From NCBI GenBank assembly GCA_000092065.1, contig CP000594.1: 64,000 nt of DNA, one strand, 5' to 3'. Position numbers and translations under genes: made by a program. The number at the start of each line of letters is the position of its first letter. Positions within the stretch are counted from its first letter, which is position 1. The notes below the pieces were generated by a model. The model was not told the origin of the DNA and ran no database searches. It was given only the letters and a program-made list of their open reading frames with translations. Of the stretch, positions 1 to 64,000 are shown piece after piece. This DNA comes from Ostreococcus lucimarinus. Lineage: Eukaryota.

Positions 1-29
1 AAAATCGACGACCGCGGACGCGCGGGTGA

Positions 30-1133
30 CTGACGAGAGGTTTCGCGGCGCAGTTTTCTTCGCGTAAGCGCGTCTGCGGCGCGCCGGCGGCGGCGTCCCG
101 GACGCGCGTCGTCGTCCCGCGGGCTCGAGCGGTCGCGGCGCGCGCGAGCGGAGAGAAGAAGTCGGTGTTGATCGTGAACACGAATGGTGGCGGACACGCG
201 AACATCGGGTTCTGGCTGGCGAAGACGCTGGCGGGGGCTGGGCACGACGTGACGATGAACGTCGTCGGCGCCGAGGACGATAAGAAGATGGCCAAGACTC
301 CGTTCTCGTTGTTCGATGAGATTCGAGGGATGGGTGTGAAGACGGTGTGGGCGAACCCCGATGAAGTGGCGTCCAAGCATGCCGGGGCGAAGTTCGACGT
401 GGTCGTCGATAACAACGGTAAGGACATGGACACCGTTGGTCCGGTGGCGGATTTCGCCGTCGCCGCGGGGGCGTCGCAGTTCTTGTTCGTCTCGAGCGCG
501 GGTATCTACAAGCCCACGCCGTGCCCGCCGCACGTCGAGGGCGATGCCGTGAAGGAGACGAGCGGCCACGCCGTCGTCGAGGCGCACTTGAAGACGTTGC
601 CGTTGAAGATGAGCTCTTTCCGCCCGCAATACTTGACGGGATACGGATCGAACAAGGACTGCGAGGAGTGGTTCTTCGATCGCGCCGTGCGCGGCCGACC
701 GATCTTGGTCCCGGGCTCGGGTGATCAGCTCTCGTCGGTGACGCACGCCGAAGATTTGGCCACCATGATCGCCGCCGCCGTCGGCAACGACGCCGCCGCT
801 GGGGAAATCTTCAACTGCGTGACGACGAAAGCCGTCACGCTGAACGGCATGGCGGAACTTTGCGCCAAGGCTGCGGGCGTCGAACCGAACGTGATCAACT
901 ACGACCCGAAGGATGTCCCGGATGTCGAAGTTAAGAAGGCGTTCCCGTTCCGCCCGATCCACTTCTACAGCTCCAGCGCCAAGGCGCAAGCCGTGCTCGG
1001 CTGGTCGCCCAAGCACCCGGATTTGGCCGCCGAGCTCAAGGAACGCTTCGCGTACTACAAGTCCATCGGACGCGATAAGAAGGAGATGTCGTTCGAAACC
1101 GACGACAAAATTCTCGCCGCGATCGGCAAGTAA
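30..1133 (+). CDS. CSP41A: Chloroplast stem-loop binding protein 41 kDa a (CSP41a), an NAD-dependent epimerase/dehydratase-fold RNA-binding protein. The 5' end is incomplete.
   Basis: End-to-end similarity to plant CSP41a (KKVLIVNTNSGGHA...FLF(I/V)SSAGIYK...RPQY..G.G.NKDCEEWFFDR...NCV...KIGRDKKE..F..DDKIL). The frame stays open upstream to nt 30 with an Arg/Ala/Ser-rich transit-peptide-like sequence but no ATG, so the start lies upstream, either off-window or in an upstream exon. Confidence 0.85.
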   Translation: MTRGFAAQFSSRKRVCGAPAAASRTRVVVPRARAVAARASGEKKSVLIVNTNGGGHANIGFWLAKTLAGAGHDVTMNVVGAEDDKKMAKTPFSLFDEIRGMGVKTVWANPDEVASKHAGAKFDVVVDNNGKDMDTVGPVADFAVAAGASQFLFVSSAGIYKPTPCPPHVEGDAVKETSGHAVVEAHLKTLPLKMSSFRPQYLTGYGSNKDCEEWFFDRAVRGRPILVPGSGDQLSSVTHAEDLATMIAAAVGNDAAAGEIFNCVTTKAVTLNGMAELCAKAAGVEPNVINYDPKDVPDVEVKKAFPFRPIHFYSSSAKAQAVLGWSPKHPDLAAELKERFAYYKSIGRDKKEMSFETDDKILAAIGK

Positions 1134-1217
1134 ATAGCGAGCTTGATTTTATATTAAACGAACATATTGAACGTGCAACGCGAGCTAAAACGTACAGTAC
1201 ACGGATCGGCGACGTCG

Positions 1218-2396
1218 TCATCGGTTTGGAACTTGGGAGAAACCACCTAGAAAGTTGAGCGCCAAATTCTTCGCCGAGTCCGCCGTCAGGGATTGTATTT
1301 CACGATCCAAGTGCGCGCGATGCGTCGCCCGCGGACTGGCGTAGGCGTAACTCGCGTGTCGAAGCGTGACCTCGACCCCTCGCGTCAACGACTCGTACGC
1401 CTCGCCGAGATCGGAATCTTTGAACCTTTCTAACTCATCCATATCACCGTCGATGATGTGCCAATGCTCGCCCGGACGCGCGGTGGTGGCGATGAGATTC
1501 GCCGCGGCGAGCGAGCGCGAGGCAAAGTTTTCGGTCGGGATCACGCAGACCCCGTAACCGTCGACGTCTTCGGCGACTTCGAAACCGTTTTCTCTAAATA
1601 TTTCGCGGCACCTCTCCACCGCGCGTCCGCGCGAATTCAAGACGAACACCTTGCTCCCGCGCGCCAGCGCGGCGTGCAAGAGCGGTTTCAGGTCCTCGTA
1701 CACGACCTGCTCGCCCGCGCTCGTCCCCGGCTCGCCGTCCGCCGTCGTCTCCATCCGACGCGCGTCCACCGACGCTTGCAAACCCGCCGGCATCATCCGT
1801 CGCCCGTCCCACCCGACGCTCGACTCCACCTCCTCCCCCCACTTCAACACGCTCATCAACTTTATCTCCGGCCAGCTCGACACGATCTCGTCCACCGTCA
1901 ACGGCCTCGTTCTTCGCTCGAACCGCTGCTCGTTTGAAAACACCGGCCCCGGCCGCCCGCCGCTCGTCGTCCGCCCGCCGATGATCGCCTCGTCCGCGAT
2001 CACCCGCACCATCACCACCGCCTCGCACGACGTCGACTCCGCGATCGCTCGTCGCATCGTTCGCATCGCCTCGACGTACGACGACGCGTCTCCCGGGACG
2101 TGCTCCGGCCAGCGCTCGCGCGCCACCGCGTGGCTCACCCTCGTCATCTCCACCGTCGCGTCCACGACGGCGTCGTACGCGAACAGCACGACGTCGCGCG
2201 ACCGCTCGATGGCGTCGTCGTCGCTCGCGTCGCTCGCGTCCGCCGCGCGTCGCGCGACGCGTCGGCGTCGCGCCGACGCCGACGCCGATGTCCCGCTCGA
2301 TCGCGTCGCGCGGTCGCGCGCGCCTCGCGCGGTCGCGGTCGCGCGCGCGCGCGGCTCCGGACGCGCGCGCGACGCGTCGATCGCCCGCGCGTCCAT
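1218..2396 (-). CDS. Hypothetical protein. The C-terminal half is proteinaceous and Rossmann/DUSP-like; a Rit1-type tRNA-modification protein is only a guess.
   Basis: The C-terminal ~250 aa of the 720-aa minus ORF has balanced composition (VFVLNSRGRAVERCREIFRENGFEVAEDVDGYGVCVIPTEN...HWHIIDGDMDELERFKDSDLGE). The N-terminal part of the long ORF is Arg-rich and antisense to the JmjC gene, so I placed the start at the in-frame ATG at 2396. Confidence 0.4.
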   Translation of the reverse strand: MDARAIDASRARPEPRARATATARGARDRATRSSGTSASASARRRRVARRAADASDASDDDAIERSRDVVLFAYDAVVDATVEMTRVSHAVARERWPEHVPGDASSYVEAMRTMRRAIAESTSCEAVVMVRVIADEAIIGGRTTSGGRPGPVFSNEQRFERRTRPLTVDEIVSSWPEIKLMSVLKWGEEVESSVGWDGRRMMPAGLQASVDARRMETTADGEPGTSAGEQVVYEDLKPLLHAALARGSKVFVLNSRGRAVERCREIFRENGFEVAEDVDGYGVCVIPTENFASRSLAAANLIATTARPGEHWHIIDGDMDELERFKDSDLGEAYESLTRGVEVTLRHASYAYASPRATHRAHLDREIQSLTADSAKNLALNFLGGFSQVPNR

Positions 2397-2456
2397 GGCG
2401 CGCGCGCGTGTCGCGCCGCGCGCCGCGACGACGCTCGGAGGGACGCGGGACGCGCG

Positions 2457-3935
2457 ATGCGACGAAAAGATATTTTGTTTCGCGCCGGACGCCGCGAGCG
2501 TTTTAATCGCGCGACACACTCGTCGTCGCGCGGCCGATTCGGGACGCGCGCGACGCCGCGGGGCGCGACGTTGCGCGGAAAAACATATCGAAGATCGATC
2601 TCGCACGGCGGCATACGCGCGTACGGCGCGCGAGGCGTCGCGAGACGGGACGACGATGGGGAATCGCGCGAGGCGAGCGTTTCTGAAGACGAGACGACGC
2701 GCGGGACGGGGGGGTGGACGCCGCGCGCGCGCGAGGATTTCGGGACGTCGGGAGGGGCGTTTCCGGAGATTAACGTCGTGCAGTTCGTGGACGCGGAAGA
2801 CGGGGCGCCGGTGAGTTGTTTTGGGATGGATTACGAGACGCTGCGGCGGCGCGCGGCGGAGGCGGCGTTCGACGAGACGTCGACGACGCCCGAGTATCGT
2901 GGGTTTTTGAATCACGCGAGACGGTGCGTCGATGGGAGCGGAAAGATCGACTGGGGTTCGGTGACGCGCGTGGGGGGGCTGGCTGGGTCGAGAGAGGTGC
3001 GGCGGGCGCGCGGGGTGGACCCTCGGGACGTCGAGGCGGCGTGTTTGCGAGGCGAAGGCGAACCTTTGATCGTCGAGGACGGAGGGAAAGATTGGGCCAA
3101 GTGGGATTTTGAAACGCTTCAAAACGAAATCGGTGATTTTGAGGTGTTGTGTAACGATCGAGCGCCCGCGCGGCGACGAGAGATCGATGGATCCAAGCAG
3201 CGGTCGCACCTGATTCCGTTTCGGGCGTACGCCGACTACGTACGAAAGCGCGACGGCGTCGCCGGCACAGTCTTTGACGATCGCCGCACGCCGTTTTATG
3301 CAAACGGCATGCGCGTATTCAGCGAGTGCAAGCGCGCCGACGCCCTCTCGCGGGCGTTTCCACGACCTTATTTCACGCACGAGTGCGATAATACGGAGAC
3401 GCTGCTCATGGCGACAACGAACGAGCTCGGGTCGATACTCAAATTTGACTCGGAAATCGCGCTCAGAATGCGTGACAGCGTCTCAAAATCGCTCGACAAG
3501 ATGTTTGTCGGGCCTCGAGGCGCACTCACGCGCCTTCATTACGACGCCGGGGACGCTCACGGTTGGCTGGGACAGGTCGAGGGGCGGAAGCTCTTCGTGT
3601 TTTATCCGCCCAGCGCGTCGCCGATGCTTTATCCGATTGAAGACTCGCACGCCAGCGTCGATCCACTGGAGCCAGACTACGATCGATTTCCACTATTTCG
3701 CGAAGCGCAATCGCGCGCGCGAGTGTGCGTGCTGAATCCGGGAGAAGTCGTACTGTGTCCTCGACGATGGTGGCACTACGCCGTGGCCCTGGACACTAGC
3801 GTCACGGTTATGAGGAATTGGTACAACGTCAATACCAACGCCCAGGCGTTGGTCGAGCAGATATGCTCCACGATTAAACAAACAGTAGACAATAGAGCGA
3901 AAGGATCCGTGCCTCGAAACGAAGCGTCTCGATGA
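2457..3935 (+). CDS. JmjC-domain (cupin-like) protein, putative 2-oxoglutarate/Fe(II)-dependent hydroxylase
   Basis: Cupin/JmjC signature region: LTRLHYDAGDAHGWLGQVEGRKLFVFYPP...DPLEPDYDRFPLF...LNPGEVVLCPRRWWHYAVALDTSVTVMRNWYN. The first in-frame ATG clear of the opposite-strand gene is at 2457. Confidence 0.7.
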   Translation: MRRKDILFRAGRRERFNRATHSSSRGRFGTRATPRGATLRGKTYRRSISHGGIRAYGARGVARRDDDGESREASVSEDETTRGTGGWTPRAREDFGTSGGAFPEINVVQFVDAEDGAPVSCFGMDYETLRRRAAEAAFDETSTTPEYRGFLNHARRCVDGSGKIDWGSVTRVGGLAGSREVRRARGVDPRDVEAACLRGEGEPLIVEDGGKDWAKWDFETLQNEIGDFEVLCNDRAPARRREIDGSKQRSHLIPFRAYADYVRKRDGVAGTVFDDRRTPFYANGMRVFSECKRADALSRAFPRPYFTHECDNTETLLMATTNELGSILKFDSEIALRMRDSVSKSLDKMFVGPRGALTRLHYDAGDAHGWLGQVEGRKLFVFYPPSASPMLYPIEDSHASVDPLEPDYDRFPLFREAQSRARVCVLNPGEVVLCPRRWWHYAVALDTSVTVMRNWYNVNTNAQALVEQICSTIKQTVDNRAKGSVPRNEASR

Positions 3936-4168
3936 AGATACGTCGCGGCGCTAGTCGGTGAATTCGCTCGCTCGCGCGTCGCGTCGTTTACGGATGAATG
4001 GAATCGAAAGATTAAAAGCCTATGGTAATTAATCAGCAGCGATACACGTGCGCTTGAGCGTCGTCCGCGCTTAATGCTTGAACACCCGCTCGCGTGCGGC
4101 GAAAACTCGCGGCGAAAGAGATGATATTCGTCGTACAAACGAACGACTCGAACGACTCGCTCGAGCGT

Positions 4169-4909
4169 CTACGCCGAGAACAACTCCTCCAAAGTCATGT
4201 CCCGCATCTTGGCCACTTCCTTGAACGTTCGCATCTCGTTCAACCCCGCAACGACCGCCCGCGCATTATTCAACGGGTTCGAGCTTCCGAGCTGTTTCGC
4301 GAAGCAATTCTTATAGCCCGCCAGCTCCAAAACCGTGCGGCACGCGCCCCCCGCGATGACCCCCGTCCCCGGGCTCGCCGGGCGCAGCATCACCACCGCG
4401 CCGCCCTTCCCCTTCACCGTCACTCGATGCGGGAACGTGTCCCCTTTAGTTATCGGCGCTCGCTTCGCGCTCTTTCGCGCATCGCTCGCCGCCTTCGTCA
4501 CCGCGATTTGCACCTCCTTCGCCTTCTGGCACCCGACGCCAACCAAACCCTTGCCGTCGCCCACGACCACGGTGGCGCGGAAGCTCATCTGCGACCCGCC
4601 CTTGGTGATTTTCGTGACGCGCGACACCTGGACGACGGACTCTTGCATCCCGTCGTCCTCCTTGCCGCCGCGACCGCGGCCTCGGCCGCCGCGACCACCG
4701 CGTCCGCCGCCGCGCCCGCCGCGCGCGCGCGGGGTCTCGGACTCGCCTTCGACTGCCGACGCGTCTGCGTCGTCGCCGGCGCGCGCGACCGTCGCCGTGC
4801 GCCGCGGGGCGACGGCGACAATTTTATCGCATCGGTTCGCGCGGCTCGGGAGGCGCGCGGACGCCGCGCGAGACGCGGGCGCGGCGGTGAGGGCGATGGA
4901 GGCCATCAT
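4169..4909 (-). CDS. Organelle-targeted (probably plastid) bacterial-type ribosomal protein S5 (uS5)
   Basis: C-terminal 160 aa align with bacterial S5 (VTKITKGG...[27 protein letters not shown]...[22 protein letters not shown]...K.LGS.NP.N...A...L). It is preceded by a transit-peptide-like N-terminus and an RGG-rich spacer. Confidence 0.85.
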
Positions 4910-5229
4910 GATTCGCGGCGCGACGTCGATGGTTGAATCGACGCGTGGAAGCGCGCGTGGGCGGCGGTCGTCCGGGCGTGCGGTGGGCGCGCGACGAAAC
5001 GATCGACGGTGCGCGTCGAGCGTGCGCGAGCGGCGACGATGGCGTCGCGGTGTGCGGCGCGGCGGCGGCGACGTTCGAGGGCGAGGGCGAGAGAAACCCT
5101 ATTGCTCCTTCAGGGTAGAGATGGGGTGGCGACCGACCGCGTGTGGGTAAACAGTGATAAATCGACGCGATCAGGACGCCGCGGCGCGCGCGAGTCGCTC
5201 GAAAAGGCGCGCGGGGATCGATCACAACG

Positions 5230-6537
5230 TTAATCGCGACCGGAATCGCGCGCGGCGTTCCGGATTTCGGTGCTACTGACGTCGACGCGAAAAGACGGGA
5301 GGGCGGCGAAGAGGTCGGCGGCGCGGCGCGCGGCGGCGGCGGCGAGGACGTCGGCGGCGGGGACGAAGGCGCGAGAGACGCGGTCGACGCGGCCGGCGAC
5401 GAGGAAATCGCACGCGTTGGCTCGGATTTCGTTGAGGGATTCGTCGAGGGCGGCGTCGGAGCCGGCGTATTTGGGGTCGAGGAGACGCGCGGCGGTGTCG
5501 GCGCCGACGACGAAGGCGGCGCCGGGGGCGGCGCGGGTCTTGTCCACGAAGAGTGGGGTTTTGGTGAGTAAACACACCGTGCCGGGGGTGGAGAACTGCT
5601 CGAGTCGACGCATGATCTCGTCTATGGAGAGCGTCCCCTTGTCGGCGTTCGTGACGCCGATTTCGTACGCGCCGAGCGCGCCCGGGGGCTTTGTCGCCGT
5701 CGCCGCGGCGAGCAAGTCGCGGTGGCCGTCGTGCAAAGGGTTGAACGACCCACTCAACACGACGTTCGCACGCGTGGCGCCCACTGCGGTGAGCACGCCC
5801 CCCGTGAATTCCAAAATCATCGGCGCCGCGGTGGTGGCACCGCTCGTCGACGAGTCGTCCTCCGCCAACCACCGCTCGACGACGGCGCGAGCGTCGCTCG
5901 CGTTTGCGTACGCCGAATCCTCCATCGTCGTCACCGAAACCTCGTCGAACTCGCGTTCGCTCAGAACTTCTCGCACTAAATCTACACCCGCGTCCGCGTC
6001 CGCGTCATCGACGCTCCGCCTCGCTTCCTCGTACAGCGCTCGCAACACCAACCGCGACGCGCAGCCCTCCTCGTCGAACCGCGAGCGCCCGCTCGTCTTC
6101 TCCAATCGCATCTCGTACGTCGTCATCCGCCCCAGCGTCTTCGCCGCCACGAAACATCTGTGGTCGCCTCGTTTGACGACGTCCTCCGTCGTCAGCGCGC
6201 ACGTCGCGCCGAGGCCCGTCGTCGCTCGCGCGTCGCTCGCCGACGCCGTCGCTCGCGAGCTTCCGTGTCGCACCGCCCTCGCGTACGCCGCGCTCGCCAG
6301 CGCCTCCGCGACTTCCCGCGAGCAGTACGATTCCACGTCATCGTCCGTCGCCCTCCCGAGCGTCTCGAGCGCGCTCTCGCGCGCGTACGGCACGCGCGCG
6401 TCCAATAAAGTGTTCGAGCACCTCGGGACGCTCGTCAGCCACCCGAGCGCGCGCGCCCCGCCGCCCGTGACGTGCAGCACCGCCCTGACCTTGCTCGCGT
6501 GGATCGTCTCCACGATGGCGCGGATTCCGGGCTCCAT
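5230..6537 (-). CDS. Fusion protein with an N-terminal CinA-C/PncC-like (NMN deamidase-like) domain and a C-terminal NadD/NMNAT-like nucleotidyltransferase domain
   Basis: The N-terminal half resembles the CinA C-terminal domain (LHVTGGGARALGWLTSVPRCSNTLLDARVPYARESALETLG...ATTGLGATCALTTEDVVKRGDHRCFVAAKTLG). The C-terminal half has the HxGH nucleotidyltransferase motif (SGSFNPLHDGH) and an ISSTEIR-type terminal motif (VSSTEIRNA). Confidence 0.6.
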   Translation of the reverse strand: MEPGIRAIVETIHASKVRAVLHVTGGGARALGWLTSVPRCSNTLLDARVPYARESALETLGRATDDDVESYCSREVAEALASAAYARAVRHGSSRATASASDARATTGLGATCALTTEDVVKRGDHRCFVAAKTLGRMTTYEMRLEKTSGRSRFDEEGCASRLVLRALYEEARRSVDDADADAGVDLVREVLSEREFDEVSVTTMEDSAYANASDARAVVERWLAEDDSSTSGATTAAPMILEFTGGVLTAVGATRANVVLSGSFNPLHDGHRDLLAAATATKPPGALGAYEIGVTNADKGTLSIDEIMRRLEQFSTPGTVCLLTKTPLFVDKTRAAPGAAFVVGADTAARLLDPKYAGSDAALDESLNEIRANACDFLVAGRVDRVSRAFVPAADVLAAAAARRAADLFAALPSFRVDVSSTEIRNAARDSGRD

Positions 6538-7079
6538 CGGCGCGCGCGCGACGCGGCGTCGCGCGGTGAAGTGCGACAGCGCGTCCCGGTCGTTCGTTCA
6601 AACGTTCGCGTCACACGTCGACGCGACGACGCGCTCGATCGCGCGCGCGCTCGCGAGCTCGAACGCAGGCGCGCATCGCGCGGTCGTCGACGCATGCGCG
6701 CGAGGCGAACGGGCGCGGCGGCGGCGAACGAGGACGACGCGCGATTGGCCAAGTATCTCGTCGTGAACGCGGAAAACGTCGCGCACAACGCGCGAGTGAG
6801 CGCGCGAGTGTTCACGTACCTGAGCATCGTGTCCGGAATCGCGATCGGCGCGCTCGGATACACCGGAGTGCGAGGGTTCGCGGCGCACGGGGTGTTTATG
6901 CTGGCGAGCGCGTGCGCGGTGGCGGCGAGCAAGTGCGAGGGACGACCGACGAGTTTCTTTCCGTCCGTCGATAAGGTGTTCCTGGACGGACCGAACGCTG
7001 GATTGCCGACGTTTGTGTTGTTTTGGACGCTGTCGTATAATTGCTGGCACTTGTTTTAGACGGTCGGAGGAGAGGGATC

Positions 7080-9209
7080 ATGAACACGGCGGCGCTGGTG
7101 AAGCGACAGCGGCGACCGGTGACGTATTCGCTTCCGCAGCCCGAGTACGCGAACAAGCACGTCGGTGGGGTGAACGCGGTGGACTTGGGAGGAGAGGGAT
7201 CCGATAGCATATTCACCGGTGGGCGCGATGGGACGGTTCGGATGTGGGATCTGTCGGCGGGGATGCCAGCGTGCGCGCGGCGGTTTGAAGGTCACGGCGG
7301 GTGGGTGAACGACGTCGCGAGAGTGTCGAGCACACATTTGGCGAGCGCTTCTAGCGATCACACCGTGCGGCTGTGGGATATAAGTGAAGGATCGATGTCG
7401 TCGTCTTGCGCGGTGGCTTTGCAGGGACACACAGATTACGTCATGGCGTTGGCGTGCGCGTCGGAACGCTTGGAAGGAAAGTTTGCTTCGGGCGGGCTCA
7501 ATCGCGAGATTTTCTTGTGGGACATCGAGCGATGTCTCGCGATCAATGCCGCGCCGTCGTATCTAAGCGTGAAGAATGATGGATGCGTCACCGCGCTGGG
7601 GGGCTCGAAGGAGTCCATCTACGCTTTGGGTATGGATGGGACTGGAAACTTGCTCGTCTCCGGCGGTACCGAGCTCGCGCTTCGCGTGTGGGACACGCGG
7701 AGCGCTCAAAAGGAAGGCAAACTCAAGGGACACACAGACAATGTTCGAGCAATCGTCGTCGACACGGATGGTAAAAAGTGCGTCACAGCGTCGAGCGATA
7801 GAACGATTCGTGTTTGGGACATTGGCGAGCAGCGATGCGTGCAGACGTTTGCGGGCATGCACACCGGGTCAATTTGGGCGCTCGCGTGCAACCGCGATTT
7901 CACTCGTGTATACTCGGGAGGTATCGATGCCCGGATATGCGTCACGTCGTTGCGTGATAGGAAAAGTAGTTTAGTCGCGAACGAATCGGCGGCTATTTTA
8001 AAGCTGCGCCTAGACGAGTCAACGCGCGCGAGCGGTTTCGCCGCGCACTCGTCGGACGGCGACTTGTGGACCGCCACTGCGTCGCGGTCGATCAAGCGCT
8101 GGCCGACGATCATCCCGGGCGAAGATGGCTCATCAGCGAACGTAGAAGACTCTCATGGAACGCCGACGAGCACCTCGTTCTCGCGTCGCGCCGCTGGATC
8201 GAGTCTTTTGCGGCAGCCGGGAACGTGGTTCGACGTCGGTTCGCCCGGGGCATTTTCGTTCGGCGGCACGACGCCGCGAAAGTTCGATAACTGGGGCGAT
8301 CCGCACGATCGTGAGCCCCAGGACTTAGTGCCGTCGATGGAGATTATCGGTGTGAGCCCGATCGTTCGTCACAGCGTGCTGAAGAACAAGATGGAGGTGT
8401 TGACGCAAGACTCCATGGGTGCCATCGCGCTGTGGGACGTGTCGCGATCGACCCCAATACGCACGTTCGACGGCGTCACCGATGGATCAGACTTCGAAAT
8501 TTTACTCGAAAATGAAAGTTTGAATCCAGATGTCGTCGTTCCATCGTGGTTTACCTGCAACACTCGTAGTGGTTCGCTCGCCATCACGCTCTCGCCAAGT
8601 TCGGCGTTCAACGCCGAGGCGTACGCGAGCGATCTGGGTATCGCTGACGCCGCGCCGGACGAGCGAAGAAATTTAGGTGTCGAAATCATTCGACTATTGA
8701 TGGATGAGTGGGTAGAAAAATTTACGTCGTCGAAACCTCCGCGATCAACGAAACGGGCGTTCGCCGAGCCGCTCCCGAGCGAGTGTGCGGTTTCGTTCGC
8801 GCACCCCATCGACGACAGCGGTCGCGTGTGCGTCAAGATTCGCGAAGACTTCTCGGGCACACCCACCGAGCGTGAGTTGCTTCCCAAATGGTTCGCCGAT
8901 CACGCCCTGAATCAAGCGCCCGAGCCGGAATCTCCAAAGATCAGTTTCCGCCTCGCCCCTCGCGCAGGCTCGGGTCTCGCTGAAATTTCCCCCGCGAGCG
9001 TCTCGGCGCCCAAGATTCTCGGCGCTCAGAAGATTCGCGAATACATCGCACAGAAGTTAGACGAAACAGATGGCGGAACGAGCACCGATGCCAGCGCGCT
9101 CGCGCTCTGGTGCGCCGGCCAACCCGTGCCGTCGTCGGCCACGCTCGCCGCCGCGCTCGCGCGCGTCTGGAAAAAATCGCCCCCGATCGAGCTCGAGTAC
9201 TCCAACTAG
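7080..9209 (+). CDS. WDR48: WD40-repeat protein, homologue of WDR48/UAF1 (deubiquitinase-activating factor)
   Basis: Strong collinear similarity to WDR48 across the WD repeats (GVNA..L...........FTGGRDG..R.W......HTDWVND...........ASSD.TV..W... GHTDYV.ALA...........GGLNR.IFLWD). The real ATG is at 7080 (MNTAALVKRQRRPVTYS). Confidence 0.85.
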   Translation: MNTAALVKRQRRPVTYSLPQPEYANKHVGGVNAVDLGGEGSDSIFTGGRDGTVRMWDLSAGMPACARRFEGHGGWVNDVARVSSTHLASASSDHTVRLWDISEGSMSSSCAVALQGHTDYVMALACASERLEGKFASGGLNREIFLWDIERCLAINAAPSYLSVKNDGCVTALGGSKESIYALGMDGTGNLLVSGGTELALRVWDTRSAQKEGKLKGHTDNVRAIVVDTDGKKCVTASSDRTIRVWDIGEQRCVQTFAGMHTGSIWALACNRDFTRVYSGGIDARICVTSLRDRKSSLVANESAAILKLRLDESTRASGFAAHSSDGDLWTATASRSIKRWPTIIPGEDGSSANVEDSHGTPTSTSFSRRAAGSSLLRQPGTWFDVGSPGAFSFGGTTPRKFDNWGDPHDREPQDLVPSMEIIGVSPIVRHSVLKNKMEVLTQDSMGAIALWDVSRSTPIRTFDGVTDGSDFEILLENESLNPDVVVPSWFTCNTRSGSLAITLSPSSAFNAEAYASDLGIADAAPDERRNLGVEIIRLLMDEWVEKFTSSKPPRSTKRAFAEPLPSECAVSFAHPIDDSGRVCVKIREDFSGTPTERELLPKWFADHALNQAPEPESPKISFRLAPRAGSGLAEISPASVSAPKILGAQKIREYIAQKLDETDGGTSTDASALALWCAGQPVPSSATLAAALARVWKKSPPIELEYSN

Positions 9210-9263
9210 CCGCGATCGCAACGTTCATCGTCGCGCCTGTTGTCATCTCCACAAAAAAAAATT

Positions 9264-9345
9264 CGCATTCGGCAGGATTTGAACCTACGCACGGAGACCG
9301 TATTCGATTTCTAGTCGAACCCCTTAACCACTCGGGCACGAATGC
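9264..9345 (-). tRNA. tRNA-Ser (anticodon AGA), type II with a long variable arm
   Basis: The reverse complement GCATTCGTGCCCGAGTGGTTAAGGGGTTCGACTAGAAATCGAATACGGTCTCCGTGCGTAGGTTCAAATCCTGCCGAATGCG folds as a cloverleaf. It has a 7-bp acceptor stem GCATTCG/CGAATGC, a D-loop AGTGGTTAA, an anticodon loop CT-AGA-AA, a 15-nt variable arm, and a T-arm GTAGG-TTCAAAT-CCTGC. Confidence 0.85.
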
Positions 9346-10151
9346 TCGTCGCGGACGCCGCGCGCTTCGACACATGGTCAAATCACACATTAAATACGTC
9401 GCACACACACCTAAAAAAACATAAACTTCAATCTCAGACCCCCGACGCGATCGCGCGACGCGTGTTACAGGTTTTTCCCGATCCCCCTCGATCGCGCGCC
9501 GACGTCACGCGATCGCGTCGCCGCGCGGTCGATCGATCGCCGATCGCCGTCGTCGAACCTCGCCGCGTCGATCGATGATCACGCGCGGACGATGCGGTGA
9601 GGTTCGACGCCCGCGCGGGCGCGTCGATCGCGAATATTCTCGAGACGTCGGGCCGCCGCGCGCACTTTACTTTACGTCGCGTGGTCGAACGACACACAGC
9701 AGGTGCGCGAGCGATGCGAGCGCGCGTGACCGAGACGCGCGCGCGCGGGAAATATTCCGCCGCGCGTTCGCGCGCGCGGAGGCGCGGCGCGGCGCGGGAT
9801 CGGGGCGAACGGACGCGCGATGGGACGCGCGCGCGATGATGATCCGTCCGCGGCGGCGGGTTATCTTGACGCGTGGCGTCGCGCGCGACGCGAATATGTC
9901 GGGGCTCGCGCGGTAATACCGCGCGGGAAATCGCGTGCGTCGATCCTGCGCGTCCGTGGGGGATGTCGCGGCGCGATCGCGCGGTGGGATGGGAAGATGT
10001 TGAAGATCTTGGATTTTTGGGACGAGGCGCGGGTGACGGCGCGCGGCGGCGCGGACGTCGAGGCGAAACGAACGAACCGGAAGACTGACGACGGCGAACG
10101 CGCTGAAAACGAGCAGTAAACCGCACATCAACACACTCCACAGACATAAAT

Positions 10152-11315
10152 ATGGGATTTCTTTTCACTTCCGAATCCGTGAACGAGGGTCACCCGGATA
10201 AGCTCGCGGATCAAATCTCCGACGGCATCTTGGATGCGTGCCTCGCGCAAGATCCGGATTCCAAGGTTGCGTGCGAGACCGCGACGAAGACCAACATGGT
10301 GATGGTTTTCGGTGAAATCACGACCAAGGCCAAGGTTGACTACGAAGCCGTCGTGCGCCAAGTGTGCCGCGACGTCGGTTTCATCTCTGATGAAACCGGC
10401 TTGGACGGTAACAAGTGCCGCGTGCTCGTCGAGTTGCACGACCAATCCCCGGACATTGGTCAAGGTGTGCACGGTATGGGCACCAAGTCCGATGAAGACA
10501 TCGGTGCGGGTGACCAAGGTCACATGTTTGGCTACGCCACGGATGAAACTCCGGAACTCATGCCGTTGACGCACGTTTTGGCCACCAAGCTCGGTCACCG
10601 CCTCACCGTCGTCCGCAAGGATGGTACGTGCCCGTGGGTGCTCCCGGATGGTAAGACGCAAGTCACCATCGAGTACGAAAACGAAGGCGGCGCCATGGTG
10701 CCGAAGCGCGTGCACACCATCTTGATCTCCACCCAACACATCGAGGGCGTGACGAACGAGAAGATCGCCGAGGATCTCATGAACGAAGTCATCAAGAAGG
10801 TTGTCCCGGAAAAGTACTTGGACGCCGACACCATCTTCCACTTGAACCCGTCTGGACGTTTCGTCATCGGTGGCCCGCACGGTGACGCCGGTTTGACCGG
10901 TCGTAAGATTATCATCGACACCTACGGTGGCTGGGGCGCGCACGGCGGTGGCGCCTTCTCCGGTAAGGACCCGACCAAGGTCGACCGCTCTGGCGCGTAC
11001 ATCTCCCGCCAAGCGGCCAAGTCCGTCGTCGCCGCGGGTCTCGCGCGCCGATGCTTGTTCCAAATCTCCTACGCCATCGGCGTCGCCGAGCCGTTGTCCG
11101 TGCACGTCGACACCTACGGCACCGGTAAGATTCCGGATTCCGAAATCCTCGCCAAGGTCAAGGCCGCGTTCGATTTCCGTCCGGGCATGATGGGCAAGGC
11201 GCTCGACCTCAAGCGCGGCGGTAACAAGCGTTACCAAACCACCGCCGCCTACGGTCACTTCGGCCGCGATGAAGACCTCGACATCTTCACCTGGGAAAAG
11301 GTCGTCCCGCTCTAA
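10152..11315 (+). CDS. METK: S-adenosylmethionine synthetase (methionine adenosyltransferase)
   Basis: Full-length match with textbook MAT motifs ([60 protein letters not shown]). Intronless, 387 aa. Confidence 0.95.
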
Positions 11316-11572
11316 GATAAAGTAACGAAGCCGTCGGCGCGGCGCGTCTCCTCGCGCGCGGCGTCGTCCCGACCCCGCGCGCGCGTCGTCCCCGCGCCGC
11401 ACACGTTTGTCAAATTTTTAGACGGCGAGCATTTCGCTGTCCGACGGAACAGTCGGAATCATCACTAGACGAGTCGTAAGGATATTATTACGTTGTGAGG
11501 AGAGCCACCGTATAGAGCACTCGCGCCTTCGCGCATTCATGCATTCGCTCGCGTCACGCCGCGCCTCGGGCG

Positions 11573-12367
11573 ATGCCCGCGCGCGCGTCCGCGCCGCCTC
11601 GTCCCGCCGCGCGCGCGCGTCGCCCTCGCGCGCCGCGCCGCGCGTCGCGCGTCCCGCGCGCGTCCCCCCTCGACCGCATCGATCCCGCCGCCGTCGTCGC
11701 CCGCCTCGCCGAGGCCGCGCTCGCCTCGCCGCTCGTCCTCAAGCGCTGCGACGACGTCCGCGTCGTCGTCGACGCCGACCTCGCGCGCGCGCTCGCGCTC
11801 GGCGAGCTCGGCGGCGCGCGCGTGCGCGGCCGCGGCTGGTCGAGCCCGCGCGACTTGACCGCGCGCGACGTCGAGCTCGTCGCGCGCGACGTCCGCGTCG
11901 ACTGGAGCGCGGCGATGGCGATGCGAGGGGTGGTGCTCACGCGACCGGCGCGCGGCGAGGCGCGCCTGACGCTCGACGGGAGGGATTTCGAGAATTTCTT
12001 GAGGCACCCGCTGGCGAGACGCGCGGCGCGCGACGAAGCGTTCGAGTTCGAGCGAGGCGACGTCGCGAGCGACGACGACGACGGGTACCTGGAGTGCGAC
12101 GTGGTGATGCGAGACGGCGGCGCGCGGCGAACGGTGCGAATGCGACCGGGAGAGGGATCGACGGTTCGCGCGACGTCGCGCGGCGACGGGGACGAGACGC
12201 TCGAGCGCGCGTTGGAGACGTTTTTCGAGCGACTCGTCCTCGATTTAGACGGCACGGAGCTGCGGTATCGCGACATGACGATCGACGCGCGCGCGACGGC
12301 GCCGACGGTGACGTTCGAGCTCGATCTGTGCGTCAAAAGGTTTCCGTCGCCCGGGATACGGTTTTAG
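11573..12367 (+). CDS. Hypothetical protein with an Arg/Ala-rich transit-peptide-like N-terminus
   Basis: The C-terminal ~150 aa has normal amino-acid diversity (DFENFLRHPL...DDDDGYLECDVVMRDGG...TFELDLCVKRF). It lies in an extremely GC-rich stretch where three ORFs overlap, so the strand and frame are uncertain. Confidence 0.3.
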   Translation: MPARASAPPRPAARARRPRAPRRASRVPRASPLDRIDPAAVVARLAEAALASPLVLKRCDDVRVVVDADLARALALGELGGARVRGRGWSSPRDLTARDVELVARDVRVDWSAAMAMRGVVLTRPARGEARLTLDGRDFENFLRHPLARRAARDEAFEFERGDVASDDDDGYLECDVVMRDGGARRTVRMRPGEGSTVRATSRGDGDETLERALETFFERLVLDLDGTELRYRDMTIDARATAPTVTFELDLCVKRFPSPGIRF

Positions 12368-12923
12368 CTCGCGTTCTCTCGCTCGCGCGCGAGACGCGCG
12401 CCTCTAATTCTAGCTCTACACATCTAGTTCGCGTTTTCCGGCGCCCGCGTTCGCCTCGACGCCTCCCTCGTCACCGCCCGCATCGCGCTCGGCGGCCACA
12501 GCACCGCGGCGATCCGTCCTCGAAGCGCCCCCGTCGGCGTCTCGCCCGCGTCGCCGTCGTCTCGCGCGTCGCGTCCTCGCCATCCCGCGTCCGCTCGCAG
12601 CGCGCACGTCCCTCGCGAGGGCCCTCGCACGGCGTCGACGCGCTGAATCACGATGCCGTCGCCGTCGCGCGCGCGCACGGCGACGACGTCTCCCGCGTCG
12701 ATCGCGCCGCGCGCGACGCTCGCGCGGTCGCACCACACCACCACCGCCTCGAACGCGTCGCGCGCGTCGCTCGACGCGCTCGCGCGCCGCGCGAGCGCGC
12801 GCTCGGGCGCGCCGACGCGGTCGCCGACGACGGCGCCGAGCGCGAGCGCGAGCGCGCCGTCGCGCGCGACGCGCCGAAGCGTCATGCTCTGCCGCGCCGT
12901 CCCGGTCGCACTTCGCGACGCGC

Positions 12924-14192
12924 ATGCGCGACGCGCGGCGCCGCGCGCGCGCGCCGCGCGCGCGAATCGTCGCGGCGCTCGCGCTCGCGCTCGTCGCGGC
13001 GCGCGCGCGCGCGGGACGCGCGCGCGAGGCGACGGGACGCGCGAACGATGGCGACGACGTCGCGGCGCTGCGCGACGCGCTGCCGAGCGACGGCGCGACG
13101 CTGAGCGAACTGTTCAGGTGGTCGATCGAGGCGGGACACCCGCGCGCGTCGAGCGACGCCGACGATCGGGCGCGCGGCGACGCGGGTCGGGCGGAGGGTT
13201 GGCGCGCGAGGGCGCGCGCGGCGCTCGCGCGAGCGACGGGACGACGCGACGACGGCGCGAGCGCGGTCGACGCGATCGACGACGACGAGGGCGCGGAAGC
13301 GGAAGCGGGACGGTCGAAGACGGTGGATTCGATCGAGTCGAGGAAGAGGGAGGTGCGGGAGGCGCTGGACGCGATGGCGGCGGCGCCGAGTCCGCACGCG
13401 CTCGCGCGAGAGTGCGGCGAAGTGGTGAGGGACGCGCGTAAGAATGAAACCAAGGCGCGAAGGGTGCGCGCGCTGGAGATTTTGTACGATTTGGTGGCGC
13501 CGATCGAGTTGGCGAACGATTTGGATAAGCTCGGGGTGGCGGAGGCGCTGATCGGGGCGCTGAGGGACGAGGACGAGGACGTGGCGAGCGCGGCGGCGAG
13601 CGCGCTCGCGGCGGCGGCGTCGAATAACGTCGTCGTGCAGGGGATCATTCACGAGAGACGAGGGTTCGATGCGCTTTTAGAGCTCGTGTCGTCGCCCGCG
13701 ACGCCCGCGGAGGTGCGTCATAAGTCGTTGTGGGTGCTCGGGATGTGCGCGCGGACGCACGAGGCGTCGCGCGCCGACTTTTTCGCCGCGGGCGGCGCCG
13801 GCGTGTTGGCTGATATTTTGTCTCCGAAAACGCCGGTCAAGACGCGCACGCGCGCGATGGTCTTATTCGGCGACTTAGTTCTCATCGACGGCGTCGCGGA
13901 CGCGATGTTTGCCGACGTAAAAGTCGCGAAATCCTTACTCGAGGACGTCGTCGCGAGCGCGCTCGACGCCGACGCCTCGCTCGACGCGCGCGAGAAAGCG
14001 ATCGGCGCGCTTCTCGCCGCGCGCGAGCGCGGCCCTGAGATCGTGCGACATACGCTCGACGGATTCAAGCGCGATCTCTCGACGCTCGCCGACGCGTTCG
14101 ACGCCGCGGCAAAGGCGGAGGACGACGACTCCGCCGCCGACATCAGTCGTCTCGCGCGCGCGTTGAGCGTCTCGCCAAGGGTTGAATTGTAG
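12924..14192 (+). CDS. Armadillo-repeat Hsp70 nucleotide-exchange factor of the Fes1/HspBP1/SIL1 family, with a signal-peptide-like N-terminus (so SIL1-like)
   Basis: N-terminal Fes1-type motif (LSELFRWSIEAG) followed by ARM-like repeats (ALEILYDLVAPIELANDLDKLG...HKSLWVLGMCARTHEAS...RAMVLFGDLVLIDG). A hydrophobic stretch IVAALALALVAARARAG follows the start. Confidence 0.6.
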   Translation: MRDARRRARAPRARIVAALALALVAARARAGRAREATGRANDGDDVAALRDALPSDGATLSELFRWSIEAGHPRASSDADDRARGDAGRAEGWRARARAALARATGRRDDGASAVDAIDDDEGAEAEAGRSKTVDSIESRKREVREALDAMAAAPSPHALARECGEVVRDARKNETKARRVRALEILYDLVAPIELANDLDKLGVAEALIGALRDEDEDVASAAASALAAAASNNVVVQGIIHERRGFDALLELVSSPATPAEVRHKSLWVLGMCARTHEASRADFFAAGGAGVLADILSPKTPVKTRTRAMVLFGDLVLIDGVADAMFADVKVAKSLLEDVVASALDADASLDAREKAIGALLAARERGPEIVRHTLDGFKRDLSTLADAFDAAAKAEDDDSAADISRLARALSVSPRVEL

Positions 14193-14338
14193 CGCGCGCG
14201 CGTTGAAATAGCATCCTCGTTCGTTGGTCATGTGGACTTCTTCATCATCACATTTCTACTAGTGTTAGATGGCGCCTCGCTCGCGTCGTCGATCTCGAAA
14301 GACCGCCTCCGCTCGCGCGCGCTCGCGCCTCGCCCCGC

Positions 14339-15091
14339 TCAGATGCGGTCGCGCGGCCCGACGACGGCCGGTTGCTGCGGGCCGACCGTGATCGGAAGCT
14401 TGGCGTCCTTCGCCCCCTTCACGCCGTACCCGACGGTCAACAAACCCGCGGAAACGGCCAAGAGCGAGTACACGGCCTCGCGTCGGCCCAAGCCTTGCGC
14501 CGCGTATTCGAAAAACGCCGCCTGTTGATCCGGGTATCGGCTCGACGCGTCGACGCCGTAGACGTCCCACGACCCCGTCGTCGCCTCGACGTCGGACAGA
14601 TCGAAGTACACCGACTCATCGCCGTACTTCGCGTTCGTCTTCATCGCGCTGCATCGTTCGCAAACCACCGCGCGCGCCGTCAGTCCCTCGTCCCGCCGTC
14701 TCGCCCTCGCGCCCCGCTCGCTATCCGTCCCGATCGCGCCCCTCGCGCGCGTCTCCGCCCCTTTTCCGAACCCTCGTCGCCGCTCGCGCCGCGTCCCGCT
14801 CGCGTCGCGCGCGCGCGTCCTGGAGCGCGTCTCGCGCCCCTCGCACGCCCATCGTTCGCTCGCGTCGCGCGTCGTCGCGCGTCGCGTCGTCGTCCCGCGT
14901 CGCTCGAGATACGATCGCGATTCGCCCCTCGCGCGCCGCGCGTCGTTCGCGCGCGATCGCGCGTCGCGTCGCGTCACGCGCGGTCGATCGCGACGTCGCG
15001 GCACGCACCGTTCGCGTCGCGCGCGCGTCGAGCGCGGCGCGCGCACGGCGACGCCGGTGGCGAACGAGGTGGTCTTCGCGGTGGCGAACAT
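14339..15091 (-). CDS. psaO: Photosystem I subunit O (PsaO) precursor, a two-exon gene
   Basis: Exon 2 (14648..14339) encodes the mature PsaO region (FDLSDVEATTGSWDVYGVDASSRYPDQQAAFFEYAA...LLAVSAGLLTVGYG...LPITVGPQQPAVVGPRDRI). Exon 1 (15091..15009) encodes a short transit peptide, MFATAKTTSFATGVAVRAPRSTRARRE. The donor is CG|GTGCGTGC and the acceptor ...CTGAC...GATGCAG|C. Together the exons are 393 nt, giving 130 aa in frame. Confidence 0.75.
   Translation of the reverse strand: MFATAKTTSFATGVAVRAPRSTRARRERCVPRRRDRPRVTRRDARSRANDARRARGESRSYLERRGTTTRRATTRDASERWACEGRETRSRTRARDASGTRRERRRGFGKGAETRARGAIGTDSERGARARRRDEGLTARAVVCERCSAMKTNAKYGDESVYFDLSDVEATTGSWDVYGVDASSRYPDQQAAFFEYAAQGLGRREAVYSLLAVSAGLLTVGYGVKGAKDAKLPITVGPQQPAVVGPRDRI
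14649..15008 (-). other. Intron of psaO (~360 nt, GT-AG)
   Basis: GTGCGT donor. A CTGAC branch motif lies ~30 nt upstream of the CAG acceptor. Removing it restores the frame between the transit peptide and the mature PsaO. Confidence 0.7.
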
Positions 15092-15339
15092 GGCGCGTCG
15101 GGGTGTGGCGACCGGGGATTCGTTTCTCCGTATTCGACGTCCATCGAACGCCATCATAGGGACGTCGATCGCGGTTTATCGCGATCCACGTGGATTCGGC
15201 GCGATCGCGTGTGGAATCGGGGGGACGCGCGATGGTATTATACGTCATCGAGGGGTATATAATGCGTCGAAGTTTTACTATATAGAGGAGCGCGATCGGT
15301 CGGACGGTCGGTCGGACGCGGTCGGTCGGACGGCGCGCG

Positions 15340-17592
15340 CTACGCGTCGTCGTCGTCGTCGTCGTCGGCGGCGGGGCGTCGGCCGGCGTGCGCGGCGTTG
15401 ATCTCGCGAGCCTCGCGGCGGAGGGACTTGACGACGCGGCGGTCGGCGCGGGCGGCGCGGGCGTCGGAGAGCGCGCGCGCGGAGGCGCGCGACGGACGCT
15501 GCCAGGCGCTGCTTCGGCGCGCGGGCGCGCGGGACGGGGCGTGGGAGTGGCCGTGGGCGTGGGCGTGGACGCGAGACGCGTCGGTGGACGCGGCGTGGGA
15601 GTGGCCGTGGGCGCGCTGGGCGCGTTTTTGGGCCTTGGCTTTGGCGGCGTCGGCGGAGGCGGCGGTTTCGGCGACGGCGAGGGCGCGGTCGGCCCAGGCG
15701 TAGGCGCTTTGCATCGCGGCCTGCGCGCCTTTGGTGGATTTGAGTTCGGTTTTGAACTCCTTTCGCGTCGACACCGGAACGAGGGCGCCGGCGTGATCTT
15801 TAGTCGCGCCGGGCGGCGCGACGACGAAGTCGTTCGCCGAACGAACGTCGACGAAGACGTCGGAAGAACGCGCGTCGACGTCGGCCGCGGACGCCGCGTT
15901 CGCCCTCGTCGCGGCTTTGTTAATTTCGTCGACGCGAAGCGCGTTCACGTCGTCCAGCATGCGGCGTCGCGCGCCTTCGAGATCTGTAATCATGCGCGTC
16001 GGGTACGTCGATCCCAACTCGACGCCCGCGGCGTCGAGCTGCTTCGCCGACGCTTCCCACGGGCGGTGTCGCAGGTGCCCTTTCGGCAGCGCCGCGAGCT
16101 CTGGAATCCATCGAGCGATGCTCTCGCCTTCGGGGTCGTGCGCTCGAGAGGATCCATCTGGGGTCAACGAACCCGCGAAGACGTCCCACTGATCGAGTCC
16201 GCTCTTTCCCGCGTTTTGCCACATCATGGAATTGATCGCCAAGTCCGCGTCCACGAGAGTGTCGAGGAACCAATCTGCGCCGTGCGTCCAATGAACGCCG
16301 CAGTAATCGACGAGAAACGTGGCCGCAATCATGCGTTCACTCTGATGCATCCATCCGGTGGCCCAAAGCCGGCGCATGCCCGCGTCCACGGTGGGGAAGC
16401 CCGTCGTTCCAGTTTGCCATCGATGAAGCGCAACGGCGGCTTCGTCGCCCTCCAACCAAGCCTTGCGATTCTCGTAGTGCCCACGCACGGACTTGGACGG
16501 TAACTCGGGCCAGTTGTGCAGTTGCCAGTACGCAAACTCTCGGCGATAGAGACGGTGCCAAAACACGCGAGAGAGCTTTTTGCCCTCCACCCCGTCGCTG
16601 CCCATCTTTTTCGTCGCCAATTCGTGGTAAATCTGCCGCGGCGATATCTGACCATGGCGTAAATACGGTGAAAGCGTGCTCACCGCGGCCGGAGCGACGA
16701 TATCCGCTCTTCCGTGATCGTCCTCAAACTTCTCCAACCCCACCGAAGCGAAGTGCTCCCAAGTAGAGGCGGCGCCCGACTCCGACATCGTCCACTCCGC
16801 GCGAATCCCAGCCGCCCAGTCCAAGCGTTTATCTACGTCTGATACTATCCCTAATTCTTCTAACGACGCCGCGAATCCGTGCTCGGGGCCTAAATCCACC
16901 ACTCGCGCGCTCGCCGGCGCCGCGCGCGGCGCCCCCACTTTCCCTCCGAGCTTCTCCGCGGCGTGCACGAACGGCATGAGCGTGCCGAAAAAGTACTTTT
17001 CCCTCCTCAGATCGATCTGAATCTTCTCTGGCTCAAACAACAAGTACCCCGGCAAGCGCACGATCTCGCACGCGTCCCGCACGCTCGCCGCCGTCTCTTC
17101 GTCGTCCGCGTCCGCCGTCGGTTCGTACCGCCTCGACGCGAACGCGCGCGTCGCTCCCACTCCCCCGCACGCCGCTCGCATCGCCTCCGCGTGCGTCCCG
17201 CGATAATACGACAGTCCTCCTCCACCGTACCGTCGTCGCAGTTCGCGATCGAGCGCGTCCAGCGCTTCGACCAACCACGCCCTTCGCGCGCCTCTCGTCG
17301 TCTCGCCGTCTCGCGTCTCGTCCCACGCGAACACGCACGCCGTCTCGCCGCCGCGCCGTCGCGCCGTCTCCACCGCGGCGAGCAGCGCGGCGTTATCGCT
17401 CACGCGCAGGTCGTGGTCTCGGAACCACGCGACGGCGCCGCGACGCGCGTCGTCGGCGTCGCGCTGACGATTTGTGTCGCCCTCGACGTCACGCGTCGCG
17501 CGCGGCGCGAACCGTCGTGCGGCGCGCGTCGCGGGCGAGGACGCGCGCGCGGCGATCGGCGTCGCCGAGCTCGCGCGCGCGCCGAGGCGCAT
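15340..17592 (-). CDS. CRY: Plant-type cryptochrome of the photolyase/cryptochrome family, with a long low-complexity C-terminal extension
   Basis: Photolyase α/β domain (WFRDHDLRVSDNAALLAA) and FAD-binding domain (TGTTGFPTVDAGMRRLWATGWMHQSERMIAATFLV, WQNAGKSGLDQWDVF). The ~250-aa C-terminal tail includes a His-rich stretch (HGHSHAASTDASRVHAHAHGHSHAP). The start is taken as the in-frame ATG at 17592; the upstream part of the ORF is Arg-rich filler. Confidence 0.85.
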   Translation of the reverse strand: MRLGARASSATPIAARASSPATRAARRFAPRATRDVEGDTNRQRDADDARRGAVAWFRDHDLRVSDNAALLAAVETARRRGGETACVFAWDETRDGETTRGARRAWLVEALDALDRELRRRYGGGGLSYYRGTHAEAMRAACGGVGATRAFASRRYEPTADADDEETAASVRDACEIVRLPGYLLFEPEKIQIDLRREKYFFGTLMPFVHAAEKLGGKVGAPRAAPASARVVDLGPEHGFAASLEELGIVSDVDKRLDWAAGIRAEWTMSESGAASTWEHFASVGLEKFEDDHGRADIVAPAAVSTLSPYLRHGQISPRQIYHELATKKMGSDGVEGKKLSRVFWHRLYRREFAYWQLHNWPELPSKSVRGHYENRKAWLEGDEAAVALHRWQTGTTGFPTVDAGMRRLWATGWMHQSERMIAATFLVDYCGVHWTHGADWFLDTLVDADLAINSMMWQNAGKSGLDQWDVFAGSLTPDGSSRAHDPEGESIARWIPELAALPKGHLRHRPWEASAKQLDAAGVELGSTYPTRMITDLEGARRRMLDDVNALRVDEINKAATRANAASAADVDARSSDVFVDVRSANDFVVAPPGATKDHAGALVPVSTRKEFKTELKSTKGAQAAMQSAYAWADRALAVAETAASADAAKAKAQKRAQRAHGHSHAASTDASRVHAHAHGHSHAPSRAPARRSSAWQRPSRASARALSDARAARADRRVVKSLRREAREINAAHAGRRPAADDDDDDDA

Positions 17593-17666
17593 CGCGCGCG
17601 CGACGCGACGCGACGCGACGAGCGACGACGAATGGCGACGACGAACGGCGTCTCGTCTGGATTCGA

Positions 17667-18572
17667 TTAAATGTTGAGCGCGTGCGCGACGGATCCCGCG
17701 AGCTTCAAAACGACGAAAGGCGCGACGCCGCTGCACGCGCTGACGGTCTGCGGACACGAATCGGTGATCCAAAAGTTGGCGAACCCGGCGGACGGGTCGG
17801 TGAAACGACGCCAAGACTCGTTGGGAAAGACGCCGTGGGTGACGTAGGCGCTCACCGCGGAGGCGCCCTCGCGGCGAAGAACCTTGGCGCACTCGATGAG
17901 GGTGCCGCCGGATTGCACGAGATCGTCCACGATGACGATGTGCTTACCCGTGGGTTTGCCCTCCTTGATCGTGACGATGCGCTTGTCGCCCTCGCGAACC
18001 TTGGTGCAGACGACCTCGTCGTACTTGGCGAAAAAGTTGTGAAAGCGCTTGCACGCGCCCTCGTCGGGGTAGGCGATGACGACGTCCGCGGCGTCTTCTA
18101 AACTTGCTAATCGCTCCAACAAAAGCGGAATTCCCGATGCGAACAGCGGAGTGACGGAGTCACCGAAATAAAATCGCTCCTGAAGCGCGTGAATGTCGAA
18201 CACGATCATATCCGTCGGCCCGCCTCGCGAGTGCGGAATCGAGCTCAACATTCTCGCCATCGTCACCGCGGTGGGGATTTCTCCTTCCTTATCCACCCGT
18301 TCGAACGTACCGGTGGGGAAAAACGGTAAGATCAATCTGAACGACGCGACGAACATCTTGGGAAGGGAGTATATCACGCTAAGCTGTTGGAAAATCACAG
18401 ACGCGTTGTGAAACGACGCCAAAAACGCCACGTGCCGCCCGTGCAGCTGTTCCGCGTCGTTCACGAAAATGTTCGGGAAACCATCCGCGAACGTGCGCCA
18501 CTGAATCTCACCCAACTCAATGTTTCCGTCGATCGCCGCGATCTCTCTCGCCATTTGTTCCATCTGTTCCAT
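17667..18572 (-). CDS. PRS: Ribose-phosphate pyrophosphokinase (PRPP synthetase), class II-like
   Basis: N-terminal Pribosyltran_N-like region and a PRPP-binding loop ([27 protein letters not shown]). 301 aa. Confidence 0.8.
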
Positions 18573-19022
18573 TCGTCCGGCGCGTCGTCGTCAGTCGCCG
18601 CGTTTGAATTCGACGTCGTCGCGCGTTCGCCCTCGCTCTCGCTTCGCTTCGCGCCGTCGCGCTCGCCGCGCTCGCGCTCGCACCTCGGTGCAATAAAACA
18701 ACATCAGCGGCATGGACGACCGCGTCAGGCGCTGGCTCGTCGCTCGGCCGAGCGCGTTCGCGTCGGCGGACATTTCTTCGCGTTCGCGACGGCGCGTTCG
18801 CGACGGCGCGTTCGCGTCGCGGACGGGCGCGCGCCGCGAACCGCGCGCCGCGATCCGCGCGCGCGCTCTTTCGTCCGCGCGACGGCGCGAATTCCGGCGC
18901 ACCGAGACGACGCGCGCGAGTGTGCGGCGCTCGGCGCGTCTCGACCGGGACGCCGCGCCGCGCCGCGCCGCTCGACTACCGACTACGACTACCATTACAA
19001 CCCATGCGCGCGCCGCGTCGCG

Positions 19023-19670
19023 CTACATCGCGCGCCCGACGAACGTCGAGCGAGGATACGCCGCGTGCGCGCGCTCCCACATCACGCACACCCGATCGAC
19101 GCACCTCAGATGATAAAAAATCTTCCCCGTCAGGCTGAGCGTTCGCGCGCGACACGCGCTCTCCACGAACACCGTCGCCGGCGTTCGCCACCCCAGCGCG
19201 CGTCGCGCCATCGCCGCCAGCACGATCGGCACGCACGTCCCCGGTCCGTTACAAATCACCACGTCCGGTTTCACGCGCGCGACGATCGCGATCGCCGCCG
19301 CGCACGCGCGCGCCGTCGTCGCCGCGCTCGTCGTCCATCGCTGGCCCACCTCTCGCGCGCGTCCGATCGTCAGCACGCGCGCCTCGCCGCGAGCGCCGCG
19401 TCGCGAGCGCTCGAACGTGAGCGCTCTGTCGGCGCTCCGCGCGTCCGTGCTCGCGACGACGTACGCCGCGACGTCCAGTCGGTCGAGCGTTCGCGCGTCG
19501 CGCAGGATGCGCAGCATCTCCGCCGTGTGTCCGCCGCTGCCGAGCACGACGAGCGCCCGCGCGCGCCGGCCGCGGAGCGCCGACTTGTCTAACGCGCGCG
19601 TCGCGGCGCGCGCGATCCACAGCGCGACGTTGGCGAGCGCGAGGAGCGCGAGGAGCGAACGCGGTGGCAT
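19023..19670 (-). CDS. ALG14: UDP-GlcNAc transferase subunit ALG14
   Basis: Membrane anchor (LLALLALANVALWIA) followed by the ALG14 core (VVLGSGGHTAEM...ICNGPGTCVP...ESACR..LSLTGK). The start is the ATG at 19670. Confidence 0.8.
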   Translation of the reverse strand: MPPRSLLALLALANVALWIARAATRALDKSALRGRRARALVVLGSGGHTAEMLRILRDARTLDRLDVAAYVVASTDARSADRALTFERSRRGARGEARVLTIGRAREVGQRWTTSAATTARACAAAIAIVARVKPDVVICNGPGTCVPIVLAAMARRALGWRTPATVFVESACRARTLSLTGKIFYHLRCVDRVCVMWERAHAAYPRSTFVGRAM

Positions 19671-19719
19671 GGCGAGGCGAACACTGCGGTCAAAACGCGA
19701 CTCGCGCGCGCGCGGCGCG

Positions 19720-20730
19720 ATGTCGCGGCGCGCGGCGACGGCGGTGACTCTCGCGGTGACGCTCGCGTCGCTGGTCCGCGCGCGCGCGCCGCGCACGGCG
19801 CGCCGCGGCGGCGACGAGGGCGACGCGCGGGCGGCGGGGGCGTGGACGGTCGGGGACGCCGCGCGCGCGACGCTGGCGTCCGCGTGCGTGTCGCTCGCGT
19901 CCCTGGTCGGGTGCGCGCTGATGGCGATCGGCGCGCGCGCGGACGCGCTCGCGTGGCTGAGCGACGCGGCGATCGGGGCGATGCTCGGGGACGCGCTCGG
20001 GTGTCAACTGCCGTCGGCGCTCGAGGCGGCGACGCGAGCGCGAGGACGCGACGGCGCGGGCGTCGCGGCGTGCGCGACGACGTGCGGCGTGCTGGCGTTT
20101 CATCAGTTGGAGGTGATCGTGCGCGCGGTGAAGGCGCGAAACGATGGGAAAGTGGGGACGACGCGGCGGCGTCGAACGCCGAGCGAAAGCCGAAGCCGAA
20201 GCCGAAGCCGAGGCGCGAGTGGTCGAGCGCGCGAGCGACGCGCGGCGGCGCGAGAGATCGCGGCGAGCGGATGGCTCAATCTGTTCGCCGATGCCGCGCA
20301 CAACTTCACCGACGGCGTCGTGATCGCGATCGCGTTCGCCCGGCGCGGCGCGACGCGCGGCTACGCCGCGGCGTGGACGACGCTCGCGCACGAGCTTCCG
20401 CAAGAGCTCGGCGACTACGGCATCTTACGACGCTCGGGATTCACCGACGTCGAGGCGTTATGGTTCAACTTTCTCTCCGCCCTCGTCGCCGTCGGCGCGA
20501 CCGCGCTCACGTTCCTCGTCCTGGCCGCGCTCGACGCCGCGAGCGCCTCCGCGTCGTCCTTCGCCCGACGTCTCGCCCTCGACGTTCCCTACCTCGTCGA
20601 GGCCTTCTGCGCCGGCGGGTTTCTCACCGTCGCCTTCACCGCCCTTCGCGAGGACGATTCGGGATCCGCGTTCGCGCGCGTTCGCGTGTTCGTCGCCGCC
20701 GTCCTCGTCGCGCGTCGCGGCGCCCACTGA
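19720..20730 (+). CDS. ZIP-family (SLC39) zinc/iron permease
   Basis: ZIP signature around the metal-binding TM helices (WLNLFADAAHNFTDGVVIAIAF...HELPQELGDYGIL), with multiple TM segments. I chose the ATG at 19720 because the ATG at 19669 would overlap the ALG14 start codon. Confidence 0.75.
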   Translation: MSRRAATAVTLAVTLASLVRARAPRTARRGGDEGDARAAGAWTVGDAARATLASACVSLASLVGCALMAIGARADALAWLSDAAIGAMLGDALGCQLPSALEAATRARGRDGAGVAACATTCGVLAFHQLEVIVRAVKARNDGKVGTTRRRRTPSESRSRSRSRGASGRARERRAAAREIAASGWLNLFADAAHNFTDGVVIAIAFARRGATRGYAAAWTTLAHELPQELGDYGILRRSGFTDVEALWFNFLSALVAVGATALTFLVLAALDAASASASSFARRLALDVPYLVEAFCAGGFLTVAFTALREDDSGSAFARVRVFVAAVLVARRGAH

Positions 20731-20842
20731 TGCATAAGTAACCCGAGCCCGACTGCGCGCGCCCCCCCTCGTGTCCGCCCCCCCTGCGATTTCCAATATT
20801 TCATATTCAACGACCCAAATGACCCAATTAACAAAAAACATG

Positions 20843-20860
20843 ACACACACACACACACAC
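20843..20860. repeat. (AC)9 dinucleotide microsatellite
   Basis: acacacacacacacacac upstream of the hypothetical gene at 21188. Confidence 0.9.
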
Positions 20861-21187
20861 GACGGTTCAGGACTCGTCGCGATTCAGGCGCCGTCGAGGG
20901 GCGCCGGCCGGTCTCCGCGCGCGGTCGTCGCGCCGACGCATCTCGCGACGCGATCGCGCGCGCGACGCGAGGACGACGACGCGCGGGAGGCGCGCGAAGC
21001 GACCGCCGCGGACGCGCGACGACGCGCGGCGCGATCGACGACGGAGACGCGCGATCGGGCGCGACGCGGCGCGGCGCGGCGACGGGACGAGGTTCGAATT
21101 AATTCCGCGGCGTCATCTCGAGACGCGCGCGGCGAATCGAGGAAGCGCGCGGGGACGCGAGGCGGGCGGTTCGAGGCGCGAGAGGAG

Positions 21188-22483
21188 ATGTCGCAGGCGG
21201 GGACGTCGACGAAGGCGGGACGAGGCGCGGATGGGCGCGAGAGGTTCGTCGTCATTCGCGCGATGGGGCTGAGCGTGGACGGGAAGGTGGAGGCGGTGGT
21301 GGAGAGCGAGGCGTTTCCGACGCTCGAGGCGGCGATCGGGCACAGCGAGTACTTGGCGCAGACGGTGAGAGCGCGCGGGGGGGTTCGGGGGAACGTGGGA
21401 CGAAACGGGGGGAAGAAAGGGATGAAGGCGTCGCGAACGACGATTTGCGAGTTGCCGGTGGACACGCAGGTGTGGCACGTGACGCCGACGAATATTCCCG
21501 GGCCGGCGTATCGAAACGAGGGGCAGCTCATGGTGATGCTGCTGTCGAGTCTGTGCGGACGCGTGGTGTCGAAATCGCGCAATGGGGTGTTGGATGAGTC
21601 GGAGTTCGCGTACAACAACGGCCACGGCGTGCGGTCGGCTCGCAACGGGGGCGACGCGGAGGCGCCACAAATTGCGGACGGCATTCCTTACGTCAAAGCA
21701 AAGATTTTCGGCCAGAAAACGGCTGACCCATTCATGTTGCGCCCTAACATCTCCAAGGCTGCGTTCAGAACGCTCCTCCTGCGCGCGGTGGGTAAGTACC
21801 TGGCCGACGATCGCGAGCCGTACCCGGTGCTGGCGAAATCAGACGTGCAGCTTCAAGTCGCGCAAGTGGCTCACGGAGTCCAATACCACGTTCTCGCGAT
21901 TCGTGCGCTTGGACATTCCGCCGCGGACTTTTCGATGTCCATCGATGATCAAGGTCGAACCTTTGTGCGCGCCGATCCGGCGCAACCGCCAAACTCGAAC
22001 CCGAAGTTGGGGCGGCCGTTCGAGCTGTTGTGTCAGTTCCCTTCCCTCGTGCACTTGCAAACGTGCCGCTGCATTTATCAAGACGACGTACTGTACATCA
22101 TTGTGTATCCTCGTAACGCCAAGTCGCGATCACTTCGTTTGTCTTCAGCAGAAATTAGAAACACGTCTTTGCCGGAAAGCATTCGAAACACCGCGACGGG
22201 CGCCGGCGTGGAAAAGGCCAACGGACCTTCGTTTCCGCGCGAAGTAGGGATCGAGGATGGAACAAATAGCGCTAGACCGGGCGATGAGATTGCCTTGGCT
22301 ACCCTTGGTGGCGCTTTTGGGAAGAACGAAGATGACTCTGACTCCGACAACACGGATGACTTCTCGAACGACGAGGCAGAGGAGCCACGTGCCAAGACTG
22401 CGGCGCCCGAGGTTGATGAGAAGACGATAGATTTACCAGACGAGGATGTCGACAGCGAGGTGGAAGAGCCGATGCCCGAATAG
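21188..22483 (+). CDS. Hypothetical protein with an acidic C-terminal tail
   Basis: 431-aa ORF from the ATG at 21188. Its composition is moderate-GC and diverse, unlike the GC-filler ORFs (e.g. QVWHVTPTNIPGPAYRNEGQLMVMLLSSLCG...LYIIVYPRNA). It ends in a D/E-rich tail. I recognise no family. Confidence 0.5.
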   Translation: MSQAGTSTKAGRGADGRERFVVIRAMGLSVDGKVEAVVESEAFPTLEAAIGHSEYLAQTVRARGGVRGNVGRNGGKKGMKASRTTICELPVDTQVWHVTPTNIPGPAYRNEGQLMVMLLSSLCGRVVSKSRNGVLDESEFAYNNGHGVRSARNGGDAEAPQIADGIPYVKAKIFGQKTADPFMLRPNISKAAFRTLLLRAVGKYLADDREPYPVLAKSDVQLQVAQVAHGVQYHVLAIRALGHSAADFSMSIDDQGRTFVRADPAQPPNSNPKLGRPFELLCQFPSLVHLQTCRCIYQDDVLYIIVYPRNAKSRSLRLSSAEIRNTSLPESIRNTATGAGVEKANGPSFPREVGIEDGTNSARPGDEIALATLGGAFGKNEDDSDSDNTDDFSNDEAEEPRAKTAAPEVDEKTIDLPDEDVDSEVEEPMPE

Positions 22484-22591
22484 GATGATTTTACGTGATG
22501 GACTATTAATAATGCACTCAATGTGAATACACGCTGCGCTACGCTCTAATGTGATGGAATAATGATGCGTTAAATGTCAGTACACGCTGCG

Positions 22592-24151
22592 CTACCCTCT
22601 GTCCGCGTTCAAATCCCCGTCGTTCTCTATCGGTGCCACCTCGTTTTCGTCCGTCTGTAAAGCCTCGAGCACGGCCCTTCGTTCCATCTCTACGTCGTGA
22701 TCGATGGTAAATGTAATGCAGGCCAAAATAACGCCACACACAAACCAAAAGGTAAACGCCACGTTGAACGCCACTCGTCTGCCCATGCTCACGATGAGCA
22801 AGGCGACCAGCGCGGGTCCACCGCCTTTACCGACGTCGTCAATTTGTGAGTAAAATGCAAACATACTTCCACGAGTTTCCGGCGGGTTGACATTCAACAA
22901 AATTGCGCGCACATTGGGCGGTGTCACCGAGCAGAAAACGCCGCCGACGAGGCACGACAGGTACAAACCGACCCTCCCCGGACCGTAGTCGTTGACGTTG
23001 AGATAGTAATACGCTGGAAGTGCTCCAATAGCGGTCGTCAGTCCCATTAAAATCGGAAGTTCGCTCTTCTTCTTATTGTACATCCTCTGACCGATGAATC
23101 CTCCCCCAATGGTGCCGAAGGCGGAGCCCAAGCCGAAGACGGTGATGGCCGCCGTGGCGTTTTGCACCGTCATACCCTTTTGCTTATGTAAAAAGTCGAC
23201 AAAGTACGAATTGAACACCCCCCACGGCACCGTGCCCGGCAAGCCTTGCGCAAGCACGAGGATGTTGGTCTTCACAAGCAATTGCTTCTTGACCTTGCTC
23301 CAATTCATCTTGGCTTTATACGAAACATCTCCCGCTTCGTCGCCGCTTTCGAGCTCGTCCTCCGTCTGCGCCGTCGTTTGTTCGTCGGAATCATCCCGCT
23401 CAGCGACATTTTTCGTTGAATTCCTTCGCATCGTCATTCGATGAACTTCTTCCTCCTGAGCGCCACGCTTGGGCTCGTCGACGACGAGAACCATCACCGT
23501 TGCGAGCACGACCGCGGGCGCGGATGTGAGGATGAACGGTAGTCGCCACCCGTACGCCGGCCCTACCGTACCCGCCACCACTTGTCCGAGCGCCACTCCC
23601 GCTCCCGTCGCGATCGTCAAAAAACTCGCCACGTAACTCCGCTCATGACTCGCAAACAAATCTCCGCACAACGAGAACAACAGCGGTAAGCATCCGCCCA
23701 CCGCGATGCCCGTCATCGCGCGAAGCGCAAACAACTGCCAATAACTCGTCACCCAATACGTCGCCATGCACGGCCCTTCACCGATCAGTGTCGTCCAAAA
23801 GAACAAACGCACTCGACGCACTCGATCGGCGTAGTACCCGATGATCAGCGACGCCGGCGAGCCGACGACGAAAAACGCCAGCTGGAGCAACCCGCCCAGC
23901 TTGACATCCTTCTCTTTTTCATCCATCCCGAACTCCTCCGCTATGGCGCTCATGTTCGGCCCGATGAGGTTTTGATCGGCGTACAGGAACAGAGAAGTGG
24001 CCGTGATCAACCCGACGACGCCGTAGCGCTTCCATCGCTCGCGTCGCGCAAGTCTACGCCGTTGAAAACTCACGGAAGATGATGTCCCCGCCGCTGGGAT
24101 AGCTTCGCCTTCGCGAGGCGCTCGGGACGCGTCGGAGGACTCAGAGGGCAT
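22592..24151 (-). CDS. Major-facilitator-superfamily transporter, spinster-like (paralogue 1)
   Basis: 12-TM MFS architecture with spinster/Spns-type motifs (LFLYADQNLIGPNMSAIAEEFG, LRAMTGIAVGG, GWRLPF). The start is the ATG at 24151. Confidence 0.8.
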   Translation of the reverse strand: MPSESSDASRAPREGEAIPAAGTSSSVSFQRRRLARRERWKRYGVVGLITATSLFLYADQNLIGPNMSAIAEEFGMDEKEKDVKLGGLLQLAFFVVGSPASLIIGYYADRVRRVRLFFWTTLIGEGPCMATYWVTSYWQLFALRAMTGIAVGGCLPLLFSLCGDLFASHERSYVASFLTIATGAGVALGQVVAGTVGPAYGWRLPFILTSAPAVVLATVMVLVVDEPKRGAQEEEVHRMTMRRNSTKNVAERDDSDEQTTAQTEDELESGDEAGDVSYKAKMNWSKVKKQLLVKTNILVLAQGLPGTVPWGVFNSYFVDFLHKQKGMTVQNATAAITVFGLGSAFGTIGGGFIGQRMYNKKKSELPILMGLTTAIGALPAYYYLNVNDYGPGRVGLYLSCLVGGVFCSVTPPNVRAILLNVNPPETRGSMFAFYSQIDDVGKGGGPALVALLIVSMGRRVAFNVAFTFWFVCGVILACITFTIDHDVEMERRAVLEALQTDENEVAPIENDGDLNADRG

Positions 24152-24361
24152 GAAACTTCGCGCGCGCGTTAAAAGCGATACGATGCACGAACCGCGGCGC
24201 GCGCACCGTCGCGCGCGGGCGCGCGCCGATGTACGGCTCGCGCGCGGGCTGGGACGCTCAACAACTCTTTCGGGACGAGCGCGCGCGCGGCGAAATACAC
24301 AACACATCATATTTATTGCACTAAGTTTCATCGAGCGCTCGCGACCAGTCGCGCGGAATCA

Positions 24362-25264
24362 TTATTGACGACCTCCTGAGCGCTGCAAAGCGGCGAGTTT
24401 CGCTTTAGTCGCCACGAGTTCGCGGCGGAGCGCGGCGTTTTCCTCTTCGAGCGCTCGCATCGCGCTCTCGCGCTTTTCGCGACTTCTCGCCGCGCTCTCG
24501 CGGTTACGGAACAGCCGCTCTTGCATGCGGAGCGCTTTCTCGGCTTCGGTCTCTTTCGGGGCGCCTTTCGGCTTCCGTCCCATCTTGAGCGGGGCGATGG
24601 CTTGTCGAAACGCCGGAGGCGTGGCGATGCCGCTGCGCTTCTTCAACCGCTTGGGTTCGTAGGACACGCCCGGAACGGTGGGAACTATCATCATCGACAC
24701 CCGGGACGGCGCACTCCCCGTCGTTTTCGTCGTCGTCGTTTTCTTCACCGCGGTCGCCCTCCCGTTCGTCGCCCTCTTCGCCTTCGCCTTCGCCGTCTTC
24801 CCCGCCGTCACCGTCGCCGTCGTCGTCGCCGCTTCATCCCCCCCGGCGTCCGCCAGCGCCAGCGCCGTCGTCAACTGCATGAAATTCATCGTCGGCAGGC
24901 TCGGCAGGCTCGGCAGGCTCGGCTCGCGTCCCCGCGCCGTCCCGCTCGCGCCGCTCGAATTAATCTTCGCCCACACGTCTCCCATGCTCTGCCGTCCCGC
25001 CTCGTCCGGCAATCGATCGAATATTTTCGCGTCGATCGTCGACGCCTGTCGCGCCACCGCCGTCGCCACCTCGCGCATCGTCGCCGTCGCCGCGTCCGCG
25101 CCTCGTCCGAGCGCGTCCAGCGTCAGCCCGAGCGCGGGGTCGTCCGCGTGCGCGCTCAGCGTCGGGACGAGCTCGCGCGCCCATTTACGCAGCGAATCAT
25201 CGCGCATCACCGCGTCGTCACCGTCGTCCGTCGTCGCGTCGCGTCGCGTCGCCGCGCGCGGCAT
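24362..25264 (-). CDS. bZIP transcription factor
   Basis: C-terminal basic region plus leucine zipper (KALRMQERLFRNRESAARSREKRESAMRALEEENAALRRELVATKAKLAAL). Ser/Ala/Thr-rich N-terminus with an SLPSLPSLP repeat. Confidence 0.75.
   Translation of the reverse strand: MPRAATRRDATTDDGDDAVMRDDSLRKWARELVPTLSAHADDPALGLTLDALGRGADAATATMREVATAVARQASTIDAKIFDRLPDEAGRQSMGDVWAKINSSGASGTARGREPSLPSLPSLPTMNFMQLTTALALADAGGDEAATTTATVTAGKTAKAKAKRATNGRATAVKKTTTTKTTGSAPSRVSMMIVPTVPGVSYEPKRLKKRSGIATPPAFRQAIAPLKMGRKPKGAPKETEAEKALRMQERLFRNRESAARSREKRESAMRALEEENAALRRELVATKAKLAALQRSGGRQ
24892..24925. repeat. Short tandem repeat (GGCAGGCTC)x3-4 inside the bZIP gene
   Basis: ggcaggctcggcaggctcggcaggctcggctcg; encodes SLPSLPSLP on the minus strand. 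Confidence 0.7.
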
Positions 25265-25621
25265 CGCGTCGCGTCGTGCCGCGTCGCCGCGCCGATCGAC
25301 CGGTCGCGCGCGTCGATATCGCCACGTGGCGATATCTGGATATTCGACGAGTCCCGACCCGTCGATCGAGCCCAGATCCGATCGCGCGGGTGCCGACCGA
25401 CGCCGCCGCGCGCGACGGCGACGGTTCGCGCGCGACGGTATTTTTGGACGGCGCGCGACGGCGCGCGACGGCGCGCGCGCGCAGAGCGCGGCGCGCGACG
25501 CGCGGGCGAACGCGCGCGACGGTGCCGGCGACGCGCGCGGCGACGCGCGGTCGGCGCGCGACGGCGCGCGCGAGGAAACGGACGCGCGAGGACGCGACGG
25601 TTCGTCTCGCGCGCGGACGCG

Positions 25622-28012
25622 ATGGGAGGCGCGCGCGACGACGACGTCGCGACGCACGCGGAGCGGGCGCGACGGGAGGCGCGAGCGATCGAACGGCGAG
25701 CGACGCGGTTGGAGCGACGCGCGGAGGCGCTGCGGGCGCGGCGAAAGGCGCTCGGGACGGAGGCGCGGGAGGAGGACGTGGCGGCGGCGCGGTGCGCGGC
25801 GGAGGCGGAGCGCGAGGAGGCGAGGATTCGAGCGCGCGGGCGCGGTGAGACGGTGGAATCGCTGCGGGAGAAGCGAGACGCGGTGATGAGGACGCTAGAG
25901 GAGGCGAGACGGCACGAGGCCGAGCGGTTGGCGCCGATGGTGGTGAGCGCGCGGGAGGAGTGCGAGATGTTGCGCGAGGAAATCGAGGGATGCGGGAAGC
26001 GCGCCGAGGCGCTGACGGGGAGCAGAGACGAGCGCGAACGACGCGCGTGCGAGGTCGAACGCGCGTGCGCGAGCGTGCGAGAGGCACTGAAAATCGAGCG
26101 AGAGAGATTAAAGTGTGAGAAAGCGGTGTTGGGGAAAATACGAGCTGAAAAAGACGCACTGTTTGAGACGTTGACGCGCGCTCGAGCCGACGCGGCGACG
26201 CTCGAAACCCGCGCGGAGACGCTTCGATGCGCAGAAACCGATGCAGAGACGTCGGTGCGACGCAACGAGCAAGAATTGAGCGAACACGTGAGTAAGAACG
26301 CGAAGTTTGACGAGCAGCTGTCGACCGCGGAGAGAGGTTTAAACGATCTCAAGGCGCTCTTGGAGCGGGAATCGTTGGCGCGAGACGAAATCGCCGCCGA
26401 GGGCGTGCGCCGCGAGCTCGATCGACGCGCGTGTCAGAAGTCTTTGACTCGAGCCAAGCAGACGTCGCTTCGTGAGACGCGTGCAAACGCACATCTTACG
26501 TATCTCGTGAACGAAATGTTGACGAACGCACGCTCGATTGCCGACATTGTCGAGGACGTCGAAGGGACAAAGGCTGCGCTCGAACGTGAGCTCGCCACGG
26601 CGGTTCGCGACACCAAGCGTACCATAGAAGAGCAAAACGCGCTCAGACTCGACGTGAACGAGCGTAGGGAAGAGTGCAAGGTAGAAATCACCAAAGGAGA
26701 TTTGCTTGCGCACACCGTGACAGTCACCGTGCGCCAAGAAATAGCAGATTTAGAAGATGAGGTAAAATGTCTTCGTCGCGAGGAGGCGGCGAGAAATCGA
26801 ATACAAAAGTACGTCGCCGACAGGGTCTCGCGCGCGATGAAGCGTCACCAAGGCGTGCAGCAAAACATAGCACAACTAAAATCGCTATTGCGTATCCGCG
26901 ATGCGGAGATGATGGATGTGAAGTCAAATATCGACGACGCGCGAGAGCGCCGCTCGCACTTTGAACGCCTGCGAGAATTGACGACGACGCAACGCGACGC
27001 GTTCGCGACGATCGTGAGAAAATCTGGCGTCATCGCCGGAGCTACTCGAGAAAAGAATGAATGTTTACATTTGAAAACGTTCGAGCTCGAGCGTCAAGCG
27101 CAAGAGAAAGATTGGGAAGTTTCCGCGGCGCGCGGAGAGACAGATGCGAAGAAGCGCGAGAGGGATGCGCGCCGAAATCAAAACGACGCCGTCTCGCACG
27201 TCATCTTGCGCGCCAGAGCGGACATGGAGGTGAGTGAAACCGAACTCGGAAAACTACAAAACGAGCTCAAGGCCGGGAAGTGCGATCAAGAGCTTTTATT
27301 CGAGCAATCAAAGGCGCTTGTGAAATCACGTCAGGCAGTCGCCATGGAGTTGCTCGACCGAAACGACGAGTTGTGTCAACTGTGCGATCGTATCGCCACG
27401 TCCGAAGACGTCAGCCGGCAGTGCGAAGAAGAGCTCGCGCTGCGTGTACATGAATATGAAACACTACGCCGTCAAGTACACGACCTAGAGCGTTCCCTGA
27501 TCGTCGCGCGGCGAAACGTCGCCGCCATACCGCGCTACCAAGCCGAGATTTCGAGCAAGCGCTCGACGCTATACGAGATGCGCGTCTCGGCGGAGAATCT
27601 GAGTCAGCGATTGGAAGATCCGAACGAGCACACGCGGTGGCGATTAATTCATGGTCCGAAGGGTGAGCAAGAAAACGACGTTGACGTGGACGTTTTCAAC
27701 GATAAGCTTGCGAGCGTGGGATCGAGAATTCAAGATCAAGAGCGCGAGCTCGCGAGGCGTCGACTGAGATGTCAAGACATCGATCGAGAGATTGAACGTT
27801 TGCGAGCGGTCATCGCCGAAAATGCAGACGAAGCGATCGAAACTGCGTCGTCGCTCAATCGAGCGAAATCCAAGCTCTCGGCCGTCGAGCGAGCGCTCCT
27901 CGCCGCGGTGTCCGAACTCACCATGTATCGAGCGCTCACCGCCGCGCTCGCCGACGCAAAATCGCGAAACATCGCCGAGATCGATGCCTTACGCTTGAGT
28001 TTAGAGACGTAA
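25622..28012 (+). CDS. Large coiled-coil protein, possibly cilia/flagella-associated of the CCDC39/40/CFAP class
   Basis: 796 aa of heptad-rich sequence with charged E/R/K/L periodicity throughout. It has no enzymatic motifs and carries one conserved-looking block, EDPNEHTRWRLIHGPKGE. The start is the ATG at 25622; the upstream part of the long ORF is antisense to the bZIP gene. Confidence 0.55.
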   Translation: MGGARDDDVATHAERARREARAIERRATRLERRAEALRARRKALGTEAREEDVAAARCAAEAEREEARIRARGRGETVESLREKRDAVMRTLEEARRHEAERLAPMVVSAREECEMLREEIEGCGKRAEALTGSRDERERRACEVERACASVREALKIERERLKCEKAVLGKIRAEKDALFETLTRARADAATLETRAETLRCAETDAETSVRRNEQELSEHVSKNAKFDEQLSTAERGLNDLKALLERESLARDEIAAEGVRRELDRRACQKSLTRAKQTSLRETRANAHLTYLVNEMLTNARSIADIVEDVEGTKAALERELATAVRDTKRTIEEQNALRLDVNERREECKVEITKGDLLAHTVTVTVRQEIADLEDEVKCLRREEAARNRIQKYVADRVSRAMKRHQGVQQNIAQLKSLLRIRDAEMMDVKSNIDDARERRSHFERLRELTTTQRDAFATIVRKSGVIAGATREKNECLHLKTFELERQAQEKDWEVSAARGETDAKKRERDARRNQNDAVSHVILRARADMEVSETELGKLQNELKAGKCDQELLFEQSKALVKSRQAVAMELLDRNDELCQLCDRIATSEDVSRQCEEELALRVHEYETLRRQVHDLERSLIVARRNVAAIPRYQAEISSKRSTLYEMRVSAENLSQRLEDPNEHTRWRLIHGPKGEQENDVDVDVFNDKLASVGSRIQDQERELARRRLRCQDIDREIERLRAVIAENADEAIETASSLNRAKSKLSAVERALLAAVSELTMYRALTAALADAKSRNIAEIDALRLSLET

Positions 28013-28133
28013 ACGAAACGATCTTGATGACGTGAGCGATTACGACGACGACCACGACGACGCGCGCTTGGACGAACGCATTCAAGCTAAAAGAAAAGAA
28101 TTACAACCGCTGGGTCTTCGCGCGGTGCTCACC

Positions 28134-28562
28134 CTAACTCGCTAGTATTCCCAGTAGCACCAACACGCCCGCGATCGCGCTGTACTTGAGCGTCGTAAAA
28201 ATCAACGCCCACGTCACGCTTATCAGCTTCACCCCAACGACCGCGAACCACACACCGAGCAATCCAAACAAAACCCCCACCGCCGCGCCCTCGGGCGTGA
28301 GCTTGTCCCCGCCCGGCAGCTCGCTCGTCGGCATGCTGAACACGTTGGTATCCGCCTTGTATCGCTGTTGGTACTTGAACTGATCCAAAAACCACGCCGC
28401 TTCGGACATTTGCACGTCTTTCTTGCTCTTCTTCGCGCGCGCGACGACGGCGTGGCGATTTCGCTCGGACGAGGGCCGTTGAGGTTGGCGTTGGGGTTCG
28501 CACGCACCGCGAGTTCGGGACGCGGACGCGCACGCCGGCGCGCGCACGGTGCGCAACGACAT
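28134..28562 (-). CDS. Small hypothetical two-TM membrane protein with a transit-peptide-like N-terminus
   Basis: MSLRTVRAPACASASRTRGA... followed by a soluble stretch, then two hydrophobic helices (AAVGVLFGLLGVWFAVVGV, AIAGVLVLLGILAS). No family recognised. Confidence 0.4.
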   Translation of the reverse strand: MSLRTVRAPACASASRTRGACEPQRQPQRPSSERNRHAVVARAKKSKKDVQMSEAAWFLDQFKYQQRYKADTNVFSMPTSELPGGDKLTPEGAAVGVLFGLLGVWFAVVGVKLISVTWALIFTTLKYSAIAGVLVLLGILAS

Positions 28563-28705
28563 CTGATTGATGTCTCGGCGCGGTCGCGCGAGGCTGCGTC
28601 ACGAGTTCGAGCGAGGCGCGCACTGCGGCGAAGGCTGGGTCGCCCAGCGAGCGAGCGTCGAGAGTAACTCGAGAGTCACGAAAGCAATGAATCAATCAAA
28701 ATCAG

Positions 28706-29530
28706 CTATGTTTCCGTGGTGACGTACGTGTACACGTCTCCCGATCGCCCGAATCCTAGGGGTAGTTTTTTACCCACGATGCCCGCGTAATCGCCGACGC
28801 TCCATCGGACGCACCGCTCGTGGAGCGCGTGCGCGTGCGAACCCGGCTCGATGTTTGGATTATTCAAGAACTCGTCCACGCTCGCCCACTTCGCGCGCTC
28901 GATCTCTGTTTCCTGAATCTTAATCTCCCTCGACGCTCCATCCTTGACGCGCAGGCCGACGCAAAAGAATAAATCAGATTTGCCAAACAACCCAAAGTGG
29001 CCGTGTCGACACCCCACGACGGCGTCGAACGTCGTCTCGATCCCAGTCTCCTCCAACACTTCCCGCACCGCCGCGTCGGGAATGTCCTCCCCAGCCTCCA
29101 ACAACCCCGTCGGCATCTTCCACAGATCTCTCCCGCTCGCCGGACCTCGTCGTTCCTGCACGAGGAGCACCTTTTCGTTTTCGCCGTCGTACACAAACGC
29201 CCCGACGCCAACCTGATGCGACGCATTATTCGGTATCGTCGACGCCTCATCGCTCGGCAACCACGTCGTCATCATCACATACGTTCTTTCGGCGTGATGA
29301 AACTCAAATCCGCGCTCCTTCGCCACCGGAACCAACCGCGCGTCGTCGAGCGCGAGCTTCAGCCACACCCCTCGCGCGCCGCTCGCGCGCCACGTCGCCA
29401 ACCACCCTCCCAGCGTCGCGTCGAACGCCTCCGGCGTGCGCGCCGCCCTCACGAACGCATCGTGCGCGTTATCGACGATGATCCCACCGTATCGATCGAT
29501 CGTCCACGGCGCGTTCGTCGCCGTCGCCAT
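28706..29530 (-). CDS. Nudix hydrolase with an N-terminal pre-Nudix domain
   Basis: Nudix box GLLEAGEDIPDAAVREVLEETGI. The N-terminal domain resembles plant NUDT2/6/7-type enzymes. The start is the ATG at 29530. Confidence 0.8.
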   Translation of the reverse strand: MATATNAPWTIDRYGGIIVDNAHDAFVRAARTPEAFDATLGGWLATWRASGARGVWLKLALDDARLVPVAKERGFEFHHAERTYVMMTTWLPSDEASTIPNNASHQVGVGAFVYDGENEKVLLVQERRGPASGRDLWKMPTGLLEAGEDIPDAAVREVLEETGIETTFDAVVGCRHGHFGLFGKSDLFFCVGLRVKDGASREIKIQETEIERAKWASVDEFLNNPNIEPGSHAHALHERCVRWSVGDYAGIVGKKLPLGFGRSGDVYTYVTTET

Positions 29531-29944
29531 CGACGTCCCCGCGGTCGCCGTCGTCGTCGTCGTCGCGTCGCGTCGTCGCGTCGCCTCGCGCGTCGCGCCG
29601 TGGCGCGTCGTTTTTCGCACCGTCGCTCGAGCGCGTCGTCGCGCGCACGCGACGAGCGTCCTCGCGAGCGTCGACATGCGCGGCGCCGCGCGACCGCGCG
29701 CCGCGCGCGCGTCCGCGCGCCCACACACGCGGGTGTCGCCCCGCCACATCCCGGCACCCATATACATACCATCAAACACACCCAAAGTACGCATACAAAC
29801 CACATACGAAATACCACGCGAAATCCATCATTAAAATCAGGCACCCCCCGCCGCGCCCCATCGCGCGACAGGCGCGTCGATTTCGAAATCCCGCGTCGCC
29901 CGCGCGCCACTCCGCGACGCCGCGCGCGCCCGAGCGCACGCGCG

Positions 29945-32637
29945 ATGCCGCCCGCGCTGACGCCGAACGCGATATCCAATATTCTCGAACAGACCCACGG
30001 ATCGCAGGACTTCAAACCCATCGTCCAAGTGTTCGATCTGAAGGAATTGAAAACCAAACCCGACGCCGACGACGCCGCGAAGCGATTCCGCGTCCTCGCG
30101 TCCGACGGTGGATTCGCGGCGCAGGGATTGTTCGGGGCGGAGTTGAACGCGATGTGCGAGCGAGGGGAAATTACGAAATTCACGGTGCTGCGGTTGAGAG
30201 AGTACATCGTGAACGATCTGAACGGGAGACGGTGCGTGCGCGAGATGGGTTGGGATGGGCGGCGCGGCGCGGCGCGGCGCGGCGCGAGGGGCGAGACGAG
30301 ACGCGCGAGGATGGAGACGCGCGATCGAGGGATCGCGATGATCTTGGATGGAAGCGAGGAAGGCGGCGCGATGCGCGAGGGGGGTGACTGACGATCGTGC
30401 GAACGGACGAATGGTTTGAACGTAGGATTTTGATCGTCATGGACGCCGAGGTGATGGATCGGTACGACGCCGTCATCGGACAGCCGCGGGTGTGGCAGCC
30501 GGGGACTGGGACGAACGCGTCGACGGGGATGAACGCGGGGGGGATGCAACAGCAAAGAAACGCGTACGGAGGAGCGCCGGCGGCGCAGGTGGAAGGCTAC
30601 GGGTCGGGTGGAGGGAACGGCGCGAATCTGGCGACGGAACCGCCGCGCGCGAGCGGTGGCGGGTACGGTGGCGGCGCGCCGGCGGCGCAGGGGCAGTATC
30701 GTCGAGATGGTGGCGCGGTGGCGCGCAATGAGCAGCCGAGGTCCATCACGCCGATCCATGCGTTGAACCCGTACCAGAACCGTTGGACTATTCGCGCGCG
30801 AATCACGACTCCGTTGGAGTTGCGCTCGTATTCGAATGCGAAAGGCGAAGGTAAGGTGCTCGGCTTTCAAGTGCTCGATGCCGACGGAACGGAGATCAAG
30901 TGCGTGTGCTTTAACGACACCGCCGTGCGCCTCGCGGGGGAGTTACGTCAAGGCTTGGTGTACGAAATTTCCAAGGGAGCAATCGTCACGCCGCGCGACC
31001 CGCGGTACGCGATTTATCAGTACGAAATTAAGTTGGATAACCACGCGACGTTCGTGCCGTGTCCAGACGCCGAACGCGACATCAAGAAGATGGTATACAA
31101 GTTCAAGAAGCTTTCTGAACTCGACGCGCTCAACGCCGGAGATATGGTGGATGTCATTGGCATCGCATACTCTGTGGGTGATTTGACGACGATCATGAAG
31201 CGCGACGGTTCCGAAACTTCGAAGCGTTCTGTGATGATTCGCGACGACTCGGACACATCCATCGAGTTCACGCTTTGGGATCCGCACTCAGTCGAGATTG
31301 GCGGGCAAATCGAAAGCTTGATCGCTAGCGGCGAAAAACCCGTCATCGCGGTGAAGAGCTCTCGATTGGGCGAGTTCCAAGGCAAGAACATGGGCACCGT
31401 GAGCAGCACGATGGTAGAAATAAATCCCGACAGTTCCGAGGCGACGCGCATGCGCGTTTGGTTTGATCAAGGCGGCGCCGATAAAACTTTCAACTCCTTG
31501 AGCGGTTCTGGCGGTGGCGGCGGCAAAGGCAGTGGTGAATTGCTCTCGTTCTCGACTGTGAAAGAGATCGGTGAAGAACTCGTGGCTAAAAATGAGGGCG
31601 TGGCGTACCTGAGTTGCTGCGGTATCATAAAGCACATCAAACTCGGCGCGGAAGGTAACTTCTATCCCGCGTGTCCGTTGCTTAATGGTGAACGCACGTG
31701 CCAAAAGAAGCTGCGTAAAGATGACTCGACTGGTGAATGGAAGTGCGAACGTCACGCCGGTGAAAAAATCGAAGCCGCGGATTGGCGTTACATGTTTAGC
31801 ATGGTTTGCATGGATCACAGCGATGAGTATTGGGTGAGCGTTTTCGGTGACAAGGGTGACAAGATTTTCGGGATAAGCGCCGCTGAAATGAAGGAAATCT
31901 ACGACCGTGAACCGGAGCGATACGAAAACATGATCAGTGACGCACTGTTCAACGATTACTCTCTACGCGTTAAGGTCGCCGTTGACAACTACACCGACGT
32001 ACCCCGCGCCAAGGGCAGCTTGGTTGAAATCGAGCGCGTCAACTACGTAGACATGAGCAAGAAGTTGATCGGCAAGATTGCAAAGCTTCACGCTGGCGAA
32101 GAACCCGAAGTGTACGTGCCGCCTACGAAGAAGCGTGCTTCCGATGTCGGTTACGGGCAGGAGAACAAGATGCCGGCGTTCAACGGCGGTTGGAACCAAG
32201 CGGGTGGGCAAGCCAACGGTGGTGGCGCGAGTGCCGCGAACGCCGCGAACGCAACTTGCTACAAGTGCGGTCAGACCGGTCATTTTGCGGCAGCCTGCCC
32301 GAGCGGTGGCGGCGGCGGCGGCGGTGCGTCGTACAACCAATTCAATGGCAACGGCGGCGGTGGCGGCTTCAACAACAACGCTCCGAAGAAGGGCGCTTGC
32401 CACAAGTGCGGCGGAGAGGGACACTGGGCGCGCGACTGTCCGAACGCGGCCTACATGGGCAACGGCAACGGCGGTAATCAACCGGTGCACAACGGCAACG
32501 GCTACGGTGGTGGCGGCTACGGTGGCGGCGGCGGCGGCTACGGTGGCGGCGGCGGCGGCTACGGCGGCGGCGGCGGCGGCTACGGCGGCGGCGGCGGCGG
32601 TTACGGCGGTGGTGGCTACGGCGGCGGTGGTTTTTAA
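29945..32637 (+). CDS. RPA1: Replication protein A large subunit (RPA1/RPA70), two exons, with two C-terminal CCHC zinc knuckles and a Gly/Tyr-rich tail
   Basis: Exon 1 (29945..30231) is the RPA70N domain (FKPIVQVFDLKEL...RFRVLASDG...FTVLRLREYIVNDLNGRR). Exon 2 (30426..32637) carries the OB-fold DBD-A/B/C and the C4 zinc ribbon. It ends with CYKCGQTGHFAAACP and CHKCGGEGHWARDCP knuckles and GYGGGGGG repeats. The splice CG|GTGCGTGC ... CTGAC ... GAACGTAG|G joins ...DLNGRR to ILIVMDAEVMD, reproducing the conserved GRRVVILMELEV junction. Confidence 0.85.
30232..30425 (+). other. Intron of RPA1 (194 nt, GT-AG)
   Basis: GTGCGT donor, a CTGAC branch motif ~36 nt from the 3' end, and a TAG acceptor. 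The flanking ORFs are in different frames, which the splice reconciles. Confidence 0.8.
32500..32632 (+). repeat. In-frame GGC/TAC codon tandem repeat, (GGCGGCGGCGGCGGCTAC)n, encoding (GGGGGGY)n
   Basis: ggctacggtggcggcggcggcggctacggtggcggcggc... at the 3' end of RPA1. Confidence 0.85.
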
Positions 32638-32723
32638 AATCAGATCACGAACAAACGCACGAACGCACGAATAGATGACACGCGCATGTAACATGAACGA
32701 ACGAATACAACAAATTACAAACA

Positions 32724-34790
32724 CTATTCGTCGACGAGCGGAAGCGCGTCTCTCGAACGGATGGCTGGAAGCATAGCCGGAATCAAGTTCAGGTAATCTT
32801 CCAACAGTCCTGTCGTGGTGATGAACTGCCACGTGAAGAAGGCCATGACGAGTGATACGAAAAGCGTGGCGACGAAAGCGCGCTCGCGGAAACCCGAACG
32901 CCGGATCATAGCGATCGTCGTTGCCATGACGGGATGAATCGTCATTCTGAAGTAGAACATCGGATAGAAAACGACGAGCGCGACGGAGTACACGGCCAAG
33001 TGTCTCAAGTACTGACGACGCTGTGACCCAGACATTTGCTGCCACGTAAGACCTCGCCACGAGCCCGCTAAAGCTCGTCGCGGCGGTCTTGGAACGAAAG
33101 GTTCATGCTTGCACTTGACGCAGTGACACTTACCACCCACGATGCAACGAGGCAAGATGTGGGGCGAAAACTTTTCATGCAGCTTTTCGATGCCATCGTC
33201 GTCCGCTTGGTAAATCAAAATGCGTCCCTTTGTGCTACTACTCACGACCTCGAGTAATATTTGCAACGCACGTCTCATGAGCCACCACACATTGATGCAA
33301 TGCACCTCGCACGCCAGCTCCGGGTAGTTGGCGTCGAGCGTCACGAGAGTCGTGGCGACGAGGGAAATCGGAAGCGAAGTCAAATCGATACCCGAGCAAT
33401 CGACGAGCGCCACCAAACGACCTCGCATGACACCATTTGACTTCTTCAACCGCATCCACTCCTGCTCGGCGTGCGTCATCACCGCGGCAACGACTTCGTC
33501 CAAGCCTTCCATGCCCACTGCGTCCATGGCGGCTCGAAGTCTCAGCACGAGTTGATAACCGCCGCTCCAGCTTTGCTTCGGACCGTGAATGTATACCACG
33601 TTCTCAAACTGCTTCAGCTTGGCGTCGGTCAAGAACTCATACCTTCTGCGCCATTGCAACGATCGTTCCACGGCTTGCGCCGCGGCGGACGTGTGCTTCC
33701 ACTGTAACAAGAAAGCCGCGAGTTGGGTGTCGGTGAACTTGGCTCTCGCGGTCGGCGAGAGTTTATTTTTCAAAGCGTGAATCTCGTATTCGCGGGGAAT
33801 TAACAGTGCGTTCCCGTATCCAGTATCTGTCGCCACCACACCAGTGTACACGGCGGCTGGCAGTCGTTGTAATCTATTCATTCCGCCCTTGACCCAACCG
33901 ACGGGGCGCAGCAGCGCGTGCCTTTGCCTATGGCTTTCGGCGTACTCTCTCGATTGATTGATGCTCTCGTCGTCGCTCTCTTCATCGCTACCTATGTCTT
34001 CGTCACTGGCGTACTCTCCGTTCGTCCCCGTTCCCGATCCACGTCGACGCCTTCGTCTGTTCCTAGCCCCCGTGAATCGCGCGATGGTGCTCAGCTGTCC
34101 CTCCGCGTGCCGCATCGCGTACAGCACGTCCCTCGGCAACGTCTCCTCCAAAACCTCCCACGCCTCGTTCACCGCCGCCCTATACGAACTCACCTCATTC
34201 TTCACCTTATTCTTCGCCAACAACTTCCCCAACCGCTTCGCGTGTCGCTGCAGCTTTATCCGCACCGCCGGAATCTTGCACACGCGCGCCGCCATTTTCG
34301 CAAACTTCCGCACGAAACATTTATACGGCGCCGACGCCGCGACGAGCAGCGCCACGCGTCCCGTGATCGTCGGCAGCGGCTTACTCGACGCCAGCCCCTT
34401 CGTCATCGTCGCCAACGCCTTGACGACGAGCGTTTCGATCCTTCGTCTTCGCGTCCCGACCGCGTTCGCCTTTAAAAATCCCAACGTTCGTCGTCCGCGG
34501 TGGTTGACGCGATACATCTCTCCCGCGCACACGCACGCCGCGACCAGCGGGCCGCGTCGTCGTCGGGCTTTGCGCAGCCAGACGACTCGCGCGGCGTAGC
34601 TCGCGAACTGCGCCGTGGGCGTCGTCGCGCGGTACAATTCGCGCGCGACCGCCGCCGTGGACGCCGTCGCGAGCGCGACGGCACCGCGACCGAGCGGGCG
34701 CGTCGTCGCGCGCGCGACGACGCGAACGGCGACCTCAGCGGTAGCACCATCGTCCGCGCGCGTCGACGACGCGCCGGACGACGGCGTCAT
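32724..34790 (-). CDS. CRAL-TRIO (Sec14-like) lipid-binding domain protein with C-terminal transmembrane helices
   Basis: CRAL-TRIO N-terminal helix pattern (AAFLLQWKHTSAAAQAVERSLQWRRRYEF) and core domain (VYIHGP...LVALVDCSGIDLTSL...YPELACEVHCINVWWLMRRALQIL...GRILIY). Hydrophobic C-terminus. Confidence 0.65.
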   Translation of the reverse strand: MTPSSGASSTRADDGATAEVAVRVVARATTRPLGRGAVALATASTAAVARELYRATTPTAQFASYAARVVWLRKARRRRGPLVAACVCAGEMYRVNHRGRRTLGFLKANAVGTRRRRIETLVVKALATMTKGLASSKPLPTITGRVALLVAASAPYKCFVRKFAKMAARVCKIPAVRIKLQRHAKRLGKLLAKNKVKNEVSSYRAAVNEAWEVLEETLPRDVLYAMRHAEGQLSTIARFTGARNRRRRRRGSGTGTNGEYASDEDIGSDEESDDESINQSREYAESHRQRHALLRPVGWVKGGMNRLQRLPAAVYTGVVATDTGYGNALLIPREYEIHALKNKLSPTARAKFTDTQLAAFLLQWKHTSAAAQAVERSLQWRRRYEFLTDAKLKQFENVVYIHGPKQSWSGGYQLVLRLRAAMDAVGMEGLDEVVAAVMTHAEQEWMRLKKSNGVMRGRLVALVDCSGIDLTSLPISLVATTLVTLDANYPELACEVHCINVWWLMRRALQILLEVVSSSTKGRILIYQADDDGIEKLHEKFSPHILPRCIVGGKCHCVKCKHEPFVPRPPRRALAGSWRGLTWQQMSGSQRRQYLRHLAVYSVALVVFYPMFYFRMTIHPVMATTIAMIRRSGFRERAFVATLFVSLVMAFFTWQFITTTGLLEDYLNLIPAMLPAIRSRDALPLVDE

Positions 34791-34937
34791 GACGCGCGTC
34801 GACGACTGACGCGGCGCGCGCCGAACGCGCCGCGCGGCGACGCCGCGAGCGACGAACGACGCGCCGCGAGATCACGCGAAACGACGCCGCGATAACGCTA
34901 CGACGAATACATCGAATAAATAGACGCGCCTACGAAT

Positions 34938-35290
34938 CTACGAATCGCGATCGCCGCTCGAATCGCGATCGCCCGCCTCGAGCGCGCCCGTCAACATCGC
35001 GCGCCGAAGCGTCAAGTTATCCTCGCGCGTCCGGTCGATCGCCTCAGCCTTCATCCAATCGTAATCGAATCCCTCGGCATCGCACGCCAGCACTTTTCTC
35101 GTCTCGATGATTCGCACGGCGACGAGTCGGTAATCCAGCTCTTCGTGCGCCATGAGTTCCGCCAACCACGCGCTCGCGTCGGCGCGCAGCGGCTTGGCGT
35201 GCAGGTAATCGATCCAGTTTCGGCGCCATCGGCGAGCGGTGTCGCGTCCCTGACATCTGGTCCAGGACGACGCGGACGGCGGACATGGTG
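34938..35290 (-). CDS. Possible small unannotated gene. Two proteinaceous ORFs sit in adjacent frames, which suggests a frameshift or a non-canonical splice.
   Basis: The downstream frame encodes ...WIDYLHAKPLRADASAWLAELMAHEELDYRLVAVRIIETRKVLACDAEGFDYDWMKAEAIDRTREDNLTLRRAML. The upstream frame starts with ATG (MSAVRVVLDQ...), or extends further to an Ala/Arg-rich leader at 35493. I found no clean GT-AG junction. Confidence 0.25.
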
Positions 35291-35598
35291 AGGAGGTCGG
35301 CGAGCGCCTTGGCGGCCTTTCGCGGCGGCGTGAGACCGTCGAAGTCGACGGTGGCGAAGAAGTCCGCGCCGAGGGCGTCGTCGTCGTCGGCGGCGGCGCG
35401 CGCGCGAGGCGAGGCGCGCGCGCGCGCGCGAGCGCGCGCGACGCGACCGGACGTGGACGCAGCGGCGGCGCTCGCGGCGGCGCTCGCGCGCATGACGGCG
35501 CGGCGCGCGCGGGTGTGAGGAGGACGCGCGGTCGACGCGCGCGAGCGGGACGCGAGGGGCGTCGGTTGACGTCGGTTCAGCGCGAAAGGTGCGTCGAT

Positions 35599-37893
35599 TC
35601 AACAGACGAGCGGGCTGGCCGGAGCGGCGGGACGGAGCAAAAGGAGCGTCGCGCACAGAGCGACGAGACCGAGCTCGGTGGACGTCAACAGGGACGGGAT
35701 GTGGGCGGCGCCGGCGTCGACGACGGCGGAGACGACGTTCGCGAGCGAGGCGCCGGACGCGAGGAGAGCGCGGCTGTCGGCGCCGACGATGGCGTAGAAG
35801 ACGACCCAGGGCGCCATACCGAATGCGGTTCCGGCGACGATGGCGCGGATGGGGACTTGAGTGAGACCCAGGAGGTAGTTGGTGACCGTGAACGGGGCGT
35901 GCGGGAGGAGACGCATCAACGAAACTTTGGAGGCTTGCACGAGGGCGTCGCCGTCGCCGCTCACGGCGCGGTTCACCTTTTTCAACTGCGCCGCGATCGA
36001 TCGACGCGCGGGCGCACCGATGCCCGTTTGCTGCGCCAAGTCATCGCTGATTTGCCTATACCCTCGAGCGCGGCTCGCGCTCGCGGAGATGGCGGCGGCG
36101 CACACGGCGGCGCATAAACCGAGCGCCGCGCCGTACGCGGGACCAAAAAATAAGCCAGCCATGATGAACAAAGGCTGCGTAGGAACGAATGGAATTATCG
36201 CCGCGAGCGTGGTGATCGCGGTGAGGCACAATGGCGCGAGCACGGGACCAGCTTTACTGATCGCGGACTCGGCGACGTTGAGCCAGCTCGTCGCTCCGAA
36301 CGCGGCCTTGACTTTGGTCGCCGTGGCGATCGGACCGGCTTGTCTCGCGTAAACCAGCGCGCTCACGGCGGCGGCGAAGATGGCGACTTGCAAAATGTGT
36401 TGACCACTGATCAAAAAGTCAAACACAGCCACCGCGCGTCGGCGAATACCGATGGCTTTGATCGCCTTGCGCAAGTTTCGCAACTTGAAAAATCGCTCCA
36501 ACCCTTTCGAGTACTGGTTCTCTCGGAGATTTCTATTGGACGACATCCATCCCCACTTTTCGACGTCTGCGCGACTTGCCGCACCCATGCGTTGGCGTTC
36601 GCTGTCGTTCTCGAGCAACATCTTGACGTGCTCGGCGGCTTTGTCGTAGTCGTACTCGGGGTAGAGCAAGCCGACGTCGCCCGGATTGGTGAGGATATCG
36701 AGTAAGCCACCGGCGGCGACGGCAACGACGGGTACGCCCGAAGCCATGGACTCCATGACGACAAAACCGAGCGTCTCACTCGGGCTCGGCATGACGAACA
36801 CGTCCAAAGACGCGTACGCTGCGGACAAATCGTCTCCCGTGATCATCCCCGTGAAAACTGTATTCGTTCCGGCAAAGTGCTCCTCGAGCCTTTTACGTTC
36901 GGGTCCGTCTCCGATGATGGCCAAATTCACGTTCGACGGTAATTTTGCGAGAATATCTTTGAGATCTCCCAAGCGCTTTTCCGCGCCGAGGCGTCCGACG
37001 CACCCGATGATCGGACCGTCGCGACCGCCGCTCAGACGCTTGCGCATCTCCTCGCTCTTAAAGCTCGGATTGAACGCCACCGTGTCCACGCCCTTGTCCC
37101 AGACTTGCAAATTTTTACACCCTTCTCCTCTCAACTCGTTCTCCAGAATGCTCGAAGTCACCAACGTCGTCGACGCGTAGCCGTTCCAAAACCGAATCAA
37201 GTCCCACATCGGCTTGACCAACCCCGCCCACGTGTACCTCGGAATGTAGTGCGGAATGTGCGTGTGATACGACTCCACGAGCGGTATATCCATCGCCTTA
37301 CAGTACGTCATCGCCCCAAAAATCATCCCTCCCGGCACCGCGCAGTGCACCAAGTCCGGTTTATTCTCCTTAAACTCCCGCCACACCCGTCCGTCGAGCC
37401 CGAACGAGCACAGCAGCGTGTCCGTCCCGTAAAACGGCAGCACGAACCCTCTCAACCCGATCACCTTCGCCCCGTGATACTCCTTCGGCGGATCGCGATC
37501 GGGCGTGATCACCACCACGTCGTCTCCCATCTCTCGCAGGTTCTCGATCAATCGCAGGAATCGATTCTTCATCCCGCTCACGTGCGAAAACGGGCTCGGC
37601 TCCACGAAGATGGCCACGCGTCGTTTCGGTCGCGCGTCCGTCGTCGCCGTCGCCGTCGCGGTCGTTCGCGTCGTCGCGCGTCGCCTCGCGACGACCACCG
37701 CGGCGTTCCGCGTCGCCGTCGAGCGCGCGTCCGCGCGTCCCGCGTCGCCGTCGCGTCGTTTCGGTCGGAATATACCACCGCCCGTCGTCGTCGTCGTCGT
37801 CGCGCGCGTCGTCGTCGTCGTCGTCGCGCGCCGCGGTCGCGCCGACGCTCGAGGCGCGCGCGTCATCGCGCGCGTCGCGAACCTCGCGTCCAT
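35599..37893 (-). CDS. SQD2: Sulfoquinovosyl-diacylglycerol synthase (SQD2-like GT4 glycosyltransferase) fused to a C-terminal DedA/TVP38/TMEM64 (SNARE_assoc) membrane domain
   Basis: GT4/SQD2 core (RRVAIFVEPSPFSHVSGMKNRFLRLIENLREMGDDVVVITP...DIPLVESYHTHIPHYIPRYTW...GRLGAEKRL...VMPSPSETLGFVVMESMASGVPVVA). After the catalytic domain comes a multi-TM region with the DedA/TVP38 hallmark RLLPHAPFTVTNYLLGLTQVPIRAIVAGTAFGMAPWVVFYAIVG. The transit-peptide-like N-terminus starts at the ATG at 37893. Confidence 0.8.
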   Translation of the reverse strand: MDARFATRAMTRAPRASARPRRATTTTTTRATTTTTTGGGIFRPKRRDGDAGRADARSTATRNAAVVVARRRATTRTTATATATTDARPKRRVAIFVEPSPFSHVSGMKNRFLRLIENLREMGDDVVVITPDRDPPKEYHGAKVIGLRGFVLPFYGTDTLLCSFGLDGRVWREFKENKPDLVHCAVPGGMIFGAMTYCKAMDIPLVESYHTHIPHYIPRYTWAGLVKPMWDLIRFWNGYASTTLVTSSILENELRGEGCKNLQVWDKGVDTVAFNPSFKSEEMRKRLSGGRDGPIIGCVGRLGAEKRLGDLKDILAKLPSNVNLAIIGDGPERKRLEEHFAGTNTVFTGMITGDDLSAAYASLDVFVMPSPSETLGFVVMESMASGVPVVAVAAGGLLDILTNPGDVGLLYPEYDYDKAAEHVKMLLENDSERQRMGAASRADVEKWGWMSSNRNLRENQYSKGLERFFKLRNLRKAIKAIGIRRRAVAVFDFLISGQHILQVAIFAAAVSALVYARQAGPIATATKVKAAFGATSWLNVAESAISKAGPVLAPLCLTAITTLAAIIPFVPTQPLFIMAGLFFGPAYGAALGLCAAVCAAAISASASRARGYRQISDDLAQQTGIGAPARRSIAAQLKKVNRAVSGDGDALVQASKVSLMRLLPHAPFTVTNYLLGLTQVPIRAIVAGTAFGMAPWVVFYAIVGADSRALLASGASLANVVSAVVDAGAAHIPSLLTSTELGLVALCATLLLLRPAAPASPLVC

Positions 37894-38622
37894 CGTCGCG
37901 GGCGTCGGCGCGAGCCCCCGCGCGTCCCGCACTGCCGCGCGCGATGGACGCCCCCGACGTCGGCGCTCGCGATCGACCGCGCGGCGGTCGACCGCATCGC
38001 GCGCGCCGCGACGCTGTCGACGCTCGCGGGCGCGCTCGCGGGCGCGGCGCTGGCGCTGCGACGACGCCGACCGCAGGCGGTGGCGCCGACGCACGCCGTC
38101 GCGGGCGCGGCGAACGTCGGCGCGTGCGGCGCGGCGCACGCGACGACGCTCGAGGCGCTGGACAGACGGCCGGACGCGCGAGGCGCGACGACGCACGCCG
38201 TCGCGGGCGCGTGCGTCGGGACGGGCGCGGCGTGGGTGAGGTGGGGACGACGCGCGGCGACGGCGGGCGCGGCGTGCGGCGCGGCGGCGGCGGGCGGCGC
38301 GAGGGCGTGCGCGACGGCGCTCGAGGGCGCGGGAGAGCGCGGGTACGAGTTCCCGAGGTGGTTTCCGGTGCAAATCGTGCGAGAGGAGGGGCGCGAGGAC
38401 GAGCTGCTGGCGCTTATGGGGCGGGCGCAGCGAGGCGAGCTGTCGGCGGAGGACGAGGCGAGGACGCGGGACGCGTACGCGCGGTGGAAGATGCGTCGAG
38501 CGGGGAGAGGGTAGAGGCGCGCGCGGCGAAGCGGTGAAGTGGAAAAGTTAGCGTAGAATACAATCGCGATCGGCGAACGTCGGTCGAGACGCGACGCGAC
38601 GCGACGCGCGCGCGCGCGAGGC

Positions 38623-39288
38623 TCAAATCATCGAAGGCGGCGTCGCGCCGAGAGACGCTAAACGTTTGAGCATGTCTCGCCCGAAACTCCCCGGCGAGTC
38701 GTCGCGCGCCAGAGGCACCGAAATTTCAAACGGGAAGCTCACGACGTCGCTCGTCGTCACCGGCGGCACGTGCGCCTTCATCTCGTTCACCAATCCCAGC
38801 ACGTGTCGCTGCGTCCCGACGACTTGGTCTCGCAGCGCCTCCCGCGCGCGCGCGCGCTCCGTCTCGTCCAACTCCTCACCCCTAAAAATCTCCAATCCGA
38901 TCCTCCACTGTTCCCAGTACCCATTCGCCGCGCGCGCTTCCTCCCGTCGCGTTCGTCCGCCGCTCAGCGCCTCTCGCAGCGCGCCGCCGCGTCTCGGCTT
39001 GTCCCGCTCGCGCTCGTAAAAGCTCACCGCCACGTCCGCCTCCCCGCCTCCCGTCTTCAGCGCCCATCGCACGAGGGCGTTTATCTTCTCCTCTATCTTC
39101 CCGTCCACCGCGCCGTCGCCGCACGCGACGTAGTGCACGTCCACGCGCTCGCATCGCGCGTCCCGAGGCGCGCAGCATCCGAGCGCGCGCGCGAAGACGA
39201 TCGTGTGCAGCAGCGCCGAGAGCACGTCGCGCACCTGCGACAGCTCGCATCGCAGCGGCGGCAGCGCGAACACCTCCCGCGCCCGCAT
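38623..39288 (-). CDS. ATG101: Autophagy-related protein 101 (ATG101)
   Basis: Collinear similarity to the ATG101 HORMA-like fold ([13 protein letters not shown] ~ [61 protein letters not shown] ~ [60 protein letters not shown] ~ PWEVWTVKVHV). The start is the ATG at 39288. Confidence 0.65.
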   Translation of the reverse strand: [221 protein letters not shown]

Positions 39289-39450
39289 GCGCGCGCGCGT
39301 CGACGCGCGCCGCGATGCGCGGTCGCGGCGCGGTCGCATCGCGATTCCGTCGCCACCGCGGCGTAACACTATAAAACGCGCGGACGCGACGACGCCGACG
39401 GTGTCGCGCCGCAGAAGACGACGCGCGCGACGCGACGCGACGCGAGCGGC

Positions 39451-41610
39451 ATGGACGAGCGAGCGGCGCTGCTCTCGCGCGCGGTCGCGGACGCGGAGGA
39501 GCGGACGCGCGCGGAAACGCGCGGGCGCGCGCGCGCGCGAGGGAAAGATGGGAAAGTCTCGACGTCGCGATCGGACGACGACGACGACGCGGTGCTCGAA
39601 AGAAGCGCGGGACGGGGTCGACGGACGCGGGCGATGATGGTGACGATCGGACTGGCGTGCGCGGTGGGATTGGCGGCGCTCGGGGCGCGGACGCGCGGCG
39701 GAGACGGCGGACTTTTGGGCGGGCGCGGCGCGAGCGACGGCGCGGCGACGAAACGGGGCGAGCGCGGACGTTCGTCGCGCGCGAAGACTTCGACCGGGGG
39801 CGCGCGCGCGAGTGTGGATTTAACGGCGGAGACGGAGAGCCGGGAGGTTGTGCGCGTCGCGGGCGTGGAGGACTTCACGGCGAGCGATTCGCGATTGGCG
39901 GGTTACAGCAAGCTCGAGGTCGCGGACGCCATCAAGCACGCCGTGGAGTTTGTGAAGAAGGAGCAGTTGGAGGAAAAGCGACTTGAAGCGAAAACGTCGT
40001 CTGACGTGGGCGGGCTCGGCTCGGATGAGATCCCGGATGAGGATACCTGGGGCACGCCGATGCACCTGATGGCGAGACCGGGCGCGGCGAAGGACAGAGA
40101 CGCGCTCAAGGTGACGCTGAGCAAGCTGCTGACGACGCACGACGTTGAATTGGTGTCAAAGAACGTCAAAATCACCGCCAGTGTAAATCCGAAGAAATGG
40201 CCTGATGGCTTAGATCGCGCGGTGTACGCGCTCAAGTCGGTTTTTGAAATCCTCGGAGGCGACTACTTGCACCCGGATTTCTCCCTATTGAAAGGTTTGG
40301 ACTGGATCGAAGCGCCGAACTCGCGTGATTTAGACGGTAAGATCGCCGGTGCATGGGGCGCGCTCTCTAATCACGTCGGCACACTCTTCGGTCACATGTA
40401 CCAGTGGCAGCTCGCCAAGGATTCGATGAACAAGGCCACCATCATCGTCGACAGCGACGGCCTCGCGCCGACAAAGCTCGGGGTGCCGGTGTCGTCGTTC
40501 GGGGCCATCATAGACAACGTGCCGGCGGAGTACGATATCATCTTACTCAACACTTATCCCGATGTCGAGAACTCGCACACGGTCGCGGAATTTCCCGATC
40601 ACAGAGGGCACGACCTCAAGCTCACAACTTGGAAATCGCCCGGGCACACCGGCTTGAGCACTTACATAATCTCGTCGTCGTTCCCGGATAGAGTGTTCGC
40701 GTACGCCGCACAGAAGGGTGCGGGCTACTTAGACTCTTGGATTGTCGATGATTTGTGCACTCGTAAAGTATGCGATGACGATGGAGAAATTGTCGGCATG
40801 GGCGCAATCACGGCGAGCCAGCCTTTGCTGCGATGCTACCGAGCACACGGGGTCATTGAAACGCATCACGACAAGCAGAGCGACCAAGCGACGACTGTGA
40901 TCGCTGAGAACGTGGAAGCAAACACGACCACTGTGCTAGCGACTGGTAAGTTGGTTGGCGATCACAAACACGCGACGAAGGAAGACGACAAACCGGGCAA
41001 GGCCAAGGGGGTGTCTGACGACTCGCTCAAGAAAGTCATGGACGAGACTTTGGACGAAGACTCTGAGCGGCGTGCCAGTCAGAAGAAGTCTTCACACCAT
41101 GACAACGACTCCGATCATTCGTCGAAGGAGTCTTCGAACAAGGATTCCGACGCCGACGCGAAAAAATCAAAGCACGCGCATGTCCACGAAGCCGCTGCGC
41201 TCGAGGCGAGTCTCGGCGTGACGCCCTTTGCTCGCGAGTCTCACGCGACGAAGCCGACCGGGTTAACGAGCGATTTCATCTTCGATTCAATGCACGAGCT
41301 CAACGCTGAGCATGGATCTTTGATTCACAAGAAGTTTTCCTTGTTGCACAAGCATCAGCACGAGCGCGAGCGCGTTGAGGCGATGATAAAGCGTCTTCAT
41401 GACCTGAGGGCGTCGGGCAAGGAGGCGACAGCTCAGGACATCTTGAGCGCGGTACCGACGGAGGAAGAACCGATCGCGGAACCGATCGTAGAACCCATCG
41501 CCGTGGTGCCTCAGAGCGTGGTAGAGCCGGCGCGCAAAGAAGAATTCGAGGCGAAGAAGCCGGCGCCCGAGGCTGACGCAGAAGTCGGCAACTTTCTGAC
41601 GGGGCTCTGA
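39451..41610 (+). CDS. Hypothetical type II membrane protein with a signal anchor and a large lumenal/extracellular domain
   Basis: The single N-terminal hydrophobic segment MMVTIGLACAVGLAALGA comes after a charged leader. The 600-aa domain has diverse composition and an acidic/His-rich region (SSHHDNDSDHSSKESSNKDSDADAKKSKHAHVHE). No family recognised. Confidence 0.5.
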   Translation: MDERAALLSRAVADAEERTRAETRGRARARGKDGKVSTSRSDDDDDAVLERSAGRGRRTRAMMVTIGLACAVGLAALGARTRGGDGGLLGGRGASDGAATKRGERGRSSRAKTSTGGARASVDLTAETESREVVRVAGVEDFTASDSRLAGYSKLEVADAIKHAVEFVKKEQLEEKRLEAKTSSDVGGLGSDEIPDEDTWGTPMHLMARPGAAKDRDALKVTLSKLLTTHDVELVSKNVKITASVNPKKWPDGLDRAVYALKSVFEILGGDYLHPDFSLLKGLDWIEAPNSRDLDGKIAGAWGALSNHVGTLFGHMYQWQLAKDSMNKATIIVDSDGLAPTKLGVPVSSFGAIIDNVPAEYDIILLNTYPDVENSHTVAEFPDHRGHDLKLTTWKSPGHTGLSTYIISSSFPDRVFAYAAQKGAGYLDSWIVDDLCTRKVCDDDGEIVGMGAITASQPLLRCYRAHGVIETHHDKQSDQATTVIAENVEANTTTVLATGKLVGDHKHATKEDDKPGKAKGVSDDSLKKVMDETLDEDSERRASQKKSSHHDNDSDHSSKESSNKDSDADAKKSKHAHVHEAAALEASLGVTPFARESHATKPTGLTSDFIFDSMHELNAEHGSLIHKKFSLLHKHQHERERVEAMIKRLHDLRASGKEATAQDILSAVPTEEEPIAEPIVEPIAVVPQSVVEPARKEEFEAKKPAPEADAEVGNFLTGL

Positions 41611-41783
41611 TCTAGCGTAAACAAAATTTTAATGAGCGAAATGTAGCGAAATAATAGGAATTACTGAATGTTTGGTCGCGGTGAGGTCATTACAACCGCG
41701 TGACGCGTCACAAAGTGACGCATCTCGCGACAAACGAAGACTATATGGTGTCTACGCGTCGGTGACGTGAAACACGACAACGC

Positions 41784-43028
41784 TTACGCGGCCGCACGAA
41801 GAGCTTCGAGCTTGGCCTTGAGGTTGGCCTTCTTCTCTTCGTACGTGAGCTTCGGAAGCTTGAACAGACGCCCAGCGTCCGCCGGCTTCACGCGTTCCTT
41901 CTTCTCGTGGACGGGGTCTTCGCGAATGGCATCGAGGACGTCCTCCATGGCGTCTTCGAGCTCAGTCGGGTCGAAGTCCGCGGCCAAGTACTTGGCAAAC
42001 TGCTGTTCGAACTTTTCCGGTTCCTCCTCTTGCAGCTCTTCCGCGTACTCGGCGACAACACCACCCTTGATGTATCGCTCGAGAGTGTCCGGATCGTGGG
42101 ACTTGTCTTGGAGATCGTACCCAGCGAATCGCTTTTCGTTGTGCGGAATGTCCAACCCGCCGTCCACCGCACCCTTGAGCGCAGCGAACACTCGCGCGCC
42201 GGTCGACGTTCGCACCAAACCGGTGTCCAAGAAGCACTTGAACGGGCGCGCTTCCTCATCACCTTGTTCAACGTGGTAATCCTCCCCGAGGTCCTCCGTC
42301 TTACCCTCGTACGCATCCGCCAAGCCGTACTTCGTCAACAGTCGTCGCGCGCACAGCAACCCGGTCGCGTACGTCGCGGCGTAGTTCGTCAAACCCGCCT
42401 TCATCCCGTACTTCGGCAACTCGTGCGAGTACGCGGACGCGATGCACACGTCACCCGCGAGCGTGGCGTAGACAACTTGGCAAATCACATCGCGGTTCGT
42501 AAAGCGCACGACGAATCGGTACTTCGGCGAGTTGTACTTGTTCTTGTCCTGCGTGATCAAGCGCTGACGAGCGTAGTAATCCGTCTTGCCTGCGAGCGCG
42601 AAAACGTCCCGCGTCCAGCGCGAGCGCGTGATTTAAATCGTCAGTCCACACTCTGCGCGCTCGCACGCCCGCGCGCGCGTCGCGCGCGCGCTCGTTCGCG
42701 CCCGCGCGCGCGGTGCCGAAAAACCCTCGAGCGCGCCACCGCGCGGACATCGATGCGCCCCACGTCGCCGCGCCGCGCGCGCGCGCGATCGCACGCGTTC
42801 GAAACGAAGCATACGAATCATCCGCATCGAACGACGCGATCGACGCCGTCTCGACGGCGTCGACGCGTCGGTCGCGGCGCGATGATCGTCGCGCGATCGA
42901 GAAAGCCCTAAACGCGATGCCGAAGACGTACCAGCGCGGCGACGCGCGAACTTGACTTGGAAGCGCGAGAAGTACGCGTTGGTCTTCGCCACGGATTGGG
43001 ACTTGCGTTTGACTTTTCTGCGACCCAT
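41784..43028 (-). CDS. RPL5: 60S ribosomal protein L5 (uL18), two exons
   Basis: Exon 2 (42589..41784) encodes ...GKTDYYARQRLITQDKNKYNSPKYRFVVRFTNRDVICQ... to the C-terminus. Exon 1 (43028..42932) encodes MGRRKVKRKSQSVAKTNAYFSRFQVKFARRRA. The donor is G|GTACGT and the acceptor ...CTGAC...CGCAG|GC. Together they are 903 nt, giving 300 aa, and they restore the conserved FRRRREGKTDYYAR junction. Confidence 0.85.
42590..42931 (-). other. Intron of RPL5 (342 nt, GT-AG)
   Basis: GTACGT donor, CTGAC branch ~50 nt upstream of the CAG acceptor. It contains GTTTAGGGC (a telomere-repeat-like unit) about 20 nt downstream of the donor. Confidence 0.8.
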
Positions 43029-43504
43029 GGTTGCGTCGTGTGACACGCGAGGCGCGCGCGTCGAAAAGACGGAGCGCGACGGGCGGGGCGTGGCATCGTG
43101 CGCGCGAGGATGGTGTGGTCCGTGTTTGTAGTTTACGATTTTGTTCCAAAGGCGTACTGCTACAGGCGCTCGCGCACGACGACGGGCACCGTTCGCTCGC
43201 CCACGGGTTCGCCGCGAATGAAGAGCGGAATGTCGTACTCGCCGAAATCTACGATCGGGCGCTCGAGCATGAGCGCGCCAGGGGTAAGATTGAGGGATTT
43301 CTGACGTCGAATCTGGAGAGAGACGAAGGCGCGGCGGTGAGTCTTCGCGAGGGTAGAAATCAAACAAACGCCGGGTGTCGGCGGTGCTCGACGGTCGTCG
43401 TCGTCGGTGTCGTCGTCGCGTCAGAATAATGTCTCCTCACGGGTTATAGGCATGAATCCGTCCATTCAGACGGAGGCGCGATGCTATCAGGTGACAATTT
43501 CTCT

Positions 43505-43765
43505 TCACTCGCGAACGAAGACGAGACGAGACGAGATGAGAATCGAATCGACGGAGCGCGCGTCAGTCGAATCACGCACCTCTTCAACGATATTTTCCCG
43601 CGTCACCGCGATGCGAGGTTTCCCAGTTTTCTTGTCCTTAATTCTTCTAAAAGCGATCGCCGGTTCCGCGGTGAGCATCTTCATCACCGTGGCGCGTTCC
43701 TGCGAGTACGTACGATCGTCGTCGGCGTCAGTCCTAGCGCCATTGGCGTTTTGATTCATCGTCAT
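43505..43765 (-). CDS. Small hypothetical ORF of 86 aa, possibly an exon of a spliced gene
   Basis: Moderate-GC, basic region AIAFRRIKDKKTGKPRIAVTRENIVEEV. I cannot assign it to a family. Confidence 0.25.
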   Translation of the reverse strand: MTMNQNANGARTDADDDRTYSQERATVMKMLTAEPAIAFRRIKDKKTGKPRIAVTRENIVEEVRDSTDARSVDSILISSRLVFVRE

Positions 43766-43945
43766 GATTGACGACGTGCGACGTTCGCGCGCCAGATACT
43801 TTGCTCAGACAGCCAAGGGAAACGTTTTGTAAACACCGGAGCCGAAACTCGAATCTTCAGAAACTCTAGTCCGTAGAAAGTTCCAGTCATCATCGCAGGC
43901 GTATCAAATGCCTCGACTTCGTCAGCGTCGTCATCACGGCGACGG

Positions 43946-44455
43946 CTACTCGATCATTTCTCCCATCGCGTCGCTACGTACCTTGCGTTTGTGTTCCTCC
44001 TCTTGCGCCGTCGCCGCGGCTTCGTCTCCGTCCTCCCCCCCCGCCTCGATTCGCGCCCTCTCCCGCGCCGCCAACCGCTCGCGCGCCGCCGCTAACTTCT
44101 CCGCATTCACATACGTCGCCAACTTCCCCGGCACGAGATGATTCCTCGCCCGTCCCGGCCGCACGTGCGCGACCTCGTCGACGTCGCCGAGCCCGCTCAC
44201 CGGCGCCCTCAGAATCACCTCCACCCTCCGGTTCGCCTTCTTCCACCACCGCCGCTCGACGCGCATCGACGCCGGCATCACCCCAGCCTCCCCCACGCGC
44301 GCGCTCGCGCTCGACGCGATCGACAGCGCGCGCGCGCGCCCCGGCACCGTCGAACCTCCCGTCGGCGCGCGCGCCTCCACCGCGCGCTCGCCGAGCGCCC
44401 GCGCGAGCGCGCGCGTCGCGCGTCGCGTCGCGTCGCGCGCGCGCGGTCCCCACAT
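43946..44455 (-). CDS. Organelle-targeted bacterial-type ribosomal protein L9 (bL9), N-terminal domain
   Basis: VEVILRAPVSGLGDVDEVAHVRPGRARNHLVPGKLATYVNAEKLAAARERLAARERARIEAG aligns with the bacterial L9 N-domain (MQVILL.KV..LG..GD.V.VK.GYARNFL.P.GKA..AT..N...FE.RR.E.E.K). It is preceded by a transit-peptide-like leader. The start may be 44455 or the ATG at 44278. Confidence 0.6.
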   Translation of the reverse strand: MWGPRARDATRRATRALARALGERAVEARAPTGGSTVPGRARALSIASSASARVGEAGVMPASMRVERRWWKKANRRVEVILRAPVSGLGDVDEVAHVRPGRARNHLVPGKLATYVNAEKLAAARERLAARERARIEAGGEDGDEAAATAQEEEHKRKVRSDAMGEMIE

Positions 44456-44714
44456 CGCGCGTCACGCGTTCGTCGCGCGCGCCGTCGCCGTCGCGCGCGC
44501 CGTCGTCGTCGCGCTCTGCCGCCGCGCGCGCCGATCGACCCACCGATCGATTCGTTTTCAATCGAACCTCGAGCGAGGTTCGCTCGCGCGCGCTCGATCG
44601 ACGATCGTCGATCGACTCCGGGGCGTCGAACGCGGCCTCGCGGGGGCAGAGCGCGACGACGCCGCGCGCGCGATCCGTCTCTTTGCGACGCGCGAAAGCC
44701 GACGCTCTTTCGAG

Positions 44715-45596
44715 ATGCCGACGAGGTGCGGGCGATGAAACGGCGAGCGATGCGATGCGTTCGATCGGGCGCGACGTCGCGGCGCGCGCGCGGTCGCGCG
44801 CGCGACGGGAGGGGCGAACGCGGCGTGGGACGCGATGGCGAGCCCTAGCGATCGGTGTGCGGCGTGGACGCGCCCGGGCGAGCGGCGCGAACGCGCGCGG
44901 GCGCTCGCGCGCGCGCGGTTGGGCGTGCGGGATTGCGATGCGTCGTTTCGAGGCGCGCGCGGGCGGGCGTGCGGGGGAGACGCGCGCGTTCGACGCGCGC
45001 GTTCGGCGCGTTCGGAGGCTTTAGGGTTTTTAGGAGGACTCGACGCGGGACGCGTCGCGGAGCGCGCGGCGCGGTGGTTCGCGCGATGGCGCGAGAGCGA
45101 TGGAAAAACTTCGGAGAATCGTCGACTGACCGAGGACGTGTGTTTGTTTGCGCGCGCGATTAGGTTGCATAAGAACCGCAAGAAGCGCGGGCACGTGTCC
45201 GCGGGTCACGGCCGTATCGGTAAGCACCGCAAGCACCCGGCGGGTCGCGGTATGGCGGGTGGTCAACACCATCACAGAATTATGATGGATAAGTATCACC
45301 CGGGTTACTTCGGTAAGGTTGGTATGCGTCACTTCCACAAGCTCAAGAACCACTACCACTGCCCGACCATCAACATTGACAAGCTTTGGACGCTCGTCGG
45401 CGAGGAGAAGCGTGAGGAGTGCGCCAAGAACACGTCTCAAGCGCCGGTGATTGATCTCACTGATCACGGTATCTTCAAGCTTCTCGGTAAGGGTCAACTC
45501 CCGAGCCAACCGGTCGTGGTGAAGTGCCGTTACATTAGCAAACTCGCCGAAAAGAAGATCAAGGATGTCGGCGGCGCGTGCATTCTCACCGCGTAA
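44715..45596 (+). CDS. RPL27A: 60S ribosomal protein L27a (uL15), with an 11-nt first micro-exon
   Basis: Exon 2 (45164..45596) encodes (R)[58 protein letters not shown]... to the stop codon. The missing Met-Pro-Thr-Arg N-terminus is supplied by ATGCCGACGAG|GTGCGG at 44715..44725. The intron (44726..45163) ends ...CTGACCGAGGACGTGTGTTTGTTTGCGCGCGCGATTAG|G. The spliced product is [14 protein letters not shown]..., 147 aa. Confidence 0.75.
45016..45034. promoter_or_regulatory. Telo-box-like element (AAACCCTAA on the minus strand; GGCTTTAGGGTTTTTAGG on the plus strand) inside RPL27a intron 1
   Basis: Sequence ctttagggtttttagg. The plant telo-box AAACCCTA is a known cis-element of ribosomal-protein and translation-apparatus genes. 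Coordinates are approximate. Confidence 0.5.
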
Positions 45597-45759
45597 AGGG
45601 CGTCTCTCGAATTCGGGTTCGTCTTCTGGGTAGTCTGGGATTAGTACCGCGCGTTGTTATGAGTAACATTCATCTCACGCGTTCATCAACCTAACCACAT
45701 CCATCGAGCACGACTCCGCCCGCCTCACTCGTCGCCGCGCCGCGGAATATTCACTTCAA

Positions 45760-46356
45760 ATGTACCACGTCCTCATCGCCGCTTTCGCCACCTGCGTCGC
45801 GTGCGAGCTCTTCGAGACCGAGAAAATCTACGCCACCGATGATTACGCGATCGCCAAGCGTCGCATCGAGCTCGCGCGCGAGCGCATCGCCGTCGCCGAG
45901 GCTCAAGTTCGCGAAAAAGGCGAACGGAAGAGCGCGCGTTTGGAGCAAGCGCAAGTCGCGCTCGTGCACGCCGAGCAAAAGATGAAACAGATGTGCATGG
46001 CCACGGGACGGACGTTCATGATCGTTACGTTCATCGGCGCCACGGCGGTCAGATGGTACTACTCGTACGCCGAACAAAAGACTGGGTTGCGACTGCCGTT
46101 CGCCGCGCCGATGCGCTGGGCGCTCGGAACTGGCGAAGACGAACGCGATTTAAATCCCACCGCGGCGTATTTCATCGTGACGTATCTCTGGCGCGTGGTG
46201 TTCGGGGATGTGCTGGGGCGTAAGACGAGACAGATCGAGGCGTATTGGAGCACAAAGGACACGGAACGTTACATGGCCGCGCATCGACAAACCTTCAACT
46301 CGTTGACTCGCGACTCTACGATGGCGGTGGCGCCAAAGGTGAAGAAAATGCGATGA
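45760..46356 (+). CDS. TMCO1: TMCO1-like protein (DUF106 / Oxa1-superfamily ER membrane protein)
   Basis: Collinear with TMCO1: an N-terminal TM, a coiled-coil KR-rich segment, then MCMATGRTFMIVTFIGA...LPFAAPMRWALGTGEDERDLNPTAAYFIVTYLWRVVFGDVLG, which matches LPFTPLSYIQGLSHRNLLGDDTTDCSFIFLYILCTMSIRQNIQKILG. Confidence 0.65.
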   Translation: MYHVLIAAFATCVACELFETEKIYATDDYAIAKRRIELARERIAVAEAQVREKGERKSARLEQAQVALVHAEQKMKQMCMATGRTFMIVTFIGATAVRWYYSYAEQKTGLRLPFAAPMRWALGTGEDERDLNPTAAYFIVTYLWRVVFGDVLGRKTRQIEAYWSTKDTERYMAAHRQTFNSLTRDSTMAVAPKVKKMR

Positions 46357-46446
46357 TCACGAACGCGTGTGATAGATTAGTAGATAGTTTTGTAGCCAGT
46401 TGAGCGCTTATTATTACATACGGCTTGGGAAAGGGGGAACAAATTA

Positions 46447-48384
46447 TCAATCCTTGTCGAAGGAGGAGCTCACGGAGATTTCGCGTGAATCGTACTGGTC
46501 CAAATCGTCCGTGGGGTCGGCTTGAAGCAAGCTCGCGAATTCGTCCATGTCGATTTTACCGTTACCATCGATATCAGCCTCACGGATACACGCCTTGACG
46601 ATGGCGGCGCGAACTGAATCGTTTGATTCGCTTGACTCTTCGAAAATCAATTGCGCCACTTCCTCGGCGTCAATTTGACCGCTATTGTCCTTGTCGAGAA
46701 TGTTGAACGCACGCTCGACCCACTTGGGGTACTCACTCGTCTGTTCAATCTTTTCCCAATCCAACAGCGCGGCGATGAATTCGTTGACATCAATCAAACC
46801 GTCGCCAGACGTGTCCAACGAACCTAAGAGCTGCTTGCTCTCTCGCCCTGTGACGTCGTATCCAATCTCCCTCAACCCCACCTCGAGCTCGCCGAGCTCG
46901 ACCATGTTATCACCTGAAGTGTCCAACTTCGCGAACAATGCTTTCAAGGTCTCGATGTCCGCATCTCGGGCTTGGGACAACGTCTTGATGTCGTCTTCGT
47001 CCTCGCTCAAGAGTTCTCGGGCGATGAGCCTGAGCACCGAACGCTTGAGCAAACCTTGAGTGGCGAAACGCTGCAGTCGAGCGACGACTTGACCGTCCAA
47101 CGCGGAATCCTGCCCCTTTGCTGCCTTTGCCTTCCAACTCGCCGACGTCTGCGTGAGCCAGGGGTGAAGGAGCGCAGCGCGAGCTATCGGTCGGGCTTCA
47201 GGATCGCGATCGAGTAGTTTGCGCACAAAATCCTTCGCCTCGTCGCTCACTTGGGACCAGGGATCGGACTCGAGGTCAACTTCGTCCTCAAGAATAGCCC
47301 TAAACACTTCCTTGGCGTTCGGTCGAGCGTTGACTTTATCGATGAAAGGCAGACGCCCGCTCAAAAGTTGATAGGCGACGACGCCGGCGGACCACACATC
47401 GGCTTGACTGCCGTAGTTGCGTTCAATCACCTCGGGTGCCATGTAGCTCGGCGTTCCACATCGGCGCGCGAGCACTTCTCCTTTGGGGGGCAATTTACCC
47501 GCCAAACCGAAATCCGTGGCTTTGAGAGGCGAGTCGTCATCTTCGGTTTGGAACAAAAAGTTATCCGGTTTGATGTCGCGATAGATAATCCCCCGACTGT
47601 GGCATTGCACCGCCGTCCGCAGCACGCTCTTCACCAATTGCGCCGCCTTTTGCTCGCGATAATCATTAGAATCGTTCATAGAGATGCGATCGAGCAACTC
47701 TCCGCCCGAGCACAACTCCATGAGAAGATGTACGCACTCGTCGTCTTCAAACGCGTCGTAAAGGTACACCACGCTCAACGAAGCTCCGATGGTTTGCATC
47801 ACCTCCACCTCGTTCCTCAGCTTGCCGTGATAATACTGCACCGCCGCTTTCGATGCCGGCGCAGTCTTCCACGGCGCCTTCTTCAGCGTCTTCAACGCGA
47901 ACGCCTCCCCGGTTTTCTTGCTCGTCGCCTTGCGCACGACGCCGTACGACCCCGCCCCCAGCGGCTCCTCATCCAAGCTCGGCACGTCGTACAGCTCGTG
48001 CAGATCCCTACGAAACCCAAAATCTGGTTTTAACTCTTCATTCGTGAAATCATCGAACGGACTATCGATCGTATCCGCCACCTTCGGCGCCGGTCGTCTT
48101 CGCTCGCTCGGCGTCGCGCTCTTCTTCTTCTTCCCGCCCGCGCTCGCCTTCCCCTTCGACCCTTTATCGTCATTCTTCGCCAACCAATCGCTCAGAAACC
48201 CTCGTCGCACGACCTCTACCCCTCGTCGCGCGTCCGCGTCGCGTCGCGCGAGCCGCGTCGCCGCCGTCGACCGACCGCGCGCTTTATCTTCCCTTTTCCA
48301 ACTTCCACCCCTCGCGATCGCGCGCGCGACCGCCGACGCCCGCGTCGTCGTCGCGCACCGCGTCGTCGTCATCTCGCACGACAT
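46447..48384 (-). CDS. CDPK: Calcium-dependent protein kinase (CDPK): Ser/Thr kinase domain plus four EF-hands
   Basis: Kinase subdomains (GAGSYGVVRKATSKKTGEAFALKTLKK, HSRGIIYRDIKPDNFLF, DFGLA, GTPSYMAPE). An autoinhibitory junction is followed by four EF-hand loops (DTSGDNMVELGEL, DTSGDGLIDVNEF, DKDNSGQIDAEE, DIDGNGKIDMDEF). The N-terminal start is uncertain. Confidence 0.85.
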   Translation of the reverse strand: MSCEMTTTRCATTTRASAVARAIARGGSWKREDKARGRSTAATRLARRDADARRGVEVVRRGFLSDWLAKNDDKGSKGKASAGGKKKKSATPSERRRPAPKVADTIDSPFDDFTNEELKPDFGFRRDLHELYDVPSLDEEPLGAGSYGVVRKATSKKTGEAFALKTLKKAPWKTAPASKAAVQYYHGKLRNEVEVMQTIGASLSVVYLYDAFEDDECVHLLMELCSGGELLDRISMNDSNDYREQKAAQLVKSVLRTAVQCHSRGIIYRDIKPDNFLFQTEDDDSPLKATDFGLAGKLPPKGEVLARRCGTPSYMAPEVIERNYGSQADVWSAGVVAYQLLSGRLPFIDKVNARPNAKEVFRAILEDEVDLESDPWSQVSDEAKDFVRKLLDRDPEARPIARAALLHPWLTQTSASWKAKAAKGQDSALDGQVVARLQRFATQGLLKRSVLRLIARELLSEDEDDIKTLSQARDADIETLKALFAKLDTSGDNMVELGELEVGLREIGYDVTGRESKQLLGSLDTSGDGLIDVNEFIAALLDWEKIEQTSEYPKWVERAFNILDKDNSGQIDAEEVAQLIFEESSESNDSVRAAIVKACIREADIDGNGKIDMDEFASLLQADPTDDLDQYDSREISVSSSFDKD

Positions 48385-48508
48385 TCGCGGCCGTCCGAGC
48401 TCGCGCTTCGCCCGCCGCGCGTCGCGCTTTCGCGTTTTCGTCGATTTCGCGCGTCGTCCCGATCGCGCGGTCGGTCGACGTCATCACATCGCGTCGTCGC
48501 GCGCCGCC

Positions 48509-49411
48509 ATGGGCGCGTCGCACAGCGCCGAAGCGGCGATCATCGACGGTAAGACGATCGCGTCGACGATTCGCGCGGAGATCAAGGGCGAAGTCGACGC
48601 GCTGCGCGCGAAGCACGGTAAAGTTCCGGGACTCGCGGTGGTCATCGTGGGCGATCGCAAGGACTCGCAGACGTACGTCCGCATGAAGCGCAAGGCGTGC
48701 GAAGAGGCGGGCATCGAGAGCTTTCACGCCGAACTCCCGGCGAGCGCGAGCGAGGCGGAGGTGCTGGCGACGGTGCGGAAGTTTAACGCGGACGCGCGCG
48801 TGCACGGGATACTGGTGCAGCTGCCGCTGCCGAAAGGGATGAACGAGGAGCGCGTCCTGGCGGAGATATCGCTCGAGAAAGACGTCGACGGGTTTCATCC
48901 GGAGAATATCGGGAAGCTGGCGATGAAGGGACACGAACCGCTGTTTGCGCCGTGCACGCCGAAGGGGTGCGTGGAGCTGCTGAAGCGAAACGGGACGGTG
49001 TTATCCGGAAAGAACGCCGTCGTCGTCGGACGATCAAACATCGTCGGCATGCCGGCGGCGATGCTTTTGATGAAGGAAGATTGTACCGTAACCGTGGTGC
49101 ACTCTAAGACGCGGGATCCGAAGAGAATCTGCCGCGAAGCCGACGTCATCGTCGCGGCGTGCGGGAGCGCGGAGATGGTGAAGAAGGATTGGGTGAAGAA
49201 GGGCGCCGTCATCATCGACGTCGGTACGAACAGCGTGGACGATAAGACCAAAAAGGCTGGCTATCGCTTGGTCGGCGACGTCGACTTTGCCGAGGTTAAG
49301 AAGGTGGCGAGCGCCATCACGCCCGTGCCGGGCGGCGTCGGTCCCATGACCATCGCGATGCTTCTCTCCAACTGCCTGGATTCTGGCAAGCGAGCCATCG
49401 CCAAGGCGTAA
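48509..49411 (+). CDS. FOLD: Bifunctional methylenetetrahydrofolate dehydrogenase/cyclohydrolase (FolD/MTHFD)
   Basis: 300 aa from the ATG at 48509 (IDGKTIASTIRAEIK...VIVGDRKDSQTYVRMKRKACEEAGI...HGILVQLPLP...GFHPENIGKL...PCTPKGCVELL...VVGRSNIVGMP...VPGGVGPMTIAMLL). The upstream part of the 497-aa ORF is antisense filler. Confidence 0.9.
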   Translation: MGASHSAEAAIIDGKTIASTIRAEIKGEVDALRAKHGKVPGLAVVIVGDRKDSQTYVRMKRKACEEAGIESFHAELPASASEAEVLATVRKFNADARVHGILVQLPLPKGMNEERVLAEISLEKDVDGFHPENIGKLAMKGHEPLFAPCTPKGCVELLKRNGTVLSGKNAVVVGRSNIVGMPAAMLLMKEDCTVTVVHSKTRDPKRICREADVIVAACGSAEMVKKDWVKKGAVIIDVGTNSVDDKTKKAGYRLVGDVDFAEVKKVASAITPVPGGVGPMTIAMLLSNCLDSGKRAIAKA

Positions 49412-49549
49412 TCTCATCTTTCGCTCGTCCATGGGTCCTCTATTTTTAATACGTATCGTCGTTGAATTCATTCTTCACTCTCGTTCGTCCCCGCGTCCCG
49501 AAGTTCAAACGCCGACCAGCTGTCGCCAGTCATCGCCGCGCCCTTCGCC

Positions 49550-51928
49550 ATGCGGGGCGCGCCCCCGCCCCTGTACCCGTGGCAGGCCGAAGCGATAAAC
49601 CTCGTCGCCGCGTCGCGTCGCTCGCTGTGCTACACGGCGCCCACGGGCGGCGGTAAAAGTCGCGTCGCCGATGAGTTGTTACGACTGTCCCTGACAAACT
49701 TTCCCGCGGCGAAAGCGCTCGTCGTGCTGCCGTACGTCGCGCTCGTGCGGGAAAAAGTGGCGTCGTTGGAGTCGTTGTTACGCCCGCTCGGGATCAAGGT
49801 GAGGGGCTACGCCGGGGTGGAGTGCGAGGGGGCGCCGTTGGGGAGCTCGAGAGAGCGCTGCGCGGTGACGACGATTGAAAAGGCGTCGTCGTGCGTCAAT
49901 AGACTGTTCGAAACGGGCGAGATATCGCTGCTCAGCGTCGTGGTGGTGGATGAGCTGCACATGGTCAGCGAAGACGAACGTGGGTGCGCGCTGGAGGGGA
50001 TGTTGGCGAAGATACGACACGGAGTGAAGTCGGGAAAGGTGTCGAGCGACGGCCCGCAAATCGTGTGCATGAGCGCGACGGTGGGAAAGTCATCGATGGA
50101 ACGCTTAGCGAGGTGGTTAGACGCGGAGATTTACGTCAGTCATCATCGGCCGGTGGAGTTGAAAGAGTACGTGGTGTGCGTGGGTGGGGTGTATGCGAAG
50201 GAGAATCGAGGTGAGGCGGGCTGGGAGCTGACGCGCGTGGCCGATTCGCCGTCGCGAGTGGAGTTGGAGATCGTCGCCGAACTGGTTGGTCAAGTGTTCG
50301 TCAACGCGCACAGCTCGTTGGTATTTTGCTCGAGCAAGAGTCAGTGTTCAGTTTATGCGACGAAATTGGCGAGCTTGCTTCCGGTGAATCCGAACACGGC
50401 GCACCTGCGAGAAGAGTGCGTGGCGAGACTCTACGAAGCTGCGGAGGGCGAGCCCGACCAAGCGCTAGTAGCGTGTGTTCGCTCCGGTCTCGCGTGGCAT
50501 CACGCCGGATTAACGACGGCAGAGAAGAGAGTAATCGAAGAGGGCTTTCGAGCTGGTGCGATTTTAGCGCTCACATGCACGACGACTCTTGCTGCGGGCG
50601 TCAACTTGCCCGCTCGCCGTTGCGTCATCCTTCGCGGCTTCATCGCCGGTTTACCGACGCCTTCGATGGCTCAGTACAAACAAATGGCTGGTCGAGCTGG
50701 AAGAAAAGGGCAAAGCGATTTCGGTGAATCTTTCCTAGTCACGACGAAACAAGAGGCCGTGGATTGGGCGCGAAATCTAGTACTCGGCGAGCTACCGGCT
50801 TTGGAGTCGCGTCTGTTTCCTCCTGCAATCAAGCGCCATGACATGCCCGTGACGCCAGAACAACGACGGTTTTATCTCGAATCCATCGCGTGTGGAGTAC
50901 TCAAGACAAAGGAAGACGCCGGTGAGCTGGCTTGTCGCACGTTTGCTTGGACATCTGGACGCGATAACGCGTCAATTCTCGCCCGTCAAAGCCGAGCGTT
51001 GAAGGAAATTTACGAAAAAGGGCTGGTTGTCGCGCGCTCCGGCGCGCATTGCGCTGAGTGGTGCTCTACTCCAGAGGGATTCGCGTTCTACAAGTGTACT
51101 TTACCGATAGCACACGCTAAGACGCTGCGGAAAGAGTTGTCTTTCGCGCTTACGAATGGATTGAATCTTTCGACGAAGACGCACTTGCTATTCTTTTGCG
51201 TGTCGAACGAAACCAACGTCTTCGCAGCAAACTTGAATTGGCACGCGTGGAGCGATTGGATGAGTCGATACGACAGTATTCATGAACTTGGGGAGAAACA
51301 TTTGAATGTCACCCGACAGTACGCAGAAAGAGCGCAGCATCGACAAGGGATATCAGACCAAGCCAAGGCGACTCGGTCGCGCCATGAGCGTCTCGCTGCG
51401 GCGTTGCTGTTGAGCGACGTGTTGGCGAGCGACGACACCACCGTCGACATTGCGCGCAAATGGTCAACGTTATCGAACAATCCCGTCAACCGTGGGATGA
51501 TTCAATCTCTTCAAAACAGCGCGGCGACGACGGCGGGCATGGCGAGCGTGCTGTGCGAACAGTGCGGCTGGCACGCGCTCGCAGGTCTTTTGCAAAACGT
51601 TAGCGAAGAGTTGCAAGCTGGCGCGCGACGAGAGCTATTACCGCTGATGCGTCTCGAAGGCATGACCGGCGCAAGAGCACGAGCTCTACATAACGCCGGA
51701 CTAACGACGCCTGCGAAAATCGCGGCACTTCAGAGCGATAAGTTTGACAAGCTGCAAGATGCTTGCCTGCGTTCGCTGACGCGATCGAGAAACGGCGGCT
51801 TGGATCAAGCCATGCGTACCACGGCGTGGAGAATCGCAAGCGCTCTCGTGCAATCGGCTCGTGAAGCGACAATCGAGGAGGCGAAACGGGCGTTGGAAGA
51901 CGATTCTAACGCTGAATGGTTAAATTAA
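49550..51928 (+). CDS. HELQ: Hel308/HELQ-like superfamily-2 DNA helicase
   Basis: Walker A (APTGGGKS), DEAH-like motif II (VVDELH), SAT, motif VI (QMAGRAGRKG). Ski2/Hel308-type C-terminal winged-helix/ratchet region. Confidence 0.7.
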   Translation: MRGAPPPLYPWQAEAINLVAASRRSLCYTAPTGGGKSRVADELLRLSLTNFPAAKALVVLPYVALVREKVASLESLLRPLGIKVRGYAGVECEGAPLGSSRERCAVTTIEKASSCVNRLFETGEISLLSVVVVDELHMVSEDERGCALEGMLAKIRHGVKSGKVSSDGPQIVCMSATVGKSSMERLARWLDAEIYVSHHRPVELKEYVVCVGGVYAKENRGEAGWELTRVADSPSRVELEIVAELVGQVFVNAHSSLVFCSSKSQCSVYATKLASLLPVNPNTAHLREECVARLYEAAEGEPDQALVACVRSGLAWHHAGLTTAEKRVIEEGFRAGAILALTCTTTLAAGVNLPARRCVILRGFIAGLPTPSMAQYKQMAGRAGRKGQSDFGESFLVTTKQEAVDWARNLVLGELPALESRLFPPAIKRHDMPVTPEQRRFYLESIACGVLKTKEDAGELACRTFAWTSGRDNASILARQSRALKEIYEKGLVVARSGAHCAEWCSTPEGFAFYKCTLPIAHAKTLRKELSFALTNGLNLSTKTHLLFFCVSNETNVFAANLNWHAWSDWMSRYDSIHELGEKHLNVTRQYAERAQHRQGISDQAKATRSRHERLAAALLLSDVLASDDTTVDIARKWSTLSNNPVNRGMIQSLQNSAATTAGMASVLCEQCGWHALAGLLQNVSEELQAGARRELLPLMRLEGMTGARARALHNAGLTTPAKIAALQSDKFDKLQDACLRSLTRSRNGGLDQAMRTTAWRIASALVQSAREATIEEAKRALEDDSNAEWLN

Positions 51929-51986
51929 AACCAGGCTAGTAGGCATAGGTAGAATTAGACGTAGAGAATAATAGGCAGCGGCGCGA

Positions 51987-52940
51987 TTACTGAAACGGCA
52001 AAGAGATGCCGAGCCCCTCGTTACCCGGAGCACGGTACTTCTTCTTGTTCGGAGTCGTCAATCTAAAGCTCTTGATCGTCTCGTCGAACCCACGGGCGAG
52101 CTCGTCCCAGTAAATCTCGGGGGCGCTCGAACTCAGCGTGTACAAGTACCCATCCCGCTCAACCGTCACGCCGTAACTGTGTCGAAACGTCGTCGCCTCC
52201 GGCTCGCGCAAATTCGGTGAGCCTTGCGATATGTACTCGTAGTAATAATACGGCACATCATCGATGACGTTGATGATCGCGTTATCCACCTCGGCCAGAC
52301 TCACGCGCTGTCCGCTCGCCACCCGTCCCGTGGCTTTATCCGCCAGAACCGCGTTCGCCACCTGCTTCGCCGTCCACTCCTTCACGGCTTTCGATTCAAG
52401 CGCTGGGGGCGTGTTGCTCACCGTCACCACCGTCGTCAACGGTCCTTTAAAACTCAACAACTCGTACACGATGCGTTGCCGAGCGTTCGGCGACATCGGC
52501 TCCGCGCTCGAGTACGTATCCCGCTCTCGGCTCACCGCCCAACTGATCGGCTTCCCGCTCTCCGCTTCCACCGCGTACGTGAACTCATACGCCAAACTCT
52601 CGCTCACCACGCGCTTCTTCTCGAGTTCGCGAACCTTCGACGCCGTCGGCGGCGCCGCCGCTTCGATCGCCGCCGCGCCGTCGATCGCCGCGTCGTCCTC
52701 CTCCGCGCGCGCGCCCGGCGCCGAAACGACGCTCGCGACGCTCGCGAGCGAGAGCACGTGCACGAACGCCCGGCGCGAGGGCGCGTTCGCGCGCGCGGTG
52801 TCGTCGCGCGCGTCGTCCCCGACGACGGCTCGACAGGATAGGCCGACGCTCTGGCGCCGCGCGACGGCGCGCGCGGGACGCCTGCGAGCGTCCAAGGACG
52901 CGAAAACGCGCGCGAGCGATGCGCGAGACATCGCAAGCAT
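51987..52940 (-). CDS. PsbP-domain protein (PPD-like thylakoid lumen protein) with a Tat-type targeting sequence
   Basis: RR motif followed by a hydrophobic stretch (SRRAFVHVLSLASVASV) then a PsbP-like α/β domain (YEFTYAVE...WAVSRERD...VTVS...YYYEYIS...YLYTLSSSAPE). Confidence 0.5.
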   Translation of the reverse strand: MLAMSRASLARVFASLDARRRPARAVARRQSVGLSCRAVVGDDARDDTARANAPSRRAFVHVLSLASVASVVSAPGARAEEDDAAIDGAAAIEAAAPPTASKVRELEKKRVVSESLAYEFTYAVEAESGKPISWAVSRERDTYSSAEPMSPNARQRIVYELLSFKGPLTTVVTVSNTPPALESKAVKEWTAKQVANAVLADKATGRVASGQRVSLAEVDNAIINVIDDVPYYYYEYISQGSPNLREPEATTFRHSYGVTVERDGYLYTLSSSAPEIYWDELARGFDETIKSFRLTTPNKKKYRAPGNEGLGISLPFQ

Positions 52941-53044
52941 GTGTGCGGGCGAGGCGGGGGGCGTCGGGAAGTGCGGCGGTTTCGCGGCGGCGACGGCGCG
53001 GCGACGAATTCGCGCTGTGCTTTCGCGCTGCTAATCATAACGTT

Positions 53045-55228
53045 CTAGTTAACTAAGTCGACGTCCACGATCACGGGGATGTGGTCTGATGGAAATTGCG
53101 CGTTTGGTAACGCGGTGTGCGCGAGGACGGCGGACATGTCGGGGAGCGGCGATGTGGCGCGCGACGCGAAATCGCTCGTCGAACACCACACGTAGTCCAA
53201 CGCGCCGACGAATCCGCCGACGTAATTCGTCCATTCGAGGAATCCACCGGCAGAGAACAGTGGTCGCGCGGTTCGCAAGTGTGCGCCACAGCCGATCGGG
53301 ACCGCGCTGGCGTCGGGGACGACGGATGAAGCGAGCGCGGCTTGCTTCGCCGAGACGGCGGCGAAGCCGTCATCCTGCGCTCGCTTAATATCACTAAACG
53401 CGCGACGAGCAATCACGTGGTCGTCGGCATCCATCGTTAACCCAGGCGCGAGTCCACTCTCGCGTCGAAGTGTGAATGCAGCGACGGCGTGACAGTTTTT
53501 CAACGTGCATCCGCATTTGACGTGCTTCTTCACGGCTGCGATTGCGTTTGCGTCGTCGCTCGATTTTTCGTCGCATTTACACGACGCGCCCCACTCTTTA
53601 TCCAGCGTACGAGCGCAAAGAGACATGAAAATACCTCGTTCTGCGAGCGCTCGTAACTCAAAGGTATTGGTGACTTCATCAAAGTTGCGATTGAATGTCT
53701 CGTATCCTGTACCATCGTCACAAATATAGAAGAGATCTCGAGCGGCGTCTCGCGATGACGTCCCGCCCCACCGAAATAGACTACCACGAACCCAATCCTC
53801 GTCACTCGCGGAAATCTCGCCTTTGGTGAGATATCTGATGACGCCATCTTCAGGCTCACCGTTAAAATCGCCGCACAATACGAGTGGATCGCCGGCGGCG
53901 AACGCCGTTGCCCGAGTCGTAAATTCGTGAGCTTGCAAGACTCGTAAGTGCATCGCCCCTGGGTGAAAAAATAAGTGAGTGTTACCGACGCACAACGACT
54001 TGCCGCTCGCGCGTACTTTCACGCGCGCGAGCTGCGCAATGGACGTGATCTTTTTGAGAGCCATAGCCAACTCTGCGTTATCGTCATCCGCGATCCAGCG
54101 CCGCAAAGCTTTGTCTCCGATTTCCGTGAGTTTGATCGCTTCTTCGCGCTCGATGCTTTCAAACTTGCTCAATGCGAAGAACATCGCGCATCCTTCCAAC
54201 GTCTGACCGCTCTTACCGACCCAATCTGTCGCGATATATCCGTTTGCAGTGAGTACGGGCACGAACAACGTTTCGTGGTACTTCTTGTCCACTTCTTGTA
54301 GCGCCACGACGTCGGCTTTTGATCGTAAGATATCTTCCAATACTAGCTGCAAGCGTCGTTCCACTTTAGCCAACGCCGTGTCAAAGTAAGGAAACATCGT
54401 TCCCCAAGTGTGCGCGTACGCATCGGCCAACACGTTGTACGTCATGATACGATAATCCGCCGACGTCTCGGCGCTCGGCTCCAACCGTCGCAACGCCTCC
54501 GACCGATCAACGCCCAGCCGCGTCACAACGTTCGTAAACTCAAACCTCTCGTCCAAAGCCTCAACCGCTAATCTTTTACCGAAATCCTCTTTTGTGGGCG
54601 TGTACACGCGCCCTTGGCCGACGATCTCGCCGTCCGCGTACCATCGCCAGTCGACTTCGTCGTGCTGGCAAAATTCCAATCCGTGCGCGGTCGCTGGAAG
54701 CGGATATCCCACCATGGCGTAGTCCACGCTCGAGCACCCCGCCATCTCCGGCGCATCTAATCGTACGAGATACGATATCCGCGTCTCGCAGTCATCGATC
54801 GTGAGGACGCTTCCCTCGGACCACGCTTCGGCGTGCGTAGCGCTCCCAGCCACCGGCGCCCCGTCGCGCTCGAGCGTCACCGTCGTGGTTCCAGAAGCCG
54901 TCTTTCCCCGCGCCAGCGTTTTCAATAAGCGCTGAAAACTCTTTTCTATCGGTTCCGCCGCGTCGCGATGCAGCGTCTTCGATGTGCCGTCGCGCATCGG
55001 CACTTTTATCGTCACGCGCTGCTTTTCGACAAATCTTTTGACGTCGACGTAAAGTTCGTCGCAGGGCGCGTCGGACATCGCGGACGAAGGCTTCGAACGC
55101 GCCGCGACGCGCGTTTGACGATGGCGCGAATCGGGGCGAGGGAGACGGGCGGTGACGAGGGATGCGCCTCGCGGCATTGACGAGCGCGCGAGTGCGGCGG
55201 CGGCTGGACTGGAGCGCCGTCTATTCAT
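53045..55228 (-). CDS. Endonuclease/exonuclease/phosphatase-family nuclease of the CCR4/nocturnin/PDE12 (2',5'-phosphodiesterase 12) type, with a large insertion in the catalytic domain
   Basis: EEP motifs: IMTYNVLAD, VVALQEVD, GNTHLFFHP, LVLCGDFNGEPEDG, and the terminal ...YVWCS...FPSDHIPV. They are split by a ~200-aa insert between the DFN and SDH blocks. There is an N-terminal PDE12-like accessory domain and an Arg/Ser-rich presequence. The start is uncertain among 55249, 55228, 55177 and 55078. Confidence 0.7.
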   Translation of the reverse strand: MNRRRSSPAAAALARSSMPRGASLVTARLPRPDSRHRQTRVAARSKPSSAMSDAPCDELYVDVKRFVEKQRVTIKVPMRDGTSKTLHRDAAEPIEKSFQRLLKTLARGKTASGTTTVTLERDGAPVAGSATHAEAWSEGSVLTIDDCETRISYLVRLDAPEMAGCSSVDYAMVGYPLPATAHGLEFCQHDEVDWRWYADGEIVGQGRVYTPTKEDFGKRLAVEALDERFEFTNVVTRLGVDRSEALRRLEPSAETSADYRIMTYNVLADAYAHTWGTMFPYFDTALAKVERRLQLVLEDILRSKADVVALQEVDKKYHETLFVPVLTANGYIATDWVGKSGQTLEGCAMFFALSKFESIEREEAIKLTEIGDKALRRWIADDDNAELAMALKKITSIAQLARVKVRASGKSLCVGNTHLFFHPGAMHLRVLQAHEFTTRATAFAAGDPLVLCGDFNGEPEDGVIRYLTKGEISASDEDWVRGSLFRWGGTSSRDAARDLFYICDDGTGYETFNRNFDEVTNTFELRALAERGIFMSLCARTLDKEWGASCKCDEKSSDDANAIAAVKKHVKCGCTLKNCHAVAAFTLRRESGLAPGLTMDADDHVIARRAFSDIKRAQDDGFAAVSAKQAALASSVVPDASAVPIGCGAHLRTARPLFSAGGFLEWTNYVGGFVGALDYVWCSTSDFASRATSPLPDMSAVLAHTALPNAQFPSDHIPVIVDVDLVN

Positions 55229-55258
55229 AATAAAAATAATCTCTATCACGTTTGCCCG

Positions 55259-56968
55259 TCAGAGCGAGTACACCGCGGCGGTGGCGGGATCCGGTAATAA
55301 GTCATCGTTGTTCCACATCGCGTCGTCGAGCTCTTCGTCGGATAAGTTGGCGTCGCCGGGACGCTTCATGCGAACCGACGTGCGCGCGCTCAGATTTTGA
55401 TGCACGGGTCGCAAGGTGAGGTAGAGGAGGGTCGCGATGTATACGCCGAGCATGCTGAAGATGATGAGACCTAAGAACACACCCGCGAAAGAGCCCCACA
55501 CGAGCTTAGACTCGACGATGGCCGTGGAGATCAAAATCACGTTGGCGCCGATGATTCCGCCGGAGAGCCAGATGGTGTAACGCAACCGCTTCGCCGACAC
55601 CGCCATGGGACCCATGATTCGCTCGCTCGCGGTGAACTTGATGAGGGGAATCAGCGCATACGGGAGCTGTATCGCTAAAATTGTTGATGATATCACGATC
55701 AAGGACTCGGAGTACTTATCGCCAGCGGCCAAAACGACGATTAAAGACGGCACGATGGCGCACATGCGCGTCACAAACGCTCGAAGCACCGGGTTGACAC
55801 GAAGCTCCAAGAACCCATCCATGACGAACTGACCGGCATACGTTCCAGTAATAGTGGAACTTTGCCCCGACGCGAGCAGCGCGGCGGCGAAGAAACCTTT
55901 CGCCGCCGTGCCGAGCACCTCCTTCAACATTTGCGGCGCGTACTGCAACGGACGCTCGCGCACCTGGCGCATTTCCTCCGGATCGGTCAAGTGCGCGTAA
56001 TTCGACGCCGCGACGATGACGACGGCGAAGTTGATGAACAACGACACCGAGAGCGCCATCCCAGACTCGACGATATTGTACTTGTACGCCATCCTCAGAC
56101 TCTTTTCGCCTAAACTAAACCCGCGGCTCAACACCAGAGCGCTGTGCAAGAATAAATTATGCGGCATCACCACGGCGCCGACGAGAGATACGGCGATATA
56201 CAGCGCCTTGCTTCCCGGCAATCGAGGCAACACAATCCCCGCCACCACAGAGGACGCTTTCGCGTCCACAAACGTGACTTCAGCCAAGAAACACAACGAC
56301 ATCACGCCGACGAGCGCCGCCATGAACGCCTCCAACTTTCGCACCCCGAACGACTGCAACCCCAAAAACACCATCGTCGACATCGACGTCAGCACCACTC
56401 CCACCCACGTGGGAATTCCAAATATCAATTTCAGCGCCAACGCCGTGCCGATGACCTCCGGAACATCGCTCGCGATGATCGCCAGTTCCGTCATCGCCCA
56501 CAGCGCGTACCGCGTCGGGTCCGGATACTCCTCCCGCATGCACCGCGCCAGGTCCCACCCCGTCGCCAGCGCCAGCCGTATCGTCAGACCTTGTATGTAC
56601 CACCCCCCCAGCGTCGCCCAGAGCAACACCCAGAGCAATTTATACCCGAACAGCGTTCCCGCCTGCAAGTCGCTCTCAAAGTTCCCCGGATCCACGTACG
56701 CGATGCACATCAAAAATCCCGGTCCCATGAACCGCCACAGCGTCTTCAGGTTGAACCGATGATCGTCGTCGTCCAGGCCCTCGATCTCGACCCCCGCCGC
56801 GGCGCGCCGCGCCCCGTCCTCGCCTTTCGCGCGCGCGCCGTCGCCGCGCGCGTGCCATCGCGTCCCCGTCCCCGCCGTCGTCGTCCCGCCGTCGTCGTCG
56901 CCCTCGTGCGACCGCGCGGCGCGCGCGGCGCCGTCGAGCACCGGCGCGTCGTCGCGGTCGTCCTCCAT
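55259..56968 (-). CDS. NRAMP: NRAMP-family divalent metal (Mn2+/Fe2+) transporter
   Basis: NRAMP consensus transport motifs (GPGFLMCIAYVDPGNFESDLQAG, MSESGAAST-like TM6 region) and an 11-12 TM architecture. 569 aa. Confidence 0.85.
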   Translation of the reverse strand: MEDDRDDAPVLDGAARAARSHEGDDDGGTTTAGTGTRWHARGDGARAKGEDGARRAAAGVEIEGLDDDDHRFNLKTLWRFMGPGFLMCIAYVDPGNFESDLQAGTLFGYKLLWVLLWATLGGWYIQGLTIRLALATGWDLARCMREEYPDPTRYALWAMTELAIIASDVPEVIGTALALKLIFGIPTWVGVVLTSMSTMVFLGLQSFGVRKLEAFMAALVGVMSLCFLAEVTFVDAKASSVVAGIVLPRLPGSKALYIAVSLVGAVVMPHNLFLHSALVLSRGFSLGEKSLRMAYKYNIVESGMALSVSLFINFAVVIVAASNYAHLTDPEEMRQVRERPLQYAPQMLKEVLGTAAKGFFAAALLASGQSSTITGTYAGQFVMDGFLELRVNPVLRAFVTRMCAIVPSLIVVLAAGDKYSESLIVISSTILAIQLPYALIPLIKFTASERIMGPMAVSAKRLRYTIWLSGGIIGANVILISTAIVESKLVWGSFAGVFLGLIIFSMLGVYIATLLYLTLRPVHQNLSARTSVRMKRPGDANLSDEELDDAMWNNDDLLPDPATAAVYSL

Positions 56969-57634
56969 CGCGCGCGCGCGTCGGCGCGCCGTCGCGGTGT
57001 CGCGCCGCGGTGTCGCGCCCGCGGTCTCGTCCCGAGCCTACAACACGGACGACTCGCACACCTCGACGCGCGCGACGCCGCCGCGCGACGCCGCACACGC
57101 GCGCGCGCCGCGCGCGGACCTCGCGCGCGACGTTCCTCGCGCGCGCGGCGTCCCGAAGCGCGCGCGCGATCGCGCGACGCGACGCGACGGCGACCGAACG
57201 CGATCGGTTCGCGCTTTGAATCGTCGCGACGACGACGATGTCGACGTCGCCGACGCGACGATCCTCGCGACGAGGCGCGCCGACGCCCGACGGCGAGACG
57301 ATGGACGATGGAGGCGGAATCGCGCGCGACGCGCGCGCGGCGGCGTCGCGGGCGAACGTGAAGGTGCGATTCGATTTCGGAAACCTTTTGAGAATTTGAA
57401 TTTCGGACGGCGACCGACGCCGAGCGGAGGCGCGCGCGGATCGAGGATCGAGCGAGGCGCGCGATCGGCGCGCGGCGGAGACGGCGGTGGACGACGGGCG
57501 CGAAAGCGCGGGCGCGATGGGGCGGCGCGCGGGAGGGATCGGACGGGCGGGGAAGACTGACGGCGACGCGCGCTCGAAATCGACAGGTCGAGACGGAGGA
57601 GGGGAAGGAGGACGCGCTGGGACGAGGACGGCGG

Positions 57635-59908
57635 GTGCGAACGGCGAAGCTCGAGACGGGGGACGATGGAAGGAACGGGAGCTCGACGCGCGCGGGGTCG
57701 TCGACGCCGAAACGGGGGAGTTCGGTGGAGAACGAGCCGGCGTCGAAGAGCGACGGGACGACGACGGTTTCGGCGTTGAGCGTGCTCGGCGTGCAGGCGC
57801 CGCGAGTCGTGGGTAAGCGAACGCCCAGGAAGCCGTCGAGCGCGTACGTTAACTTTGAAAATGCGGCGGAGGTTCTAGTTTCGCTGTCGCCGCAGATCAA
57901 CCGCGAAGCGGTTCGCGCGGCGCAGCAAAATAGCCCGAGTAGGAGCTACGCGACGAAGAGTCAAATCGCGGACTTGGCGTTGGGTAACGTGACGACGCCC
58001 AGACGAAAGCGCGCGCGGGCGTTGTTCCCGGATGAAGTGTTCACGACGAGCACGGCGAACGGTTCATCGCCCGCTAGAAGGAAGAAGCCGATGTCGGCGG
58101 CGGATGAAGACACGCTCTACGGCGCTCTAGACGGATTGATGACGCTCGCAGAGAACGTCGCGGCTCCATCGCCGCAACAGACGGATAGCATGAAGAAGAA
58201 ACGTAAGCAAGGTAGTGGACGACCGCGCGGCTCGTACGGGTCACCTTCACGCCACCTGCCGCCGTTACCGAAGTATGCGCTCAAGCCGACGCCGATGCCG
58301 GTCGGGAAGAAGATGTTGAAGATAAACAGGCCTCGGCGCCACGTTTCGCGCGAGATCGAATCTGTTGGTCTCGGCGCGGCGTCCTCACTCTTTCACGATC
58401 ATCGTCTGAGCGAAACGGCTGAGGCGACGACGACGACGCAAGGAGACAACCGGGCGCGTTTGCTCATCGGTGCGCACGATCCGTTGACGAGACGCTGGGC
58501 AAACGCCAACTTCTTCACCGCTGGTACGGACAAGGGCTGGTTTGAAGACAGTGGCTTCTCACGATGGTTGCAGCACATTGGTAAAGGCGATATGCGCGTC
58601 GCTACGCGCGAAGAATGGCAAAAAGTCCGTCGAAAATTACCAAAGACGAGACGCCTTTCGCTCAAATTTTTGAAGGACGAGCGTGTGGACTTGGAGTATT
58701 TCCGACACGCCGCGCGCGAGATGACAAACTTGAAATTGCACGGTACGGTTCTAACGGATGAGCTTAAGGCCTTAATGCTCAAGTGGACGGGTGGCGTTCC
58801 GGTCCCGTCGCCGCTCGAAGTCGGGCAAACGGTGTTGGCGGTGCATCCCCGATTCCATTCGCCGTACATAGGAAACATATTGATTGTCGAGCGCGCCACC
58901 TGTCGCGTACAATTTGCACGTCCAGAACTCGGTGTCGAGCTCGTCCGAGACATCGATATCATGCCAGTAGACGCCAACCAAGAAGAGATGGATCTGATTG
59001 CTGCGGGGACCGCGGAACAAATCGAAAACGAAGCCTTCAACGCTGGTTTCCGAGGAATTTACGATCCGCTGCCGGTGGTCGGTGGCGGTGGCCACGCCTA
59101 CGGCGCCGGCGTCGCAGTTGCCGCACAAATGCGTGAGATGGACGTCCGTTTGCTCAACGAAGCTCAACAAGCTCTCGAGCGCAAGCGCGAGCTCGTCGAT
59201 GCGTTGCGGATGAAGAATGACGCCGCGGAGGAGTTCAAAAAGAAACCAGAACGCGTCAAGCAAGCGGCGGAGACGAACGGCGAAGCGCTTAAATTCCAAC
59301 GAGAATACGCCGCCATCGTTCTCGCCTTGCGCGGCGCCAACGCGGAGTTGGAGGGTGCTTTAGTTCGCTTGCGGCAGCAACAGGGATATCACGACAAACC
59401 CCTCGGGTTGTGGCGGAAAATCAAGAGTCAGAATTTGGGCGACGGTCATCGCGCTCTCTCTCGATTCGCCCCACCATCCGCGACGCCGAGCTCGGACGAA
59501 CTCTACGCTTCGACGGCGGAAGACATCGTCGCCACCGCCGGCATGGGCGCTCGTCGCATCGTTTACCACGTGCAAACCACCACCAACGCCGGCGCCGAGA
59601 GCACGGCGACGCTCAATCCGAGTCTCCAGGAACCTCTCGGAACCGGCGCCACTAAGTCCGATCTCCCTCCCACCGCCGCCGACGTCGACGCCGAAAAGCT
59701 CAAAGTCACCCAGCTCGTCACCGCCATCGTCCAGGCCGCGCTCACCATCAAAGCCTGCGCCGACCGCGGCGCCAGCGCGAGCGTCCTCGACGCCTGCCTC
59801 CGCCGCGTTTCCGATTCCCTTCGCCCCGTCGCCGTGAGCAATCGCGCCGCTTTCGACGCCGTCGAGCGCGCTCTCAAAGACCTTCGCGACGTCTTTCTCA
59901 TCCGTTGA
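57635..59908 (+). CDS. LIN9: LIN-9/ALY (ALWAYS EARLY) DIRP-domain protein, the DREAM/MuvB complex subunit
   Basis: DIRP domain (WANANFFTAGTDKGWFEDSGFSRWLQHIG...TREEWQKVRRKLPKTRRLSLKFLKDERVDLEYFRHAAREM) and a coiled-coil C-terminal region, as in LIN9/ALY proteins. Confidence 0.75.
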   Translation: MRTAKLETGDDGRNGSSTRAGSSTPKRGSSVENEPASKSDGTTTVSALSVLGVQAPRVVGKRTPRKPSSAYVNFENAAEVLVSLSPQINREAVRAAQQNSPSRSYATKSQIADLALGNVTTPRRKRARALFPDEVFTTSTANGSSPARRKKPMSAADEDTLYGALDGLMTLAENVAAPSPQQTDSMKKKRKQGSGRPRGSYGSPSRHLPPLPKYALKPTPMPVGKKMLKINRPRRHVSREIESVGLGAASSLFHDHRLSETAEATTTTQGDNRARLLIGAHDPLTRRWANANFFTAGTDKGWFEDSGFSRWLQHIGKGDMRVATREEWQKVRRKLPKTRRLSLKFLKDERVDLEYFRHAAREMTNLKLHGTVLTDELKALMLKWTGGVPVPSPLEVGQTVLAVHPRFHSPYIGNILIVERATCRVQFARPELGVELVRDIDIMPVDANQEEMDLIAAGTAEQIENEAFNAGFRGIYDPLPVVGGGGHAYGAGVAVAAQMREMDVRLLNEAQQALERKRELVDALRMKNDAAEEFKKKPERVKQAAETNGEALKFQREYAAIVLALRGANAELEGALVRLRQQQGYHDKPLGLWRKIKSQNLGDGHRALSRFAPPSATPSSDELYASTAEDIVATAGMGARRIVYHVQTTTNAGAESTATLNPSLQEPLGTGATKSDLPPTAADVDAEKLKVTQLVTAIVQAALTIKACADRGASASVLDACLRRVSDSLRPVAVSNRAAFDAVERALKDLRDVFLIR

Positions 59909-60026
59909 CGCTTTTAACCACCACCCGCATCCCTGCGTCCCAATCCGCGCGCGCACCGTCAAAACGCGCCGCGCGCGCCGTCGCCGCGTCCGAGTCCCGC
60001 GAGAGCTAAAAGCGCGCGACGCCATC

Positions 60027-61205
60027 ATGCGCGCGAGCGTCGCTTCCGGCGCCGTCGCCGCCGCCGCGCGTCGCGCGTCGTTCCGGAATTCCGTCGACAA
60101 TTCAGTGGCGTCCCTGCGACGACCGAAGCGCGTCGCGACGAGCGCGCGTCGACGCCGATCGTCGACACCGCGCGCGCACCACGGACCGATGACCAATCTG
60201 CAGTTCACGCCGGACAGCGCGCTCGCGGGAGGGCTGATTTTGGGGTCGATGGTGGTGGCGAAGCGATTGAATTCGGGACGCAATTTGGGCGTGAGCGGGG
60301 ACACCAAGGCGTTCGCGCGAGGCGAGGGTCGAGCGACGAGCGCGGCGTTTTTGATCGGACTGCTCGCGGCGGGATACGCGGCACCGATGATTCTGGGCGC
60401 GCAGGCGGCGGTGCCGATGGTGGACGCGACGCGAGCCATCGCGGCGGGCGCGCTCGTCGGAGCGGGGAGCTCGCTCGGAGGCGGGTGCACGAGCGGACAC
60501 GGAATCTCTGGGATCGGACGATTGGACGTGCGAAGCGTGGCGTTCACGTGCGTGTTCATGGTCGTCGGTGCGATCACGGTCGCGGCGACGGGAACGATGG
60601 ATGAGTTACACGTGTCGCAAGCGACGAAGACGATCGACATGCTCGCGCGCTCGCCCGAGGCGAAAACGATTTTGTACGCCAAAATTTTCGCCGCCGGTGC
60701 GGCTGTCCAAGGCGTGCTCTACGCGCTCGCTAAGCGTGAGGGCGGAGGAATCACGGACGTCGTGAAGAAGCTCGAGCTCGTGAGCGAGTCCGTCGCCGGA
60801 CTGTTTTTCGGTCTCGGTCTCGTCGTGAGCGGGATGACGAATCCGGCGAAAGTCGCCGGTTTTCTCGCAGTCACCACTCAAGCTTTCGATCCGTCCTTGA
60901 TGTTCGTCATGGGCGGCGCGCTCGCCCTCGTGGTTGTTTCTATGTTCCTCGCGAAGAATGCCTTGGGCGTCTCTCGTCCGGCCATGGCGCGAGAGTTCTC
61001 GACTACTCCGAAGTACGTCGACAAGTCTGTTTTGATCGGAGGCGCGCTCTTCGGCGCTGGCTGGGGCTTGGGCGGCGTTTGCCCCGGCCCGGGCCTCGTC
61101 AATCTCGTTCTGAACTCCGGTCGCGAGATCACGCTCTGGTGCGTCGCGTACTTTGCCGCGCAAGCCGTCCAACAAAAGCTCTCCTCCCAGTACTCTCTCG
61201 AATAA
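60027..61205 (+). CDS. YeeE/YedE-family (sulfur-transport, DUF395) membrane protein with an organelle-targeting presequence
   Basis: Two YeeE/YedE repeats with the conserved Cys-containing loops (GGGCTSGHGISG and GGVCPGPG). Arg/Ser-rich N-terminus. Confidence 0.7.
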   Translation: MRASVASGAVAAAARRASFRNSVDNSVASLRRPKRVATSARRRRSSTPRAHHGPMTNLQFTPDSALAGGLILGSMVVAKRLNSGRNLGVSGDTKAFARGEGRATSAAFLIGLLAAGYAAPMILGAQAAVPMVDATRAIAAGALVGAGSSLGGGCTSGHGISGIGRLDVRSVAFTCVFMVVGAITVAATGTMDELHVSQATKTIDMLARSPEAKTILYAKIFAAGAAVQGVLYALAKREGGGITDVVKKLELVSESVAGLFFGLGLVVSGMTNPAKVAGFLAVTTQAFDPSLMFVMGGALALVVVSMFLAKNALGVSRPAMAREFSTTPKYVDKSVLIGGALFGAGWGLGGVCPGPGLVNLVLNSGREITLWCVAYFAAQAVQQKLSSQYSLE

Positions 61206-61271
61206 CCGCCGTCCCGCGGCTGCAATACCAAACTTCACAACGTACCCTCACACCCCCGCGCGCGCGGCGCC

Positions 61272-61712
61272 GTGCGATCAGCGATGCTCTCGACGCGCGC
61301 GCGAGCGGCGCCGCCCTCCTTCGCGCGCGTCTCGAGCCGCTCGCGTCGCGCTCGCGTCCCCGCGGCGTCGCCGCGCGCCGTCGAGTTCGGCGCGCGGGAC
61401 ATCGCTTCCCTTCCTCGCGTCGCCGCGTCGTTCGCATCCGCCGGAAAACTAAAGTCGCCGGCGCCCCAGCGCGCGTCTCGCGACGTCAAAGCCCGCGGCG
61501 TGCCCGTTCTCTCGTCGCTTCCGCTCGTCGGCTGGGCGTTTTCGTCCCCAGTCGTGCTCGTGGTCTACGTTTTCGTCGCGATTAGGATGTATCTCGGCTA
61601 CGACAGGACCACGTTCGGAAGCGGCGTGCCCAAGATCGCCATGTGCGGCCTGTGGCCCGTCTTGGCCGCGCTATCGGCGTCGTTTCGCGAGAATTTAAAG
61701 CGCTCTTTGTAA
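61272..61712 (+). CDS. Small hypothetical membrane protein with a transit-peptide-like N-terminus
   Basis: MRSAMLSTRARAAPPSFARVSSRSRRARVPAASPRA... followed by two hydrophobic segments (LPLVGWAFSSPVVLVVYVFVAI, IAMCGLWPVLAALSASF). No family recognised. Confidence 0.35.
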   Translation: MRSAMLSTRARAAPPSFARVSSRSRRARVPAASPRAVEFGARDIASLPRVAASFASAGKLKSPAPQRASRDVKARGVPVLSSLPLVGWAFSSPVVLVVYVFVAIRMYLGYDRTTFGSGVPKIAMCGLWPVLAALSASFRENLKRSL

Positions 61713-62029
61713 GACTTGAGGATTTGAATGCGCCCGGGACAGGCGTCAGAACGCGACGCGACGTCGCGTCGTCGCGCGCGCGTCGTCGGACCCGCGCGCG
61801 CGCTCGAAGGCGGAAAAGACTCGCGCGCGCGATCGCGCGCGCTCGAACTCGCGCGAATCGCGACGCGCGCGTCGATAGGCGCGCGTGAACGTCGACGCGC
61901 GGTGACAGTTGCGTCGAGTAAATCGCCGCGCGGCGGCGCATGCGCCCTGGCCGATCGTCGCTCAGCGGACAGAGTTTGAACGAAGAACACCGCGCGCGCG
62001 CTCACGCGCGAGGGAGGACGTCGCTCGGG

Positions 62030-63433
62030 ATGTCGGCGTCGAACAAGCGCGCGTTCGTGTTCACGTGCCTGGGCCTCGGGTTGGTGTTCGCCGATCAAAA
62101 TTTGTTAGCGCCGAATTTGACCGCCATCGCGAACGATTTGAATCTGTCGCCGAATGAGCGGGACTATAAATTAGGCGGGCAGATCGCGTTCGCGTTCTTC
62201 TTGCTCGGCGCGCCGGCGGCGGTGTTGATCGGGTCGATGGCGGATTACTATCCGCGCACGAAGCTCTTCGCGTGGACGATGCTGTTGGGATCGTGCCCCA
62301 ACGTCCTGGCGTGGATGCCGGGGGTGACGACTTTTGGTCAGTTGTATTGGTTGCGCGCGCTGACGGGAATCGCGGTAGGCGGCGCGGCGCCGTTGACGTA
62401 CTCCTTAATGTCAGACTTATTTCCGCCGAGCGAGCGGACGAAGATGAGCGCGGTGACGGGGCTATCGATGACGCTCGGGATCGTCTGCGGGCAAGCGATC
62501 GCGGGATTTTTGGGGGAGTCGTACGGCTGGCGCTTGCCGTTCGCGGTGGTGGCGATTCCGGCGATATGCGTGGCCATGGTGCTGATGTTCTTTGTCGAGG
62601 AGCCCGAGCGCGGGGCGATGGAGGCGCCGCCGGACGAGGAGGCAAGTCTCGAGCAAGAGTCGCTCGTCATCCAATCGTCCTCACGACCCTCGACACCGCC
62701 GATACCACCGCGAGGGCTGCACTTCAGCGCGACCGCGGCGAAGATGTATGCGCGAAAGTTGCACGGCATCGTCTCCGTGCGCACCGTGGCGTTGTTCTTG
62801 GCGCAAGGCGTGTCGGGTTGCGTGCCGTGGAGTATGATCAACACGTTCTTCAACGATTACTTAGCGCAAGATAAGGGGTTAGGTGTGAAGCAGAGCACGT
62901 CGATGCTGATTTTATTCGCCGTCGGCGGCATGTTAGGGACGATTTGGGCCGGGTGGTACGGCCAAATTCTTTTCAACAACAAACCGGAGAACGTATCGAT
63001 TTTCATGGGATCGAGCGCAATCGTGGGGGTGTTCCCGGTGGCTTACTTGGTGTTGGCGAATTACGACAACTCCGCGTCCGACATCGCGATCAAGTCGATC
63101 TTATCCTTTATTTCGGGAGGCATCGCTTCGTGCGTCGGCGTGAACATTCGAGCGCTGTTGCTCAACGTCCTGCATCCCATGAATCGCGGCACCGCGTTTT
63201 CCCTCTTCATGCTCACCGACGATTTAGGCAAAGGATTCGGACCTCTCGTCGTCGCCGGCTTCGTCGCCGCGTTCGGTCGCGAGACGGCCTTTTTCATCTC
63301 GGTTTTGTTCTGGATTCCTTGCGGGTGTCTTCTCGCCGCCTCGTGCTACACGCTGAAACGAGATTTACAAACCGCCGCTGCGCGTTACCAAACAGAACGC
63401 GCCGAAGAAAATCGTTCGGTTCGATTGGATTAG
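62030..63433 (+). CDS. Major-facilitator-superfamily transporter, spinster-like (paralogue 2)
   Basis: Shares blocks with the MFS at 22592..24151 (ADQNLLAPNLTAIANDLNL, LRALTGIAVGG, GWRLPF, LAQG..G.VPW...N.FF.D). The start is the ATG at 62030. Confidence 0.8.
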   Translation: MSASNKRAFVFTCLGLGLVFADQNLLAPNLTAIANDLNLSPNERDYKLGGQIAFAFFLLGAPAAVLIGSMADYYPRTKLFAWTMLLGSCPNVLAWMPGVTTFGQLYWLRALTGIAVGGAAPLTYSLMSDLFPPSERTKMSAVTGLSMTLGIVCGQAIAGFLGESYGWRLPFAVVAIPAICVAMVLMFFVEEPERGAMEAPPDEEASLEQESLVIQSSSRPSTPPIPPRGLHFSATAAKMYARKLHGIVSVRTVALFLAQGVSGCVPWSMINTFFNDYLAQDKGLGVKQSTSMLILFAVGGMLGTIWAGWYGQILFNNKPENVSIFMGSSAIVGVFPVAYLVLANYDNSASDIAIKSILSFISGGIASCVGVNIRALLLNVLHPMNRGTAFSLFMLTDDLGKGFGPLVVAGFVAAFGRETAFFISVLFWIPCGCLLAASCYTLKRDLQTAAARYQTERAEENRSVRLD

Positions 63434-63509
63434 CCCTTCTTCGCGCCCGCTGTAGATTATCCCTCATTTCAATCCGACGCGCTCGCGTCACTAATCCCCT
63501 CGCCGCGCC

Positions 63510-64000
63510 ATGGCGCCCTTCAACCTGAAAACGATCAGCGTCACCCGCGCCCACCACGGCACCTTACATCGGCTCCAACACGACTCCGAAACCTTGAGCT
63601 CGGTCGCGACTTTCGCCGTGTTCGTTCCCGGCGCGGTCGAAGACTTCAAAGACAAATTCCCCCTCTTGTTGTACCTCTCCGGATTGACGTGCACGGACGA
63701 AAATGTGGCGCAGAAAGGGTGCGCGTTCGAGCACTGCCACGCGCGGCGCGTGGCCATGGTCATGCCGGACACGTCACCGCGAGGAGACGACGCGGCGGAC
63801 GACGAGGCGTGGGATTTAGGGAAGGGGGCTGGATTTTATGTAGACGCGTCGGCGGCGCCGTGGTCTCGACACTACAAAACGTACTCGTACGTCACGAAAG
63901 AGCTGCCGAAAGTGCTGCGGGCGTGCGATTTTGCCGATGCGTTGGATCACGAGCGAGTGTCGATCTCGGGGCACTCGATGGGGGGACACGGGGCGTTGAC
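63510..64000 (+). CDS. FGH: S-formylglutathione hydrolase (esterase D), 3'-truncated by the window edge
   Basis: MAPFNLKTISV...FAVFVPGA...LLLYLSGLTCTDENV...PDTSPRG...EAWDLGKGAGFYVDA...WSRHYKTYSYVTKELP...ISGHSMGGHGAL is collinear with esterase D / FGH. There is no stop before position 64000. Confidence 0.85.
   Translation, partial: MAPFNLKTISVTRAHHGTLHRLQHDSETLSSVATFAVFVPGAVEDFKDKFPLLLYLSGLTCTDENVAQKGCAFEHCHARRVAMVMPDTSPRGDDAADDEAWDLGKGAGFYVDASAAPWSRHYKTYSYVTKELPKVLRACDFADALDHERVSISGHSMGGHGAL

Follow-up and report, generated by a model that had tools for sequence, protein, structure and literature searches.

Telomere-repeat words in the 5′ introns of cytosolic ribosomal-protein genes of Ostreococcus and related Mamiellales

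Results

Intron 1 of RPL27a and RPL5 contains telomere-repeat words

The window, a 64-kb (64,000-nucleotide) stretch of Ostreococcus lucimarinus DNA, contains the cytosolic ribosomal-protein genes RPL27a and RPL5 and an organellar ribosomal-protein gene. The product of an intronless neighboring gene matches XP_001421235 of this species at 100% along 361 aa. These genes and their telomere-like words are as follows (positions are those of the window).

44715..44725, plus strand: RPL27a exon 1, ATG at 44715, reading ATG CCG ACG AG
44726..45163, plus strand: RPL27a (uL15) intron 1, GT..AG, 438 nt, about 73% G+C
44841..44848, plus strand: variant word AGCCCTAG of the AGCCCTA family, in RPL27a intron 1
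45020..45034, plus strand: telomere-repeat motif TTTAGGGTTT (45020-45029) followed by TTAGG, sense strand of RPL27a intron 1
45164..45596, plus strand: RPL27a exon 2, homology-backed, running through the stop codon
42932..43028, minus strand: RPL5 exon 1, ATG at 43028, located by tblastn
42902..42913, minus strand: GTTTAGGGCTTT, one telomere unit, in RPL5 intron 1 from intron position 19
42719..42727, minus strand: AGGGTTTTT, second telomere-like word of RPL5 intron 1
42590..42931, minus strand: RPL5 (uL18) intron 1, 342 nt; exon 2 starts at 42589
5094..5101, plus strand: AAACCCTA, the sole other full telo-box core in the window
4169..4909, minus strand: organellar (bacterial-type) ribosomal protein S5 gene; Pfam Ribosomal_S5 and S5_C; TIGR01021 rpsE_bact, 182 bits, above the cut-off

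The original prediction placed telomere-repeat words in the first introns of both cytosolic genes, and both the sites and the gene models were confirmed. For RPL27a, the coordinates and GT..AG splice sites held on checking, and the telo-box claimed for intron 1 is present as TTTAGGGTTT at 45020-45029, which reads AAACCCTAAA on the opposite strand and lies 144 nt 5′ of exon 2. The string first quoted for this site, CTTTAGGGTTTTTAGG, corresponds to 45019-34 on the sense strand, and 45020-45034 amounts to slightly less than two telomere units with one T inserted. A branch-site-like ACTGACCG is located close to the 3′ end of the intron. For RPL5, a motif does lie about 20 nt past the donor (intron position 19) as had been proposed, but it is not a canonical telo-box; it is the variant AAGCCCTAAA, which has one TTTAGGG unit (42906-42912) and lacks the full AAACCCTA. 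The sense of GTTTAGGGC in this intron is the minus strand, from 42913 down to 42905, with AAAGCCCTAAAC on the plus strand. The second word, AGGGTTTTT (AGGGTTT at 42721-42727), was absent from the original prediction.

The telomere repeat of Ostreococcus is CCCTAAA (PMC4378021, PMC5455958), and the intronic motif word is identical to it, with RPL5 42902-42913 as a one-unit variant; their proposed nature as telomere-repeat words is thereby borne out. The window is GC-rich, and the telomere motif is rare in such DNA. AAACCCTA was found twice in the 64 kb compared with 0.31 expected, and CCCTAAA five times compared with 1.23 expected, a count that none of 100 shuffles reached; AACCCTA by itself showed no enrichment in the 64-kb window. 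Three of the 10 telomere-family 7-mer sites fall inside the 5′ regions of RPL27a and RPL5, which make up 2.2% of the window (binomial p ~1e-3). The AAACCCTA at 5094-5101, also absent from the original prediction, precedes the ATG (4909) of the organellar S5 gene by 185 nt.

Telomere words recur in orthologous introns of Mamiellales

The position of RPL27a intron 1 is kept in O. tauri, Micromonas, and Bathycoccus. The orthologous intron contains TTTAGGGTTT in Ostreococcus sp. 2 (L011:4750), O. tauri (L005:5320), and M. pusilla (L010:5322), always on the sense strand and, across the four species including O. lucimarinus, 78-144 nt before the 3′ splice site. These four introns are mutually unalignable. 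The only 10-mers common to all of them were TTTAGGGTTT and (CG)5, and the conserved word TTTAGGGTTT is therefore longer than the conserved branch-site word. Within species, one column varied among contigs of O. lucimarinus and 13 varied in species 2. The 10-mer held none of these columns, and variation was too low to gauge constraint.

Among RPL5 introns, AAGCCCTA is common to all three Ostreococcus species when either strand is read, and AGGGTTTTT also occurs in Ostreococcus sp. 2. Orientation differs in this gene, with TTTAGGG in O. lucimarinus vs AAACCCTAA in M. pusilla. O. tauri RPL27a has an inverted pair of sites 100 nt apart, the second of which is C-rich. Sites upstream of the ATG were found in M. 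commoda RPL27a (-90) and RPS15a (-50) and in Bathycoccus RPL5 (-123/-112), where they form the inverted pair TTTAGGGTATTAAACCCTA, the sole close inverted pair found. No site was present in M. commoda RPL27a intron 1 or in Bathycoccus RPL27a; in the latter genus, RPS15a has a 7-mer only (intron 2), and RPL5 alone has a good upstream pair. Overall, sites were found anywhere between -190 and +510 of the ATG, with introns 1 and 2 holding the majority; placement relative to the transcription start was judged from ATG positions, and one transcript contig puts the 5′ end of M. commoda RPL27a at -50 or further upstream. The G-rich strand is the sense strand in 14 of 19 sites in transcribed parts, including all RPL27a and RPS15a intron-1 sites.

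Telomere words are associated with cytosolic ribosomal-protein genes

To compare gene classes, the interval from ATG-300 to +550 was scanned in 18 cytosolic ribosomal-protein gene instances (a small set of four families in six related species, not genome-wide) and in 49 other, neighboring genes. Telomere 7-mers were present in 16/18 ribosomal-protein genes compared with 10/49 others (Fisher 5e-7), and telomere 8-mers in 11/18 compared with 4/49 (2e-5), p-values that are inflated because the orthologues in the sample are not independent. Among the 10 non-ribosomal carriers of a 7-mer, several sites are coding or lie in a promoter shared with a ribosomal-protein gene. The AGCCCTA family was found in 8/18 ribosomal-protein 5′ regions vs 0/49 others, and the control word AAACCTCA was not enriched at the same 18 genes compared with the 49.

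A blind ranking of 7-mers in 12 ribosomal-protein 5′ regions (two genes in six species) placed telomere permutations first to fourth of 3448 words: ACCCTAA (9/12), CCCTAAA (8/12), AAACCCT (9/12), and AACCCTA (7/12), with 0.17-0.41 expected. RPS15a and RPS14 served as out-of-sample families, picked without regard to the motif. In RPS15a intron 1 the words are TTTAGGGT (O. tauri), TTTAGGGTTT (M. pusilla), and TTAGGGT (M. commoda); they end some 25-40 nt short of the 3′ splice site, immediately 5′ of a branch-site-like CTGAC. RPS14 was represented by M. pusilla and M. commoda, with Ostreococcus and Bathycoccus outside the set, and its intron 2 contains CCCTAAA in the former and AAACCCTAAA in the latter. 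In the out-of-sample k-mer ranking, telomere words were third and fourth of 3114, and the two words above them were both coding. With intron lengths estimated from gene tables, about 20 sites were counted in 7.9 kb of cytosolic ribosomal-protein introns, whereas 4.8 kb of introns from other genes held 2-3 (p = 0.003-0.01), indicating that this is not a general intron effect. The motif is thus conserved across species and strongly tied to cytosolic ribosomal-protein genes in this set of 18 instances, two blind-picked families included, which supports part of the original prediction.

A metagenome scan, whose query was a chimeric RPS23+RPL23+RPS15a alignment with two RPS15a peptides only, gave matches chiefly in fungi, plants, and other algae; none came from Mamiellales. 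Plant-like RPS15a contigs from this one scan carry three telo-boxes at -150 to -245 and serve as a control of the method. A contig considered as a motif-less member of the Mamiellales (L028) was rejected, its nearest relatives being trebouxiophytes (Helicosporidium, Chlorella). A picoeukaryote RPS15a locus (L123) has just one 7-mer, at -485, and was uninformative.

Other element types

Three other element types were considered and rejected. An interstitial telomeric sequence left by repair or fusion does not fit sites of 1-1.5 units each that are kept between orthologous introns and go with ribosomal-protein genes; the sole array-like case is a 16-nt double repeat in O. tauri (L102:7463-7478). 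A repeated or mobile (introner-like) element was dismissed, as the RPL27a and RPL5 introns share only (CG)n-like low-complexity repeats, none of which contains the motif. An intron-hosted snoRNA or structured RNA was likewise discarded: Rfam gave no match in either intron even at E <= 1, and the RNA fold of RPL27a intron 1 was not unusual (z = -0.44). A lone snoRNA-like Rfam match was observed at 43798-43902, outside both introns.

Discussion

A candidate regulatory site of ribosomal-protein genes

On the sequence comparisons presented above, TTTAGGGTTT (= AAACCCTAAA) probably serves the cytosolic ribosomal-protein genes of Mamiellales as a conserved cis-regulatory site, at which a telomere-type Myb protein would bind the double-stranded DNA and help to set a common transcription level. 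The site would work a little 3′ of the transcription start, usually housed in intron 1 or 2 and at times in the short upstream region. Reading at the DNA level is suggested by the occurrence of both orientations at equivalent places and by the location of some sites upstream of the ATG. The TRB family (Myb + H1/5) arose in streptophytes and has not been reported in chlorophytes (PMC10167121), and the two TRFL Myb proteins of O. lucimarinus (XP_001421395 and XP_001416857; PMC3400083) are therefore the obvious candidate readers. Their binding would help to fix the transcription level shared among ribosomal-protein genes. In O. tauri, the diel transcriptome has clusters of cytosolic ribosome genes that fall before dawn (Monnier et al. 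2010, PMC2850359). Housing the site may also partly explain why these genes have long 5′ introns in a compact, intron-poor genome.

Alternative explanations

The sites might instead act in RNA, the intronic pre-mRNA word UUUAGGGU(UU) being bound by a single-strand G-rich binder (hnRNP-like RRM or POT1-like) that tunes splicing or intron retention. The sense-strand bias toward the G-rich word, complete among RPL27a and RPS15a intron-1 sites, and the proximity of the RPS15a word to the 3′ splice site and to CTGAC are consistent with such a role, and the POT1 protein of O. lucimarinus is able to bind single-stranded telomeric DNA in vitro (PMC3400083). However, M. pusilla RPL5, both Micromonas RPS14 genes, and O. 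tauri RPL27a (second site) have intronic sites in the C-rich orientation, and the sites upstream of the ATG are perhaps untranscribed. The distance to the splice site also varies from 19 to about 300 nt, and the RPL27a intron has no unusual RNA structure. We consider an RNA-level element unlikely, with a small but appreciable chance of being correct.

Somewhat less probable again is a non-functional origin, in which telomerase or repair at transcription-associated breaks leaves telomere words near the 5′ ends of highly transcribed genes. For plant 5′ regions, Gaspin et al. suggested that telo-boxes and microsatellites spread by a mechanism associated with transcription (PMC3022908). Expression of ribosomal-protein genes is very high, and site positions vary among genes and genera. 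Against this, an exact 10-mer is kept at the same place in four RPL27a introns that are otherwise unalignable, where neutral sequence would be lost, making a neutral origin unlikely. Other presumably highly expressed genes of the same loci, namely PsbP, ALAD (3/4 species), and cyclophilin, have no site. In Candida albicans, moreover, the tbf1 palindrome (TTAGGG-type) at a ribosomal-protein promoter is needed for Tbf1 and Fhl1 binding (PMC2834713).

Lower still in our ranking is a general element, promoter-proximal or acting in chromatin, that many housekeeping genes would share; it might, for instance, position nucleosomes or boundaries and would not be specific to ribosomal-protein genes. Such a reading would accommodate the O. 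tauri double repeat, which lies between ALAD and Elf1, an intronic site of M. pusilla (L010:656-663) in a gene resembling that of a complex I subunit, and the AAACCCTA upstream of the organellar S5 gene, and about 9-10% of Arabidopsis genes have a telo-box (PMC3022908). The 7-mer and 8-mer contrasts nevertheless show an association that is strong though not exclusive, and because plants show the same pattern, a general element overlaps with a Myb-read ribosomal-protein site rather than replacing it. Chance matches in two introns are very improbable: the 7-mer is short and was first spotted post hoc, but it is uncommon in DNA this rich in G+C, turns up again in orthologues, and emerged from both the blind and the out-of-sample rankings.

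Comparison with other telomere-word systems

In plants, TRB1-type Myb proteins read the telo-box (AAACCCTA/AAACCCTAA), which marks translation-apparatus genes (Gaspin et al. 2010, PMC3022908; Schrumpfova et al. 2016 via PMC4924339). The algal site is the same word, in both cases equal to the organism's own telomere repeat, and is found in the same gene class (83% of ribosomal-protein genes in rice, 16/18 here), apparently at the 5′ end of the transcription unit; telo-boxes of Arabidopsis are also commoner in the first two introns. Several differences were observed. Most plant telo-boxes fall within the 5′ UTR, at about -60 to +180 from the transcription start, whereas the algal sites are mainly intronic (-190 to +510 of the ATG) and, unlike those of plants, mostly G-strand-sense. 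The plant element is partnered by site II (TGGGCY) or TEF boxes, and the algal one does not go with site II: site II was present in 2/18 cytosolic ribosomal-protein 5′ regions vs 11/49 others and was not among the enriched k-mers. The companion word AGCCCTA is enriched in the algae, in contrast to plants, and plant readers are TRB proteins, whereas the algal lineage is reported to lack them (PMC10167121).

Wang et al. (2011) described the ribosomal-protein telo-box as land-plant specific, with Chlamydomonas ribosomal-protein genes lacking the motif (PMC3212954). According to a preprint by Michael et al. (2020, bioRxiv 10.1101/2020.03.31.018291), the telobox TBX (AAACCCT) is over-represented in promoters of Micromonas commoda, the gene set being orthologues of Arabidopsis genes with an assigned time-of-day phase. 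This is the same word in another alga of the Mamiellales; the preprint deals with upstream promoters and phases borrowed from Arabidopsis and does not appear to cover Micromonas ribosomal-protein genes or introns, or conservation across Ostreococcus, Micromonas, and Bathycoccus.

In fungi, the telomere-type Myb Tbf1 binds TTAGGG-N6-CCCTAA at C. albicans ribosomal-protein genes and has been described as the principal regulator of this gene class across most fungi (Lavoie et al. 2010, PMC2834713). As in the algae, a telomere word marks the ribosomal-protein regulon; Tbf1 is a telobox Myb that reads double-stranded DNA, and in some species its sites may face either way. In Bathycoccus, the RPL5 pair TTTAGGGTATTAAACCCTA resembles the Candida palindrome, but pairing of the Tbf1 type is not the algal pattern, most sites being single. 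Fungal sites are also upstream or intergenic rather than intronic and have TTAGGG as their unit, and any tie of the algal sites to a Tbf1 orthologue would be conjectural. Rap1 offers a further likeness as a telomere-binding protein that activates ribosomal-protein genes in Saccharomyces cerevisiae, although it belongs to another protein family, recognizes another motif, and has upstream promoter sites only (PMC2834713).

Evolutionary implications

Telomere-Myb control of ribosomal-protein genes can be rewired in fungi (PMC2834713). Given this rewiring, the motif-less Chlamydomonas genes, the streptophyte origin of TRB, and the lack of site II enrichment, convergence is as possible as common descent with the plant telo-box regulon. 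More speculatively, the link between the telomere repeat and ribosomal-protein genes might go back to the ancestor of green plants and algae or perhaps further, as an echo of fungal Tbf1. TRFL-type Mybs would then read 5′ intron sites in the TRB-less Mamiellales, the sites would be the selective reason for long introns of ribosomal-protein genes in genomes that are the most compact among free-living eukaryotes, and the system would have disappeared from Chlamydomonas with the change of its telomere repeat. We regard this scenario as tentative and, taken as a whole, somewhat doubtful.

The ribosomal-protein-linked telomere word of Ostreococcus and Micromonas, weaker in Bathycoccus, extends the association outside land plants and implies a reader other than TRB. 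It offers a hypothesis for the long 5′ introns of ribosomal-protein genes in an intron-poor genome. For annotation, the word may serve as a simple flag for the 5′ ends of ribosomal-protein genes in metagenomes of marine picoalgae. Finally, O. tauri would provide a very small, transformable model for how telomere-binding Mybs came to control ribosome production, the same question that Tbf1 and Rap1 raise in fungi.

Telomere words in the RPL27a and RPL5 introns

The gene models of the original prediction for RPL27a and RPL5 were borne out on re-check, with the same coordinates, and the telo-box that it placed in RPL27a intron 1 was present. The motif claimed for RPL5 intron 1 stood as a word of one telomere unit, which is a variant reading AAAGCCCTAAAC on the plus strand and differing from AAACCCTA. 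Because Ostreococcus and its relatives have CCCTAAA/TTTAGGG as telomere repeat (PMC4378021, PMC5455958), the words in the window are true copies of the telomere unit.

Features of the window (G+C, ~63%)
4169-4909, minus: bacterial-type ribosomal protein S5 gene, N-terminal extension of ~86 residues
5094-5101: second copy of AAACCCTA, the only one besides RPL27a, 185 nt upstream of the S5 gene start
9264-9345, minus: tRNA gene, sole Rfam match over the gathering score in the window
43028, minus: RPL5 ATG, intron 1 from 42931 down to 42590
42913-42905: GTTTAGGGC on the RPL5 sense strand, from intron position 19
42719-42727: AGGGTTTTT, second telomere word, deeper in RPL5 intron 1
43798-43902, minus: C/D-box snoRNA-like sequence, ATGATGA towards the 5' end, CTGA towards the 3' end
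44715, plus: RPL27a ATG, intron 1 at 44726-45163, exon 2 at 45164-45596
45019-45034: CTTTAGGGTTTTTAGG in RPL27a intron 1
45020-45029: TTTAGGGTTT, core of CTTTAGGGTTTTTAGG; full telo-box AAACCCTAAA on the other strand
49550-51925: intronless helicase gene, unchanged on hundreds of marine metagenome contigs

Telomere words are scarce in the window DNA. AAACCCTA occurs twice (0.31 expected) and CCCTAAA five times (1.23 expected), a count reached in 0/100 shuffles; AACCCTA taken alone showed no enrichment in the window. The remaining 7-mers fall in the coding regions of the genes for a kinase, ATG101 and an esterase, and in that of the S5 gene itself, which we take to be organellar; one more, at 28131, is near the stop codon of an unidentified ORF. 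That site aside, all telomere words outside long ORFs in the 64 kb lie at the 5' ends of ribosomal-protein genes.

The helicase is identical to XP_001421235 of O. lucimarinus CCE9901 over 361 residues (100%), which identifies the window as nuclear DNA of that species. The snoRNA-like sequence is probably intron-hosted, because it lies between exons of organellar RPL9; its best Rfam match, snoZ157/R69/R10 (35.5 bits, E = 6e-5), is under the gathering score. Rfam gave no match in the first intron of RPL27a or RPL5, and the RPL27a intron, the sole one folded, showed no unusual fold.

Enrichment at cytosolic ribosomal-protein genes

In a blind test, every 7-mer was counted in 12 regions (two genes in six species, each region running from ATG-250 through intron 1), and the counts were compared with region-specific first-order Markov simulations. 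The top four of 3448 7-mers were ACCCTAA (9/12), CCCTAAA (8/12), AAACCCT (9/12) and AACCCTA (7/12), with 0.17-0.41 expected; the nominal p values of 1e-11 to 1e-16 overstate the evidence because the orthologues are related, and the ranking does not depend on them. These words outranked the conserved start-codon words and were followed by AGCCCTA and AAGCCCT.

Further genes were picked without regard to the motif: RPS15a of O. tauri, M. pusilla, M. commoda and Bathycoccus, reached through a metagenome scan, and RPS14, the divergent neighbour in M. pusilla, with its M. commoda orthologue. In these six regions alone, ACCCTAA and CCCTAAA ranked third and fourth of 3114, after two coding words, and AGCCCTA ranked ninth. 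Plant-like RPS15a contigs (L021, L071), serving as positive control, carried three telo-boxes at -150 to -245. RPS15a on L028, a trebouxiophyte-like marine contig nearest Helicosporidium and Chlorella, had no telo-box within 4 kb, so core chlorophytes may lack the motif at this gene.

Telomere words at RPL5, RPS15a and RPS14
RPL5, O. lucimarinus: TTTAGGGC and AGGGTTTTT, intron 1
RPL5, Ostreococcus sp. 2: AAGCCCTAGA and AGGGTTTTT, intron 1
RPL5, O. tauri: AAGCCCTAGA and TTTAGGGTT, intron 1
RPL5, M. pusilla: AAACCCTAA, 32 nt past the donor
RPL5, M. commoda: AGGGTTT; ACCCTAACCC at the acceptor
RPL5, Bathycoccus: inverted pair TTTAGGGTATTAAACCCTA, ~120 nt upstream of the ATG (contig L009:2784-2802, identical in L016)
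RPS15a, O. tauri: TTTAGGGT, intron 1, repeated in intron 3
RPS15a, M. pusilla: TTTAGGGTTT, intron 1
RPS15a, M. commoda: TTAGGGT in intron 1; AAACCCT at -50
RPS15a, Bathycoccus: ACCCTAA only, intron 2
RPS14, M. pusilla: CCCTAAA, intron 2
RPS14, M. commoda: AAACCCTAAA, intron 2

Cytosolic ribosomal-protein genes were then contrasted with other genes over a constant interval, ATG-300 to +550, around each annotated start in every locus.

Genes with each word (cytosolic ribosomal-protein vs other genes)
Telomere 7-mer family: 16/18 vs 10/49, Fisher p 5e-7
Telomere 8-mers: 11/18 vs 4/49, Fisher p 2e-5
AGCCCTA (word partly post hoc): 8/18 vs 0/49, Fisher p 7e-6
Control word AAACCTCA: 3/18 vs 8/49, no enrichment
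Scrambled control word: 0/18 vs 2/49, no enrichment
Site II (TGGGCY): 2/18 vs 11/49, no enrichment

One of the four non-ribosomal 8-mer cases lies on the shared promoter of Bathycoccus RPL5, and two lie on one common O. tauri site. Among organellar ribosomal-protein genes, the 7-mer was found in 3/8 (not significant) and AGCCCTA in 0/8. The effect is not simply one of possessing introns; with intron lengths estimated from gene tables, there were ~20 sites in ~7.9 kb of cytosolic ribosomal-protein introns versus 2-3 in ~4.8 kb for other genes (p = 0.003-0.01). A repeated element as the source was ruled out, as the sites lie in none. AGCCCTA (AAGCCCTA[A/G]A) occurs, for example, at 44841-44848 and 42903-42910 of the window, and also in Ostreococcus sp. 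2 (L011), O. tauri (L005), M. commoda (L007) and contig L107. All three Ostreococcus species have it in their RPL5 introns, on either strand, and it may be either a variant telo-box or a distinct site.

Site turnover among relatives

The gene order RPL5(-), organellar RPL9(-), RPL27a(+) (window 41784-45596) is kept in Ostreococcus, Micromonas and Bathycoccus. Orthologous loci came from O. tauri (L005), a second Ostreococcus species from metagenomes (L011-L015), M. commoda (L007), M. pusilla (L010) and Bathycoccus (L009, L016-L020). The RPL27a intron interrupts the same codon in every relative and is always long (~250-470 nt). TTTAGGGTTT lies on its sense strand in all three Ostreococcus species and in M. 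pusilla, 78-144 nt upstream of the 3' splice site. MAFFT gave no consistent alignment of these four introns, the motif copies falling in different columns, and the only 10-mers common to all four were TTTAGGGTTT and (CG)5. The next conserved word in the Ostreococcus introns is the 8-nt branch-site-like ACTGACCG.

The divergent RPL9/RPL27a intergenic region of O. lucimarinus (~260 nt) has no telomere word. RPL27a intron 1 of M. commoda lacks a site, and that gene carries CCCTAAAA at -90 relative to the ATG, besides TTTAGGGTT in intron 2; no site was found at Bathycoccus RPL27a. RPL5 shows site turnover without a fixed position, and its Bathycoccus pair sits in a promoter common to RPL5 and a Usp gene.

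Intron 1 of RPL5 (42590-42931) and intron 1 of RPL27a (44726-45163), with orthologues in L005-L011, are very CG-rich and, at 340-470 nt, long; Ostreococcus, M. pusilla and Bathycoccus have retained that length but not the sequence. Such long retained 5' introns are odd in so compact a genome. In a 913-nt metatranscriptome-like contig (L008, compared with L007), an unspliced exon 1-intron 1 segment is joined to an M. commoda RPL27a mRNA with all introns removed, which confirms the splicing of this gene and suggests either detectable intron-retaining transcripts or an assembly chimera.

Other sites were also seen. The strongest non-ribosomal one is a 16-nt double telomere repeat, TTTAGGGTTTAGGGTT, between divergent ALAD and Elf1 in O. 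tauri (L102:7463-7478). In M. commoda (L108:8233-8771), six telomere-like words, some inverted with common flanks gatacagc/gctgtatc, cluster between ALAD and FtsH, in ~2.2 kb where no gene is annotated. M. pusilla has AAACCCTA in an intron of a 102-aa gene (L010:656-663), the product of which has no Pfam match and presumably resembles a small mitochondrial complex I subunit (NDUFB2/AGGG-like).

Possible recognition of the word

The tie of the word to a co-regulated gene class is strong, not exclusive, and positions turn over between genes and genera. An exact word within fast-evolving introns, with such turnover and such a tie, is what a transcription-factor site would look like. The sense strand of the RPL5 site is G-rich in Ostreococcus and C-rich in M. 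pusilla; that of RPS14 is C-rich, and those of RPL27a and RPS15a are G-rich. As both orientations occur at equivalent places and certain sites precede the ATG, the word would be recognized as double-stranded DNA. The same observations speak against a reading at the RNA level, which we consider improbable and retain because G-strand-sense sites are in 14:5 excess in the transcribed part. For recognition as DNA, TRB proteins bind plant telo-boxes at translation genes (PMC4924339); since they are of streptophyte origin (PMC10167121) and O. lucimarinus has two TRFL Myb proteins, besides a telomeric single-strand-binding POT1 (PMC3400083), the TRFL proteins are candidate readers.

Comparison with known systems

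Among known systems the plant telo-box comes nearest, with the same word and the same gene class. In rice, 83% of ribosomal-protein genes carry it. Plant telo-boxes occupy the 5' end of transcription units, are commoner in introns 1 and 2, and go together with site II or TEF boxes (PMC3022908). The algal sites share the identity with the telomere repeat and the ribosomal-protein enrichment but not the site II association. By their position relative to the ATG they appear intronic, whereas the plant telo-box lies in the 5' UTR. Their G-strand-sense excess is the reverse of the C-strand form AAACCCTA used to write plant telo-boxes. The algal system departs from that of plants in its intronic placement, its missing site II partner, its chlorophyte lineage and, presumably, its reader.

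Candida albicans Tbf1 binds TTAGGG-N6-CCCTAA at ribosomal-protein genes, and for most fungi Tbf1 is described as the chief regulator of this gene class (PMC2834713). The inverted pair at Bathycoccus RPL5 resembles this palindrome. Telomere-Myb control of ribosome genes is thus widespread and also easily rewired, so common descent with the plant system is not to be assumed.

The telo-box idea is not new in plants, and for Micromonas it has been hinted at. A Wolffia genome preprint reports telobox AAACCCT as over-represented in M. commoda promoters of Arabidopsis-gene orthologues, with expression phases taken from Arabidopsis (10.1101/2020.03.31.018291). This is partial prior art; introns, ribosomal-protein genes as such and cross-genus conservation fall outside the treatment in the available part of that preprint.

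The observation of telomere words in the RPL27a and RPL5 first introns is thus confirmed and extended to further genes and species. The telo-box reading is supported in part: the ribosomal-protein tie stands in Ostreococcus and Micromonas, where the word very probably serves as a functional element of cytosolic ribosomal-protein genes, as judged from sequence comparison; the tie appears weaker in Bathycoccus, and the site II partner is missing. Wang et al. found no telo-box at Chlamydomonas and Ectocarpus ribosomal-protein genes and termed the link land-plant specific (PMC3212954). Our results contradict this generalization for Mamiellales and correct it, and the finding is directly testable in a transformable minimal alga.
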